64,000 nucleotides of DNA from Calcarisporiella thermophila CBS 279.70 (taxonomy: Eukaryota; Fungi; Calcarisporiellomycota). A program made the translations under genes and the position numbers. Where the stretch lies: positions 1,440,610 to 1,504,609 of the forward strand of contig NW_027192191.1 of assembly GCF_041956535.1 (NCBI RefSeq), written 5' to 3'. Below, one piece after another: positions 1 through 64,000 of the stretch (position 1 is the first letter of the stretch; each line of letters begins with the position of its first letter). Below the pieces are notes generated by a model. That model made no database searches. It was not told the origin of the DNA and was given only the letters and a program-made list of their open reading frames with translations.

Positions 1-312
1 CCAGTAGAAGCATTTTTGCGAGCTAAGAAGATGGAAATGAAGCGCAAATTGAACCCGAAGCGGGTTGGAGCAACTATTGATCGAGGTAGTGCTTCTCAAT
101 GAGGATTATTGCAGGGAAATGGACTAATTTTCTCACCCCCTCCCCCCCATACTTTATCCCATGTAGAGTTGCCGGTTGGCAAAAATTGGCTTCCAAATTT
201 CGGGCGGGTGTGGAATGCTGGCTCGAGACGTGTCACTAGGTTGGAGTTTTTAGAGGAGCAGCAGCAGAAAGAGGAGCGGAACCCGGGGAAAGGAAAAGAG
301 AGAAAGTTGTGA
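1..312 (+). CDS. CCDC84: 3' end of CENATAC/CCDC84 homolog (minor-spliceosome factor; plant TITAN-LIKE family), truncated by window start
   Basis: Exon 1-85 (…KRKLNPKRVGATIDR), GT-AG intron 86-166, exon 167-312 (ELPVGKNWLPNFGRVWNAGSRRVTRLEF…). The KLxPxRVGA and WLP[NS]FGRVWxxG motifs match the CCDC84 C-terminal motifs as I recall them. Confidence 0.8.
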
Positions 313-720
313 TATGGCGGATACCCTTTGCGGGACATACTCTTTTTGGGGACTGAGAATCGTGGCCCGTTTTCTAATTTATTGGTGATACCGAGGGTAG
401 TTGAAAGACGGCAGATTTATTGTTCTGTTTATAAAACACTGAACAACTGTGTGGAGAGACATTTCTAATCAAATGTTGTATGAAATCGGATAAAGAAATA
501 GTGTTGAATAAAAATAGAGATTGATGCATATCCTATATACATAATCCAATCAAAAGAGGCAAACAAAATCACAAAAAAAAACTCAACTTTATGAGTTGAT
601 GATAGATAGAAATATATATTTATATACCAAGAAATAGAGCAAACAAAATTGGATTTACGCAGAGAGCAAAAACGTCCATTACTGGCTTACTTCGTGGGAA
701 AGAGTGCGGAAGAATGTAAT

Positions 721-1437
721 TTACACGATGCCGCCCATAGATATTGCGATGAGTATCTGTGCGGCCTCCATGACCTTCTGGCCCGTGAAGCAGTGCTCGC
801 GGTGTGATTCGACCTCGCCCTTTCTGACGACTACACCACACTCAACGCATGCCTCTCCTCTAGGGAACACTTCACCCATCGCCGGCGTAGCTGGCTTATA
901 ATCGATTGGAGAAAAGCCGACTGTATTGGAGTGTGACGAAGCGGGAGAAGGTTGAACGGTATTGGCAGTGGAAGAGGCGGAGGAGGAGGACGCCGACGAC
1001 GAGGAGCGCTTACCCCTCCCTCCTTTGCGCTTAGGCTCCTCGCCAGGAGCACGCTTGATACGTTTTGCCACCCGCCCATCCTCTACGCCGATGTTGTTCG
1101 ACGGCGACGACGACAACGGCTGGATCCTAAATATATTGGTGAGTCCCCGCAATCCAGTTGAAACAGGTTGCCGGGCATGCTGAGAGCTTATCGGTGGGGA
1201 TGAATGGAGGGCGGGCTGCTGGGGCTGCTGTTTTTGCTCGTGCGGGAGGGGAAGCGGAGACGGGTAATGTGATGATGGAGGCGCAAATAGCGGAGGGGGC
1301 GGGAGCACGATTAGCGGCTTTGGGGTGCTCTCTGGGGCAGGCTGCTGGTGGAATATGGGTCGGAGGGTTTGAGGAGGCGACAGGGGGCGAAGGTATGGGT
1401 CATGCATCTGATGGAGGGCGAGATTGGTGTTGGTCAT
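721..1437 (-). CDS. Pro/Ser-rich putative nuclear protein with C-terminal C2HC zinc-finger-like motif
   Basis: ORF from ATG at 1437 (MTNTNLALH…). Contains a basic NLS-like stretch RVAKRIKR…KRKGGRGKR, CVEC-x11-H-x3-C, and terminal MEAAQILIAIS. Confidence 0.55.
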   Translation of the reverse strand: MTNTNLALHQMHDPYLRPLSPPQTLRPIFHQQPAPESTPKPLIVLPPPPLFAPPSSHYPSPLPLPHEQKQQPQQPALHSSPPISSQHARQPVSTGLRGLTNIFRIQPLSSSPSNNIGVEDGRVAKRIKRAPGEEPKRKGGRGKRSSSSASSSSASSTANTVQPSPASSHSNTVGFSPIDYKPATPAMGEVFPRGEACVECGVVVRKGEVESHREHCFTGQKVMEAAQILIAISMGGIV

Positions 1438-1843
1438 ATCCGAGGGAAGGTTGTGAGGGAATAATCTGGCGAGCGATGGGATGATTATGGGAGATGAGCG
1501 GTTGGAATTGAATGGTAATTTTCTCCTTTGCTGACTGGAATAGGCAAAAATAACAAGCGCTGACAATGACAAGTAGAGTTCAGGAGAAAAAGGAAAAATA
1601 TGGATGTTCGGACTTCCGTTACGAAACCAAGCAATTTTATTGGCACTCCCTCCGCTAGGTGACACAAAATAATAACAATAAAAATAATAATATCAAAAAC
1701 TGAAAGATAAAGAGGCGTGTAAGAAAGAAAGAAAAGGCTCGTTTTTGACGACGACATTAAAAAAACGTTAAAAAAGAAAAAAAAAGAAAAAAAAGAAAAA
1801 AAATGGAATCCACAGACTCCCGGTGCTGGCCAGCACGGAGAGT

Positions 1844-4800
1844 CTACTGGAAAGCGTCCTCTCGGTCGGCCTCGTTCACGTCCTCGCCAATATCCACAAA
1901 GTTGAGGAAGTGGGAAGGCCGGTGGACCTCGTGGTAGAACTCCTTCGGCAAATCGATGACAAGCCCGTAGCGCATGTCTGCGCGATGGGATGGCCCCATG
2001 AACGAGTAATTCCATATGCCAGTGTCCGGGACGAGGTAGGCGCCCATGAAGCGATCGGACAGCAGCAGCTGAACGCGCTCGTACATCGAGGGAGAGTAGC
2101 CCGCAGGATTGGCCCCCGTGTCTTTATTCTTTCGGCCCCATTCAAACCCAGCAGGGGTCAACTTGTATGCCGTGAGCGAACACGATCCGGGCGTGAAGGC
2201 ACATGTAATCACCACCGTCTTCTCCCCGTCCCACGATTTATTCTCCGCCATGATCTTTGCGTGCGTGGTCACATCGATCGGGGAGAGCTGCGGCAGCTCG
2301 TTGGGCTGGGTGTGGACCCAGCCAAGCGGCTCCATGTCCTTGAGGTAGTCATGGTCGGGCAGAAGGTCGGGCAGATGCACCTGCTGGTGCGTGCCCCACT
2401 GTGGAACCATCACGATGGCGCGGATCTCCTTCACCTGCGCATTGTCGGGGGGCGAGACGCCGTAGAGATATCCTGCGATCTGGGTCCGAAGATCGGCGAT
2501 GGTGATGAACCGCTTGAGAATGTTCTTGGGCAACACGTAGGTGTAGCCGGTCTCTCGGATGTCATCCGCGTTCACGTAGATATGGTTGGTGCGCAGGTGA
2601 AGATTGGTCGAGGAGATGGCACGCACACGCCATTCCGTCTTGGACGAGAACGTTTGGGTCTCGTAGTTGCTGGTCGTGGTGACAATGATCTCGTCGCCGT
2701 GCACGTTGTGCGTCTTGGTGGTGACGGCCGTGAGCTGGGACTGCTCGCGCGTCTGCTTCTCGATCTCGGCGATCTGCTGGCGCTGTAGCGACGGCGCCGA
2801 GATCTCCATACCCAAGATAATGTCACGGATCTCGGACTGGGTGAGCGAGGCGGTGTTGACGTTGTTTTTCTTGCCGTAGTCGCCGAGGATCAAATCCTTC
2901 AACGACACCTCGACCTTGATCCATTCCTCGTCCGTCAGCGTCGGCCAGATGTGGTGCGGCTCCGTGATGGTGCTACGGTCGGGGCGCAGGATCATCTTCG
3001 CCTTGTCGTTGTTGACGTGCAACGCCCTGAGGATGAGGATCAGACGCGAGAACGCGGTGAAGGACGAGATCGTCTTAAGCCAGTCGTCGTACAGATTGTA
3101 CAGGACCATCTGGGGCTCAGTCGCCTTCAGGATCTGATCACCAAGCTTCTCGACCTTGAGACAGGCTTGGAACGGAAGCTGGAGCTCGGAGCCCTTGATC
3201 ACAATGTTGGGGAAGTCCAAGCAGTGGACCTCCAGCGGGTCAAGCATACCCTTGCGCGTCACAATAAGTTGCTTGGGCTGCTCTTCGACCGGGAGCGACC
3301 GAATCAGCGCCGCCACTTCTTCCGCCGTCTTCCACTTGGCGAGCTGCCCGAGACGCTTCTGACCGGCCCACACGGACGTGTGGATAATCTTGAGGAAGAG
3401 CTGGCCCGTGCGAGGGTTGAAGACGAAGATAGCACCGTTGATAGGCTTGGTGGTCAAATTGCCCTCGAAGGTCTTGTGGATGGTGACACGGTACACGTTA
3501 GTGTCATCGATGAACCAAATGACCTGGTTGCTGAAGAGCTCGTTGTAGTTGGTCGAGTTCAGGTAGGGCTCGGTGGGCTCGGAGGAGTACAGCTGCAAGG
3601 CCTTGCGAATACGCTCACGCAACACATAGAGGGCAGGGTCCGACTTCATGATCTTAGCCATGGCTTGTTGCACCAGTGGCTTCATGCCCGGGACCCAGTT
3701 GCCGTACGAAGACCATAGGTTGTACGCGAGATCGATGCCGATCATGAGACCGGTGGGGGACGGGTAGATGGACATGTTGTCGGTGGTGTAGTCGAGGAAT
3801 TTGGCACGGGTGTAGCGCTCGATATCGTGGGAGTCGTAGTCACCCCAACGAAGCTGAACATCCACCCAAAGCTTATTGGCGCTATTTCCAGGCTCAAACT
3901 GGTCACGCGTATCGCTCACAAGCGAGGGCCGCGACACGGGCCACTTATACGCTGCGAAGAGCACGATGTCAGCGCACGAGCTGTTCATCTTATAGGACTT
4001 ACGCGGGTGGATGGCCTCCTTCTGCACCGTCTCGATCTGCAACGCCTCCAGCTCCTGGTCGAACACTTGGCACAAATCCATCACGACGGATTCGTGGATC
4101 TTTTGCCACAAATGGGCACGGAAGATCTGGATGAGCGAGATCTTCAGGGTGGGGATTTTGCCGTGCATGAAGATACCGGTCAAGTCGAGCTGGACCTGGA
4201 AACCGACATAGACGTTGGCACGGTTAATCGTGGGCGACCACCAAAGGGTGAAGCGACGGTTTGGAATTTGGTTAAGACCGCTGCGCTGCGCATTGGTCAA
4301 CTTCTTGTACTTCATCGACTCCTCGAAACCGGACGACTTCTCCCAGAACAAACCCTCCCAAGTGGAGTGATAGGTGCCCTTGAAGAGGGTGTGCTCCAAG
4401 ATACCCTCTACACCCCCAAGGGCCTGGATCATGTCGGTGCGATAATTGTTCAGGGACCAAAGCTTACCATCATGGCGCTGCGACGTCCACCAGAACGGAT
4501 TGTTCTTGAGGATCTGATACTGTTTGAACTCGGTTCGCACACGCCATCCCTTATCGTAGGCAAGGGTATGCCGGTCCTTGACAAAGAGGGTGTTGATACG
4601 TGGAATACCACGGTCCCACGAATCCTCCAGATCCTCCAATGTCAGACGGCGATTCTGAGCGTTGGCCTCCTGCCTCTTGAGGGCGTACTCGGCCCACACT
4701 CGTTGCGAGTCGATGAATTCCGATTCCCACGGCTGGATATAGCGGAATAAGTTCGGGATCACTTGGTCCTCCTCATGACTCATACCGGACCGGAAGTGGG

Positions 4801-7800
4801 TGATGCCAACATCTGTTTGCTTCGACCAGCGCAGATCCGACTGGGGAATAAGGATGTGGCCCATCGAGAGCATGCCAAGACCGCCCAGCTCTTTGGGCGA
4901 GTAGAACACGACCGGAGGGAAACGCGACGGCATCTTCGAGTTGAGCCCGATCTTGATACGGGTCTGAATCTTGTTTTCACACTTGACGAGCAGGTCGAGG
5001 AGTTCCCGCGTGTGTACCACAGCCTCACGGAAGTAGGTCATAAGGCCGATGAGCGCATTGTTCCACTTGGACGCAACCTTGGTAAAGGTCGTGGAGCCGG
5101 ACGACATGAGAATCTGCCGAATGCGATTGTGGAACCGCTGCATCGACTCTTCGTCAACGCGGAGGAATGCTTGCGCGGTGCGCTCCTTAGTCTGCTCGTT
5201 GATCAGGGACCAGACACTATCACGCAGCGTGAACTGCTGGTTGAGTGTACGGATCTTTGGCAGAATGCGCACTTCGAATCCGGCCATGGAAAAGAGCAAG
5301 TTTGGATTATCTTTGCTATATACGCTCACAAAGCTTTCCTCCCACTCGATGGTAGTGAGGGACCGCGGGAGGCGGTTCTTGATCTCCCAGAAGGTTGCTC
5401 TGCCCAAGTTCACATCGCGCTTGAATAACCGCATGCGACAGTCTCGCGGCCAACAACGCTTGTTCGGATAGCCGACGATATTCTCGAAGTTGGGGTCGGG
5501 ATTCTCAGTAAGGAAGCGTTGGATAAGGTCCCGAGCCTCATCAGCATTGAAGCGGAAGAAGATGTATATCTTGTCGATGTAGCGCATGTAGAGTCGGATT
5601 GGGTGACCGACTTCCGTGACCACATTGCGATACTGCAAGAAGTCGTTGGGCATGTTGGGAGGACCGGCCATTTCACTTGCGCGCTTCAGACCAAGCACAA
5701 GCAGGTCGAGCACTAGACCGTAATATTGCACGATAAAGCTCGCGAATTGCAACCCGCGGATCAATCCGTAGGCATTGGTGTGGTTGCAGTCTTTGTAGGT
5801 GAGAACTACGTTGTTTTTCGCGGTCATGTAGTCGGCGATGTTGTGGTCGACGATCAATCGCAAAAGGCGATTGAGCAGCGTCAGGTCAATCTTTTCGTAG
5901 AGGTGGCTGAACGTGCTCTGCAGCATGACATTGCACTGATCCTCGGAAATTTCCCACACGTCTGTGAGGTTGTTGATTCCTTGGCACCACTTATACACGA
6001 GCAATGGCGGTGGCTCCGAATCGCTGGGTTTAATCCATGCGGGCCAAAGGTGGCGCTTGTCGGCTTCATACCACAGGTATTGATCGAGGTATGCGTCCGT
6101 GATTTTTTCCAGAGGCTCGATGTCGTAGACCGGAATAAGATGGCTGTACAGGTCCATAAATTCGATGCCGACCTCCTTGAAGGCGCGACTCGTTAAGAGG
6201 AGACGCTTAATTCGTGACAAACACTCGTGTGGACTGTCGTAGGCCTGTTCGATCAAGCCCAGCTCTTCACGCTGACTTTGGTTGAGACGCCCCTTGACGC
6301 TATACGCTTCACGCAGTCTCTCCAAGGCCAGGATCAACAGCTTCGTGTCATGCTTGTAGTTGAGGGGAGGGAACTGGATTGGAGAGAACTTTCGGCTCTC
6401 GAGCCAGTGCACGGTGGTGGTGTAAATAGCCACCGCCTCCTCTGTGGTGATGTAGGGACCGTCCTTGAGGTAGTTGTGCTGGCGTTCCTGTTCCGCCTTG
6501 AGCCACAAACGAGTCAGTCGTCCCAAATTCTTCTTCGCGACCGTCTTATCCACGGTGGCGCCGCGACGAATACGCTCCCGATTGTAGTGGGCAACGCTGG
6601 TCCACCAGTCCGCCTTTGACTTGACGTAGCGCAGGATCAAATTTTCAATTGGGGCCGGCATTCCGGGCACTCTCCACGGGATATTGGCCTTCCAGCATCG
6701 CCATGCTTCCGACAAGTGCTGCAGAATAGTCTTGCTCTTGTTCTGCTTGACTCCGGGCGGCATCATGTCCAAGATGTCGTGCATCACGGCGGCACGCAAC
6801 TCTAGATCGTAGTGGGACTCCACACGTTGCTTGGTGACGGTCTTCGCAATCCCCTTAGAATTACGGCCCTCGAAGTGCCGAGCAAGCAGGTTGCCAAGCC
6901 ATCGCTCAAGCAATGGCACAATACCTCGCATGAAGAAAAGCCAAACACGCCAGCCAGGGGCCCAGAACCCAACACCAGGGCCTTTGCCGACGGGGCCGGT
7001 ATTGAAGCGGTAGTAGATCAAATGCTTCAAATCTTTGGTCATGCGAATTTGTTTCATCAGCTTGTACTTGTACCGGTACATCCCAGTCAGCTGACCCACG
7101 TGAGCAAAGATGTATTGTAGACCGTCCGCCAGCTGGAACGCGTCCACATTTCCCAAACGATACTGTACATGCGAGTCCACAATCAACTTGGTGAGACGCA
7201 AGATTTCACGGCACAGATGCATACTGTTTCCGAATCGCGACTTCTTACGCTCTTTTGTCGTCAGTGTTTTGACCGGTTTCAAGTTGAAGTTGTAGTCGAG
7301 ATGAAGGTAGTTGAGGTTCTTGCGGTGAATCAGCAAATTAAGCATATTGTATCCCTGCCGACACACCTGTAGACCGGCCTCAACCCAATCTAACTGGGTG
7401 GTTTGGAAGAATTTTGTCGCTTTAAGTTGGCGGAAAAGATATTTTTTGTTGAGTGCGCGCGGCGGCCTGTGCTTAAGCGCGTTGTGTACGTAATTTTTGA
7501 GTAACTACATCACAATAAGAGGGCTGTCAGTGAGCAGGACTCTTGCAGAATATATTTTTCTATCAAATGTAAATTACCTTTTGGTAGGAGACTCGCACTT
7601 TTACCGGTTGTCCCGGAGGACAATGTTCCAAGTACCAGTTTTTCACCAGCGGTACATCTTGTGCACGGCGGGTGCGGCCGCTACGCTTGTTGAATGGATG
7701 AGGGGCCCAGTAGATTGCAATTGCATTGGCGGTGTTTTCGGTTGAAAGGGGAGTCTCCTCCAGGAAAGGAGCTACCTCCTCGGGCAATTTGAACTCCTCG

Positions 7801-9096
7801 TCCTCCATCTCGTCGCCGAAAATCTCTTGCAGGTGTGCATCCGAGGCCTCATGGGACTCGATACCCCGTAGTGAAACCGGGTTAATGATTGGATCATAAT
7901 AGAATGCAGGCAAGTCCGGGTCTTCCGCACGCACATATACTACAGTTGGATAATGATACCACGACAAGTGTACTGATCGCGGCAATGAATTGTACAAAAA
8001 TGGGAATGCAATACGGTATTCAGTGCGAATCGGCTGGCGAACAATGATCCGTCGGATATCATTGAACTCGTTCCAGTCTTCATCGGCCTGGTCAAGATCA
8101 CGATAAAGGGGTTCAAACTTGGGACCACCAGGGATAGCCATGTTCAACGCCTTGGCCGTAAAGAAGGACGGCAAGTCGAACAGGTAGAAATAGTTGCGGT
8201 CGGTTAAATCCGAGAGCAACTGGTGTGCCAGCCGATAAAGAGTGGACATGATAGGAAGATCCAGTTTCCACTTTCGATAGCTAGGCCCATTGACAAATTT
8301 TGTGTCGATCAACGGCTTATGCTCATAGAACCATTCGTACACCGCCTTATCTTCTTCTTCATCAAGGTCAAGTTGGATGGGCTCGAGAGGTTCCACGCCA
8401 AGGATGTTGTCACCATAATCGAGTGGAGGCTCTTCGTCATCGAATGGTGGGAAGCGCATGCGCTTGAAATGGCGACGATCACGCTTTTCTCGGCGCATCA
8501 TGATCCACATAGTACCCCATTGAGCAATGTATATTGGCTCGATTACCCATGGAATCTCATTTACAAATGTAATAGCACCGGTAATGTGGTAAAGGATGGG
8601 GACATAACGGATCTAGAAATGATTCTAAATGAGTACGCAGTTTAATATGAAACATCGCGAAAAATTTTGAAAGTACCTGTTCCCAAGGCATAGGCATATT
8701 CTCCAACAGCTTTAATACGGCATGAGGCACGTATTTTAGCGCACCCAAGTAGATTCGCTTGTCCTGGCGGAACTTGCGACTGGACATATCACCATGATCT
8801 TTGATGATCTTGCGAACATGTTCAGGAGGCATATCTACTTTCTCGTGCTCCATAACACCTATAAAGGAGAGATCAGTCGATTAGCCATTGATCATGTTTA
8901 AAAAGGGTGGGATGAAATTGAGATAAAATAAAAATCATGAAATGGATATATTACCGAATCGCTTTTTCATCCCATAACGTTTTGATTGCATTTGCTGCCA
9001 TTTTTTTGCTTTTTCCTGAAGCTGCTCTTTTGATAGCTCATAATCATGTAACGCATAACCCCCCTCCTGATATTGGGGATCCTGCGACTGATCCAT
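1844..9096 (-). CDS. PRP8: Pre-mRNA splicing factor Prp8 (U5 snRNP), 4 exons, no intein
   Basis: Highly conserved Prp8 sequence through to the C-terminal JAB/MPN domain (GWVHTQPNE). Exons 9096-8955, 8858-8677, 8612-7578, 7504-1844 joined in frame by GT-AG introns. Confidence 0.99.
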
Positions 9097-9319
9097 CGTG
9101 GTTTGTTTGTCGAAGAAAACAAGCAAACTGATTTCTTCAGCGAGGTGTAGAAGCAGAAATTGAATGCGTCGTTTTTTATTTGCGATGAGGCGCAGCCATT
9201 TGCAACCTTGTTCTAATTCAAACGTCTTTAAGGACAATCCACACATTTAATCCTCTTAAGTGTATTTTCAAACAACAACTCTGTCAAAAATATGAAAATA
9301 AAATCAACGAAAAATTACA

Positions 9320-10722
9320 TTATCTCTCCAAAGAAGAGCGAGTGATGATGGTTGGAGCCGGGGGCGGAGGGTACTATTAAAATGGCAAGATATCAATGGA
9401 GCAGACTAGTTAGTAGGATATGGAGAAATAAACCCACCTTACGACCAGGTTGGTTGAAATGAACAGCTGACCACGGAGGAAAATCTCGTTCAAGTTGTAT
9501 TATCTTGTCTTCCAATGCTTTAATTCTCTCAGGGATAGTGAAGTGCTGTCCCCTTGCTAAAATTCGCCCAAAACATATGTATCAATTAATAATTAGAGAA
9601 AAGCACGCGCTCAAGGCAGTTGAAAGTTACCAAATCGTATGTTTAAGTGCTCCTCAATATTTCGAAGTCGCTCGTCAACCCCAGATTTGCTCTCTCCTAC
9701 AGAGCTTGCTTGAGTGCCTACATACTGGTCCGACGAGACATGGGACCTCGCTAAGGGACCATCTTCGTTGTGCACGACGTCCAATTTCATTTGAATATTA
9801 CGGTTGATTTCCTGAGCATCGGTTCGAGCACATGTTACAGTTTCTATTTTAAAAATAAATCACCACTTGTGAAAAAAAAAACACTAAAGCGCGAAATACC
9901 GTTTGCTGTGGCAGAAGAACGACGTAAGAACTCGGTACGATTGCTTTCGTTAATCCTTTCGCGCTTCTTCTGAATATAGGATTCTATGTGCTTATATATC
10001 TGTATTCGGTGATTAGAATGATGAACAAAAATACTCATCAGATCAGTATACCTCTGAATTTGTTGCTCGGACTTGTACTTGTTCAGGATCTAATTGAAGC
10101 ACCTTTTTTTTGGCCTCCAGAGCATCGTCATCTTCCATATTAATTATGAATAAGAACAAAGGCTGAAGTGAGTAATACATTCAACATCCACCTACCTTGA
10201 AGATTTGCGAAGCTTCGCTTGCGTGGCTCACTCCCACTATTTTCAATTGCTTCACTCGTTTCTATACGATGCCAATTCTGAAATATTAATATTACAAATT
10301 CCATCGTTATTAGGAATTCAGATTAATGAAACCGAATTAATTGCACAAACTATGAGATTCTCGGCCAGTTCTAGCACAAACTCAGGCGCCTTCTTGCGTT
10401 GTTGTCTCGAGAACAAAAGCATTTCTATCTGTAGACACCGACTGGTCTCCTGCAATTTCATCTAAAGAACAGAAATGGAATAATTTTAACGGAAACATTG
10501 AATTATCATATTAAGCCAGCAAGATAATACTTTTCCAAGAAACTCCAGCAAAGCCTTGCTCCAATCCATCACGGGTTCTGTAGTGTCTTTTCGATCATCA
10601 TTGGGCCGTAAAGTATTATTGGATTCGTGCTCATCGGTGGCATTCTCTGTAGGGGTTGTCTCGGATAAAGCTTGTGGTAGAGGATTTTCTTCAAGCTGGC
10701 TCTTTGGACTCTCCCCTGTCAT
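9320..10722 (-). CDS. MBIP: MBIP (MAP3K12-binding inhibitory protein / ATAC subunit) homolog, ~8 short exons; 5' exon joins uncertain
   Basis: Hand-spliced exons give LDPEQVQVRATNSE|IYKHIESYIQKKRERINESNRTEF…|ETVTCARTDA…GVDERLRNIEEHLNIRF|…IPERIKALEDKIIQLERDFPPW…|YPPPPAPTIITRSSLER*. These are collinear with human MBIP motifs as recalled (DPEVVQIKA…EIN, SCARTDA, VEERLQNIEAHL, RIKKLEDKILELE). Confidence 0.8.
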
Positions 10723-10885
10723 GTTTTATGAGCTATGGAAATACAACGTTTGTAATTTAAATGAAATTCTACCCTTTTGCCACAATAAGTAAATTATGCT
10801 GCGCACAACAAGTCATAAATATTTGTTTTTATAATTTATTAGGCTTGCTTTTCATATTCTTAATATTCGCTATTAAAATTCACCC

Positions 10886-11946
10886 ATGCCACTGATAAAA
10901 TCCACCGAGCACAAACCTGTGCATACCGATTCTGAAGAATCTTTCCACTCTGCCCAGAGTGCCACCTATGGGTCCACTCCAGATATATCTGATATTGAAG
11001 AGGACAAAAAAAACATCAGGCCGGAGGAGGACAGCGAGACAGAGGAGAGACACGAGGAAGATGCAGACTCAGAGGATGACGAGGATGCTGAAGATCTATT
11101 AAAGAAAGCGGAAGAAGCGCTGGCCAAACGACAAGAAGAAATGATGCGACTTGAGGATGAAACAGAAGAGCAAGATCGGTATGCACAAACATTATTATGT
11201 TGCTAAAGATTTTAACTAGTTACCAATATTGTGATTCTTTTAGACAAATTCCGAAACTTGAATCCGGAATTGACCTCAATACCAATCTTTACATTAAGCG
11301 TGGCGGTAAAGTCGGCGTTGCTAGGCTTGAGACAGGAATCATGATCAAAGAAAAGGCTGAGGGTAGTATCGCTTCAATGAATACTCTTAAAAGGCTTGAG
11401 AAATCCAATGGCGAGCAACGGCCCTCAAATAAGGATATGAAAGAGGTGCGTAGGCACATTGATGCTGGGTGGACATTGGAGTTTAACTTGCTTGATAAAA
11501 TAGGAACGTGGGAAGACATCAGGCTCCAGCTGGTTCGACATGCCCAAACCAGACCTCACTCCAGAATTGAAACGAGATCTCCAGGTTCTTAAACTAAGAA
11601 ACGTCATCGATCCGAAACGACATTATAAAAAAGAAGATACCAAGACAATCCCCAAATACTTCCAGGTAAACCTCTGGCCTCCACCCTCTGAGACCACTCA
11701 TTTTCTCAATCCTTGTTTCTCTAGGTTGGGACCATTGTTGAAGGGCCGACGGAGTTTTATTCATCGCGTATGACACGCAAGGAACGTAAGCGCACCATTG
11801 TTGATGAAGTAATGGGTGATGGTGAGATGCGAAAATATTACAAACGCAAGTTCCTGGAAGTGCAAGAGACCAAGCAATCAGGGGGGAAAAAGGACAAGAG
11901 AAAAGCGGAGAAGCAAAAGAAAGCAGCCTGGAAGACGGCATACTGA
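10886..11946 (+). CDS. FCF2: rRNA-processing protein Fcf2 (DNTTIP2 C-terminal domain)
   Basis: Acidic N-terminus, then WFDMPKPDLTPELKRDLQVLKLRNVIDPKRHYKK…PKYFQ|VGTIVEGPTEFYSSRMTRKERK. Three introns. Confidence 0.92.
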
Positions 11947-12235
11947 ATCTCTTACTTCATTGTGTTTAATACTGACTACACACCCTTTGTACAGCCTATT
12001 TACCAGTTTCTTATATCATGTATTGTTCTTTTTATGATAATAGAATAAGCTTATATAAAAATTTAAATATCTTGGTGCAAATAATAAGCCAATCAGCAGG
12101 AGCAGAATATAAAAAATACATTATTAAACAAGAAGACGTGCAATGGGTCAGATACGCCAAGTTCAAAAAATATACAAGAAGCAGACTGCACCCAGTAAAA
12201 GAGAAATGAGAGGAGGGTATCATCAACCGAGCATT

Positions 12236-14334
12236 TCAACACAAATCCAGTCGTACTCGCACATTTTTTGCCAGTCGTGCTAGTCGAAGAGCTGCCTCAC
12301 CCATCACCGGGTTTCCTCGGAGAGTCAAAAACCGTACCCCTGCAAGCGACGAGTTCATAGCTCTCACCAGCGACTCTGCACCATCGGGACCAATCTGATT
12401 CCTATCCAAATCGAGGGTGGAGAGGGAGTGATTTTTCATCAGGCCTACCGCCAAAAACTCGGCCCCAGCATTCTCAATATAATTTTCGGCAAGAACCAGT
12501 GTGCGCAGGGTGGTGTTGGCCTCAAGAGCGCGTGCAAGATATTCGCAACCTTTGGATCCAATCTTGTTATATCCTAAATGCAGCGTACAGAGAACGCTGT
12601 TGATCCGGAGGCTATGAGCTAGTTGCTCGCACCCTTTGGAGCCAATTTCATTAGCACGCAGATCGAGGAAACGGATGCGACGGTTCAACGAAAGGGCACG
12701 ACCGAGCGCTTCGGCGCCACGATTACGAGTATTGTTCCAGGAGAGATCGATATGCTCGAGGGCCACGTTGGGATGCTCCAATGTCCGGGCGAAGACCTCA
12801 ATGCCTAGCAAGAATAAAGTTAGAGCTCATTCGATGATGAAGAAGGGGGGAGGGGAGGAGAGAAGGATAATAACGATAGAAATACCTTTGTCTCCGATCT
12901 CATTTCCACTCAAATCAATAAAAGTCAGCGTCTGATTTACATCCAATGCTTTCGCAATATGCTCCAAGCCTTGATCCGACACACAATTGTCTGTCAGATC
13001 CAGGCTTCGCAGCCTGTGATTCACCCGAATAGCCTTGGCAAGCAACACGGCGCCCAGATTCTCGATCTCGCTTCCCTTGAGGTTCACCTTCACAAGGGTG
13101 TCGTTTTCCATGAGCGTTTCCGCGAACAATTGCCAGCTGGGGCCAGGCTGAAAGTCCAGCGCATGCAGCGAGCGTATTGCGGGGTTGTACTTGAGAATAC
13201 TTTTGAGCTGGTCGGCAGTACTCACGTCTGCCGCGTGCAACCGTAGTGTGGTGAGTTGGTCAAGATCCTTGATGGTCTCTTGCTGTAGCTGATCTATCCG
13301 CTTTTCAAGCGCGAGAGTTTGGAGGCGGATGGCGGTAAACGCCTCCTTGAGAGGCTCATATTTGCAATGGCTAAGATGATGGCCGATTTTCTCGCGCTCA
13401 ACCATCTCAGTGCAACCGCCCATGTGCCCGAGAATGTTGCGGTGTGGACAAGGGATCACGCGTTTAGGGCATACCTCGTCATGCTCGTATTGGTCACAAA
13501 GTCTAAACACTGCATGACACATTTTACAGGGCACCTCTCTATTAATGCAGTCATTCGATACGTGTTCCTTGAGAAAATGGAATGAATGATAGCGAGTGAG
13601 TGAAGATATTCATGAAGGCCGACAGAGGATGACCATCTACCTTGAGCTCCTCTTCCTTATAGAATTTCTTGGAACATCCAAGAGAACAAGAAATCATTTT
13701 AAAGGCGCAACTTTTACGATGTTCATCGATTAGTTTACGAGGCAATATGGCTTTGCAATCTATGGACACCAGGTTAGTAACCACCAGAACAAAAATAATG
13801 GAACTTAGAGAGACGGCCTCACCTGGATATTCTTCATGAACGTTACAATAGACCAGCATTTCCTGGCACTCCGTCTACAGAAATAGAATAGAGTTAATAT
13901 TTCGGGGAGATAGGAAACCAAGCACCGCCAGTGAACATCACCTTTAAGTGGTGCACTAATTCGTCGCGTCGGCCCACCCATGCACAGCTCTCCCAGAAAC
14001 ACCGTACCTCTAGCTGATTCACTATGCGCTCGATTCGAACCGACCGTTTTAATTCCATCTCGTTCAAAGGGGCTCTGCAAAGAGCACATGTTTTGCTGCG
14101 CGCAATTGCACTCAAAATACAAGAACGGCAAAAGTGATGTCGGCAACGACGTGCTTGCGCGACATCCACAAATACATCATGACAAATACTGCAGATGAGA
14201 TCGGGGTCTATACCCTCGGGATCGACATAACGGCATTCTTGCTGTGCTTTCTGCAGAATTTGCTCAGGGGTGTTAGAGAGTGGTGGGGCTGAAGAGGAGA
14301 GCGGTGGGGCTGAGGAAGACGGCGGAGGGTTCAT
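12236..14334 (-). CDS. RING finger + TRAF-type zinc fingers + coiled coil + ribonuclease-inhibitor-type LRR protein (putative E3 ligase)
   Basis: C3HC4 RING CSICHDVF…CRHHFCRSC…CALC; repeated H-x3/4-C…C-x2/3-C TRAF-like fingers across short exons; LEKRIDQLQQE coil; ~28-aa LRRs (LxxLxLxxNxIGxxGxxxLAxAL). Exons join in frame through four GT-AG introns. Confidence 0.85.
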
Positions 14335-14618
14335 TCCTCGAAGTTCAGGGGGTTAACCGTGGATGGGACAGCCTCGCCTATATGGGAATCAAGGAAGAGT
14401 GAAATGGCTCTAAGCAGAAGAGGGACAAGCTAAGTTGTGGAGGTGGGATTAGTCAATGTACAATTAGTAATGCTACTCTCGCTTCCCTCGTACTACTTTT
14501 CCGAGAAAATTCCCCTGTTCCAACTCATTTTGAGAGGGGCTTTTCCATTTTTATCGCCCAATTTCGAGTTTTGCAGGGTCTTCGGTCATTGAGCAGCTCA
14601 ATCAGGTACCCTTCTCTC

Positions 14619-16118
14619 TCACTTGAAGATGCTGGGGAAAAATTCCCCGCCTGTTTCCACTGGATCCCATCTATGGCTGTTCTCCTTCGTAACAGAGAGG
14701 GTATCCCAAGGGGTCATTTTGGACTGCCGAGGATTCTGGGATATTTCGTTAAGAGCCTGACATATGCATTTCACTCTTAATAAATACGTCAAACACAGCT
14801 TGCTAAAAAAGACCCATCTAACTAGGATGCGGGTTCCTTTATTTTATTGACAGTTTTTGTAACAACAAAACGATACCTCAAGAGAAGGTAAACAAAAGGG
14901 GTTCTATCCTCACTTAAAACAAAGATAAAAATATGTGTGGAAAAGAATGCAAACCAATGATTCAGTGAAAGTCACAAAGGACGGGGCATAACCAAAAGAA
15001 AAGACAACAAAGATGGGAGAAAGTTACTTGTTTGAACGAAGACCCATAATAACAACAGAGATTGCAACAGTAGCAGCACACGCGTTTATCCACATAAAGG
15101 CAAAGACGAAACTAGTACAAAAGCAACCACGGTCACAATCGATCACCACCATGCGAACGTTTGGATATGCTTACCTTAAAGTGTGATTCTGCATAATATA
15201 AAGACGGAAGAAAGTCATGGAAAGAGTGGTAATAAGCACAACAGGAAGTAGAACTACAATCAGCACCACCACCCCACGGATTTTGTTGTAGCTCCGTTTA
15301 ATCTCGCAGAGCCGCTTAGCGAACACGTTGGTCTTCAGTCCATGGGATAAGGACTCCACTGAGGAGTCGTGCCGCGCGTTTACCTCAAACACTTCGATAT
15401 TTCTTGCAAGGATTAAGATCAACTGTCTTCCAAAGAAGATGTAGAACGAAAACATCACCACGATAAATATGCCCCACATCAGATAGAGACCGGTCACGAG
15501 CTGGCCATAGCCTTTCAGATTCCCACCATCGTACACAACACCCGCCGCCGTGGCGAGCCCCTGGTTGAGGGCCATGGGCAGAAGCACCAAGGTAAACATG
15601 ATCGAGGTGAGCTGGAAAGGCGAAGGAAGGAGGGTGCGCCCTGAGTTGGTCAAGCCTATATCGCTATAGCTATGGGGCGTGGCGAAGATCAGCCCGCTAA
15701 GATAGAATACAATGGCCGCGGCGGCAAACGGCCACGCGGCATTGCCCCAGTTCTCACGAGCAAGCATTGACATGGGCACATTGTTAAATATCAGGGCGGC
15801 GAACACGGCGCGGAGGATAAAGAAGAGCATAGCGAAGAGGACAAACATCTCCGTCGGCTTTGGGTAGAAGGCCAGCTCCCGCTGCGACCATTCGAACAGG
15901 CGCTGGCGCCGCCGAATGGTACGGTCGAACAAGATATAGCCACATAAAAGCACGAAAAGGGCGCTGAAGATGAAGTGGGCAAGATAGACCGCCGCGACAA
16001 ACTGTCCCCCGAAACAATTCTCAATAGTGACGCGCCAATCACAAAAGGGGGTATCGTCGCTAACGTTGTCGTTGAACAGTAGGGAGCGTTGCAAAAGGAG
16101 CCTGCTTACAACCGCCAT
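14619..16118 (-). CDS. Seven-transmembrane-like membrane protein (GPCR-like); 3' end uncertain
   Basis: 315-aa ORF with six hydrophobic helices and an N-terminal CDW…C motif. A spliced exon at ~15111-15028 adds a seventh helix (SFVFAFMWINACAATVAISVVIMGL). Confidence 0.6.
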
Positions 16119-17093
16119 AGACGTGACAAAGCGTGTGGGGTAAAGGTGCTAAGGAAGGAGAAGAACAGGGAAAAATCCGGGGACAAGGATGTGCCAAGGA
16201 CCCCTATAAGGCGGGGGGCCCTTGTATCGGATGTGAGTGAGGAGTGTTTTCGGCTTTGTCACTTGATGTTGCATTCTCTATTCCGTTTTCTCTCTGAACC
16301 GCTGTTTGTTTGTTTTTGCTTGACGATGTCAACAGATCGCTATATTGCGTGTTTAGAATGATTGAACAAATGGGAAGGCTTCCCATCGCGCTATCATCTC
16401 CTTGCATGCGAATGTAGCACAGCAGCTATCGAATCGATGGGGGAGCCCTCGGTGGAAAATCCCTCCACCTTTCTCCTCGCACATTGTGAATGAGATCAAC
16501 AAAATTGCAACGGCTTCCTTCTACTAATCTGCTGTATCCCTTGATCTCTTCACCGGCGCCAGAACCTCTGTGTTCCCTTCCAAGCCGCCTTTTGACTACT
16601 TTTTCCTTCTCTATTCCGGATATAACCCATCAACTTACAGTCGTAGACATTGGTTGAAATTGAACGGGAGCCGCATGTCTGGCAGCTGCTTAATCCTCCA
16701 GGGAAAGCTTCCAAGGTCATCGGCAGCGCCAGCTCGGGTGGTGCGTGCTGTTTTTCAAGCCCGCGGTCGCTCGTCTAACGAACGGAGAGGATACAGGATG
16801 CCTGGCACTCATTGCCGATTCCACCGCAATATCGGTGGAGGCGTTCTTGTATGGTGACGATCATCCGGTGCTCTATGGTGTTGTAATATTGCTGGCTTCT
16901 GCAGTTCCGAAAAGGTTGGTGTTCGGTGGTGGAGGCGGAGCATAATCGATTTTCCCAATCTTTTGACAAGCCCCGATTGGAACATCGATTGCGGGAGTCT
17001 AAGGTCGCGTCAATTTCCTGATTTGTTTTTTTTTATTTACACATTCGCCAACCATATTGCCTTCTTTCCCCTATTCAAGTGTCCCCTCTTGCA

Positions 17094-18955
17094 ATGTTGC
17101 CGACGGAAGTATACAACGCCTGCGTCTATGTTCCCCTTGCTCTATTCTTTGCATTGGGATGCTATACCGGCCTGAGGTTCCGTGAGGAGAATAAAAAGCT
17201 CGAGGATTTCCTTGGAGCCGTGCGTTCTCAGTCAGCCCTCACCCTGGGAATCAACTTTTTTGCCGCATGTAACTAACAGCTGTTGTTTTTGCAAATGATT
17301 TGCTCCGCTTTTGCTTATCGCTTGTTTTGTTTTTTCTTGCTCATGTTCATTTTATAGCCGTTGGAACATGGATTCTCACCACACTACCAGATGTCGCCAC
17401 CATTGCAGGACTCCAGGGGCTTATCGTCTATGTTATCGCTTGTGTCGCGCCTATCCTCTTGCTCTCCGTTCTTGGTCCCATCATTCGCCGCAAGAACCCC
17501 GATGGCTTCACGCTTAACCAATTCATTTACAAGCGATTCGGGCGGGTCGAGCACCTTTTTGTCAGTATCATCACGATTATTTACATGGCGGCCTTGTTAA
17601 TCGGAGAGCTTAGCGCAGCATATCAAGTGTTCGACATGCTGACCGGGATTAATCCGTTGCCCGTGGTGATAGTTGTAGTGATTCTTACCTCAATTTATAT
17701 TGGTAATTCACCATTTTCCGATGGTCGTATGTCTCAGGACTAACAAGCCATCGTATCCATAGCGGTGGGCGGTTTCCGTGCCTCTTTGATGACAGACTCG
17801 TTCCAAGGCTGGATCATCCTGGCTTTGGTTATCATCGGGGCGATCACGGCGGGGACCAGTGTCAAGGTCACCCACGAAAACATCGTCGCAAACCCATGGG
17901 TCACCCAACAAACGAAGATAGGGTGGGAACTGCTCTATATTCTGCCAGCCGCCGTGACAGGAGCCAACCTCTTCCACCAGGTAACCCGGCTATTGACCTC
18001 TGGTTGACCGAGTTTCTCTCTAACCGGATCTTGCTCTCCCAAGGGCTTCTGGCAACGCACCTTTGCATCGCGCACCGATCGCGATCTCCTCTATGCCGTC
18101 GTTATTGGGGTTACTCTGATGCTCCCCGTCCTCTTCCTCGTTGGATTTACCGGCATCCTTGCTGCTTGGGCCGGGGTCTTCCCTGGGCCTGATCCAGAGA
18201 ACCCCGTTCCCGGCTACCTCACCTTCTTTGCCTTGTTCAAGCTGCTACCGGACTGGGTCGTCGCGATGATTGTGGTGCTCGCTGCAAGTCTGATGTGCTG
18301 CTCCGTGGACACCCTACAGTCAGCCCTTATTTCCACGCTGTCGAGCGACCTCTTTTCCAACCGTGTGCCGCTGCTGGGAGTGCGGGTGATCTGTGTCGTG
18401 ATCAACGTCCCCATCGTCATTCTGGCCCTCAAGAACGTGGACCTGCTACAAGTGTTCCTTGTGGCTGATCTGCTTGCCTGCGCCACCATCCCTCCCGTGA
18501 TGCTGGGGCTGAGCGACAGACTCTTCTTCCTCAACGGAGAGGATGCCCTCATCGGCGGCCTAGGCGGTCTCTTCAGCGTGTTTATCTTCGGATGGGCGTA
18601 TCTTGGTGACGCTCTCAGTGGAATCAGGCTTTTGATTCTACCCAACGGCCTCTATGCCGATAACGAAGAGGTCTTGGGGGCTTTCCTTGCTGCTCCCGTG
18701 GGCGCCATTGTCTTTTGCTTTATCAGCTTTGGCGTAAGGCAGGCGGTTCGGGTGCTGTGGTCGCGTGTTCAGGGCAAACCTTACGAGTTCCCGAAAAATC
18801 CCGCACACCTGAGCATGACTCTCCCACGGTCCGACGTCGGTGCGGATCCATTGTCGACGCATGAGGGCCACTATGGGGCGTGTGCCGACGAGGAGCGAGC
18901 AATGAATTCAAAACTGGCCGCCGAGGAGGGGAAAAAGGACGTCCTTCCCAACTAA
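17094..18955 (+). CDS. DUR31: Sodium:solute symporter (SSF/SLC5) of the DUR31/NCU01977-like group, probable thiamine or thiamine-precursor transporter
   Basis: Multi-TM protein with SSF motifs (F…KRFG, GGFRASLMTDSFQG, FHQGFWQRTFA, SVDTLQSA). Three introns. An adjacent TPP aptamer supports the thiamine link. Confidence 0.85.
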
Positions 18956-19225
18956 TATCCGTGTGCTTCATAATATCTTTTTCGCCGTAAGTATTTAATT
19001 TCTCTTCGCCTCACCCCCTTCTCTCCTCTATATACTATTCCCCTATTTTTTTATTATATATATATACACATATCTTAATTTATGAAGTCGGTTCACTTCC
19101 CCCTTATCCCTCTATAGATTTAGATTTTTAGATTTTATTTATTCGCTTATTTATATATACATATATACATGGTGGAGGGGGGTTTTACTTTGGTTGTGGG
19201 GCTGGAATAAAATGGATGGGGTGGG

Positions 19226-19320
19226 ATGAACCTCCTCCATTTTCTTTTCCAATCCCATTTTGCTCTCTCCATTATGGAGAGGGAAGGGGAGGGGAGGAAT
19301 GGAGAATGGGGGAGGTTTGT
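19226..19320 (+). other. Long imperfect RNA hairpin immediately 5' of the aptamer
   Basis: ATGAACCTCCTCCATTTTCT pairs with GGAGAATGGGGGAGGTTTGT, and inner CTCTCTCCA-TTA-TGGAGAGGG. Deviations from Watson-Crick within these stems are G-U wobbles on the + strand. Confidence 0.7.
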
Positions 19321-19343
19321 TCGTATTTCATTTTTTTTTATTT

Positions 19344-19456
19344 TGAAAAATGGGCTACGGGTGGTTGATCTGCTCCATGTGAAGCAGCTCAGCCTGAGAT
19401 ATTACCGTCTGAACTTGACCATGGTTAATACCTGCGGAAGGAATGCCTATTTTTCA
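19344..19456 (+). ncRNA. TPP (thiamine pyrophosphate, THI-box) riboswitch aptamer
   Basis: P1 UGAAAAAUGGGC/GCCUAUUUUUCA (12 bp); P2 ACGG/CCGU; P3 GGUUGA…CUGCU/AGCAG…UCAGCC; invariant UGAGA J3/2; core UGAACUUGA-CCAUGGUUAAUACCUGCGGAAGGA with P4, P5, L5 UAAU and GCG J5/4. Matches the fungal TPP consensus. Confidence 0.95.
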
Positions 19457-20066
19457 TTCTACGGTTATTTTTCCCTTTTCACCCCCTTTGCCTTGCTCTG
19501 CTGGTTTGGCTCGGTGATGGTTCCACGTGTGCTTGAGACCGTTCCCATAGCGATTGGGGCGTAAGTAGAAACAAGGTTGCAGGAGAGGGGTGGGACGAAC
19601 CAGGAGGGAAGGCGGGGAGGGAAAGAAATGGGGAGATATCATATTAGGTTAGGTTGTGTGCTTGTGCTTTATCACAGGCCACCCTGAACCTAATCTAGTT
19701 TCCTATGCGCCTCAGGGAGGAGGAGCAAATGAGAAGGGATCAATCCAAATTAAAGTCGATAGCACAAAAGTGGTGAATGCGAAAAATTTTCAACAGAGTG
19801 CCACGAGACACGTAGCAGGGCTAGTGACGATAGTAACAAAAGGGATGGGGGGGGGGGGGCACAGCTGTAGTAGGAGGACTGGTCGCGGTCAAGGAAGTGG
19901 GGGTAGCAGTAGAGGTAAACGTGTATTAACAAAAGCACACACAAATAAGAAGGAACGGAATGGAATATACAAATAGATACAGTATTAGACAATATTCGCA
20001 TTTCTACATCACATACACAGACCGCCATCCATTAAATAATGACCTTGCTGATCACAGATCAGCAGG

Positions 20067-21052
20067 CTATGCGTAGAGGCTATGCCTTTCCACCCTTTGT
20101 CTCTTCCACCCGGTCCCCACTGAGACGCCGTCCCACGCGCCGTCCCACGCGCCATCCCATTCTCCGGCCCCTGCGCTGCTGGGTGCGGACGTCTCCCGCC
20201 CGAGCACCCGCTCCTTCAGCATCCCCAGCTCCGCCTGCATTCCCCTGACCATCTCGACCAGCCCGCGGTTCTCGCGGTGCAGAGACTCGATGGCCAGGCG
20301 CAGTGAATCCATCTCCCGGGCCTTTTGCTCCAGATCCTTGATGTATCTATCCTTGCGCTGCCGGAAGGCGCGCTGGGCGGCGCGATTCTGGGCGGCCCGG
20401 CGGGCATTGGCGGGCTTCTTCGATGGGTGTTGCGCAGACTGTTCAGGCGTCTGCGGCGAATCAAGGAGCTTGTTGGGGGTGGAGGGGGAGGGCGTGGTTG
20501 GCGAGGGCAATGGATCTGCTGTAGGCGGGGTGTAATCTAGAGTCATGTGCCAGAAGGGGGAGGAAGAAGGAGAGGGAGAGCGGTCAATAAATGAATGTGT
20601 CAAAGAGAGAACAGGTTCAAATAAAGAAACGTTTACAAAGAGACAAAAGAGGAGGAGAAAGCAGAAAAGGAATGGATCAACTATGACCAAGACTCACCAA
20701 GAGATATTCTCGGCTCAAATAGTGAGGACCACGGCGCTTCTCCGTATGAAAACTGGCCTTGAGGTGCGGGGGGTTGGCCCTCCAGGATTCCGTCGAAAGA
20801 AGCGCTGACCGGCGTTGGCAACGGGGACTGCCCCATATACATGTCTGGGAGGTGCATTGGTGTGAGCGGGGTCGCCAACGCCGACGACCAAGGCTGATTT
20901 GAGGACCATAGCGGGCAAGGGGAGCTGGAGCTGGAGCTGGAGCTGGGGGTGGCCGTGGTGGTGTGATTAGGATTAGAACTATTGTTCATCCTGAGAAGCT
21001 GCTTCGAAGCTTCGCTGTCTCCTGACGATAGAACTGATATTTGGAGAGTCAT
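20067..21052 (-). CDS. bZIP transcription factor (AP-1/Yap-like basic region)
   Basis: RRAAQNRAAQRAFRQRKDRYIKDLEQK followed by a leucine zipper. Exons 21052-20698 and 20536-20067. Confidence 0.9.
20126..20159. repeat. 12-bp tandem repeat x2.8 encoding WDGA repeats in the bZIP C-terminus
   Basis: CGCCGTCCCACG CGCCGTCCCACG CGCCATCCCA. Confidence 0.85.
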
Positions 21053-23265
21053 TTTAAAAATGGAAAAGAGGGAAAAAAAACTATATTTTTAAAGCTAGAG
21101 AATATTAGTCTTCCGTAAAGAACAAAAAGAAGAAAACAGAAAGAGGAAAAAAAAAATCAAACAAAAGCTATAGCAGTTTAGGTACTAGCGCGAAGAAGCG
21201 TGTGAAGGAGGAGAGCAAGGTGGGTGAAGGAGAGGAAAGAGTTAAAGGAGGGCAGCACAAGAAAAAGAAAGTTAATAAAAGGGGGAAAAGGGGGGGAGAG
21301 AAAAGAAGAAAAACCGTATTTAAATGATATGTGTCAACAGCGGAGAAGCCGTGAGCCTGCGAAACACAATCGTGCCCATCGGACTGCACAAGAAACTCTT
21401 TCTCTCCAACCGATGGGAAAATATAAATAGAAAATAAGATACAATGCGGCCTCACTCATGATAAAGTTAATTTCTGCGGATATTCCGAACCTCCCCCCCC
21501 CCCCCTCCTCTCTCCCCTCCCTCTCTCCTGCTCCACTCTTTGTCCATTTGCCTTGACGTCAGCCGGACTCCCTGTGATTTTGTTCTAGGGTTGTGGATTG
21601 TACAGCTGCAAATAGGGGAAAATGCCACCTGCCTAGTGATCCGAGAAGGCCGGCTTCCGTGAGAACGTAAATGCAAAAAAAAAAAGAATTCTCCCCCATT
21701 CTTCCCAGCCAGAGTTGATGGGGAGGAGGAAGCGACAGGAGTCAGAAGAGTGCAACGTGCAACGTAGTTTTAATTTTCTTCCTTTCCTTTCCTTGGTTTG
21801 ACTTGGCTTTGCCTTGTCCTCCTGCCGCCTCCCTCACCCTCTCTCTCTAACCCCTCCCTCCCTCTCTCCTTCCCTCCCCGGGTCCGTGACCATCTTTTGT
21901 TGGGTCTTCCCCAAGCACGCATTAACCCATGCTCTCGATCGGCTGCAGTAGCTTTATTAAACCGTTGGCGAACATGTCGCATTGTTTCTCGCACAGCGCT
22001 CTTTTTCCTTATTCTGCTGTATTCTAGTTTATTTGATCCCTGATCTACAGCCCCCCTCAGCAGCGATCCAGACGGCAGAGGGGGGGGGCGGCATGGCGCG
22101 AAAGGGCATAAGCATTGCACCGCTTGTAAGAGCGCAATAAACCAGTAGTCCAATGGGTGCTCCCAAGAGAGGAAGGTGGCTGTATCCAAAGAGTTTGTGA
22201 CCCCGTGTAAGCAAACCTTAGAGAGAAAAGGGAAAGATCAGCCGCTACACATGAGGTTGAGTTGAATGTGTTCAGGGCTCTCATTCTCTCCCCTCCTCCC
22301 CTTCCCCCCCCTTCCTTCCCTCTCTTAGGATCGACAATTCAATCTTCTTTGGTGCCCTCCCCCAACCTAGGCCCTCCATTGGTGCCTCCTCATCTCCCAC
22401 GTGAGTTCGTGGAATGGGCCGTGCTACAGCCGCGGGGTCTGGGCGCTACGAGCACAGGTGCAGCCCGCCTCAGCCTAGCGGTGCACCTGCGATACGGCCG
22501 GGAAAAGGCCCCTCTGCCTGAACCTTAGAGTTACCGTGCGGATGCTTTTCCGTAGCATTTCTAATCAAGTGTCAGTGTCGTTTCTTGCGTGGAAGCATCG
22601 GCGCGCGGAGTCCAGAGGGGGGAACTGAATTCTTGGAGGAAAAGACGAGGGATCGAGATCCGTTCTCGACCAACTCTGACTGGATCGGCCGTTCCTCTCC
22701 TGTCGACCGCCATGGGTGGGTTTCGCTGGTCTCCCTGCGTTCCCAATTATTAATTTTGTCCAACCTTGTAATTCTACCGCCGTACATTTATTAATCTCGG
22801 CTGCTTTTTTTTTAACCCATTCGTCTTGCACTACCCGGTTTCCCTGGATTCTAGTTCCTCTTCAGCTCCAGCCTCAACTCTAACCAGCAACCAAAAACTA
22901 TGAGATCACAAATCAAGGTTCAATAGTGTGGTCCATGTTTTTTTTTTCCTCTGAGAAATGAGGCGCTCTTCCCCTCACTCCTCCCCCCCCCCAACCTCAT
23001 CTTTTCCTCAATCCCCTCCCCCCTCCATCCTATCAGAAAACCGAACTCCAAGATGCAAGTCACAATTGCGTGACTGTTCAGAGGCTTATCCGTGACTGTC
23101 GATTATTTGCGTCATCATACGATCTTTGAGCGAGGAAGAGTTCGTAAGTGTTCTTTTCGATAGCCTGGGAACTTTCTATAGCGAATTTTGCCGAGCATAA
23201 TCTCGTATCCCAGTCCATCCGTAGCAAATTTAACACAGGCCCGCAGGTGGTATATAAATGGTGCT

Positions 23266-26200
23266 ATGGCAGTCAATTCCATGCTCTCCTCGGCTTGTGT
23301 CTTCTTAGTTCCCAAGCGGACCATTCCCATTCCAAGTCAATCGTCGATCCGAATCGCTCGTTTACCACAAACACAGCTCCGATCCCCGGCGAACTATGGC
23401 TGGCTTCGATGCTCGAGCATCAGTGCACGTTATTACACATCACCGGGGCGTGCGCCGATTCATCGGGATCGGAGATGGCTCTCAACGAGAAACTCGAATG
23501 AGCTCGGCCCACACGAAAAGGGGCACAATTCGATAGAAGCCCTCGGAAGGAGACGGTCTCCATCGAATGGAGCACCCGCAAGCAGCGGGGCGAATAATTC
23601 AGGGGAGGGGGAAGGGACCGGCGGCGATGATCATGGTCATGGACGCGATCCCAAGGACGGAAGCGAAGGAGGAAGTGGCAGCAACGGGGAAGGAGGGGCT
23701 CAGAGCGGAAGCGGCGGATCAGGTGGTGGCGAGAGCGGTAGCGGGGGAGGAGGTTCACCATTCGACGGAATGCCCCGCACTTTGAACGTGTTAGAGAACT
23801 CCCTCCAAAAGCCCTCTATACCCGACAATTACCCCCAAGTCCTAGCCCTCCCTATCACACGTCGCCCCCTCTTCCCAGGCTTTTACAAGGCTGTTGTTGT
23901 GAAGAACCCACAGGTCACCGCTGCCATTAAGGAGCTGGTAAAGCGGGGACAGCCGTATGTGGGAGCTTTCTTGTTGAAGGACGAGGAACAAGACGTCGAT
24001 ATTGTGAGCGCTGAGGACCAAGTGTATAAGGTGGGCGTCTTTGCGCAGATCACAAACGTGTTCCCGGCAGGGAACGCAGACGACCAGTCTTTGACCGCTG
24101 TATTATATCCACATCGCCGGATCCGGATGTCCGAGCTTATCACTCCAGGGGCGAGCGAGGATGGCGCGCCCAAGCCAGCTCAGGCCAAGATAGAAGAGCT
24201 GCCAGAGGAACCTGCAGTGGCTGGTGGTGAAGGTGAGTCCGCCTATCCATACCCGTCAACTTAAAAGTATGTTTTTTTTTTCCCTCCCTTAATTAATAAC
24301 TCTATATAGAAACAGCTATCGAAAAATCGCAAGAGCAATCACCCCAGCAGCAACAGCAGCAGCAGGCTCAATATGCTACCACATTCCTCCGTAACTATGC
24401 GGTATCGCTTGCAAACGTGGAGAATCTTGCGGATGAGCCTCACAGCAAACGCAACCGGCTTGTACGCGCCGTCACCTCGGAAATTGTGGCCGTCTTCAAG
24501 GACATTGCCGCACTGAACCCGCTCTTCCGGGACCAGATTGCGAACTTTTCGATGTCGCACGCTGCAAGCAACATCTTCGAGGAGCCGGCTAAGCTCGCCG
24601 ATTTTGCTGCCGCCGTTTCCGCGGGCGAGCCACGCGAGCTGCAAGAGGTGCTTGAGAGTCTGGTGATTGAGGAGCGGTTGCAGAAGGCGCTTCTGGTGCT
24701 GAAGAAAGAGCTGCTCAATGCTCAACTACAGAACAAGATTAGCAAGGATGTGGAGAGTAAAATTGCCAAGCGGCAGCGAGAGTACTATCTAATGGAGCAG
24801 CTGAAGGGGATCAAGCGTGAGCTGGGGATCGAGACGGACGGGAAGGAGAAGCTGGTCGAAAGCTTCAAGGAGAAGGCGGAGAAGCTTGCTATGCCCGAGC
24901 AAGTGAAGAAGGTGTTCGAGGAGGAGGTCAACAAGCTCGCGCACCTGGAGCCCGTTGCTTCGGAGTTCAATGTCACGCGTAATTACCTGGACTGGTTGAC
25001 CCAGATCCCGTGGGGTCGGCGCTCGATGGAGAACTACAATATCCAGCATGCCGTTTCGGTGCTGAACGAAGACCACCACGGTCTACAAGACGTGAAGGAT
25101 CGGATATTGGAATTCATTGCCGTAGGGAAGCTGCGAGGAACGGTGGAGGGGAAGATTTTGTGCTTGGTTGGGCCTCCTGGTGTCGGAAAGGTAAATTAGG
25201 AGAAGAGAATTTTAGGCGAGAATATGTCTTACTAAATCAACCATTATTGCGTTTCCTTCCCCCTCCCTCTCCCTCCCCCCCCTTTTTTTTGGGCATAGAC
25301 TTCTATTGGCAAATCTATTGCTCGTGCCCTCAACCGTGAATTCTATCGCTTTAGTGTTGGCGGTCTTACAGATGTGGCTGAAATTAAGGGCCACCGTCGC
25401 ACCTACGTCGGTGCAATGCCTGGGAAGGTGATCCAGGCGTTGAAGAAGGTGCAAACGGAGAATCCACTGGTGCTTATTGACGAAGGTACATTCCTCTATC
25501 TGCGGTATTGTTTTTTTTTTCATACTCACCTCCCTCTGGCTTTCTCCCTCTTGCTTAGTTGACAAAATCGGTCGTGGCCACCAAGGTGATCCCTCGTCTG
25601 CTTTGCTAGAGTTGTTGGACCCCGAGCAGAATTCCTCGTTCCTTGACCATTACATGGATGTTCCCGTTGATCTTTCCAAGGTGCTCTTCGTTTGCACTGC
25701 AAATGTCCTCGACACAATACCGGGCCCATTGCTCGACCGTATGGAAGTCATCCAACTCTCTGGATACGTTGCTGAGGAGAAACTTGCCATCGCGTCGCAG
25801 TATCTCGCGCCCCAGGCCAAGGCGGCGGCCGGATTGGAGCACGCCCACGTGGAGCTACATTCGGATGCCATGGAGGCTCTCATCAAGAACTACTGCCGAG
25901 AGAGCGGGGTCAGAAACCTGAAGAAGCACATCGATAAGGTTTATCGGAAGGCCGCCTTGAAAATCGTGCGGGACATTGCGGGGGAGGAACGGCTTCCGTC
26001 CCAAGAGCTGGATAGTCCTGAGGTGAAGGACCGGAGTCGCGTTCACGACCCTGTCTCCGCCCAGCATGACCGAGAAAAGGTGAGCATAGGGGATTCGGCC
26101 GGTGAATCCGCCAAGAGCGAAGAGAAGAAAATCACCATGAGCGAACGCAGCCCTCTAGCCGTTCCGCCCGATGTGCAAGTCGATATCACGGCGCAGAACC

Positions 26201-26916
26201 TGCAGGAGTACGTGGGGGCGCCCATCTTCCACTCCGACCGCCTCTACGATCGCACTCCCCCGGGGGTTGTGATGGGGCTGGCCTGGACTTCGATGGGAGG
26301 CTCGTCGCTCTACGTGGAGTCGGTGCTGGAGGCCGCGCTCCGCTCGCAAAACTCTCACCCGATGATTTCCAAAACGGGCCAGATGGGCGACGTGATGAAG
26401 GAATCTACCAGCATCGCGTACACCTTTGCCAAGGCATTTGTTGCGCGGCGGTGGCCCTCGAACCGATTCTTTGAGCACGCCTCCATCCACCTGCATGTCC
26501 CCGAGGGGGCAACGCCCAAGGACGGGCCGTCGGCCGGCATTACCATGGCCACCTCGCTGCTCTCGCTCGCGCTGGACCGCCCCGTGAACCCAGACGTGGC
26601 GATGACGGGCGAGCTGACGTTGACGGGCAAGGTGTTGAGGATCGGGGGGCTTCGCGAGAAGGTGGTGGCGGCGAAACGGTCCGGGGTGAAGAAGGTCATC
26701 TTCCCCAAGGCCAACATCTCGGACTGGGAGGAGCTGCCCGACTACGTGAAAGAGGGGGTGGAGGGGGTTCCGGTGGAGTGGTATAACGAGGTGTTTGGGG
26801 AGTGTTTTGGCGAGGTGGACGGGGATGCTGTGGGCAAGGAGGTGTGGGGCCCGTATTTCGACCGAGTTTTAGACAAGAAGGCGGACGTTGACCAGGACGA
26901 GGGCATTGTGGCGTGA
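23266..26916 (+). CDS. PIM1: Mitochondrial Lon protease
   Basis: Arg/Ser-rich presequence, LON N-domain ([12 protein letters not shown]), Walker A GPPGVGK|TS, Walker B VLIDE, catalytic PKDGPSAG and IGGLREK. Three introns. Start ATG at 23266 or 23281. Confidence 0.97.
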
Positions 26917-27917
26917 TAAACCTTTTAGAGCTCTTTTTATTTTTTTATTCTCTATTTCATCCTATTTTATCGTTGGCCATCTTTGGTTTCCTAGAGGGTG
27001 GAGAGGGAGGGGAAGAGAATAAAAGCAACCATCTGTATCTTCCATGCTCCATTCGGGCTGAGTGTGTAAATAAAGCATCTTGTTTGCTACGGCCCATGCA
27101 ACTGCAAATGCCAAACACGTATTCACGCAAGGAGAGGTGCGTCAAGCATGGGGGGAGGATGCCGATAGAGCCGCGTGCGCCGTGCACCACGGGCTGAGGG
27201 GGACGCGCGGCGCTATTTCAAGCAGCTTAATTGACGGCCGGCGGGACAAGGGCACAGGGGGGAGGATACATCGGTGTGCGAAAGCCAATTAAGTTTGTTG
27301 CACCGAAGGTTTCTTTAGGTCAATGCGGGACAAGAACAAGTTTAATTAATGTTTTGCTTTCTAAGTAAGGTTGCCGTTAATTCGCTCACTGCACACGCGT
27401 TTTCAGGGCCAGTTTTTTTTTGTTGTTGTTGGTGTTGTAACCACCTCTTTCTGCTCTGGTTCATTTCGCTTTCTTCGCCTCCATTCCTTTAGCTCCATTC
27501 CTCGGTTCCTGGCTGCTCCCGCCCCTCATCCGCTATCTGAAAAGGAGCCGGGTTTAAAGCTTTCTTCAAGCTAGACCGTTAAGGATCGGGTCTCCTGTTA
27601 AAAGCTGAATCATAACATTACCTTTTATTTTTTACCATTAATCCAACTTCTCGAAAAATTTTTTTCTCCCTGTTCCTTCTTGTTCTCTCCACTGACCGAC
27701 TGCACCCATTCACTTCTCTCATTCACTTCTCTCCTGCTTACTGCTAGAATCATTTCTGATTGATTTAGGCTCGTCCTGTTTTAATTCCATTTCATTAGTT
27801 TGCCACCGCATTCATATTCCCTTCAATTCAACACTAGTTAGGATTTTGATTTTGATTTCCTTTATTGTAATCTACACCCATCCCACCATTCTTGTTTGCT
27901 TCCTGCGAATTAACACA

Positions 27918-29272
27918 ATGACGAAGCGAACACACCTGCCCGTAACTCCAATTGTCCAGGCGGTAATCATAGTTTTGGCCGAGGCCGGAGAACCGCTCCC
28001 GCTCTCCTTCATTGTCGGTAAGTCTATTGACCACTCCCATTGCTTCGCCTGTGTCTTTTCTAAACCGCATATCTGTGTGTTCTTCTATATTGAAAGACAA
28101 GATCAAGACAAAAGCTCTCCATGATTTAAAGTAAGTCAAGAATTCATTCCCTAAATTACCCAATCATGCATATTGGAATGAACTCATCCTGAATGATTTC
28201 TCCATTTTCTAGAGGACAAACCCCCAAGAACACTGTGAGCGGCGAGATTAGCAAATACCTTGCCAGTTTCAAAAATAGGAATGCCGCGCCCCTCATTCGG
28301 TATGGCCAAGGGCGGAACACACGTTTCGGACTGCGCACAAAAGTTGCCGCCGCCTTGTTAAAGAACATGCAGGATAGGCAAGCGTCACTTAAGCGAGCCG
28401 CTCGAAGATGTCCTCAAGATAGGCAAGACATCGAGCCAGTGCCTTGCGTGGAAAATCAACAGGAAATAGAAGCTGAAATAGAATCGAGCAGGGATGGTGG
28501 CAAATGGACGAGGGACGACTCCAGCTCGCCCGCCTCTTCGCCCCCGCGGACGTCTGACTTTGAGGAGGCGGTTTACAACAGCACTGTCACCACTTCCAGC
28601 CCTCCGGCTCGGACCCCCTCACCTTGCAGCCAGCTGTCCTCAGACCGCTCCTCGTATTCCCCTGGTTGTTCCTCTCCAGGCCCGGAGCACTTCTCCGCTA
28701 TTTCCTCGTCATGCGAGGAGAGCGAGGGAGAAGAGGAGGCTGAGTACAGCACGAAGCAAGGCGAGATCGCCTTATCCAGCGAAGATAGATTGATCGAGTA
28801 CGGAAACGCCCTGATGCGAACAAACCCCCTCTGCGCTCTTCTCTTGGCCGCGGAGTCATCGGCCTGCCCCTTTCTCAGCTATGCTAAGCTCGAGCAACAC
28901 CACGCATCATTATTGCTCACCGACTCCCTCTTTACTCCTGTACTCCCCTTTGCCCACCGTGACTCCTCATATTCTTCAGAAGCGCTACCTCCACTCTCAT
29001 ACCCGTCGGCTGCATCGTATCCCATGGATTGGGATGCGAGTGGAGACCACCTTTATTCCAGGGGAGCCACCAGCCGCAGTTTGTCATGTGATGCTTCTGC
29101 TGGGGTGCGTCCCCCACTTTCCCAGCCGATGGCTGCGACGCTCTCCTCCCCCCCAAGCCATGTTCGAAGCAGTTTGCACCTGCATCAGCATCAAGCGCCC
29201 ACACAAGTTGACACTCTGCGGTCCAAGAGAGCCGTGTCCCTTGCCAGTGCAACCGCGTTCACAACCGACTGA
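27918..29272 (+). CDS. Protein with N-terminal HARE-HTH (ASXL/HB1-type winged helix) domain and Ser-rich tail
   Basis: Exons 27918-28017, 28097-28130, 28213-29272 give IVQAVIIVLAEAGEPLPLSFIVDKIKTKALHDLKGQTPKNTVSGEISKY…RFGL, the HARE-HTH pattern (GxTPxxT). Confidence 0.7.
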
Positions 29273-30151
29273 GGGGCCATCGACATATCCGCGTCTATTT
29301 TGTTTTAACTCATAATTTGGTATATATATGTGTGTTTTTTTAATCAGTAGTGTCTCCTTTATACTCTTGATTAGCTATTATCTCTCTTTTTTAATTAATT
29401 CTATGTTTTGCTTTGACCACCCTTCCTCCCTTCCCTCTCCTCCCCCACACTGTTATATGGATGAGTTTTTTGATGCGCGCTAGATGAGATTAGATGACGG
29501 AAGAGAGCGGAAGTGTGTGGGGGGATTCCAAGCATGTACTATAATGGCATTTTCATCCTCCATCATTTTTCTCCCATTTATCTTCACTTTCTCTTGGCCA
29601 GCCCGTTATAGTAATAAATAAATGACTCCCACCCACCCGGCCTGCTACTTTCTTCTACGAGACCAACATGACTGCTCACTTTTTAAAACCCGGTAGGTCA
29701 CAAAAAGGCACCCGCATCGTTTGATTTGTGATGTGTCTGGGAAAATACGCATTGGTAGAGCATCCACCGCACATTGATTGCCACCACCCTGCGGCGCAGC
29801 ATGTTTGTGCTGTTTATGTTGGCTCAGCTTCGTTCGGGCCGTCTTCTGCTCCATTGAGGCCATCATTTATTTACATTCATTTCTGCGCTCGCCGCATCCC
29901 CTCTCCTCTCCACCAGAGACATCTATTTCAATTCCGAGCTCGGTTTGCTCTTCCAAACTTTCTCTGGCTCTGGTGCCTCAAGCTTAGACTTGCTTTATTT
30001 ATTTTCACCCGCACTTTTCAACCCTCTACTTAGTTGCCACCGCTTGCCAATCCGCTTGGATAGCCCCCACCCAAGTCATCATTTCTAGCTTGTTTCCTCC
30101 AATTGACGCTCACCCTGCAAGCAAAGCCCGACGAACAACATCAGCATAAGG

Positions 30152-30832
30152 ATGATGATGTTCCTTACCACCTCCACCTGGAACCGCCAACATCGTCTTT
30201 CCGCGGTAAGGGAAGACCGCGACCCGCAGTCTCGCCATCGTTCCTTGGATGAGGAGGCCCATTCTGCCGCAGCTGTGATGGCCCGCTGGGCGAGCTTATA
30301 CCATCGCCGCCCCCCACGTCCGCGTCCTCGGTTGCCTGCAACCCCGGAGAGTACCAATGATGTGAAGGAAAATGATGAAAAGGAAGAGGAAGAGGAAGAA
30401 GAGGAGGAGGAGAAGTTCAGAGAGTGGACTCCTCTCAGCTTTGCATCTGAATGGAGTGATGACCCCACCGCCCGCATCTCTCCGCCATATACACCCTCCC
30501 AATCCTCGGCCTCATCCAACTCCTACGGTTTCCCATCCTCTCCCTCTGCAGCTGCCGCCGCTGGTTCGGCATCTTCCTCCTCCTCCGCCTCTTCCTCTTC
30601 CTCCTCCTCCTCCTCCTCCTCTACCCCAACGACCGGCCAAAGACGGAGGCGCGGTACCCGTGTCATGCCCGTCTGCAAAGTATGTGGTGCCACCTTCAAC
30701 AGAGTTTATGATTTGCATAGACATATGCGACGGCATATGGGCGATGGCGGCGTGCGGTGTGAGGTATGTGGGAAGCAATTTACGAGACGGGATGCACTGT
30801 TACGGCACTTGCGTAGAAAACTTCACGGTTAG
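30152..30832 (+). CDS. C2H2 zinc-finger transcription factor (two C-terminal fingers)
   Basis: CKVCGATFNRVYDLHRHMRRH and CEVCGKQFTRRDALLRHLRRKLH; poly-Glu and poly-Ser tracts. Confidence 0.88.
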   Translation: MMMFLTTSTWNRQHRLSAVREDRDPQSRHRSLDEEAHSAAAVMARWASLYHRRPPRPRPRLPATPESTNDVKENDEKEEEEEEEEEEKFREWTPLSFASEWSDDPTARISPPYTPSQSSASSNSYGFPSSPSAAAAAGSASSSSSASSSSSSSSSSSTPTTGQRRRRGTRVMPVCKVCGATFNRVYDLHRHMRRHMGDGGVRCEVCGKQFTRRDALLRHLRRKLHG

Positions 30833-31135
30833 AATAGAAAGATAGAGCTATTTATTTTTTTTTTAATTGTCTTGCTGTATTCGGCCTCTTAGTTACGGTA
30901 CCATCTAAAAATTTTTGTGTGTATTTCTCACTTTTATTTTTATTCTTATTTTTGTTGTTTCTTTCTTTTTTTTTTTCCTTATCTATTGTACATACTAAAA
31001 CAATGGGGGGCGACTCTTCTTATAGATCCATAATATACAGGAAATTTATGGTTTACTTCCCTGATTATTTTAAACAAATAGTACACAACACATAGATAAT
31101 ACAAGGAAATTCACGGGGAAAAATTAGGCCCTGTT

Positions 31136-31865
31136 TTATCGTGCCTCTTCTAGTTTCTGGACTTCCTCTAGCTCGTTTGTCAGCGCTTTTACCTGATCAA
31201 CGACAAAGGCGAAGCTGTCACTCAATGGGGTCACTACAGCAAAAGCGAAAAAAGGGTTGTAGGCCGGGTTATTGAACTACTAAAGTAGAGGCGAGAGAGA
31301 GCCAGACTACCCTACCATTGTGTTCGTTAGCGATAGTCTCTAGATACCCCAATCGCTCTTTTAGTTTTTTCATCCTCTCATGCTGCTTGCAGGTTTTCCG
31401 CATCTCCATTTTGAGTCTATAGTTAAAGGCCTTGGCGGCAATAATACGCCGGCGATAAAGATCAAGCTCCTCGTCGAGTGCATTTTCTTCTTCTTCCCGC
31501 ACCTGATAGTCAAGGCCCTAATAATGAAGAGACGCGAGGTGGATGAGGAACTATTATGAAGAGCATGTAAATAATCCAAATCGCACCTGCTGGTGCTTTA
31601 AAAGCGTCCCCTCTGGCACGGAGAAAACATTTTTCAGCACATATAATTCAAATAGATCGAAATTCTTATCCACGTTGGCCTCGAGGAGCGTTTCTGCCAG
31701 GTGCATTCCGGCATCATCTGGCTTGCCTGTCATGTTTTCAACGAACTCAGCCAAATTCTCCGTGGCCTTGTAGACGATGCTGTTGACAGCATTGATAACT
31801 TCATCTACGAATGTGAGCGGGAGAAAATTAAGGTGTTCGGTGATAAGCTCATTGGTGTCTGTCAT
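31136..31865 (-). CDS. MIS12: Kinetochore protein Mis12/Mtw1
   Basis: LITEHLNFLPLTFVDEVINAVN…ETLLEANVDKNFDLFELYVLKNVFSVP, then coiled-coil exons. Two introns. Confidence 0.92.
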
Positions 31866-32009
31866 GGGATTCTGATTTATTGTGTTAAACGCGGTATTAA
31901 TTAAACGCGACCAGCATTAGAAGATGGTTGCTGCGGACTGGCAGTCACATTTTACATAAATCTATTTTGCGCTACCTTAATAAAATGAAAAGAGGGGACC
32001 TCTTCGACC

Positions 32010-34112
32010 ATGCTACTGGAACCAGGACATGACCTCCACCACAGGCTTCTCTTCGGGTTACGTCAAGTACTCCACCCAGAATGTTCTCCAGAATGTGCCA
32101 AGACTCTCGAATCGGTAGCAAAAGCACTCGCCACCTCGCGCCCCCAGGAAGGATGGTAAATTCCAGAATTCAGAGAGCGTTTATTTAGTTGGTAATAAAC
32201 TAGATATTAACATTAATCAGGGAGGTACGAGACACGGAGGTGTGGATTGCTTTTTCTGATGCATACGGCAATCTATCGAAACTGTTTGAGGAGGATTCTG
32301 GGCTGAAAATGAATGACATTGAGGAAGTTATGCTCGGAATTTTGAAGGTGACCCGGAATCTAGCAGCCGGAGTGCCGAAAAACCAGAGAGAAATATTGTA
32401 GGAGCGTTTGAACCGACTTAATTTTGGGTTTTGAACTAATCTTTTCTTATTCTTTCATCCAGCGAAAGAGGCTCATTTGAGATCATAGTGGGATGGGTTA
32501 AGAAGTTAAACGCAGAGACGTTGGAGACAAGTAATGACAAACGTATCTATCTAAAAATGAATACCGCTTCCTTTCTTCCTCACATTGTCTTCTAACGTCC
32601 TGTGTCCGATACTAGGCAAACTATTACTTCGCATTGCCCTCCAAACTCTTTCAAATACCGTTACCGCTAATGAAGAATTGATTAAACGCGCGTGGAACCT
32701 CTGGATTTGTGACGATGTTATTGGGTATTAAAAGTTTTTTTGACTCCACTGGCGGTTATTGCTCATGCTTATTTTGATGATAGTGGGCTATTAAGAAGAG
32801 AAGATAATGACCTCTTCGAGGTGTCCATGATATGTCTAAACAATAACCTAGCAGGAAGCAAAGAACAAAGGTTGGGAGACCTATATCGTTTCATAAAGAT
32901 GTCCTCCGCCTGCTCACTGTTCTTTTTTTTTGGAGGCAGTATGCTGTTCGTGAGCTCAGATTTTGGTCGTCAAACGCTTGAACTCTGCTTGTTAAAATCA
33001 GAGCACCTTCTTCATGATGAATCGCAAAATTTTGAGAGAGTGTAGGTGGATGCTTATAGTCCTCTTGTCGTTGATGCTAACCCTAACGTTTCCAATGTAG
33101 ACACGATACCGTATCTATTTTAGTCCGCCATAATCTGGCCTCCAAAATTTGGTCTCTCCTCCGCTCTCCAAATAAGTAAGCCAAACCAAAGTATTTGCAT
33201 AACTCTACTCTATCTAACAACATAGCGCTTTATAGCCAAACCCCTCTTTCGCCGGCGCAGATACCGTTCCTAAAATTCTACGCAGAGCACACACAAATAC
33301 CATCCGAACTAGAGACCGAATGGTTCTGTCGTGAATTCTTAAAGATATCAGATCATTTTTCAGTGCTACTAGACCAGATAACCAATAGCAAGAGCAATCT
33401 TAAAGAAGCGGATGGAGATGGCCGTTCGAGTGATAATACTAGTGGTTCAACATTGGATGTCGAGAGCATGAGCCAGCTGCATGCTGGGCTTGTGCTCATG
33501 CTTCAAGTCCTTGCTCGCACTGCAGAGCAAGTGGGCGACATTATGCTGAGAGAGGGCATTGTGGACCGCTGTGTCACCCTCTTAGGACAATGCGAGAAAT
33601 CTCTTCCGCGAGCATCCAAACCGGCCAACGTCACTCTGACCCATGAGGAAGAGGAGAGCGCGGCAAAAGGATTTATGTACATTCGACGGGATCTTGTCAG
33701 GGTCATCGGTAACATGGCCCATGGACGCCGGGCAGTGCAGGATAAAGTGCGGGAGCTAGGTGGCGTTCCACTTATCCTCAACCAGGCGAATATTGACGAC
33801 TACAATCCATGTGAGTTCAAATCGTTTTGCTTGTCACTCCCCTTTCCCCTTCCTTAATATCACATTTCATGATCTTTCAAAAGGACTGGCCCTTTATTTT
33901 TGCTAATTCCTCTCTGTTTTCATAAAGATATCCGCGAATACACAATACTGGCGATCCGCAACCTCATGGCTGACAACGCAGAGAATCAGCAATTCCTCAA
34001 GGATCTCAGACCGATCGGGGCTGCTCAACACCCCGTTCTTCAGGAGGTGGGGTATCGAACCGAATTGGCCCCCGATGGGACAGTGCGGGTTGTGAGGGCC
34101 AAGAGGGATTAG
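32010..34112 (+). CDS. ATXN10: Ataxin-10 / Ctr86 homolog (ARM repeats), many short exons
   Basis: C-terminal signature RDLVRVIGNMAH…VQDKVRELGGVPLILNQANIDDYNP|YIREYTILAIRNLMADNAENQ; an upstream exon reads LKVTRNLAAGVPKNQ. Confidence 0.88.
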
Positions 34113-34405
34113 GGGGTGCACAAAAGGCTATTTATTTGTATGCATTTACCTGGCGTGTAGCAGAAATGTGTTCATTAAGAAGGGGCTTTTTTGTTTTGTG
34201 TGTTTAATAAATCGACAAGCAAAGGCAAAAAGATATAGACAGGAAATATAATTGAAAGGCGGCAACTACTATGACAAATATTAAATTTGCTTTAAAAGAG
34301 AATTATTCCAAATTATTGTGTTGATATAGTGACAAATATGTTATTGATTAAAAAAAAAAAATGAAATGCCCATTACTAGAAACATTGCTCGGCGTTGGTC
34401 ATCAG

Positions 34406-35752
34406 TTACTGGGCGATTTTTATGTCCAGTACAATAGGCGAGGCTTCTTTCGACTTGTAGCCAGCTTTCTCAAAAAGCATATCTCCAGACGTTGAGCGCT
34501 GCTCTTTTCGCTCCTTCAGTTCAATATTTCTATAGTCCCCGCCCCAACAAATGAAATGCAGGAGAATTGACATTAGCAATATTATTGGCGAAATAGGATC
34601 GAGCAGTCTACTTACGTATACCACGCCCCACCTATTAACGTGAGCAAGATCCCCACTCCATTCATCCCTGATATCCGCAAATTAAAAATCAGTACCGAAA
34701 GCACAATGGTCAGGACTTGTTTGACGTTCGCCGCCACTGTCATAGTTAGTGCGCTAGTCCGCTTGTTCGCCGTAAAGCTCACAATATTTAAGAAAAACGC
34801 AATGAAACCATTGGCCAGGAGGACACCCACGAGTAAATAGGCCGAATGGAAATCCAACTCTCGGAAGAACGTGAATAAATCTGCGAGCTCGCCCGTGAGC
34901 TGAGCATATACCATGGTCTGGAGAAAAGCCAGGGGAGACATACGCAGGAGAAGATCAAGAGGATGTAGCTTGAAACGCCCCACCTGGAGGAGGGCGATGA
35001 AAGATAAGAATGGCTGAAAACCAAGTTCCAAGGGCTGGCTTTTTACCTGGACTCGATTCGCAATCACGGTCTTTAGTGCCGCAAGGATGGTGCCGAGAAC
35101 GGTGAGAAAAAACCCCATAGGGGTGAAGTTGTAATCACCAAAGGTTGCAAACGCAACCCCAAGAACAACGGGAATAAGAGAGATATAGATCACTACCGAG
35201 TAGCTTTTCTTCAGAAAAACTATCGATAGGAGAATGGTAAAGAGGGGGGTTATGGCCCTCACGACTTGATGGAACTAGTGGAGGGTACAGCCCCTACAGT
35301 CAATACTCCCATTCGCATCCTAACATATCAATACAGAATGATTTACCGGAACAGTGACCAGATTTCTAAAACCACGTAGAAAGCAGGATTAGCACAGCGA
35401 AAGGCGAAGGAACAGCCGCCCTGTCAAGATAATATCATACTTACAGAGACACGTTACTAATAGCTATGTTTATCGTGTATAGGACCGAGAACACGAGCAT
35501 AATCAGGCTTTCTCGATCTCCCAGCTTGGTTGGCCTGAAGTATCCCAGTTTTAAGCATGCGACCGCGCCGAATGTTCCAAATAGCGTGTGGATACCCGTC
35601 AGAGTCCATGGGAAGCCGAAATCGAACAGCTGCATAACAATCTTATTATAAATGGTGAGAAAGAGGTTAAGGACGAAGTAGAGGACGAGCCAATTATAGG
35701 AAGGGTCAAATGGAGGCAAGCGGATGGAAGAGCACAGGTGGAGAACCGGCAT
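34406..35752 (-). CDS. Triose-phosphate/nucleotide-sugar transporter family (SLC35E-like)
   Basis: YFVLNLFLTIYNK…FPWTLTGIH…NIAISNVSL|NLVTVP|FHQVVRAITPLFT…TSALTMTVAANVKQVLTIVLS. Includes a 19-nt micro-exon 35365-35347. Start uncertain. Confidence 0.88.
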
Positions 35753-36234
35753 TATGATAGAGGGATGCGGGCAGGGTATATAGGAGAGGAGATGGCAAAA
35801 AGCGCGAAGTAATGGGGTGTTGAATAGGGAGGAAGCACGCTGCTCTCAAATGAGACGTGTCTACGGTGCTTTTCTCTTTACTACTACTTGGGAAAATAAA
35901 ATTTGTAGACACGGCAAAAGATGAGAGCAGGAGGAAGCAGGCGGCGTCTCGATATCGACATAAAGTAGTATGAGGGACAGGGTGGCAAGAAAAATACCAG
36001 AGGTGCAGCTGATAATTGGGAGTTTAAGTGAACGCAACCGCAACTACGCGTCAAAGAAGAAAGAACACAGTGCACCAACGAGAAAGGAGTGAAGAGTCTC
36101 GTCAGAAAATATGCAGATATGAGGGTATTGCAGGTTGCAGATTTGATCTTGCTCCAGAGCCTTTTTCCGAAGTAAAGGGTGGCTTTTCCCCCCTCCCCTC
36201 TATCCATTCCTTCCCTCTCTCCTCCCCTACACTA

Positions 36235-37428
36235 ATGAAAGCATTGCTTCTATCAGGTCTGCTACTGCTGCTGTGCATCGGTGCATTCGTTTTGCAAACG
36301 GAGCTGACGCAGTGGGTGCAGAGAGGAGGAGACTATGCAAAACCTTATTTCATGCTGTAAGTTAGCATTGTGCAAAGCATTTTACGAAGAAACTCTATTA
36401 ACCAGACATCAATTAGATGGATATCGCACAGCTGCTACATCTTGCTCTTCCCTCTCCAACTTCTTTGGGAATATTTCTACCCTAATCCTAACCGGGTTAA
36501 GCTGTCAGCCCTCCAGCGGTATAGGCTGAAATTCCTTCGCTCTCTCAAGGAGCTCTCCCCACAATCTGAACATACTCCTCTTTCCACCTCCGAAAATGAC
36601 TACGCATATGCACAAATTCCTTTCACCAAGGGACATCTCGCGTACATTTTTAAAACTGTACTCTCTCTTTCCTTCCTGATCGCTCTGCCTTCTTTCCTTT
36701 GGTATACAGCGGTGGGCTTGACATCCACATCCAATCTCACCGCCATCTACAACACAGCATGCTTCTGGGCATACTTGTTTTCCGTATGGATGTTGAGTGA
36801 ACAAGTGCGCTGGGAGAAAAACATATCCGTGGTGTGCTGCATCTTGGGAGTTGGACTGATTGCCCTACTTGATCCTAAGCGTGACTTTGACACGCCGCCC
36901 CAGCAGCGCAGCGGAGAATTCCTTGGTAATCTTATTGCGGTTGTATGTGCAGCCACTTACGGCTTCTACGAAGTGTACTACAAGCTTTGGGCCTCCCCGC
37001 CTCTTCGTCCCTCCGTCCTATTTGCCAATACAATCACTGCGCTGATTGGCCTCGCTACGTTGCTTGTTCTTTGGATTCCCATCCCTTTGCTCCACTTCAC
37101 AGGATGGGAGCCCTTCCAGCTCCCGTCGCTGCAAACGTTCGGATACCTCTTTCTGGTTGCTTTGTCCGGAATCATGTTTAACGCAGCATTTATGTGTGTC
37201 ATTGCAATGACAAGCCCTGTGTATGCTGCTGTTGGGCAGATGCTTACCATTCCTGCGGTCGCGGTTGTGGATGCCATTGTGAAGGGACGGTCGCCCGAAA
37301 TCGGCACCGTTCTGGGGAGCGTAGCGATCATGTTGGGCTTTTGCGTGCTAACCTACGGAGTAAATAAGGAGGTGAAGGCGGTAGAAGAAATAGAGGACGA
37401 ACAGGAGGAGGATGCATCAAGCCCATAA
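36235..37428 (+). CDS. DMT/EamA transporter, SLC35F/Thi74-like
   Basis: About 10 TM helices; FVLQTELTQ…YAKPYFML|WISHS, TAIYNTACFWAYLFS, YGFYEVYYK, TSPVYAAVGQMLTIP. One intron. Confidence 0.82.
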
Positions 37429-37677
37429 ATTTCCTTTATTTTTGTATATTATTAAGATGATCTATCTTCTTTGTGTACTATCTTTTTTATCCTATAGATC
37501 AGGACCTTTTTTATGTATATTCTTTATAAATACTGCGTATTTGAACTTTGTGATATTTGATTCTGTCTGCCTTCCCCTTATTACACATGCATTCGTGACT
37601 ACTCTCGTGGCCAATTTAATAAACAACCTCTATTTGCCACTCGATTTTCTTTGCTTGACAAAGGAACTTTAGATAGC

Positions 37678-40600
37678 ATGTCGCATAATGATTTCCCAAG
37701 CTATGTCTGGCCTGAGCTGGATATTGGGGCTGGGAGTCTTGGGATGGCGACGCTAGAGTATGCCGGAGGGAGCCATGAATTCAGATTTTTAAATGACGAG
37801 AAAAGTGAGTGCAGTGCGTTGTGAAGCTCGAAAACGATGTATAATGTGGATATATCATTCTGATGCTTGCAGACTGCTGGCCTGTGCATCCCCGGTCGAG
37901 CATGAAAAGACTATTTCCAAGGAGCAGGGCTTACCCACCTTCGTCAATGCCTTACCCAACATTCCGTACCACTCCCAAGAAAGCAGTACGTACACTTATG
38001 GTTCATCCTTTTCATTAATGATACGATCCATTGACATTGCATACAAGACACAAAAATTTAAATCCAGTCATCCGGATCTAGGCATTCCCGAAGGCCTCTT
38101 GACGGAATATTTAAAGGAGGGGTTGGAGACACAACAGTTGGAGGAGCGTAGCCCTTTTAACGGAAATTTACTTGCAATTGGAGGATTTGGAGATGCCAGT
38201 GTGGGGTTTGCAGCTTTTCCAATGGGAGAAGCAAATTTGTCACTAAGTAATTATAAATACAGATTAAATATCCCTAGTAGCATGATTTTATATATTCATT
38301 ATTTCGACAGATGTTTCGCGTCTCGTGTTGGATGAGGAATGTGCCGATAAACGAACCTTTTACTTTCACCCAACCCCGCATTCTACTCACCACTTCCGTA
38401 CTCCCATCAGGCAAATTGCTTCCCTAGCAGAGGAACGTACTGACCGGTCAGCGGGGCCATGGCCACTATTGGTGCGAACAATGGGGGCAGTGAATTTTTT
38501 CAAGGTTGAGGACGACCGATATATAGACGGATTCAATGTTAAACTAGTAGAGAGTATGGGTAGAGAAGATTTCGCTGGTGAGAGTTGGCCTGTGCATGTG
38601 GCGCTGTCCCCCTATGGAGGATGGGGTGCAGCAGATGCCGCAATAATGGCAAGAGATGGGCATCTATACTTCTGGAGGAATGAGTTTAAGGGTGATAGGT
38701 AAACTTTCAAATACTTTTGGGCTATGTCACCGTTCATATCATGATATCTTTTAGATTTGAGCTGGTTCGCCCTCCAGATGCAATAGCACCCTTCGATGAT
38801 GCCATTGACACGTGGGACGATGCTAGGTCCTGGATGACATGCGAGTTTGGGCGCCACCCACTGTGCCTATATCGTGCGCATCAAAAAGGAGTTGACCTTA
38901 TTGACCTGCGAGTACGTACTCATCTGGTGGTTCCAAATCCTCATTTACCTGAATAATAACTCCTGTTTTAGACACGAGATGTAGCAACCTTAATGAAGTT
39001 GGATACCGATCCCTTGTGTGCATTACGTCGCATCCCTGTTCCGTACTCAAATCAATTTGTGGTTGCGACGGAAAAGCGGCTTTCTATCTATGACCAGCGC
39101 TATAATGCCCGGCCGTTATTGAGCTGGTCACATTTCAATGCGTTTACTCGTGGTGGGCTGGAGCTGGTTGCGTATGAGAACGAGCAAGAAACACAAGGTA
39201 AATGCACATATAAGTCGGGACTATACGATATACTTTGGCGCTGAACGATATTATTCCATTTTACCCTGCTGACTCTAGTCACGATTCTCGGCTGGTCCAA
39301 GGAGGTCCCTCTAATAACGGCCCACCAGTACCTCCATTCCGCTAATCCCGACTCAGCCAACATACTGCATCCACCCTTCTCTTGTGGGGACCGCATTGCC
39401 TTGCCCTTCTTCCGCGAACACCCTTACTTTGCCTCTTGTCCCAATCCAATGGAATATATACCACCCGGGATGCATGTTCGGCAGTATTCATACAACCCGT
39501 TGCCACCACTTGGAGGAATCGCTTCGATAAAAGGGAGATTGGCAGTCGCGAGAGAAAGAAAGAGAAGTGTTGGTGAAGGATTAATGGAGATTGATGAGGA
39601 AAAAAGCGAGTCGCAATTTACACTGATGCAGCTTGCTGAGGACGGCAGCGTGTATGCTCAAACGTTTGGATTTGGTGTGCAAAACGAGCCGAGCGATGGA
39701 ACCGGCACACTGCGAGCCGACGAAGATTTTATGATGCCAGAGGAACTTCAAGCTATCGAGGCGAAAGTCACCCAAGAGACTTGGAGAGTCGCAAATGAGA
39801 TGGAAGTAAAGCAGAATCGGATCATTGATTTTCGGCCCGGATTATCAAGTAAGTGCAGCACGAATTCGTTTAAGAAATATGGCATAGAGCTTAAACTACT
39901 TTTCACCCATTAAGTTATAAGCCAATATCTTCGCAGAGGCAATCACCCAAACTTTTCTCCTGACTGGGAGCACGTCTCTCCTCAAGAGAAAGATGCACTT
40001 GTGGCGGATGCTACCCATAAGGTCGCCCTTCGCGCGGTTGCATTTCTTCGAGCCCACGGCACGCCATTGAGCCTGCATGACCTTGCAACCCCCAACATCG
40101 CCCCGGAGTCAACGCCCGATCTCGACTCATGTCCCTCTGATTTAACAGCAACCATGGAAGGGACGCTCACTACCGCATTTCGGCCCAAAATTAATCTTTC
40201 ATTGTTGGACGAGGAGAGCCCATTTTACAAAGAAGTTGAAATGTGTGATTGGACCCTTCTACGGGAGCTATTGCGGGAAATCTCAGAGGAGGAGAGCGAA
40301 GAGTTTGTGTTTGAGGCCCTGGAAATACCAGTATTTGGAGTCTTTTGGGGACTACCTCGCCCACCGCCTGAAGAAATGGAGGGTCTGGGGGGCGACCAAG
40401 GGATTAAGAAAATACTACGCGCGTTAGAGAGGATTTATCCGCCCCCAAACGAAGAGGTATTGGAAGAAATTAATGAAGAATTTCAGCATAGAGATATTGC
40501 GATGGGAGGTGAAGAGAGCGCCACATGGGAAGGTGAGAGTGACAAAGACAGCGACCAAGGCTCCATCGAGCTTGGCATCGCCCCCGACCTCGATAAGGAA

Positions 40601-41656
40601 CGCCGCCATCGTCTTTTGTTCTCTAACGAAGATCGAGTCATTAGAGCACGTCGTGTCGCACTACACACGCTCGCGCGTGATATCTTTCTCTCCTCGCGAA
40701 TCCTATTCCGTCGTCGCAAGACCCGCGCCGAACGAGATGGGTTTGTTCCAGCCTCGCAAATCAGTCCCGAAGAAACTTGGCAGCTGGAGGCTAATGAGGA
40801 ACTCTTTACTCATCTGGCACCAGGCGGCGAAATGAATATAGAAGAAGAGCTAATCAGGCACTTTAAGATTGATCTGGGCGAAGATGGAGAGGAAGAAAAT
40901 GAAGAAGCGCTGTTTGTAAGAAGGAGAGCGCCTCGCAGTGAAGAAGAAGACAGCGAGCCATCCTCCCCAGAATTACTAGGACTGACAGCATCGGATTCGC
41001 CCACATTAACCCCTCGATATTTATCTCCTTCGCCCCCCCCTCCCTCCGATCCTTCCCTAGCATTTCTGACCCCCAATATCATCCAAGATGAAGGCAACGT
41101 GTCCCAGAGCTCAAGAGAGAAGCCTTCCGCTGCACCTGATCCAACCACCCTTCAACTTGCACGTGCCTGGAAAATTGGCGAGGATCCGGATCCCAGTGTA
41201 TTTGATGTATTTTTCGAGCAAATAGCGAAGCTGTCGGGCAATGAACACTATGTAAGAAGGAGTCGTGGTATCAAGGAAGAGGATACTATCATTTATGAAG
41301 AGGATATGGAGGATGAGCCCGAGGCAGCACTCCCAGAGGTCATGAGTTCCCAAGTTATTCCGGCGTCGCAGCCCCTAAATGAGGGTAGATATGGTGGAGC
41401 AAAATCACCCGCAAGCTCAAGGAAAAAGAAAGAAAAGGCAGTATCCTTCCTGATAGATGAGGAGACGTATCCTTCATCTCCCATGTTTTTGACCCAGCAG
41501 CCCATCCCTCGGGAGGAGATCTGGAAAGATACGATGGAAATACCTGAGGGCGATTGGGGATCGACGCAAGTGTCGGCCAGTCAACCTCTACCCTCTACAT
41601 CAGCAGCAACGCCAAAGAAGAAGAAGAAGAAACGCCAGTCGGTACAAGGGTTTTAA
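37678..41656 (+). CDS. RRN6: RNA polymerase I core factor subunit Rrn6/TAF1C-like
   Basis: Beta-propeller motifs (WMTCEFGRHP…VDLIDLR, IYDQRYNARPLLSWSH, QLAEDGSVYAQ), LARAWKIGEDP, SQ-rich tail ending KKKKKKRQSVQGF. Confidence 0.75.
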
Positions 41657-41863
41657 CTTTTTTTTTCAAAACTCCTCTATAGATTGAAATCCGCGCCGAG
41701 CTTACCTCTTGTATTTATATTTCCTTTTTTTTTTCATTGCAATTTCGAACCCTTTGGAGTTATTTACACGTCACATTCAATTTTTCTCCCGTTTTATCCT
41801 TTCATCTTTTGATCGCCAGGAAATCATCGGTCATTTCCTCTATACCATAATAAGAATATAGGG

Positions 41864-43205
41864 ATGATTTGTCTACATCGTCATAAGGCCATTGCGTTGG
41901 CGTGTATATTGCTCTTTTCACATATTACGCTCTCTGATGCCGACTCAAGATACCCTCCCCTTCAAAGAGTCAATCATGCATCTCAAAGGAGCCTCGATGC
42001 ATTAGACGAGCGAATAGAACCGCTATTGAGGCGTGAGGGGTTGAATACCAACGCGCTGGTAAGTTTTTCGATTCATTTTATATATTTTGTTTGATTGGCC
42101 CGATGCTCAAACACTCGAATCGTATTTTACAATTACTCAATCTAGCCATTACGAATCCGTACAAGACGACAAGAAGCTAACGCAGTTAAAGAGGCCGAAG
42201 TCCAAAACTCATCTACTGAATCGTCAAACGATATAAAAGAACAGTCTCTCCAAGGAGCGGACCAGAAAGTTGATGGCACACACCAGAATACAAAGGCAGA
42301 CGGATCGGCTCCAGGTGCTGTTCCCCCGCAACGTATGCCTGAGGCCAAACCAGATGGTGCTAATAACCCTTCTCCTCAGGAGAAGCAGAATGGAGATACA
42401 CAGGGTAATTCCAGTGAACAAAACACTGATCTGCAAAAGGAGCCTAACGGCGCTAAAAACGAACAAAAGCCTGGTGACTCGGAAGAAAACCATCAATCTG
42501 CCGACGACAGCGAGGAAGACAATGCAAATGGCGAAGAGCAGCAACAAAAACAAGACACAGATACATCCCCCGGTGAAAGTGAAGATGGCGAGGAGCCCTC
42601 CAGCGAGGACGAAAGCCAAACGCTTCCTGGAGATGATACCGTGGAGCCGCCGTCGTCGCCATCGATCTTGGGAGGATATGAGAAATTGGGAGGGGAATTT
42701 AACTTCGTGCTATTTATTCTCTTTGTTGTCGTCGTTGTCTTATTTACCTACAAGCCTAGCCGGAGAGCGATTTTCAACGTAAATATCACGTCCTCAATTT
42801 CCTGTCCCCTACCTTTGCTGGCCCCTCCCATCTAACCCTACTTTCCATCCTATATAGAAAATATTCTCTCTCTTTAGCCGCGCGAAAAAAGGATATCAAC
42901 ACGTGGCTCGTAGTGAAGATGAATACGCACTCCCAACTGTACATCGGTCTTCCACCCCTACCACCACCATGAATGGATCACAGGATGCCTCGTGGGCAAT
43001 TGACATGTCGGATCAGTTCGAGAGTGGGGGCGGAACGACAGTCACGGCCACCGGAGTGATAAAAAACAAACAGCTAAACGGGGCAAGAACCCACCGTGCA
43101 AACAGCACCAGTGCAAAAAATGCAGCAGCCGAGGGGGGGAAGGCCAACTCAAAGGCAGACGCAGTAGAGTGGGACGACTGGGGAAAGGATGACGATGAGT
43201 GGTGA
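41864..43205 (+). CDS. Type I single-pass membrane protein with acidic low-complexity ectodomain (TGN38-like layout)
   Basis: Signal peptide, Q/E/D/S-rich lumenal region, TM FVLFILFVVVVVLF, cytosolic GYQHV, ending EWDDWGKDDDEW. Two introns. Confidence 0.65.
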
Positions 43206-43734
43206 GGGAAACCCAACATGGATTTCATAGTGTTGTAGTATTTTATTTTCATATTAGAACTGATTTTTAACACTCTCCATCCAACTATTATTATTATATT
43301 CTCTCTTAATCAATAATTCATTGACTCTGTACTCTCCCAAGACCCCCCCCCCCCCTATTTTCTCCACCTTTCTAGATGGTGCTTTGTAGGTGAAGATATG
43401 GGCTACTCTTGAACCCCTGCTTGGTCACGGCTTGGATATAAAATAATACTTATTTATTCGGTTTTCATGTTAGAAGAGACGAGACACTTTTCTATATATA
43501 TATTTAAGAGAGAGAAAAAAAGCTTATGCCACCTAATTCTACAGCCAACTTTCTCGGAAACTCGACGTTATTTACAGTTGCATTGAATACCAACCGATAA
43601 ATGAAAACAACAAAGCCAATGGTTTGCGGAATCCCTTCAATGCTCCACCTCAACATATACTTAGCGGTTATCATCAGGGTCGAGTCATTTATACCGGATA
43701 TCTACAGAGCAAAATACAGGGTAAAATCTCCACC

Positions 43735-44397
43735 TCAATCGTCGCGCCCCTGCTCTTTCCCCTCTAGGTATCCTCCCGGGATACGTCTCCGGAATACGAA
43801 GCGCTCCATGCTGACGACGATCATGGTAACAATATAGACAAGAAACACCACGCCAATGCCCAAACTCAGCACAAAGCTGAAGGCAGCCATCGATAGCCAT
43901 GCAGTAGTGGACCGCTGTTTTCTCTCGTGTCCTGGACGAGCCATGGTGGGGGTCAGAGACTGCTGCAAGCGCTGCTCGATCCTGGCAGCACGAAGAGAGG
44001 CCCACGCGGGGCGATGCGTTTTGGTAGCATTGTGGTGAGTATGGTTTCCTTTGTGGGTCGAGTTGAACAGCGGAGTATTGATACTGGCTGTGGGGATTGT
44101 CTTAATAGTAGTGACGGGATCGCCGTCCTCGTCCACGATCACTATCTTGTCTTTCGAGGGCTCGTCCTTGCTGCCTTGGCTATGTGGGTCCTGAAAGATA
44201 ACCATGTGGTGTGAGCTGTCCACTTCGGATTCGGAGTCCTCGCTCTGGTCGTCTGTCTCCTCATCTCTCGCAACCAGGGCTCTCGTAGGTTTCGTGGCGA
44301 CGGTACAGTCGGTGCAGGAGGAAGTCAGCCCGCTGACTACTTGGTGGTGGAAGAGCAGCGAGAGCATAAATACAAGAAGAACCACCGATTTTATCAT
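43735..44397 (-). CDS. Hypothetical single-pass membrane protein with signal peptide
   Basis: Hydrophobic N-terminus, acidic/His-rich middle, long C-terminal hydrophobic segment, RRRIPGGY tail. Confidence 0.6.
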   Translation of the reverse strand: MIKSVVLLVFMLSLLFHHQVVSGLTSSCTDCTVATKPTRALVARDEETDDQSEDSESEVDSSHHMVIFQDPHSQGSKDEPSKDKIVIVDEDGDPVTTIKTIPTASINTPLFNSTHKGNHTHHNATKTHRPAWASLRAARIEQRLQQSLTPTMARPGHERKQRSTTAWLSMAAFSFVLSLGIGVVFLVYIVTMIVVSMERFVFRRRIPGGYLEGKEQGRDD

Positions 44398-44951
44398 TAT
44401 AGAGCTTGTGTGAGAGGAAGGCCAGGAGTATGGAGGGCGAAAAACAAAATTAATTGTTCCTTAAACGCGAATACAATTTAATTATAGATCCAAATCGAAG
44501 TGAAAACGGGGCATTTTATTTCAACTCAGAATAAAAACAAATTTTCCTCCGATTGACAAAAGGCTGAAAGGACGGAGAAATTACCAGATCCGAATCCCCC
44601 TATTGACTTATTCTGTTTATTATTACAGCTTAGCAGAGGGCTAAAACAAAATTCCAGTACGCGCAATCTTATTTTTTTTTCAGTATATGCCTCGGTCGCA
44701 TTATTTACTGCCTCCGTAGGATATTGGGCATGCGCAGCATAGCGTTCGCGATATTAGAATGAATAATCTTTTTCCCCTAAAGTTTATTATTTTCACGGAA
44801 ACCTTCCCGAAGGAGGAAGGCTAAGCCACTATTTTGTTGATTTTTCGAAGCTTTTTTATTTTAGCTTATCCAAATTTTCTTTGAATGTGCTGGGAATCTC
44901 GCACGAATCGATTTGTTATTTCTAATCCCTCTCTAACGCATAGACACCTTA

Positions 44952-46085
44952 ATGACCATCATTTCCTCGCCCTCTCCTAAGGCTGCCCCCTATTCGGCCC
45001 TCTCTTCTGTGAGTGAGCCCCCACTCCTGGACGTGACTGGCCGTCCCTCTTTAGAGGAAGAGCGCCCCATGCTTGAGACATTCGACCCTTCTGCATCTTC
45101 GGCCTCCGCCTCGGCTCCCAATGGGAAGCCTTCCCCCGCCTCTGACGAAGAAGTGTGTCCCACCTGTGCCACTATTTTGCCTGCGGGAACTCTCCCAGCG
45201 GATCTGACGACCGATGACGAATCGATTTTTTCTCCGTCCACCCGAAGTGACGCCCTGGTATACCCGAATGTTGGAAATTTATTGTGGGAGGCTGGATATA
45301 CTCTTTCCGATGTGCGGCTCACTTTCGATGATGGAGGACGCATGGCAGAGCGATCCGGCATACCTCCCCAGCTCTGGCTTCATTCACTGATTCTCTGCCA
45401 GTCTGAGTTTTTCCGCAAGCAACTGACTAGCCGTACAAGGCCCCTCCCCGCGAGACCGCGACATATTGTAGTGAAGGTTCCGCCAGGGGTAACCAAAGAG
45501 GATATGCTGCACTTCTACGTGGCCCTGAAGCTGATTTACACCAAAGCGTGGGCAGCCGAGTTGAAGGACGACCTTAGAATGGGGTGTGGGGTGCTTTCCG
45601 TATGCTACGAGATTGGGTTTGCAGAGGGAATGGAGGAGGTATTGTGTTTGACTTTTGAGATCATTCGCGTGTCTCCATCCCAGACTAACGATGACCTCTG
45701 TATCCTTGCACCGTAGGTTTGGCGCTGGGTGATGCTAAAATGTCACCGGGAAAGGAACCGCGAGATGATGCAAAGACTCATCGAGGCTTACCCCTCTCTC
45801 TACAAGAAATTCGCGGCACCCCCCTCCCTGTACAATGCGCCTGCTCGCACAGGAGCAACCGTTGGCCTCACAAGACGGACCAGCTCAACAAGACGAAGAG
45901 CGCGGGTACAACGGCATCGGAGGAGTTTGCAGAGGGCCAGAGGCTCTGTGGAGTTGAACGCCGAGGAAATAGAAGGGATCATGGAGGAGACTGAGGAGGG
46001 GCCGAGAAGCCCCGGGGTGGCAAGAGGGGTTGAGAGATTGCCTTCCACAGCGCCGCATCCGTTCGAGCGGTATCGCAGGGCATAG
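44952..46085 (+). CDS. BTB/POZ-like domain protein
   Basis: SDVRLTF…LWLHSLILCQSEFFRKQL…FYVALKLIYT pattern. One intron ~45639-45716. Confidence 0.7.
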
Positions 46086-46558
46086 AACTCTATTTTGGTA
46101 CGCCAGGAGAAGGTCTTCGCAAGCATTCTTATTTTTTTTTACTTCCGACGGCGTAACCACGTTGTCGGTCGACTCCGCACATTCATATCTCTAGTTAAGT
46201 TTCAATCGGCATTTAGCACTCCGGGATACTCTGCGTTCCAGCTGAAAGAGTCATCTCGACTGGTGATGCAAACCCAACATGGCTTTTCATATCCTGTTTC
46301 TCTCTGGATGTTCATTGCGCTCTTCAATCAATTCCGATTTCCCTATCACGTTTTCAAGAGGCGCAGCACTGTTGAGTCGTTGTGTACCCTCTAAAGATAA
46401 CGAAATTTTGACAAAATATTTATCAACTTTTTCTGTAGTCCATCCTTTTCTTTCTACGATTTTAATTTAAATAGACAAGCATTTCTCCGATATACCTGGC
46501 CAGAAGGCTATAGCCTCTTTTGCTTGCATTACGCTTAGCTTGAAGGAGGAAAATAAGA

Positions 46559-47498
46559 ATGCCCGAGCCTATCTTTGAGCCCATCCAAGTCAACCTCTCT
46601 CGGCCCATCTCGAAGCTTTACACGAAATCGCAGAATGGCTCAAACACCCACAGCTCCTCTTCCTCGGCCCCAAACCATTCCAGCCTTTCCTCTGACAATT
46701 CCGCATTCGGTCCCCCATGCCCCCTTCCTATCACCCCCTCTGTACCCTCCTCTCGCAAATCTCGACAGCCTCAACCTCCCCTTCGCCCACCCACGCTGAC
46801 TCGATTTCGCCCCGCTCTCAGAACCTCATTTTTGCTCGAGTACTCGATCCACTCGTGCCCAAGGCGACTTGTTTCCGAGATAAAATATGTGTTTCCGAAT
46901 ATAGAGCTGGAGCAGCTGCTTATTGTCCCGACCTTCCAGAGGACAAGATACGACTTGGTGGAGTGGGGTGAGCCGGTGGCCAAGGAAAAAGACGAGAAAC
47001 TGGAAAATGTGAGCGCTTGAACTTGATTGTAGAGGTTTGATAAGCCTAACCTTAGAACCGATGTATAGTTTGTAGCTTGGGGCTCCGCGGTGGTGGAGTA
47101 TATGCGTGCTCAGGGATTTTGGGCTGACATCACAGACCCGTGCTCTGGCTTTCCGGTGCGTTTTATCCTGTTCTTCCCTTTCTTATCTTCGATTCAATTC
47201 TAAACGCCTCCTGCGATTTTTTTTTCTCGATCACTAGATGTTCACCGAGCATGGCCCTTCGCCCTATCCCGATGTCTCTGGCATTGAGCAACTTTTGCGC
47301 TATGATACACTGAACACCGGTTGCTGTAAAGTAGTCTTACACCCACGCTGGGGCAGCCGAATGTATCCGGCTACATTGTTCACAACGGCGCCACTCGAGG
47401 CTCTGACGGAAGCGATTGACGCCGTTGGATGCACACGCGGACTGGGGGGTGGGGAGGACGAGGAGGAGACGGACGAGCACGAGGGCGAGGAGAAGTGA
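46559..47498 (+). CDS. MMADHC: Cobalamin trafficking protein CblD (MMADHC) homolog
   Basis: LEYSIHSCP…VFP…TFQRT…EKDEKLEN|F…GFWADITDPCSGFP|…GCCKVVLHPRWGSRMYPATLFTTAP, the CblD signature. Two introns. Confidence 0.92.
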
Positions 47499-48415
47499 CA
47501 CGCCGTGTAGAATAGGGTTGAACAGCTGTGTTATATTAGCGATGTTTTGGACGCTTTCACTTTATAATCTTCTAGAAATATTAGACTACACTCTTTAGTT
47601 CCTCATTTAATAACCACCTTTTCTGTCTTATATCCCCACTTTTTTGTTTAAAAGTGGTTGATGGTTTCTCGGTTGTTTTTTTCTGATTTCATGCTAATGG
47701 CCCGCCACGACTATGCTAATCACGAAGGAAAATAGCGATGGAGAAACATAATGGCGATGGCTGTCATTCCACTCAATGCTGAAACCTTCTCACACCGCCC
47801 GAGCAGAACAAGTACCCTGAAATGATCAGCAATGAGCTAAAAAGTCCGCACAAAATTGGTTCTTGTCCCACCATCACCGCTTTTCAGCTTTCCCATTTTT
47901 TTTTGTTGTTTTCTCTTCTACAAGCATTAGAAACCTTTTTTTTTTCTTCCAAGGAAAACTTCTTATCTCTCTCAACTCCATTCCCGCCGCCGGCCTGGAA
48001 ACGCATTTCTTTTTTTTTTTTCCCCAAAGTAAAAAGGAATTAGTCTGGGATTCAAGAGAGGTTTGTATTCTCTGCTGGCAGTTATTCGAACCCTGACCAA
48101 GAATTCGAAATGTATTCTAATACTTCTGTTGCCTTCTCGTGATCTTTAGGAAGGCGCTTCTTTTTCTTTTCATTCCACTCTCTCTTTTTCATTTCCTTCT
48201 CATTTTCCCCTTCCCCTTTTCTCAATCTGGCTGCTTTCATACAATTGGCTTGTTTTGGCATCACACTCCTATTTTTTTTGGGCCTAGCATTCTAATTATT
48301 CATATCACCACTTCCTAACCCTCTCCCTTTGGTATTCAATCTGGCTTAATTTATCTCTCCTTTTTTGTTGATTATAATTCCTTCTAATTTTATTCTATCC
48401 TGATTCTGACTCAGC

Positions 48416-49681
48416 ATGGAAACCAGAGATCAAAACAGCTTCTTCTCCATCGTTGATCGGTCACCCGCCGAGCGCACGGACATTCCCCCTCTTGCATTCG
48501 ACAACCTCTCGGGCCGTAGCACTCCCTCCGAGCATTCTCAATTCGGTGGCTCACCCTCAAGTCCCACGCCACCCACCACCGCCATGAGCAGCGCAACCTG
48601 GCTGTGCAGTACCGCGGCAGCCACTGCCCCCCCTTCATCCAGTACCAAAAGTGCTGCGGCTGTGTTTGAGGCACAACTACGGGGGACTCAATGGGGATGG
48701 GATAATCCGAGTCCTGTCCCGGATTATCAGCGGAGATCAAGTGCGGCATGGCTGCACCTGAATGGGCACACGCCCCAAAACGGCGGAGGCACCGGGAGAA
48801 GGGGGAGCGATTCGTCGGAAAACTCCTCCAGATTGAGCAGTGGAGCTGAAGACGAGAAGCAACAAGGCACGAGGAAGGTTCGAGGCGAGCTCTGGCGGAC
48901 AGAGATGTGTAGGACGATGCTGGAGAAGGGCCACTGCCCGTAAGTAGTGCTCCAACATGTCTATTGCCAGAGGATACACCCCCGACTAACCTGATGCTTC
49001 CACTTCAGATATAGCAACAAATGCGAGTACGCCCATTCAAAAGCCGAGCTACGCCCCATATACCGCCCGTGGAATTACAAGACAAAGCTCTGCCGCACCT
49101 TCCACGAAAAGGGCCACTGCCCTTACGGTAAACGCTGCCACTATCTCCACACGGGGAGTCCCGATGAAATCCCATCCAACGTCATTATCTGGCCACGGCA
49201 GCCTTCCGCCAGTAACGGCCAAGCCAACCATTCCAATCGGCCTCCGCAAGCGGACGAGCAGATGGGGCGCAGGTTCTCGATGCCCGCTATCCAGCCCCGG
49301 CCCATCTCGCCCATGGGCGCCGATCTCGTGGGCCGGCGCCCCCTTCCAATCCATCGGCCCATCTCTCCCATCTCGCCCCCCGTGTCTAAGGACATGCTTC
49401 CACTCGATCAGATGCTTTTGCGACGAGGGAGTGACAACACCTCCCTCTCGCGCATGCACATTCGCCCCTTTGCCCGCGAGGATGAATCCCTCTTTTCCCA
49501 CCACCCCGTGCGTAGCCACTCTGAAAATGGCAATATGCATCTGTTTTCGGACGCCTCGGAGCATTCGCTCCCCCCACCGGCAACTCGCATTCTTCCGCGG
49601 GACCTCATGGAGGAACTGATCCCTTCACATCCAACGCGCCCGTCGCAACTGCGATCCTGCGTGTTCCCTTTCAATGAATAG
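48416..49681 (+). CDS. Tandem CCCH zinc-finger ARE-binding protein (TTP/ZFP36, Cth1/Cth2, Zfs1 family)
   Basis: LWRTEMCRTMLEKGHCP|YSNKCEYAH and YKTKLCRTFHEKGHCPYGKRCHYLH (Cx8Cx5Cx3H twice). Intron 48940-49008. Confidence 0.92.
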
Positions 49682-49743
49682 GCTGCTGTAAACCATGGAG
49701 TTGCCTGGGGCAACCAGACTCTTTTCTTTCTTGCCTGAAACTT

Positions 49744-49762
49744 TTTATTTTATTATTTATTG
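49744..49762 (+). promoter_or_regulatory. AU-rich element in the 3' UTR of the TTP-family gene
   Basis: UUAUUUAUU nonamer at 49753-49761 in a U-rich tract; further AUUUA near 49892 and 49949. Confidence 0.55.
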
Positions 49763-50983
49763 CGTGATATTCTATAGTTAATATCCTTTTTTTTTTCTTG
49801 CTTGTTTTTTTTTATTCAATTTTGAGCACCTTTCAATTTTTTTTTACTTTTTTATCTATTTCAATTCTAAATATTCAACTACTATTTTATTAATTTATTG
49901 TGTTTTTCTCCCTTTCCTTCAGAGTGTGATCTCCATTCATTGCTTCTAATTTATTATTGATATGATTGTGTGTGCGTTTGGGATCTCTTGTGTGATCATT
50001 ATTTCCAGTAGTATTCTCATGATATGTTATATTCTCGATCTATCTATTCTTTCTATTTTAATATATGCAACACAACTCACCCTTATCAAGGAGATTAGGT
50101 CATAGCGCCTTTGGAGGAAGGAACCCTTGCGCTTGGGACCGCTCAGCGCTTGGTGTACTTTCGAATTGGGTATAATGATTTTGAAAAGGTGTCTCTCCCT
50201 GTGCATCCGAGGAGCAAGAGGGGCGGGCATCTCCGAAAGCCTGCCTTGCAAGCGGATGGGGTGGGTGTCACTTTGATTGACGAGGTGGCAACACGGCATT
50301 AATTAGGTTAGGTGTACATATTGGAGGCGCAACCTCCATGTTTCTCAAAATGCAAGTGGGCATGGACGATAATGGTGCAAACACGGAGCAATCTATCTAA
50401 GGGTGTAACCGCTTGGCACGGCAGTATCTTAAGGGAGTGTGGGATACGCGGCAGGGGGACAGGAGCGACCTGGCATTCGCTCCATATCGACTAGACAGGA
50501 GCGGCTCCTTTCTTAATATTGTCAGCATTCATAAGCTTGCTTCAATACCACCAAGAACCTTCCGTCAATACCAGTGTCGCATTGAATTTCCTCGCCGCCC
50601 CTAAGGGTCCACAAGCTGAGCCGTCGTAAGCATTGTCGCGGCGGTATAAGCTCGATATCCGTTGGTAATATGTCTCCCTTTGCAATGCCGTGGGGCTGCA
50701 GCGGCTTGGATCACGTGATCGATTCAATGAAGCTTCACTCCGCCTATAGTGGGTGATGGAGTTTTATGTGTTATTGGGTTCTATTCTGTTCAATCTGATC
50801 TTTCCGATTCATATTTAATTCATAGCACCTCTCATTTGCGCCCTATGATTCGATTCCATTGAAAAGTAGCCCTTTCCTGTTTTCCATTCTTCAACCTTTT
50901 CCCCTGTTTTTCGCAATCTCTAGATCTCAATCTCATCTATTTATTTTCATATAATCATTCTCATTAATTCGCAGCCAAAAAAC

Positions 50984-53226
50984 ATGCCCAACTCACCAAA
51001 CTGGAGCGAAGACATACCCATGGTACCAACCAGTACCTCGTATTCCCATACATCTTCACCACAATCTAATGCCCTTTCAGATGAGCTTGCCTCGCCTTCT
51101 CCTGATCCCCGCCAACCTGTAACAACGGTGCATATCTGCTCCGTTTGCCAACAGCCTGCCACTTTCATGTGCTCTGCATGCGGAAGAGAAGGCCCGAGAT
51201 ATTGCTCGACGGAATGCCAAACAAACGATTGGGATCGGCATCAAACTGAGTGCCGCGGTAGTGGTGCAGCTAGGGAAAATGATGCCGGGATCAGAGTGGA
51301 TGATAGTGCTGAGAGTTCCGCGGTCAGACGGCCAGCTGGGAGAGGCAATGTCGCACAAATTATCAACACGAGAAGTAGATGTCGCATTCTAGTCCCTTCT
51401 TTTTTAGAACGATTTAGCGATAACTTATCTTTTTATTTTTTACTATTATTATTAGAGCGGCGGAAGATGTACGCACATGAAGGCCATTCACCTCAGACCG
51501 GTGGGCAACACCATTCTGAAAACGGCGTCGACCCCTCAGCATATGATCCGGATATGATTGAGGAGTTCAAATTTTACATGGAACAGATCTATCTCATCAT
51601 CCGCCCGGTCGTAGTTTGCATTGTTCTAAGTATCCTTTGGGTGAAAATTGCCAATAGCGGGAAAAGCAGCTATCGGTAGCTTATTGGTAGATGGATTTAT
51701 TAACATATTTATTCTAATACTTTTTCATAAACTGATTAGGCCTGTGGCTGCATACCAGGTGTTCACCGAGACCTCCTCTACGACCACGTCTGAACAGTTC
51801 CTCGGGTCGCTGGCGAACGCTGGGATTATTATCGGACAGATCATTCTAGTGACCATTATCATCGTCTGTCTATTCAAGCACGGCTTTATAAAGGTAACTC
51901 AGACTGCTGAATAGCCGATGAAGATGTGCAGTGGCTGACATTTTTACGCTAGATATTGGTGGGATTTTTTATGATCGTTGTGCTGATGCTTTTGGGGTTC
52001 ATGACCTACCTCCTGATTCTGTGAGTATCTGTATTCCCGGAGTCTGCGAGAAGTCAGCGTGCTTACCTCTGTTTTGGATAGAAACCTTATACAAGTCTTT
52101 GCCATCCCCCTCGATTATCCGACGCTTATTTTCTGCCTGTGGAACTTTGCCGTAGTAGGCCTCATCAGTGTGTTTTACAAAGCACCCCTATGGCTGCAGC
52201 AGATCTATCTGACCATCTTATCCTCCCTGATGGTAAGTGGAGTGGTATTGGAGGAAGGGATGTCTGCGACACGACTGATGAGTTTGGTTGCATTATTATT
52301 AGGCATTTGCTCTCACGGCATTGTACGAATGGACAACGTGGATCTTGCTTGCTTTGTTAGCCATATGGGGTAGGCCCAACATTTGTTTTCAATGCTCCTG
52401 TGTTTGTTTAACGATTAAAACACGTTCATTTCGCTAGATCTGATTGCCGTGTTGTGTCCCTTCGGTCCCCTCCGCATTCTTGTCGAAAGTTCCCGTCAAC
52501 AGCAACGTGACGTCCCCGCCCTCCTTTACTCAGTGAATGCTGTGTGGTTGATGGCTACGCCCGCACACCACCCCTCCTCCCAGCTCGATTCTCTCGCGGA
52601 AAACAGCACGCCATTGGTGGATGAGGGCCGCGTGGTGGTGAACCAGCGGAGATCCGACGGCTTTGCACCGCTTCGTGACGGGAATGCTTCGGGACCCGAC
52701 CTGACGGGGCGTCCAGAGCAAAACGAAGAGAGAAGGCAAGAGGAGGGCGAGGGGAGGAATCGAGAGGCGGAAGAGGAGGAAGAGGAGGATGAAGGTATGT
52801 GTACTGGTTAGCTTCATGCCGACGTGAGTTTTCGCTCAAGGTTCCATCCCTGTCCTGTGGGATTTTTTAGAACGAAACGGTTTAAAGTTGGGCCTCGGCG
52901 ATTTTGTCTTCTACAGCGTGTTGATTGCCCGTGCAGGTAGGCTGAGCCAAGAGATAGAAGGATGTTGAATCCAGTCGCTGTATTAATCATGCGTGTACCT
53001 ACTTCCCTCCACCACAGCTCTCTATGACTGGATCACGACGGTTTGCTGCTCGGTTGCGGTTCTAACTGGTTTAGCAGCCACCATTTTCCTCCTAGCCATG
53101 TACCAAAAAGCACTCCCCGCCCTCCCCATCTCTATCGCTCTCGGGATGCTCTTCTACTTCATTTCCCGCTATGTTTTGGTGCCGTTTGTAGGGAATGTAG
53201 CCAGCTTGGGAATGGTGATTGTTTAG
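50984..53226 (+). CDS. PSEN: Presenilin (GxGD aspartyl intramembrane protease) with N-terminal MYND zinc finger
   Basis: Catalytic W|DLIAVLCPFGPLR and KLGLGDFVFYSVL, PALP motif (KALPALPISI), WNFAVVG, EWTTW. MYND finger CSVC…CSAC…YCSTECQTNDWDRHQTEC at 51137-51253 in the same ORF as TM1. Confidence 0.93.
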
Positions 53227-54166
53227 TTTTATTTTTTTTTTGCTGTTTTATATACATACAAATATATATTTTATATACACGTTTTGTTTTTCATGCGAGC
53301 CCGCTGTAGTTTCACTATTTACCTGGCTTTTCCACCATAACTCTATTCTCAGCTATTAATATCGGGGGGAGGGGGGTTATATTTGTTTTGTTTTCCCTTC
53401 CTGTCTCGGTCCCTTTCTTCCTTTCCTCCTTTACCTTTTGTGTACTATTCGCTTTTCCTATCCCGCCTTTCTATTTGTGCACCATGCAATATCACCTTTA
53501 TTGCAGGTTTATTATAAGGTCTTAATTTTGTAAATTTCATCCGGAGACATGGGTGTAGGCGAGCTTTTTTATTGCGTGGAAGCAATATTAGTCGTGTGCA
53601 ACTAGATGTCAACAGGGGCAGAGAACCTGTGTTGGACAAGTTTTATGAGACGACTGAGCTGGAAGCGATATTGGATTAGAACTCATTAGAATTGATTAGT
53701 CGTGATTTGGTTTGAGGCGGAGAACACAAGGTTTCCACCTTTCCCCTTTTGCACAATCAAATCATCGCGATTGCCAAAAGCGGCATGGGAGATAATGGCG
53801 AGATAGGGGGTGGGCTGATTCGCATAGCGGGAGGAATGCATACGTGGAAGCTTTGGAAGGGCTCCCGCATAGATCTCCCGTGCGTTTCGGCCAACTGGTG
53901 CCCCCCCGCTTAATGAGCGAGTTCGAGGTGCGGTTTCTCGAAAATAATGATAATAATTATATCCCCCAATTAAACTCCCGCCAAACCATCCTAGGTTCTC
54001 TCGGTTTCTAAACAGGCGTCCACCGTTCGACCGTGTATATAAGCGTATAAGCTTCCCACATTACGCAAAACTCCTCCAGTTTTCCGCCTTTTTTTTCCTC
54101 CCTCATTTTTTCTTTCTTCTTCATCTTCTTCTTCATTCCTCCATTCAGAGCCAAAAATCACTAAAC

Positions 54167-54979
54167 ATGTACTCAAAGGCCACTCTTTTCTGCCTCCTCG
54201 CTCTTTTGGGCATTGCATTCGCACAGCAGCAAATCTTCATCACCAACCCCACCCAGGGAACCGTCTGGGAGGCGGGTAAGAAAGCCACCATTGTCTGGTG
54301 AGTCTGTCCATCATCCCTCGCCATTTTCGGCAATTCATTAACCCACTCTTTGGCATCCTTTTAGGACCGGTGGTTCTGGTCAGGTTCCTATCAAGCTCAT
54401 GACGGTATGTATTTATCCCTGCCATTCCAGCATTTCATTCCATGTATGTAATGCATTTTATTTTTGTTCTGCTAGGGTAACCCCAATGCTCTCCAACAAG
54501 TCGCCGTCATTGGTACCGTTGAGGCTTCCACTGGCACCTTTACTTATGATGTCCCTGCCAACCTCCCCGCTGGCAACCAGTACGCTATTGCCATTGGCAA
54601 CCCCCCCCCCGCCTACTCTCCCCAATTCACCATCCAGGGTGGCGACCCGAACAAGCAGGCCCCTGCCTCCTCTGCCTCCGCCCCCGCCTCCGCTCCTGCT
54701 TCTGCTGCTCCTAGCGCTTCCTCCGCCCCCGCTCCTTCTGCCCCTGCTTCTGGCTCGGCTTCCGCTTCGGCTCCCGCTTCGTCGGCCGCTCCCTCGGCCC
54801 CCGCCTCCAGCGCTGTCCCCGCCCAGCCTTCCTCCAATGCCAAGCCCGCTGCCTCCAACGCTCCCGCCGCCTCAACCACCCCCTCGACCTCGGCTCCTGC
54901 CCCTAAGAGCGGCGCTGGACAAATTGCTCCCCTCGCTCTCGGCGTGTTGGCTCCTTTGGCGGCCGCTTTGGTCTTCTAA
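54167..54979 (+). CDS. GPI-anchored Ser/Ala/Pro-rich cell-surface protein with Kre9/Knh-like N-terminal domain
   Basis: Signal peptide; ITNPTQGTVWEAGKKATIVW|…YSPQFTI; SAPA-rich stalk; SGA omega-like site with hydrophobic tail. Two introns. TATATAA about 130 nt upstream. Confidence 0.88.
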
Positions 54980-55442
54980 AGTGATGGTATCTATCTAGAG
55001 TCCGTTTTTTTTTTATTTTCTACCTTTTGTTTCCACTTTTACACAACACTGGAGAAAAAAAAAGATATGGATTTGAGAAACTTCGTAGTGAATGCTTTTC
55101 TTTTCTATTAACAAGTTATGTTTCCCCCTCTTCTTTTGATACGATACTGTCGACTAATGAATATATATCACTTTATTTGCTGTTCTTATATAATTTCTAC
55201 GCTTTTTTTATAATACACACTATTTATCATCGGACAAGCGACAGCAGTAGAAGATGAGCTTCCGAATCACTCATAGAAGTAGTTAAAATGGGATCAGGGG
55301 AAGAGGATGACCATCCCGTAGGACCAGCATCAACAAAAAAATAGAAAGATTCATTAGTGGTTAAATAAACGTCTAGTACAGTAATACAGAAATTAGTGCA
55401 AAGGGACCGAGGTCACACGTGGGAGCGGAGCCGCAAAGGGAA

Positions 55443-57064
55443 TTACACAAGTTCTACGTAGGCTGGGGTCGGCCACAAGAAGGATTTGATCCAGGGGAAG
55501 ACCTCCCAGCTGAGCAGCAGGGGAGAGTATGCCAGCAAGACGAGGGCGAACACCGCCATCTCCCACCAAAACCCATAGGTGTCGATCAGGAACCCGGCGA
55601 GAATGGGACCGATCGCCATCCCAAGCGAATAGGCCATGTTATAGAGTCCATACACCCGCCCGTTAGCGCCGCTTCCCATCGCGTGGACGCGGCTCCCGAT
55701 TTCCGGGAGCAGCGGGGTGGTCATAAGGCAGCTGGCTGCACCACAAAGCAACAGGGGAATCAGCGACAAGTAGACGCTCCGGTCCGGGGGGATGGGGACA
55801 AAAAAGAGCGTGACCGCGAAGCAGAGCGCGCCAATGCCGCTTACGAGCAGGCGGCCGCAGCGGTCCGCGAGATAGCCCACCAGGGGGGAGAGGAAGGTGG
55901 GCACGATCATGGCGATGAACAGGAAGCCGATGGTGGTTTCGTCCGCGTGGAAGGTTTGGCGCAAGTAGATCGGCAGGGTGGGCTCGATTCCGCAGAAGAT
56001 GCTGCTTGCGACGATGGTGGCACAGAGGACGCAGAAGACCACGGGGTCGCACAGAAGGGTGAACATCGTGGGGGAATAGGAGGGCGCTGGTCCTTCCGGC
56101 GGAGCGTCCACGGGAGACACCAGGCGGGAGGACTCGTTCGCGTCCGAAGAGAGCGAGGCCGAGGTTGACAAGGTGGAGGCATCCGACAACTTTCTTTTGC
56201 TCTCGGATGGCGACGAGGCCGCCGTGGTCGGGCCCAAGCCCAGCTCATTTCTCAGCTGGATCGGCTCCACCATCCACACCACCGCCATCAAATTAACCAC
56301 GGCAAGCGCTGCGCAGAGCGCAAATGGCGCCTTATACCCCCAGTACTGGAACATGAATCCTCCCAGTGGAGGCCCGGTCACGAGCCCCAACATGTTGATG
56401 GCCATGGCTGTTCCCATGACGACCCCGAGATTCTCGGGCGGGAAGACATCGGCCAGCATGCCGAGGCCAATGGTCCACGAAGTGCCTCCAGAAAAGCCCT
56501 GCATCGTGCGGGCGAAAACAAGCTGCCAATAGGTGTGCGCAGTACCAAAGCAGAAGGTGGAGATGCAGAGACCGAGCATGCCGATAATCATTGGATACTT
56601 TTGGGGGGAGCGTGGAAAAAAAAAAGGGGGGGGGGGGGGAAGAGCTGTTAAACACGGAACTGAAGCGCGCTTTCGAGTTGCAAAAACCAACTTACTCTTC
56701 TATTTTCATATCTGTCACTCAACACGGCAAAGATTGGTGTGGAAATCAGAAGCCCTATGGCATAGCAAGCGAACAGGTAGCCCACTGCCTTCGAATCGCC
56801 GCCCAATTGGTCCTTCACAACCGTTGGCAGAATCTTTATCCGGAAGCAAGGAATTAATGAATAAGAATTAGAGGCAGAATGCTCTTCAAACCGGCTTTGA
56901 TCATGATGGAATCACGCCAATCCACTTACAGGAACGACAACGCCATAAACGAGCATGTCGATGAACAATGCTAATGAGGAGACGCATAAAACAGCGTTGC
57001 TGGACCGCCGGAACCGCTCCATTTTAGAAGTGGATGGTCTGGACATGAGACCTTCTATCATCAT
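55443..57064 (-). CDS. MFS transporter, SLC18/vesicular amine transporter-like
   Basis: LALFIDMLVYGVVVP|ILP…, ARTMQGFSGG, GPPLGG, IEPTLP, GYLADRCGR, YGLYNMAYSLGMAIGP. Start at 57064 or 57046. Confidence 0.88.
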
Positions 57065-58112
57065 GGCAAGGGCGACTTGCAATGGGGCCGGTATCTTAGG
57101 GGAGGAAGGATATATATGTACCGGTTGATCTTCCGATAGCTGAACTTGGGAAGAAAACCTAAAACGGAAGCCGTTGGGATATGCTGCAAAAGGAGAAAGT
57201 CAAAAATAAATACAAATACAAATTGTTTTCAAACAAGGAAAATTGACCCAAGAGATCATCTTGAGTCAGTGGCTTACTAAGGGGGAAATCTTTTCATCTG
57301 TATATATTTACATTAGTGAAATCCCTACCTAGTGCTGTTAGCAATCAAATGGGGAATAGTGTCTGCATAGGGCAGCACTCCTTAAATCTGTTCTCGTCAA
57401 AAAAAATGTCAGTTTCCCATCGCATGCTTGCAAGTGAAGAGATGAAGAAGTATTCGAATAGGGAGAAAATGGACCCCTATTTGGAGAGACGAGTCTAAAA
57501 CCTCCTCTCACCTTAAATTGGGCATCGCCATTTGGGAGCATCTATATTGAAATTGCTTCGAAATGTAAGTAGCCCTGTGCATAAAGAAAGAATGGCAGCG
57601 CGAGGGATTGGGTTCTGGGAGTAGTAGAAAAATGAAATGACTTTGGGATTGAATCTCCTACCCCGAGATGGCCCAGGGCTCAGTATACATTCGAATCGAT
57701 ACTGCTCGCTTTTCTCGCCATCCTTCCAATAAACAGTGCTAGAGGCTCTAGGTAGCTCGCTCATTTTGAGCCGAATACCAGGACTCTACCACGCAGGGTG
57801 GCTAGAAACGATCTAAAGTCGGTCACCCTCTCCTTGACCAAACCCAGAGAAAACCATTCTAAAATGTGGGCCTACATGAATATCGAATATGAAATTATTG
57901 GTGGTCGTGGTTTCGAGAAGCAAGAATAAGGAAAGTAGGATCTTGGAGTTCAAGAAGTTTAAGGGGAGCCACCCTGCGCCAGTGAACGACAGCCTGCTCT
58001 GTGGAAGAACTCAGTATTATGATCAAATCATCCATTATTGAAGAATAATTAAGAGTTATGAGGTGAACGCATATGAGACAAAAATAATAATAAAAAGAAG
58101 CCAGAATTCCTC

Positions 58113-61100
58113 TTAAGCCCCGACCAGTCGGTTTGTGTAATGCATGTATGGAAGCGTCGCGTTCTGCATGCGAATGCTCTTTCGGGAGTTTTGAGGGTTG
58201 GCGGTGTGATTTGCCTTGGTCTCCGAGACCTAAAAGTACCAGAAAGTGAGAGAGAGATGAGTGGAAGATCAAACATGGGGGCTGCCCTCTCATAAATAGT
58301 TACCGCACTCTTCTTTCTCATCCCGCGCAAGATGTCTTCGTAGTGCTTTGAAAGGGCGCTCCGTAACACACGCTCACGGAGGCCATCAGGGTTCAGCCAC
58401 TTGAGCAAATTGTCCAGCTCCTCTCGTTTCTGGAAGTAAGCCCACCCTGTAAACGCCTCGTCTTCCTCTGCATACCCGTCCCTCCTCATTCGTTCCTGTA
58501 TCCTGTCGAGGCCGCGCTCCTCTAGTAGTGCCACCTCCTGCTTGCTTGGTGGCTCAATATAGACCCGGCCTGTTGGCGGGAGCAGCGCTGACCCAAGTCC
58601 GTCCAAGTAGTAGTATCTAAAAAAGTAGCGATCCCGCCCCAGAGGTTTGATCCGTGCTATGCTCAACCGTCGGATGTCGAGCTCGAGCTGTGACTCCCGC
58701 TTCTCCAGGCTGGCCACGTCTTCTAGAATTTTGGCCCGTTTCTTGGCATGCTCTCGCCGCCTTGCATTTCGCGCTCGCCTTAGCATTTGCTGATGCTCCA
58801 GCTCCTCTTGCCGGCGTTTCTTTTCGGCCTCTCTCTCTGCCCGTTTGAGCTTGAGAGCTTGCTGCCGCTTCCGCAAATTGGCACGGGCACTTGTATCAGT
58901 GGAAAATAAGTGTGGAGTTGGATGGAAGGATATGGCTATCTTTTCACAAAAGATACTCACCTTTCCTCTTCGCTCTCTGGGGCGTCTCTCGATCTGCTAT
59001 TATCGCCGGAGGCGCTTCCTTTATTCTCCTTCCCGTCAAGCTCCCGTGAAGGCTCCTCCTGCGACTCTTCGTCGTCAGAGTCTTCACTTTCATATTCCTG
59101 ATCCAACTCTCGCAGAAGTGCTTGTCTGGACAAGGAAAAAAAAAATACCCCCATTGTTAAATGAAGACCGCTACTTCGAATTCAGGCCTACTTACATTCG
59201 TTTTTTCTCACGGGGAATCTCATTCAGTTCTTTTAGCTTGGTATTCAGCTTTTCGTTGCATTCGTCGATATAACCCCTACGGAAGAAAAAGTTCACTAAT
59301 CAGCGGATCCAACTCTGGGAGCAACGGTCATAACTCACTTAATAGCTGATGTGCCATTTACTAAATCAATTAAGAACTCCAATATCTGTAACTTGTGCTG
59401 CACTTGCAATGTGGGGTAATGTTCTACGATATCCTTTGGTCCAGCCTCAGGGGGTACCATATGATCAAGAATGTGGTCAAGATTAGGAAATTGGTCTCTG
59501 TTGGCAAGCTATTGGGGGAGGGGGATGACGGGTGAATATGCCAAATGCATGAATGGGGGGAGCAGGGGCAAAGAACATACTTCATATAGACAGCCAACTA
59601 ACACGATCTCCCAGCCCTTTCGCTCCGCGCGTATTGGCTGTCGATCCCAGCCTTTGCTAAATCGCTTAACATCTTCCTCGTTCTCCAACCATTCTTCCTC
59701 TGAATCCCCAGCACTCGATGTCTCATCCTCCGGATAACCCGATCTCTTCTTACTCCGAGTGCGCTCTGCAATAGAACTAGAAGTGCTGTCTTTGGCGTCC
59801 GTATTCTTTTCTTCAGAAGGGGAGCGCTCGGCCAATCGACCTAGGGCAGAAGATAACACAGGCGCTATTGAGCACACCGACTCGCCCCGTAATCGCTCCT
59901 TTATAATGATGTTGAGGAGCGCCGAGTGGTACTCTGCAACCATTTGGCATTTGGGCATATGGGTATCGTGCAAGAGGGATGCCTCGAAGTCCTCTAGAGG
60001 AAAGGGCGAGAGGTTGAGGGGTTTTCTGTAGTCAAGGTCGATGTATAAATCAGAGTTAGAGCCAGTTCATCAGATAGGATCATCAAGACTGTGCGGACCC
60101 AAAGAATACAAGAAAGCTCCACACAAGAAGGGCAGAGTCAAAATAATCTGCGGGCACGGAGAATTCGCGTGAAGGCCTCGGACGAACAGGGGTATCCAGT
60201 TTGCTTGAAAGATCCAAGTCGTCCGTAGGTTGTGCATGCTCTACATAGACAGAGATGTGAGTACGCTTGGGAGATAAAGGGGGAGGAGACGAACCAAGCA
60301 CACCAACCTTTTCCACTCGATTTTACTCTTTTCTGTGAATTTTGAGTGTTGTGAGGATTCTCTTCTCCGTCTTTTCGTCTCTTGCGAATATTTACACTAG
60401 CATCTCCGTTGGCTCGCTCATGGCTTGAAGGAAGCCACGTATCTATACAGTATCTTTTGGCCAGGAAAGGCTAAATATTCCCACCAGATACAATGAGGAA
60501 ACAAAGTTAGTTTGATAATCTGGATACGACCGACTTTGGCGAGGAATATTCACCTTGACCATCCATGGGGCGTGGGGATAGTTCTCTTTATATGCTGTTG
60601 CACGCACAAAGTATTTCAGGAGATTTTTGGAGAATACCATTGTGTCACGACTGAAGAAGAGGCGATGAAAAAAAACAGATATGTTCAGAAAAGGAGGCTT
60701 GGGCGATGAGAATAAAAATGCAATTACCAGATCTCCCTTACAGTCGCGATTTTGGTGTAATTTTCTAGCAGCTGGCCCCTAGGGTCCACCAGGTATATTC
60801 GGTATTTGGTGGAGAGAGGGGCGAAATTCTCACTGCCTGAATGGCTGCTTGATACCGCCGGAATTACCTCCGTGATGACAGCGTTGTAGCTTTATAAGTG
60901 GTCGTCAGTGTCAGCCGTGGTGGAGACGAGGGCATGAATCAAAGTATACTCACGAGGCATTTCCCCATATAACCTGCACATATTCTCCTTGCACATATCG
61001 GTCGCTCAAGTAAGTGTAAAGATCATCCGCAACGGCATCAACACTACCTGCGTCTGTAGGGAAGAAGAAACGCCGAAAGGCGTATTGCCAAAAAAAAAAA

Positions 61101-61529
61101 TTAAAGACGAGTATTCATGTCTACGTATGACCCATACTCACGCCCGTGAATCCGTTGAAGTATCAGCTTTTTCAAACCTTCAGCAAATCTGCTATCCAAA
61201 TAACGAAACTCCTGCTCCTCTGATCTTAAGGCCTCCTCATAAGTGAGATTGCAACGACCCGAGATCTCGCACTGCCATATTCTTTGTTTATATACATCAG
61301 AGTACCTCACGCATTCCCTACAAACATAGCATACAAGTGAACTCGAGCTCAGACTCATAAAATGACAAAAAAGCGCTCGGCCATTTGAATGATGTCAAAA
61401 TAATTACTCATGGTTTGACTCAATCTCATCAGTGAGGTCAATCACGTACGGTGGTGTATTGTGATCGCTTGCACTGTTACGATCCTGAGGGTCTACGAGT
61501 TGCAAGTGCCTTGGTCTCACCAAGGGCAT
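58113..61529 (-). CDS. ITC1: ISWI accessory subunit Itc1/ACF1-like (WAC, DDT, WHIM motifs), many exons
   Basis: WAC YKQRIWQCEISGRCNLTYEEALRSE; DDT LLVWSFLVFFG|KPLNLSPFPLEDFE; WHIM2/3 IKPLGRDRYFFRYYYLDG…WLNPDGLRERVL; last exon ends PYMHYTNRLVGA*. Confidence 0.87.
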
Positions 61530-64000
61530 GGTTGGTGAAGCGTGGGCACAGTAGGTTAAATCTGAACGCAAATGCGGAGGAGGTGAACCCTTCGTTGGGG
61601 TCTATCCAGGAGAGATTACAAGTCAAACGATGCTTTGTAAAGCGCAGCGTAGACGGAAATGATGAATCGCTTGTGGGGAGGTTGAGCAGGGCAAAGACAG
61701 GAATGAAAATAGGCGGCAAGCTCAGGTTAGGCCGGCGCGATCTCAGTCAAAACACGTTTGGCTTTTAGGCCCAAGTCGAAGGAAATTACAAAATAAATAT
61801 CTGCACCTCACTTTAGCAATTTTACATAATGAGGCAAATCCCAGGGTCGAACCCGATCATCTCTTGGCCTACGTTCTTCTAAGCAGCCGGGCCCTTTCTC
61901 TCCCTCTCTATCATAGTCACGCCGATGCTCTCGGCCTACCCCATCCTGTATGCCTGGCTCCCCACCTATGTTGACAGGAGCTTTTGTCCACACCATATCC
62001 TGCCGCACCCGGCTCAATTCTATTTGCCAAAATAGGGAAATTGGATCAAAATCCAAACTCAACCACCGTTGAGATTTGGGTTAGCGTATAGAGGAGCAGA
62101 AGGGAGAGGTTCAAATGGGCTCCTCTACGCATTCATGTTATTTCCTAGTAACGCCATAGTATATTATGAAAATTGGTACGCCTATGTTTAAAGTAGAGAA
62201 ACTCCCACGGATATTTTTTTTGGATGCAATTCTAAACCTCCACGAGTTTTTTTATCAACAATTATTTTAAATAACACGTGGGAATTGAAAGATAAATTTA
62301 ACTCGAAAAACATTTTGGATTTTCAGAATATTTTTTAATACATTGGCATGGCCGCAATAAATCAACAATACAACACACAATAGAGTTTTCTAGTGACCTC
62401 AATGGGTCACTACCGAAAATGCGGCAACGATTTAATGCAAACTCTTGGAGATATTTCTCCAAGATGGACGCTGGCCTAACTACAAGTGGGACGGAGAACC
62501 CAAGATTTGATTATTGATTGCTAAGCCCTGCTGTCAATTTTTGGGTCTATCCTTTAGGTTAAGAGACGAGAAACAGCAACAGGCGAGATTGAACAAAAAT
62601 CTTTCATGGTGGTTGGATTACTCAGAACTTGAATAGTGAAGTGTCAGTTCTCTATGAAGAGTGGCGCAGCAAATGGTTGAGTATACTTCGACAGCATGAT
62701 TAGCATGGGAGGACGATACTTGAATCGTTCATTGGGAAGTCTTATTGCTAACGCTTTCCTTGTCCTCGAGAATCTTTGATTTCCTTTGCGATAGCTTCGT
62801 TTATACTGGCTATGTGCTGTTGTTAGTATAAAAAAGGCACTTTTTTCGAAATAATCTTCCACTTTATTTTGAAAAGAGTTCAATGATAGCACATTTTAAA
62901 TTGAGCATTTAATAAAGCAAGTAATCGCCAAAAAGCAGCAATTTAAAGAGCTCCTTATTCAATTATAGCCTGCAGTAATCCTTGGAGAGACCTTTGTAGA
63001 CGCATCCCTTGGTGCATGGTCCATAGTGGTGAGGAACAGAACGAATTTTCTCCTCAAATGGGTAGATGAGTAATAAAACTCAACTAACTGTGGGTATTAG
63101 AGAACGACTTGATAAGTTATATGGAGAGAGAGAGATATGAAGAAAGCGAAGGGGTGGTAGTAGGGGCTACTGCGTCAATCCAGTTCTAGAGCCGCTCTAT
63201 TAGCTCCTTCTTTCACCGCGCCCAGTTTACACCACCTGCTTCGAAACCGCTCAATTTGTCGCTTTATTCGGGCTCATGTTAGCTCGGCTCCTATAGCCTC
63301 CTCAATATCCATCTTGGCCCGAATAATGATGGTTTCGGATGAGGCTCGAGTGCTTTCAAAATGAAAGACGATACGATCCCGATGGATTTGCCACAGTACC
63401 GAATCGAAGGTGATTTGAGCCACATGTCTTGCCGTTCGTGAGGATTCAGATAGGTCTCCTAATATGAGGTTGCGAGCGCTCAGCACCTGAGAATTCTGGG
63501 GGCCTGTGATGGTGATGATACACCTCTCCGCCCACTACCACACTGGTGTAAGTTCCGGTCATTCGAAAAAGAAATGACGAATTGTGTCTCTTGAAGCGTT
63601 GCAACGGGTACGCTTTGGATCGTGACCAGGGAATGTAGAGTTAGTGATTACTCGTTCTACAAGGATCCGCCAGCGTAGCGCACGGTGTTTTGGGAGGGTG
63701 GGTCGTTTATGGACGGAGGTCCAAACCTTCTCCCAGTCCGCGCGCTACGCCTTTCTTTTTTTTGATCAATGCCGAGTCTTTATTGTATAGGAAGACTCTA
63801 AAATACAATTGTTACATTATTATAAGCAATAAAGTGAAAGGGAAGCCAAAGCTAAAGCTTTGTGTGATATCGTAGATCGAAATGATATGTTGGTCATATC
63901 GACTTTCAGCTCAAATAGGTAAGGGAATGGTGAAACCCAACTAACTGTGGATATCAAAGGATAACATGAGAGGTGGGGTGGGTAGTAAACAAATGGAAAC

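Follow-up and report, generated by a model that had tools for sequence, protein, structure and literature searches.

Determining what a TPP aptamer does downstream of the stop codon of a fungal transporter gene is the question raised by this locus of Calcarisporiella thermophila. In characterised fungal TPP switches the controlled intron is 5' or internal, and regulation from the 3' UTR is described as a plant mechanism. Fungal TPP riboswitches were reportedly the subject of a comparative study by Moldovan and colleagues in 2018. One survey recognises four types in fungi, each of them 5' or internal, with an unvalidated Postia eIF5B aptamer as its sole 3'-UTR case (PMC5882874), and a TPP riboswitch has been noted in basal fungi with no position stated (PMC4133162). 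The accessible surveys and literature yielded no account of a TPP class or mechanism in the 3' UTR of fungal genes. The window analysed here is the whole stretch of 64,000 nucleotides of C. thermophila DNA, and coordinates refer to it unless a locus handle is given. The gene in question and its convergent neighbour are:

17094 to 18955, forward strand: DUR31/NCU01977-orthologous SSF transporter gene, exons 17094-17268, 17358-17702, 17763-17980 and 18044-18955
17269 to 17357, forward strand: DUR31 intron 1, 89 nt, without an aptamer
20067 to 20546, reverse strand: bZIP gene, convergent, its stop 352 nt beyond the acceptor at 19713-19715

C. thermophila DUR31 encodes 549 aa in four exons, its coding introns are all GT-AG (89, 60 and 63 nt), and it ends in a TAA at 18953-18955. 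The initial annotation had described it as a DUR31-like transporter, which our analysis bears out: the product has a PF00474 (SSF) domain match, it groups with orthologues in the tree, and intron 1 occupies the codon position of the long aptamer-bearing intron in Geosiphon and Lipomyces DUR31. Its homologues in database searches are the fungal 'urea transporter' group; the searches were run exon by exon, and exons were joined for the frame check and the tree only. In this tree, which does not include the N. crassa and Candida proteins that have been characterised, C. thermophila DUR31 is sister to Jimgerdemannia (99/96), and Geosiphon and Dikarya form a separate clade (100/99). The C. thermophila genome holds at least one SSF gene, DUR31 being the sole match found. 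The product is a probable thiamine importer, judging from PMC5997356. Elsewhere in the window, ORF translations read by eye suggest an ordinary Lon-like protease gene with introns (23188-26916, forward strand) and a gene with RING-like and leucine-rich-repeat-like exons (12236-14334, reverse strand).

Downstream of this gene lies the following element:

19347 to 19460, forward strand: TPP aptamer (RF00059), P1 extending to 19344-19355 paired with 19445-19456

The RF00059 aptamer at 19347-19460 is real. A complete sense-strand aptamer had been proposed about 390 nt past the stop, and the element starts 392 nt 3' of it on the sense strand, matching the entire model (positions 1-105) at 48.8 bits with E 3.1e-8. 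This score falls under the Rfam gathering score of 54.3 bits, so that a default gathering scan is blank here; the RF00059 search suggested with the initial annotation therefore yields the match in E-value mode. The ligand motifs, namely CUGAGA (the pyrimidine-binding motif), UAAUA (L5) and GCG (the pyrophosphate motif), are all intact, and P1-P5 pairing is present, with P1 extendable to 12 bp and one inserted base in P5. When seven aptamers were compared on the structure of the Rfam consensus, 89% of cells were paired, and two-sided changes occurred in 16 of the 22 pairs. Judged from its sequence, the aptamer would bind TPP.

Candidate processing signals surround the aptamer:

18987 to 18992, forward strand: candidate donor D1, GTAAGT, 31 nt 3' of the stop
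19073 to 19131, forward strand: rival branch-like TCTTAAT (19073-19079) and three TAG acceptors (19115-19131), read from the sequence
19206 to 19211, forward strand: proximal AATAAA, predicted mostly paired in free and aptamer-formed states alike
19561 to 19566, forward strand: candidate donor D2, GTAAGT, giving a 155-nt intron of ordinary size to 19715
19689 to 19694, forward strand: candidate branch point CCTAAT, inside the hairpin 19643-19699
19713 to 19715, forward strand: candidate acceptor CAG, 22 nt from the branch A
19749 to 19754, forward strand: distal ATTAAA, 34 nt 3' of the acceptor

The donor 31 nt beyond the stop, the branch point with its acceptor, and the AATAAA between D1 and the aptamer had all been pointed out before, and each is found where it was placed. 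They differ in weight: the aptamer and the donors are above chance (P ~0.017 for a GTAAGT within ~100 nt of a stop, and P ~0.007 for two GTAAGT in 760 nt), and the AATAAA and the branch point, each alone, are at chance level (expectation 0.31 for one AATAAA in 390 nt and ~2 for CTRAY in 760 nt). Branch-to-AG distances in C. thermophila's own introns are 14-24 nt. Joining D1 to 19715 gives a candidate 729-nt intron, and splicing of D1 to the rival TAGs gives one of 131-145 nt. On these signals, ATTAAA 19749 would end a D1-spliced mRNA ~90 nt past the stop, compared with an unspliced UTR of about 275 nt. A long unstable UTR requires this ATTAAA to be skipped, and the RNA would therefore continue into the convergent bZIP gene.

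The region 3' of the DUR31 stop is unusually structured, with a folding z of -4.4 compared with -1.6 to +0.2 in nine control non-coding regions (-4.9 with block shuffles, the controls reaching -1.7 at best). The predicted elements are:

18937 to 18948, forward strand: segment in the last DUR31 codons complementary to the aptamer 3' strand (19436-19452), a candidate long-range anti-aptamer element
18998 to 19027, forward strand: pyrimidine tract pairing with the purine tract 19602-19629 (pair probabilities 0.78-0.99)
19205 to 19343, forward strand: long hairpin adjoining P1 (z -6.0), whose 3' arm 19327-19336 can pair with the P1 5' strand
19643 to 19699, forward strand: hairpin burying the branch point CCTAAT (z -3.2)

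The helices between 18998-19027 and 19602-19629 are predicted to put D1 beside the branch-point hairpin. Such an arrangement is consistent with a real 729-nt intron, in a genome with short introns here. In the unbound fold, P1 gives way to pairing with 19327-19336, and 18942-18979, immediately 5' of D1, becomes the partner of the aptamer 3' half; the anti-P1 element costs 2.4-5 kcal/mol in local folds. When the aptamer is enforced, 19205-19212 pairs with 19336-19343 (p 0.86-0.90). The folding calculations gave no masking of D1 in the unbound state, the ensemble pairing the donor flank, not D1. A direct duplex of D1 with P4/P5 (-12.0 kcal/mol) was rejected as no better than with shuffled flanks (p 0.24); P4/P5 pairing with D2 reaches -11.3. 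Direct masking of AAUAAA was likewise dropped, as it was not robust to the folding window or temperature, and miRNA-family matches on the 19226-19320 hairpin were discarded with scores far under their cut-offs.

Plant THIC provides the precedent for 3'-UTR control (PMC10226581, PMC3597705), and the present locus shares with it an aptamer past the stop and a donor soon after the stop, with a candidate processing signal between. It differs in that the gene is a fungal transporter, D2 lies 3' of the aptamer, a poly(A)-like ATTAAA stands directly past the acceptor, and donor masking is unsupported computationally. In addition, the plant acceptor AG sits in P2 (bioRxiv 10.1101/2022.01.04.474978), whereas the P2 5' strand of the C. 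thermophila DUR31 aptamer is ACGG, with no AG, and two candidate CAGs occur in P3; therefore the whole aptamer would sit inside the intron, unlike in plant THIC. The plant-type architecture put forward in the initial annotation thus survives in part. Its 3' position and the donor near the stop hold, and the order of elements recurs in two loci, but the P2 AG is absent, D1 masking is not borne out by folding, and the spliced UTR, at ~90 nt to ATTAAA, would not be long. We predict that the architecture works like the plant THIC type without being a strict member of it. Diatoms also carry 3'-UTR aptamers on THIC and SSSP genes, of which a tested one was non-regulatory (bioRxiv 10.1101/2022.01.04.474978), and for that reason function is not assumed for the DUR31 aptamer. 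The diatom cases are alike in that the aptamer lies in the 3' UTR of a thiamine transporter of the SSS family and has no AG in P2, but no 3'-UTR splicing was found in diatoms, whereas splice signals flank the C. thermophila aptamer.

Comparison with fungal systems leads to similarly partial likenesses. Neurospora NCU01977 and Candida DUR31 (type II, long internal intron) belong to the orthologous family and share with our locus a long structured intron and a possible pairing over long range with the 3' strand of the aptamer, from ~490 nt upstream. However, the homologous internal intron of C. thermophila is 89 nt long and empty, and because the aptamer lies past the stop, its output cannot be a premature ORF stop, unlike in those two genes. 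Neurospora NMT1 and THI4 (type I), as well as the computational type III, resemble our locus in having two candidate donors for one acceptor and a P4/P5 complementary to donor-like sequence, but the C. thermophila DUR31 aptamer is 3', there are no uORFs, and the second donor is 3' of the aptamer. For C. thermophila DUR31, a reading as an internal (type III) intron was discarded, the donor being 3' of the stop. The coding sequence closes 5' of the aptamer, and the orthologue's stop is at the equivalent place, which sets the locus apart from fungal types I-IV (PMC5882874).

Eight thiamine-gene loci in Mucoromycota and chytrids, one of them on a metagenome contig, carry a 3' aptamer. The one further RF00059 match in the C. 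thermophila genome (62.2 bits) lies 160 nt past the stop of NMT1 (L001:1338-1776; about 567.0-567.5 kb of its contig), and this Mucoromycota NMT1 is identical to VTP21DRAFT_252. Here, a GTAAGT overlaps the stop, a second donor, GTAACT, lies at +87, AATAAA stands at +132, immediately 5' of the aptamer, and a long pyrimidine tract is present 3' of it. The two best pairing partners of this NMT1 aptamer are located at its two donors. A search of C. thermophila THI4 found no aptamer. Jimgerdemannia DUR31 (L009:4484-5336) has a tandem pair of aptamers, scoring 63 and 42.6 bits, past an in-frame stop. The public 708-aa model of that gene, RUP49885.1, is spliced into or through the aptamers and its C-terminus is probably spurious; this splice model, which enters the first aptamer, was not counted as splicing evidence. 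Sense-strand aptamers also lie 3' of the NMT1 stop in Mucor hiemalis, Linnemannia zychae, Polychytrium aggregatum, Rhizoclosmatium sp. and metagenome contig L043. At the remaining aptamer-bearing NMT1-like metagenome loci, the aptamer is 5' of the match or inside it (L062; weakly L069). The TPP-like nhmmer match at L062:846-902 lies within the NMT1 locus and had no cmscan confirmation at E 0.01. No aptamer was found in Dimargaris DUR31 (two species), Irineochytrium SSF, Neoconidiobolus NMT1 or Catenaria NMT1.

A survey of aptamer position in relatives, as had been proposed, places the Jimgerdemannia DUR31 aptamers 3' of the stop as well and the Geosiphon one in an intron. Across the DUR31 orthologues compared (Calcarisporiella, Jimgerdemannia, Geosiphon and Lipomyces, with Dimargaris searched and none found), position differs, because Geosiphon and Lipomyces carry the aptamer in a long internal intron, and Calcarisporiella and Jimgerdemannia carry it in the 3' UTR, their equivalent intron 1 being short and without an aptamer. 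We read this as an aptamer that probably moved, being 3'-UTR in Calcarisporiella and Jimgerdemannia and in an internal intron in Geosiphon and Dikarya. The database model of Geosiphon DUR31 (L011:2169-2826) has an 11-codon mini-exon within its riboswitch intron, possibly reflecting alternative splicing or an annotation artefact.

Candidate splice signals tend to accompany the 3' position. A strong donor within -4 to +100 of the stop occurs at 5/8 of the 3'-aptamer loci compared with 3/24 controls (Fisher p 0.012), which is suggestive only, because the donor set was chosen post hoc and the loci are related. Two layouts can be distinguished. In one, shared by DUR31 of C. thermophila and Jimgerdemannia and by C. 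thermophila NMT1, the donor comes first, AATAAA and then the aptamer follow, and the series closes with a branch point or a pyrimidine tract free of AG; CTAAT lies 230 and 220 nt 3' of the aptamer in C. thermophila and Jimgerdemannia DUR31, respectively. The other, seen in NMT1 of Mucor (L072:2899-3075), Linnemannia (L073:3003-3221) and L043 (L043:1453-1584), runs from the donor to a branch point ~30 nt on and then through 140-190 nt devoid of AG up to an AG at the aptamer 5' edge, with AATAAA 3' of the aptamer in Mucor and Linnemannia. In Mucor NMT1, P1 when extended runs up to the candidate splice junction, and pairing is predicted between the 3' half of the aptamer and the tract past the branch point (-17.6 kcal/mol). 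Neither of the two chytrid NMT1 loci has a clear donor near the stop. The donor overlaps the stop in C. thermophila NMT1 and Jimgerdemannia DUR31, and splicing there to most acceptors would replace the stop with a non-conserved tail. An internal-intron reading of NMT1 was rejected, as the spliced extensions are unlike the C-terminus of other NMT1 proteins and two chytrid NMT1 proteins stop at this very position.

Taken at the level of the locus, TPP-dependent control through 3'-UTR splice sites in some form is quite likely. In its leading version, to which we give a probability of roughly 0.4, the element is a 3'-UTR TPP riboswitch that lowers transporter expression at high TPP, with the polarity known from plants. 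At low TPP, the aptamer 3' half would pair with D1-flanking sequence and the P1 5' strand with 19327-19336; D1 would stay unused, and the RNA would be cut after AATAAA 19206, leaving a stable UTR of about 275 nt. At high TPP, the aptamer would fold and D1 would be spliced to 19715, the ends of the 729-nt intron being folded together, so that the proximal poly(A) signal is removed and a poorly expressed isoform results. The computational tools show the aptamer, its position, the conservation of that position, the donor enrichment and the unusual structure; TPP binding, splicing, poly(A) site use and the direction of control in DUR31 are inferred. Plant polarity leads because the donor overlaps the stop in two sister loci, where splicing would replace the protein's natural end; such stop loss in C. 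thermophila NMT1 and Jimgerdemannia DUR31 fits splicing as the off state. Classical EJC-dependent decay follows a roughly 50-nt rule, for which a junction 31 nt past the stop is too close. Against plant polarity count ATTAAA 19749, the unexplained D2, the missing AG in P2 and the two chytrid loci without a clear donor, as well as, in the folding models, a D1-aptamer duplex at chance level, a D1 that is no less accessible when unbound and an AATAAA predicted to be paired in both states.

A serious rival for the C. thermophila DUR31 locus, albeit a rather unlikely one, transfers the two-donor logic of Neurospora to the 3' UTR and reads it out by NMD. At low TPP, D1 splicing would remove the aptamer intron and leave ~90 nt of UTR up to ATTAAA 19749 (on); at high TPP, D2 would be freed or the intron retained, giving a ~660-nt structured UTR whose exon junction, 605 nt beyond the stop, would make it a target of nonsense-mediated decay (off). 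In favour of this account are the two GTAAGT in 760 nt (P ~0.007), the P4/P5 pairing that is about equal for D2 (-11.3) and D1 (-12.0), the ATTAAA just past the acceptor and the buried proximal AATAAA. C. thermophila also encodes Mago nashi and UPF1 (EJC/NMD genes), in N. crassa, EJC-dependent NMD is set off by 3'-UTR introns once they are spliced (PMC10578600), and the upstream donor is the one used at low TPP in fungal types I-III (PMC5882874). However, C. thermophila NMT1 and Jimgerdemannia lack a strong donor past the aptamer, and where the donor overlaps the stop (C. thermophila NMT1 and Jimgerdemannia DUR31), its use in splicing would abolish the normal end of the ORF; furthermore, a second donor 3' of the aptamer was not found among the characterised fungal cases in the literature consulted.

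That the aptamer is conserved but non-regulatory, or only binds TPP, with splice signals that are constitutive or due to chance, strikes us as improbable. The score under the Rfam cut-off, the inserted P5 base, the lack of an AG in P2 and accessibility calculations without a clear switch would all agree with it, as would the absence of regulation by the diatom THIC 3'-UTR aptamer and the 3' aptamers of diatom SSSP genes (DUR31-homologous); yet thiamine genes in two phyla keep the 3' position, the aptamers covary, donors are more frequent than in controls, and the anti-P1 element costs only 2.4-5 kcal/mol. Direct control of polyadenylation without splicing is very unlikely. Under it, P1 formation would free 19324-19343 to cover AAUAAA and cause read-through towards the bZIP gene, consistent with the pairing of 19205-19212 to 19336-19343 in aptamer-enforced folds and of the same arm to P1 when free; but the difference in AAUAAA opening energy ranges from none to ~2 kcal/mol by folding window, is sometimes reversed and is nil in C. 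thermophila NMT1 and Jimgerdemannia, and the donor enrichment is left unexplained. Equally doubtful is a cassette exon, in which D1 to the TAGs (19117-19131) and D2 to 19715 are spliced constitutively and TPP decides between inclusion and skipping (D1 to 19715) of an exon bearing the aptamer. Introns of ~60-90 nt at these C. thermophila loci, the presence of the branch-like TCTTAAT and TAGs, and NMT1 introns ending 5' of the aptamer in Mucor, Linnemannia and L043 speak for it, whereas its branch point is weak and 39 nt from the AG, and its TAG acceptors are predicted to be paired.

Beyond this locus, we lean towards a widespread, unrecognised and functional 3'-UTR TPP class on NMT1 and DUR31 in early-diverging fungi (Mucoromycota, Chytridiomycota), acting through splicing, 3'-end choice or NMD, with an aptamer that moved within the DUR31 lineage and plant-like 3' control that arose or persisted in fungi too. 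If true, a recurring 3' class would change the account of eukaryotic riboswitch evolution, including the move of an aptamer within an orthologous gene. For the chytrid and Mucorales 3' cases, our literature searches, whose coverage excluded subscription papers, found nothing further. The initial annotation had supposed that surveys might already list 3' aptamers of early-diverging fungi; in the accessible portions of the sources, some of the aptamers are indeed listed, but filed as '5' UTR' or 'intron'. In the supplement of PMC5882874, the NMT1 aptamer of Mucor circinelloides stands 47 nt from the 3' end of the gene, yet it is labelled 'intron, type III', and the accessible part of PMC11683625 labels Mucorales NMT1 aptamers '5' UTR type I' or 'intron type III'. 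By eye, the M. circinelloides NMT1 aptamer of the latter, as far as that source is accessible, looks orthologous to the M. hiemalis 3' aptamer. If our reading is true, Mucorales switch positions need re-checking in the survey that proposes them as antifungal targets. In the accessible part of the PMC11683625 supplement, the '5' UTR' labels of Mucorales NMT1 conflict with the 3' position in M. hiemalis, and the THI4 and 'sugar transporter' labels seen there may deserve re-checking as well.

Follow-up and report, generated by a model that had tools for sequence, protein, structure and literature searches.

A candidate 3′-UTR TPP riboswitch with a U1-like strand on a DUR31-type transporter gene of the early-diverging fungus Calcarisporiella thermophila

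The early-diverging fungus Calcarisporiella thermophila carries a TPP aptamer past the stop codon of a DUR31-type gene that probably encodes a thiamine transporter. We propose, with a probability of roughly one half, that this aptamer belongs to a 3′-UTR TPP riboswitch that masks a stop-proximal 5′ splice site in the manner of plant THIC. The analysis covered a window of 64,000 nucleotides of fungal DNA, whose features are collected in Table 1, together with homologous loci in related fungi. At another place in this assembly, an exon of a thiamine gene matches a C. thermophila protein with 100% identity. Donor masking had been suggested in an earlier note on the same window, and that interpretation is partly supported by the results described here.

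The identification of the aptamer is supported by the covariance model and by the ligand-contact motifs. At the Rfam gathering threshold no match was returned in the window; the aptamer appeared when the search was run in E-value mode, as a full-length match to RF00059 (model positions 1 to 105 of 105) scoring below the gathering score of 54.3 bits. The UGAGA motif, the UAAU of L5, the GCG, and the pairing of P1 through P5 are all present, with one bulge in P5. In the alignment, one change in P4 is compensated, and J4/5 is also altered. Two TPP aptamers were found genome-wide, and both are at thiamine genes; the second is convincing at 62.2 bits and lies 160 nt past the stop codon of NMT1/THI5, and a search of THI4 for an aptamer found none. 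These features bear on the possibility that the aptamer is conserved or decaying with no control by thiamine, the 3′-UTR introns being spliced constitutively. We regard this as improbable: the P5 bulge, the J4/5 and P4 changes, and the score of 48.8 bits are in its favor, as is the precedent of the 3′-UTR TPP aptamers on diatom THIC, which are conserved and show no thiamine response (PMC9544697), but the ligand-contact motifs are all kept, one of the P4 changes is compensatory, and neither of the aptamers found in the genome lies outside a thiamine gene.

The host gene was modeled by searching one exon at a time. In a tree from which the DUR3 paralogs were left out, its last exon clusters with the DUR31/NCU01977 family, and this exon shows 58% identity to a Jimgerdemannia protein and 42% identity to a Sordaria member of the family. 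It is the sole SSF match found in the C. thermophila genome. Homologs of this family bear TPP aptamers, and Candida DUR31 has been shown to carry thiamine (PMC5997356); judged by sequence, the C. thermophila symporter is probably a thiamine transporter. Its coding introns are approximately 60 to 90 nt in length, and intron 1 is short and contains no aptamer. The aptamer starts 392 nt beyond the stop codon. Since the bZIP gene downstream is convergent, the aptamer region is the 3′ flank of the symporter gene, and the alternative that the aptamer forms the 5′ leader of a downstream plus-strand gene was ruled out by the same arrangement.

Table 1. Features of the symporter locus and its 3′ flank, in window coordinates
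Feature	Position	Strand	Basis or remark
Sodium:solute symporter gene, DUR31/NCU01977 family	17094..18955	+	Pfam SSF, homology, tree
Putative exons of the DUR31-family gene	17094-17268, 17358-17702, 17763-17980, 18044-18955	+	
Alternative register just upstream of the donor	18978..18985 with 19434-19441	+	8 bp, -7.0 kcal/mol
Anti-aptamer strand over candidate donor A (GTAAGT at 18987)	18985..18995	+	32 nt past stop
Pyrimidine/purine zipper, ~19008-19045 with 19285-19319	19008..19319	+	Predicted; joins donor and aptamer in the duplex fold
Candidate acceptor TAG (last base 19117) after a branch-like A (19095) and a tract that is 86% pyrimidine	19095..19117	+	Putative; 131-nt intron
Hairpin, ~60 bp, containing AAUAAA	19204-19345	+	Predicted; rival of the zipper
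AATAAA in the interval between donor A and aptamer	19206..19211	+	p 0.044; predicted mostly paired in both folds
TPP aptamer	19347..19460	+	Rfam RF00059, 48.8 bits, E 3.1e-8
CUGAGA; GCG; L5	19394-19399; 19434-19436; 19425-19430	+	
P4; P5	19414-19417/19437-19440; 19420-19424/19431-19434	+	U19422 bulged in P5
Aptamer strand partnering donor A	19427..19437	+	Similar to the U1 5′ end in this genome
Candidate donor B, second GTAAGT	19561..19566	+	10 nt after TAG at 19550; U1 duplex -8.0
CTAAT branch point with its A at 19693; acceptor CAG at 19715	19690..19715	+	Predicted
bZIP gene, convergent	20067..20549	-	PF00170, E 9.5e-8

The complementarity between donor A and the aptamer that the earlier note described was reproduced, both in its coordinates and by RNAduplex (-8.9 kcal/mol). 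Ten of 11 positions are paired, one of them as G-U, in a layout of five pairs, an A-C mismatch, and five pairs, with 432 nt between the strands. The aptamer strand falls in the RF00059 match and comprises the 3′ half of L5, the 3′ side of P5, J5/4, and the first base of P4, consistent with its assignment to L5/P5/J5-4; as also reported, it contains the GCG, which together with L5 docking is among the characterized motifs of the TPP aptamer, the GCG serving pyrophosphate binding (PMC5882874). The whole GUAAGU, said to be covered, is spanned yet incompletely paired, as the mismatch falls on donor position +4. The proposed extension of the upstream U-run onto AAGGA does gain about 2.8 kcal/mol, for a total of -11.7, but it is not beyond chance, given that 8 of 112 GTAAGT contexts equal donor A when the U-run is included. 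The alternative register upstream of the donor is approximately 3 kcal/mol weaker in context. Against this genome's U1, donor A scores -7.7, stronger than the three coding-intron donors. Because P5, L5 docking, and the binding of pyrophosphate all require the aptamer strand, the duplex and the bound fold exclude each other by topology, as had been claimed, and their energies are within a few kcal/mol.

The significance of the duplex is tempered by the resemblance of the aptamer strand to U1. The strand aligns with the U1 5′ end in the same register as U1, a likeness that the earlier note does not mention, so that 5 of the 10 pairs would arise with any GUAAGU; the +7 and +8 pairs are also favored by U1, and the independent positions are only -2, -1, and +9. 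The CC at donor positions -2/-1 is off the exon consensus and complementary to GG in the aptamer, and G19437, found in 1 of 10 fungal aptamers (this one), provides an additional G-C pair. Donor A pairs with this aptamer at -8.9 versus -3.8 to -7.1 for nine other fungal aptamers, partly via G19437. The 11-nt duplex ranks first among 21 GTAAGT sites in the window and first among 112 in 264 kb (about 1 to 2%). Random flanks around GTAAGT gave p values of 0.004 to 0.006 for 11-nt bounds that were picked post hoc, and in a 16-nt frame 2 of the 112 sites equal donor A. Genome-wide, 148 contexts show 10-of-11 pairing. An equally strong duplex is expected anywhere in the 392-nt interval between stop codon and aptamer with p 0.36, or 0.21 when only duplexes over a GU-purine are counted. 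Within that interval, the best partner for the aptamer strand is donor A, the single consensus donor there, and the duplex is modestly above chance only because of this location. The donor A complementarity is thus a modest signal, about 1 to 3%. As a control, positions 17964-17985, which hold the intron-3 donor (17981) and its exon flank 1.4 kb from the aptamer strand, paired with a longer version of that strand better than donor A did (-15.4 versus -11.4 kcal/mol); this pairing is probably generic.

Such mimicry could be incidental, with the aptamer regulating the gene via another step: masking of a branch point or acceptor in or beside the aptamer (19387, 19392, and 19440), 3′-end processing, or control of donor B. 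AGs in P3 and P4 are preceded, at 19 to 22 nt, by branch-like motifs, a spacing also present at coding intron 3, which is consistent with acceptor masking. The coincidence of the best complement in the interval with its only consensus donor, and the fit of the nonconsensus CC to the aptamer GG, argue for a role of the donor A duplex instead, and we consider incidental mimicry unlikely, if far from negligible.

The linker between the two strands has more structure than usual (z -3.3). Across 36 choices of RNA boundaries, the duplex was predicted with a probability anywhere from 0 to 0.87, highest for an RNA ending right after the aptamer; a single-fold probability of 0.85 was discounted as evidence after this boundary scan. 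In constrained folds, RNAs that start at 18900-18975 and end by 19560 had the duplex fold 2 to 7 kcal/mol below the aptamer fold; other boundaries put it 0.2 to 8 kcal/mol above. The predicted bound fold leaves donor A 0.22 to 0.82 unpaired and not reliably exposed, and the earlier suggestion that TPP binding frees the donor finds no firm support in these folds. Overall, the modeled fold energies would allow a switch but are no proof of one.

Under the plant-THIC-like model, the L5/P5/J5-4 strand would pair with the stop-proximal donor in the U1 register when TPP is absent, aided by the linker zipper, and U1 would be blocked. The RNA would then remain unspliced and be cleaved within the retained intron, yielding a stable mRNA. 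When TPP is present, the P4/P5 arm would close, donor A would be free, and splicing would lead to a longer 3′ end. The longer RNA, with a second intron (19561-19715), a junction far past the stop codon, and possible overlap with the bZIP transcript, would be degraded; splicing to an acceptor within the aptamer combined with the intron 19561-19715 would place a junction 150 to 200 nt past the stop codon. Mago and UPF3 are encoded in the C. thermophila genome. The weak links of this model are the processing site, because the AAUAAA at 19206 is predicted to be paired in both folds, and the choice of acceptor. The putative 131-nt intron ending at 19117 is similar to introns predicted in Mucorales and would keep the AAUAAA in the RNA. 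The other candidate acceptors at 19387, 19392, and 19440 are inside the aptamer, and the one at 19715 has a canonical branch point. A predicted hairpin at 19644-19699 hides the CTAAT branch point of this distal acceptor.

The same layout admits a different use of the duplex, in which it toggles between A and B as the donor joined to their common acceptor at 19715, such that masking of A favors B and the output is inverted or affects only how long the 3′ UTR is. In its favor, the aptamer lies between donors A and B, which are of equal strength, and a single canonical branch point and acceptor follow downstream. However, splicing from B only at low TPP would leave a junction 605 nt beyond the stop codon and should cut expression when the transporter is needed, and TPP switches validated in eukaryotes are of the OFF type (PMC3597705); a toggle is therefore very improbable.

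To place the locus in context, TPP aptamers at the 3′ side of thiamine genes were compared. They were found on DUR31 of Calcarisporiella and Jimgerdemannia and on NMT1 of Calcarisporiella, Backusella, Rhizomucor, and the chytrid Rhizoclosmatium, where the aptamer lies 150 nt (Backusella), 143 nt (Rhizomucor), and 43 nt (Rhizoclosmatium) past the NMT1 stop codon. In five of these six loci, a donor-like GT occurs at -3 to +32 relative to the stop codon, four of them strong and that of Jimgerdemannia weak, which supports a real 3′-UTR intron. Three of the five stop-proximal donors are GTAAGT, a motif with a background of about 0.2 per kb per strand in the C. thermophila genome. The comparative evidence for 3′ placement is firmer than the donor A duplex itself.

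The order of U1-like site, AAUAAA, and aptamer is common to Calcarisporiella DUR31, Calcarisporiella NMT1, and Jimgerdemannia DUR31. Jimgerdemannia flammicorona DUR31 carries tandem TPP aptamers past the apparent stop codon (63.0 and 42.6 bits; L004:5213-5344 and 5631-5724). The 708-aa model in public records is spliced through both aptamers and probably ends in a false C terminus. The best partner for the first aptamer strand is a CAG/GU site 128 nt past the stop codon (-11.4 to -15.5; p 0.04 to 0.09), which forms a U1 duplex of -8.0 and is followed by the AAUAAA. By its sequence, this U1-like site appears to be an analogous element in another register and not covariation. The earlier note had named loss of the pairing in relatives, along with a failure of compensatory mutations to restore regulation, as counting against donor masking. 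The first of these is partly borne out: same-register pairing is absent at the stop-proximal donor of Jimgerdemannia, and the complementary U1-like site is present in its place. Pairing at the stop-proximal donors was weak in Jimgerdemannia (-1.6), Rhizomucor (-3.1), and Calcarisporiella NMT1 (-1.4) and partial in Backusella (-6.4). Calcarisporiella NMT1 has a pairing of -8.9 adjacent to the donor on its upstream side, beside a GTAGGT. The covariation check that had been suggested found none for the duplex among orthologs, Jimgerdemannia being the sole ortholog with a 3′ aptamer. An apparent A-U, G-U, U-A series over Calcarisporiella, Backusella, and Rhizomucor was rejected, as the donor sides are unalignable and the Rhizomucor duplex is weak.

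Several of these loci are also consistent with a role of the aptamer at a step other than donor A. The NMT1 genes of Rhizomucor (L051:3148-3249) and Backusella (L013:3234-3351) show the order stop codon, donor, approximately 120 to 145 nt, AG, aptamer, and AAUAAA, with the acceptor-like AG right before the aptamer and the AAUAAA right after it. The 3′ aptamer of the chytrid NMT1 has no evident donor, and the Jimgerdemannia AAUAAA lies in a hairpin whose opposite arm also complements the aptamer strand. Short Logan contigs of the Rhizomucor NMT1 locus are unspliced. In Rhizoclosmatium (L009:3608-3700), an AAUAAA directly follows P1, as in diatoms. In Calcarisporiella NMT1/THI5 (L001:1338-1613; C1, 567 kb), the GTAAGT donor overlaps the stop codon, the AAUAAA is in a small hairpin right before the 3′ aptamer, and most homologs are longer than the encoded protein of 309 aa.

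Other placements were also encountered. The DUR31 orthologs of Geosiphon and Ambispora have the aptamer in intron 1, which is the Neurospora crassa layout. No aptamer was found near the transporter genes of Dimargaris, Coemansia, and Cladochytrium or near NMT1 of Neoconidiobolus or Rhizophlyctis. A metagenome scan turned up four loci of fungal type; no 3′ aptamer was seen in any of them, and three had little 3′ DNA.

Masking of the 5′ splice site by the P4-P5 strand is the published mechanism of N. crassa NMT1 and plant THIC (PMC3597705), as the earlier note had stated for the ligand-free switches. In the plant THIC 3′-UTR switch, the donor is hidden without TPP and a short, stable mRNA results, whereas TPP gives a longer, unstable mRNA (PMC10226581, PMC3597705). 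The C. thermophila locus resembles plant THIC in having the aptamer past the stop codon, a P4-P5 strand that complements an upstream 3′-UTR donor, and a candidate processing signal between them; it differs in that it is a fungal transporter gene with a 430-nt span, a structured linker, several candidate acceptors, and a second putative donor downstream. In N. crassa NMT1 (Type I), the same P4-P5 strand hides a donor without TPP, but there the intron is in the 5′ UTR, the donor adjoins the aptamer, and the switch acts via uORFs. N. crassa NCU01977 and Candida DUR31 (Type II; PMC3597705, PMC5997356) share the transporter family and a long-range pairing (approximately 530 nt there); there, however, the aptamer sits in an intron of the coding region, and P1 pairs with an element near, not on, the donor and promotes splicing. 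This Type II layout, in which a long intron of the coding region holds the aptamer and P1 pairs with alpha, is absent here, where the aptamer lies past the stop codon. Diatom and prasinophyte aptamers on THIC and SSSP (PMC9544697, PMC4260697) likewise include 3′-UTR aptamers on an SSF thiamine transporter, but without splicing evidence, and Phaeodactylum tricornutum THIC showed no regulation (PMC9544697).

The fungal TPP riboswitch types I to IV are all 5′-UTR or intronic, and the 3′-UTR fungal case discussed is an unvalidated eIF5B aptamer in Postia; a Mucor NMT1 aptamer is tabulated at the 3′ end of its gene model yet labeled Type III (PMC5882874). A 2024 survey gives the NMT1 aptamers of Rhizomucor pusillus and many Mucorales as 5′ UTR. 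The post-stop aptamer at the Rhizomucor NMT1 locus matches the R. pusillus aptamer of the survey in length and GC content, the two properties compared, and the 5′ UTR label seems mistaken for R. pusillus NMT1 at least. A literature search, thin on subscription journals, returned no paper on 3′ riboswitches of Calcarisporiella, chytrids, or Mucor.

We tentatively suggest, at slightly less than even odds, that early-diverging fungi (Calcarisporiella, Endogonales, Mucorales, and at least one chytrid) share a class of 3′-UTR TPP riboswitch on DUR31 and NMT1 that is tied to an intron starting at or just after the stop codon and converges on plant THIC. The expression platform would here be the 430-nt U1-mimicking duplex, with a tandem version in Jimgerdemannia, and the class would fall outside the four published fungal types and be partly mislabeled as 5′ UTR. 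If so, 3′-UTR donor masking would be a fifth fungal TPP riboswitch type, in which the same aptamer arrives at the plant solution in fungi, and orthologs of a single transporter gene would bear the switch at different ends, in intron 1 in Glomeromycota and in the 3′ UTR here; the aptamer chemistry and the masking principle are already known. Calcarisporiella, Rhizomucor, and Backusella are culturable, and direct tests are possible. Several chytrid NMT1/THI5 proteins in our set (P0123-P0137 and P0207) are publicly named glycylpeptide N-tetradecanoyltransferase, a confusion of gene symbols.
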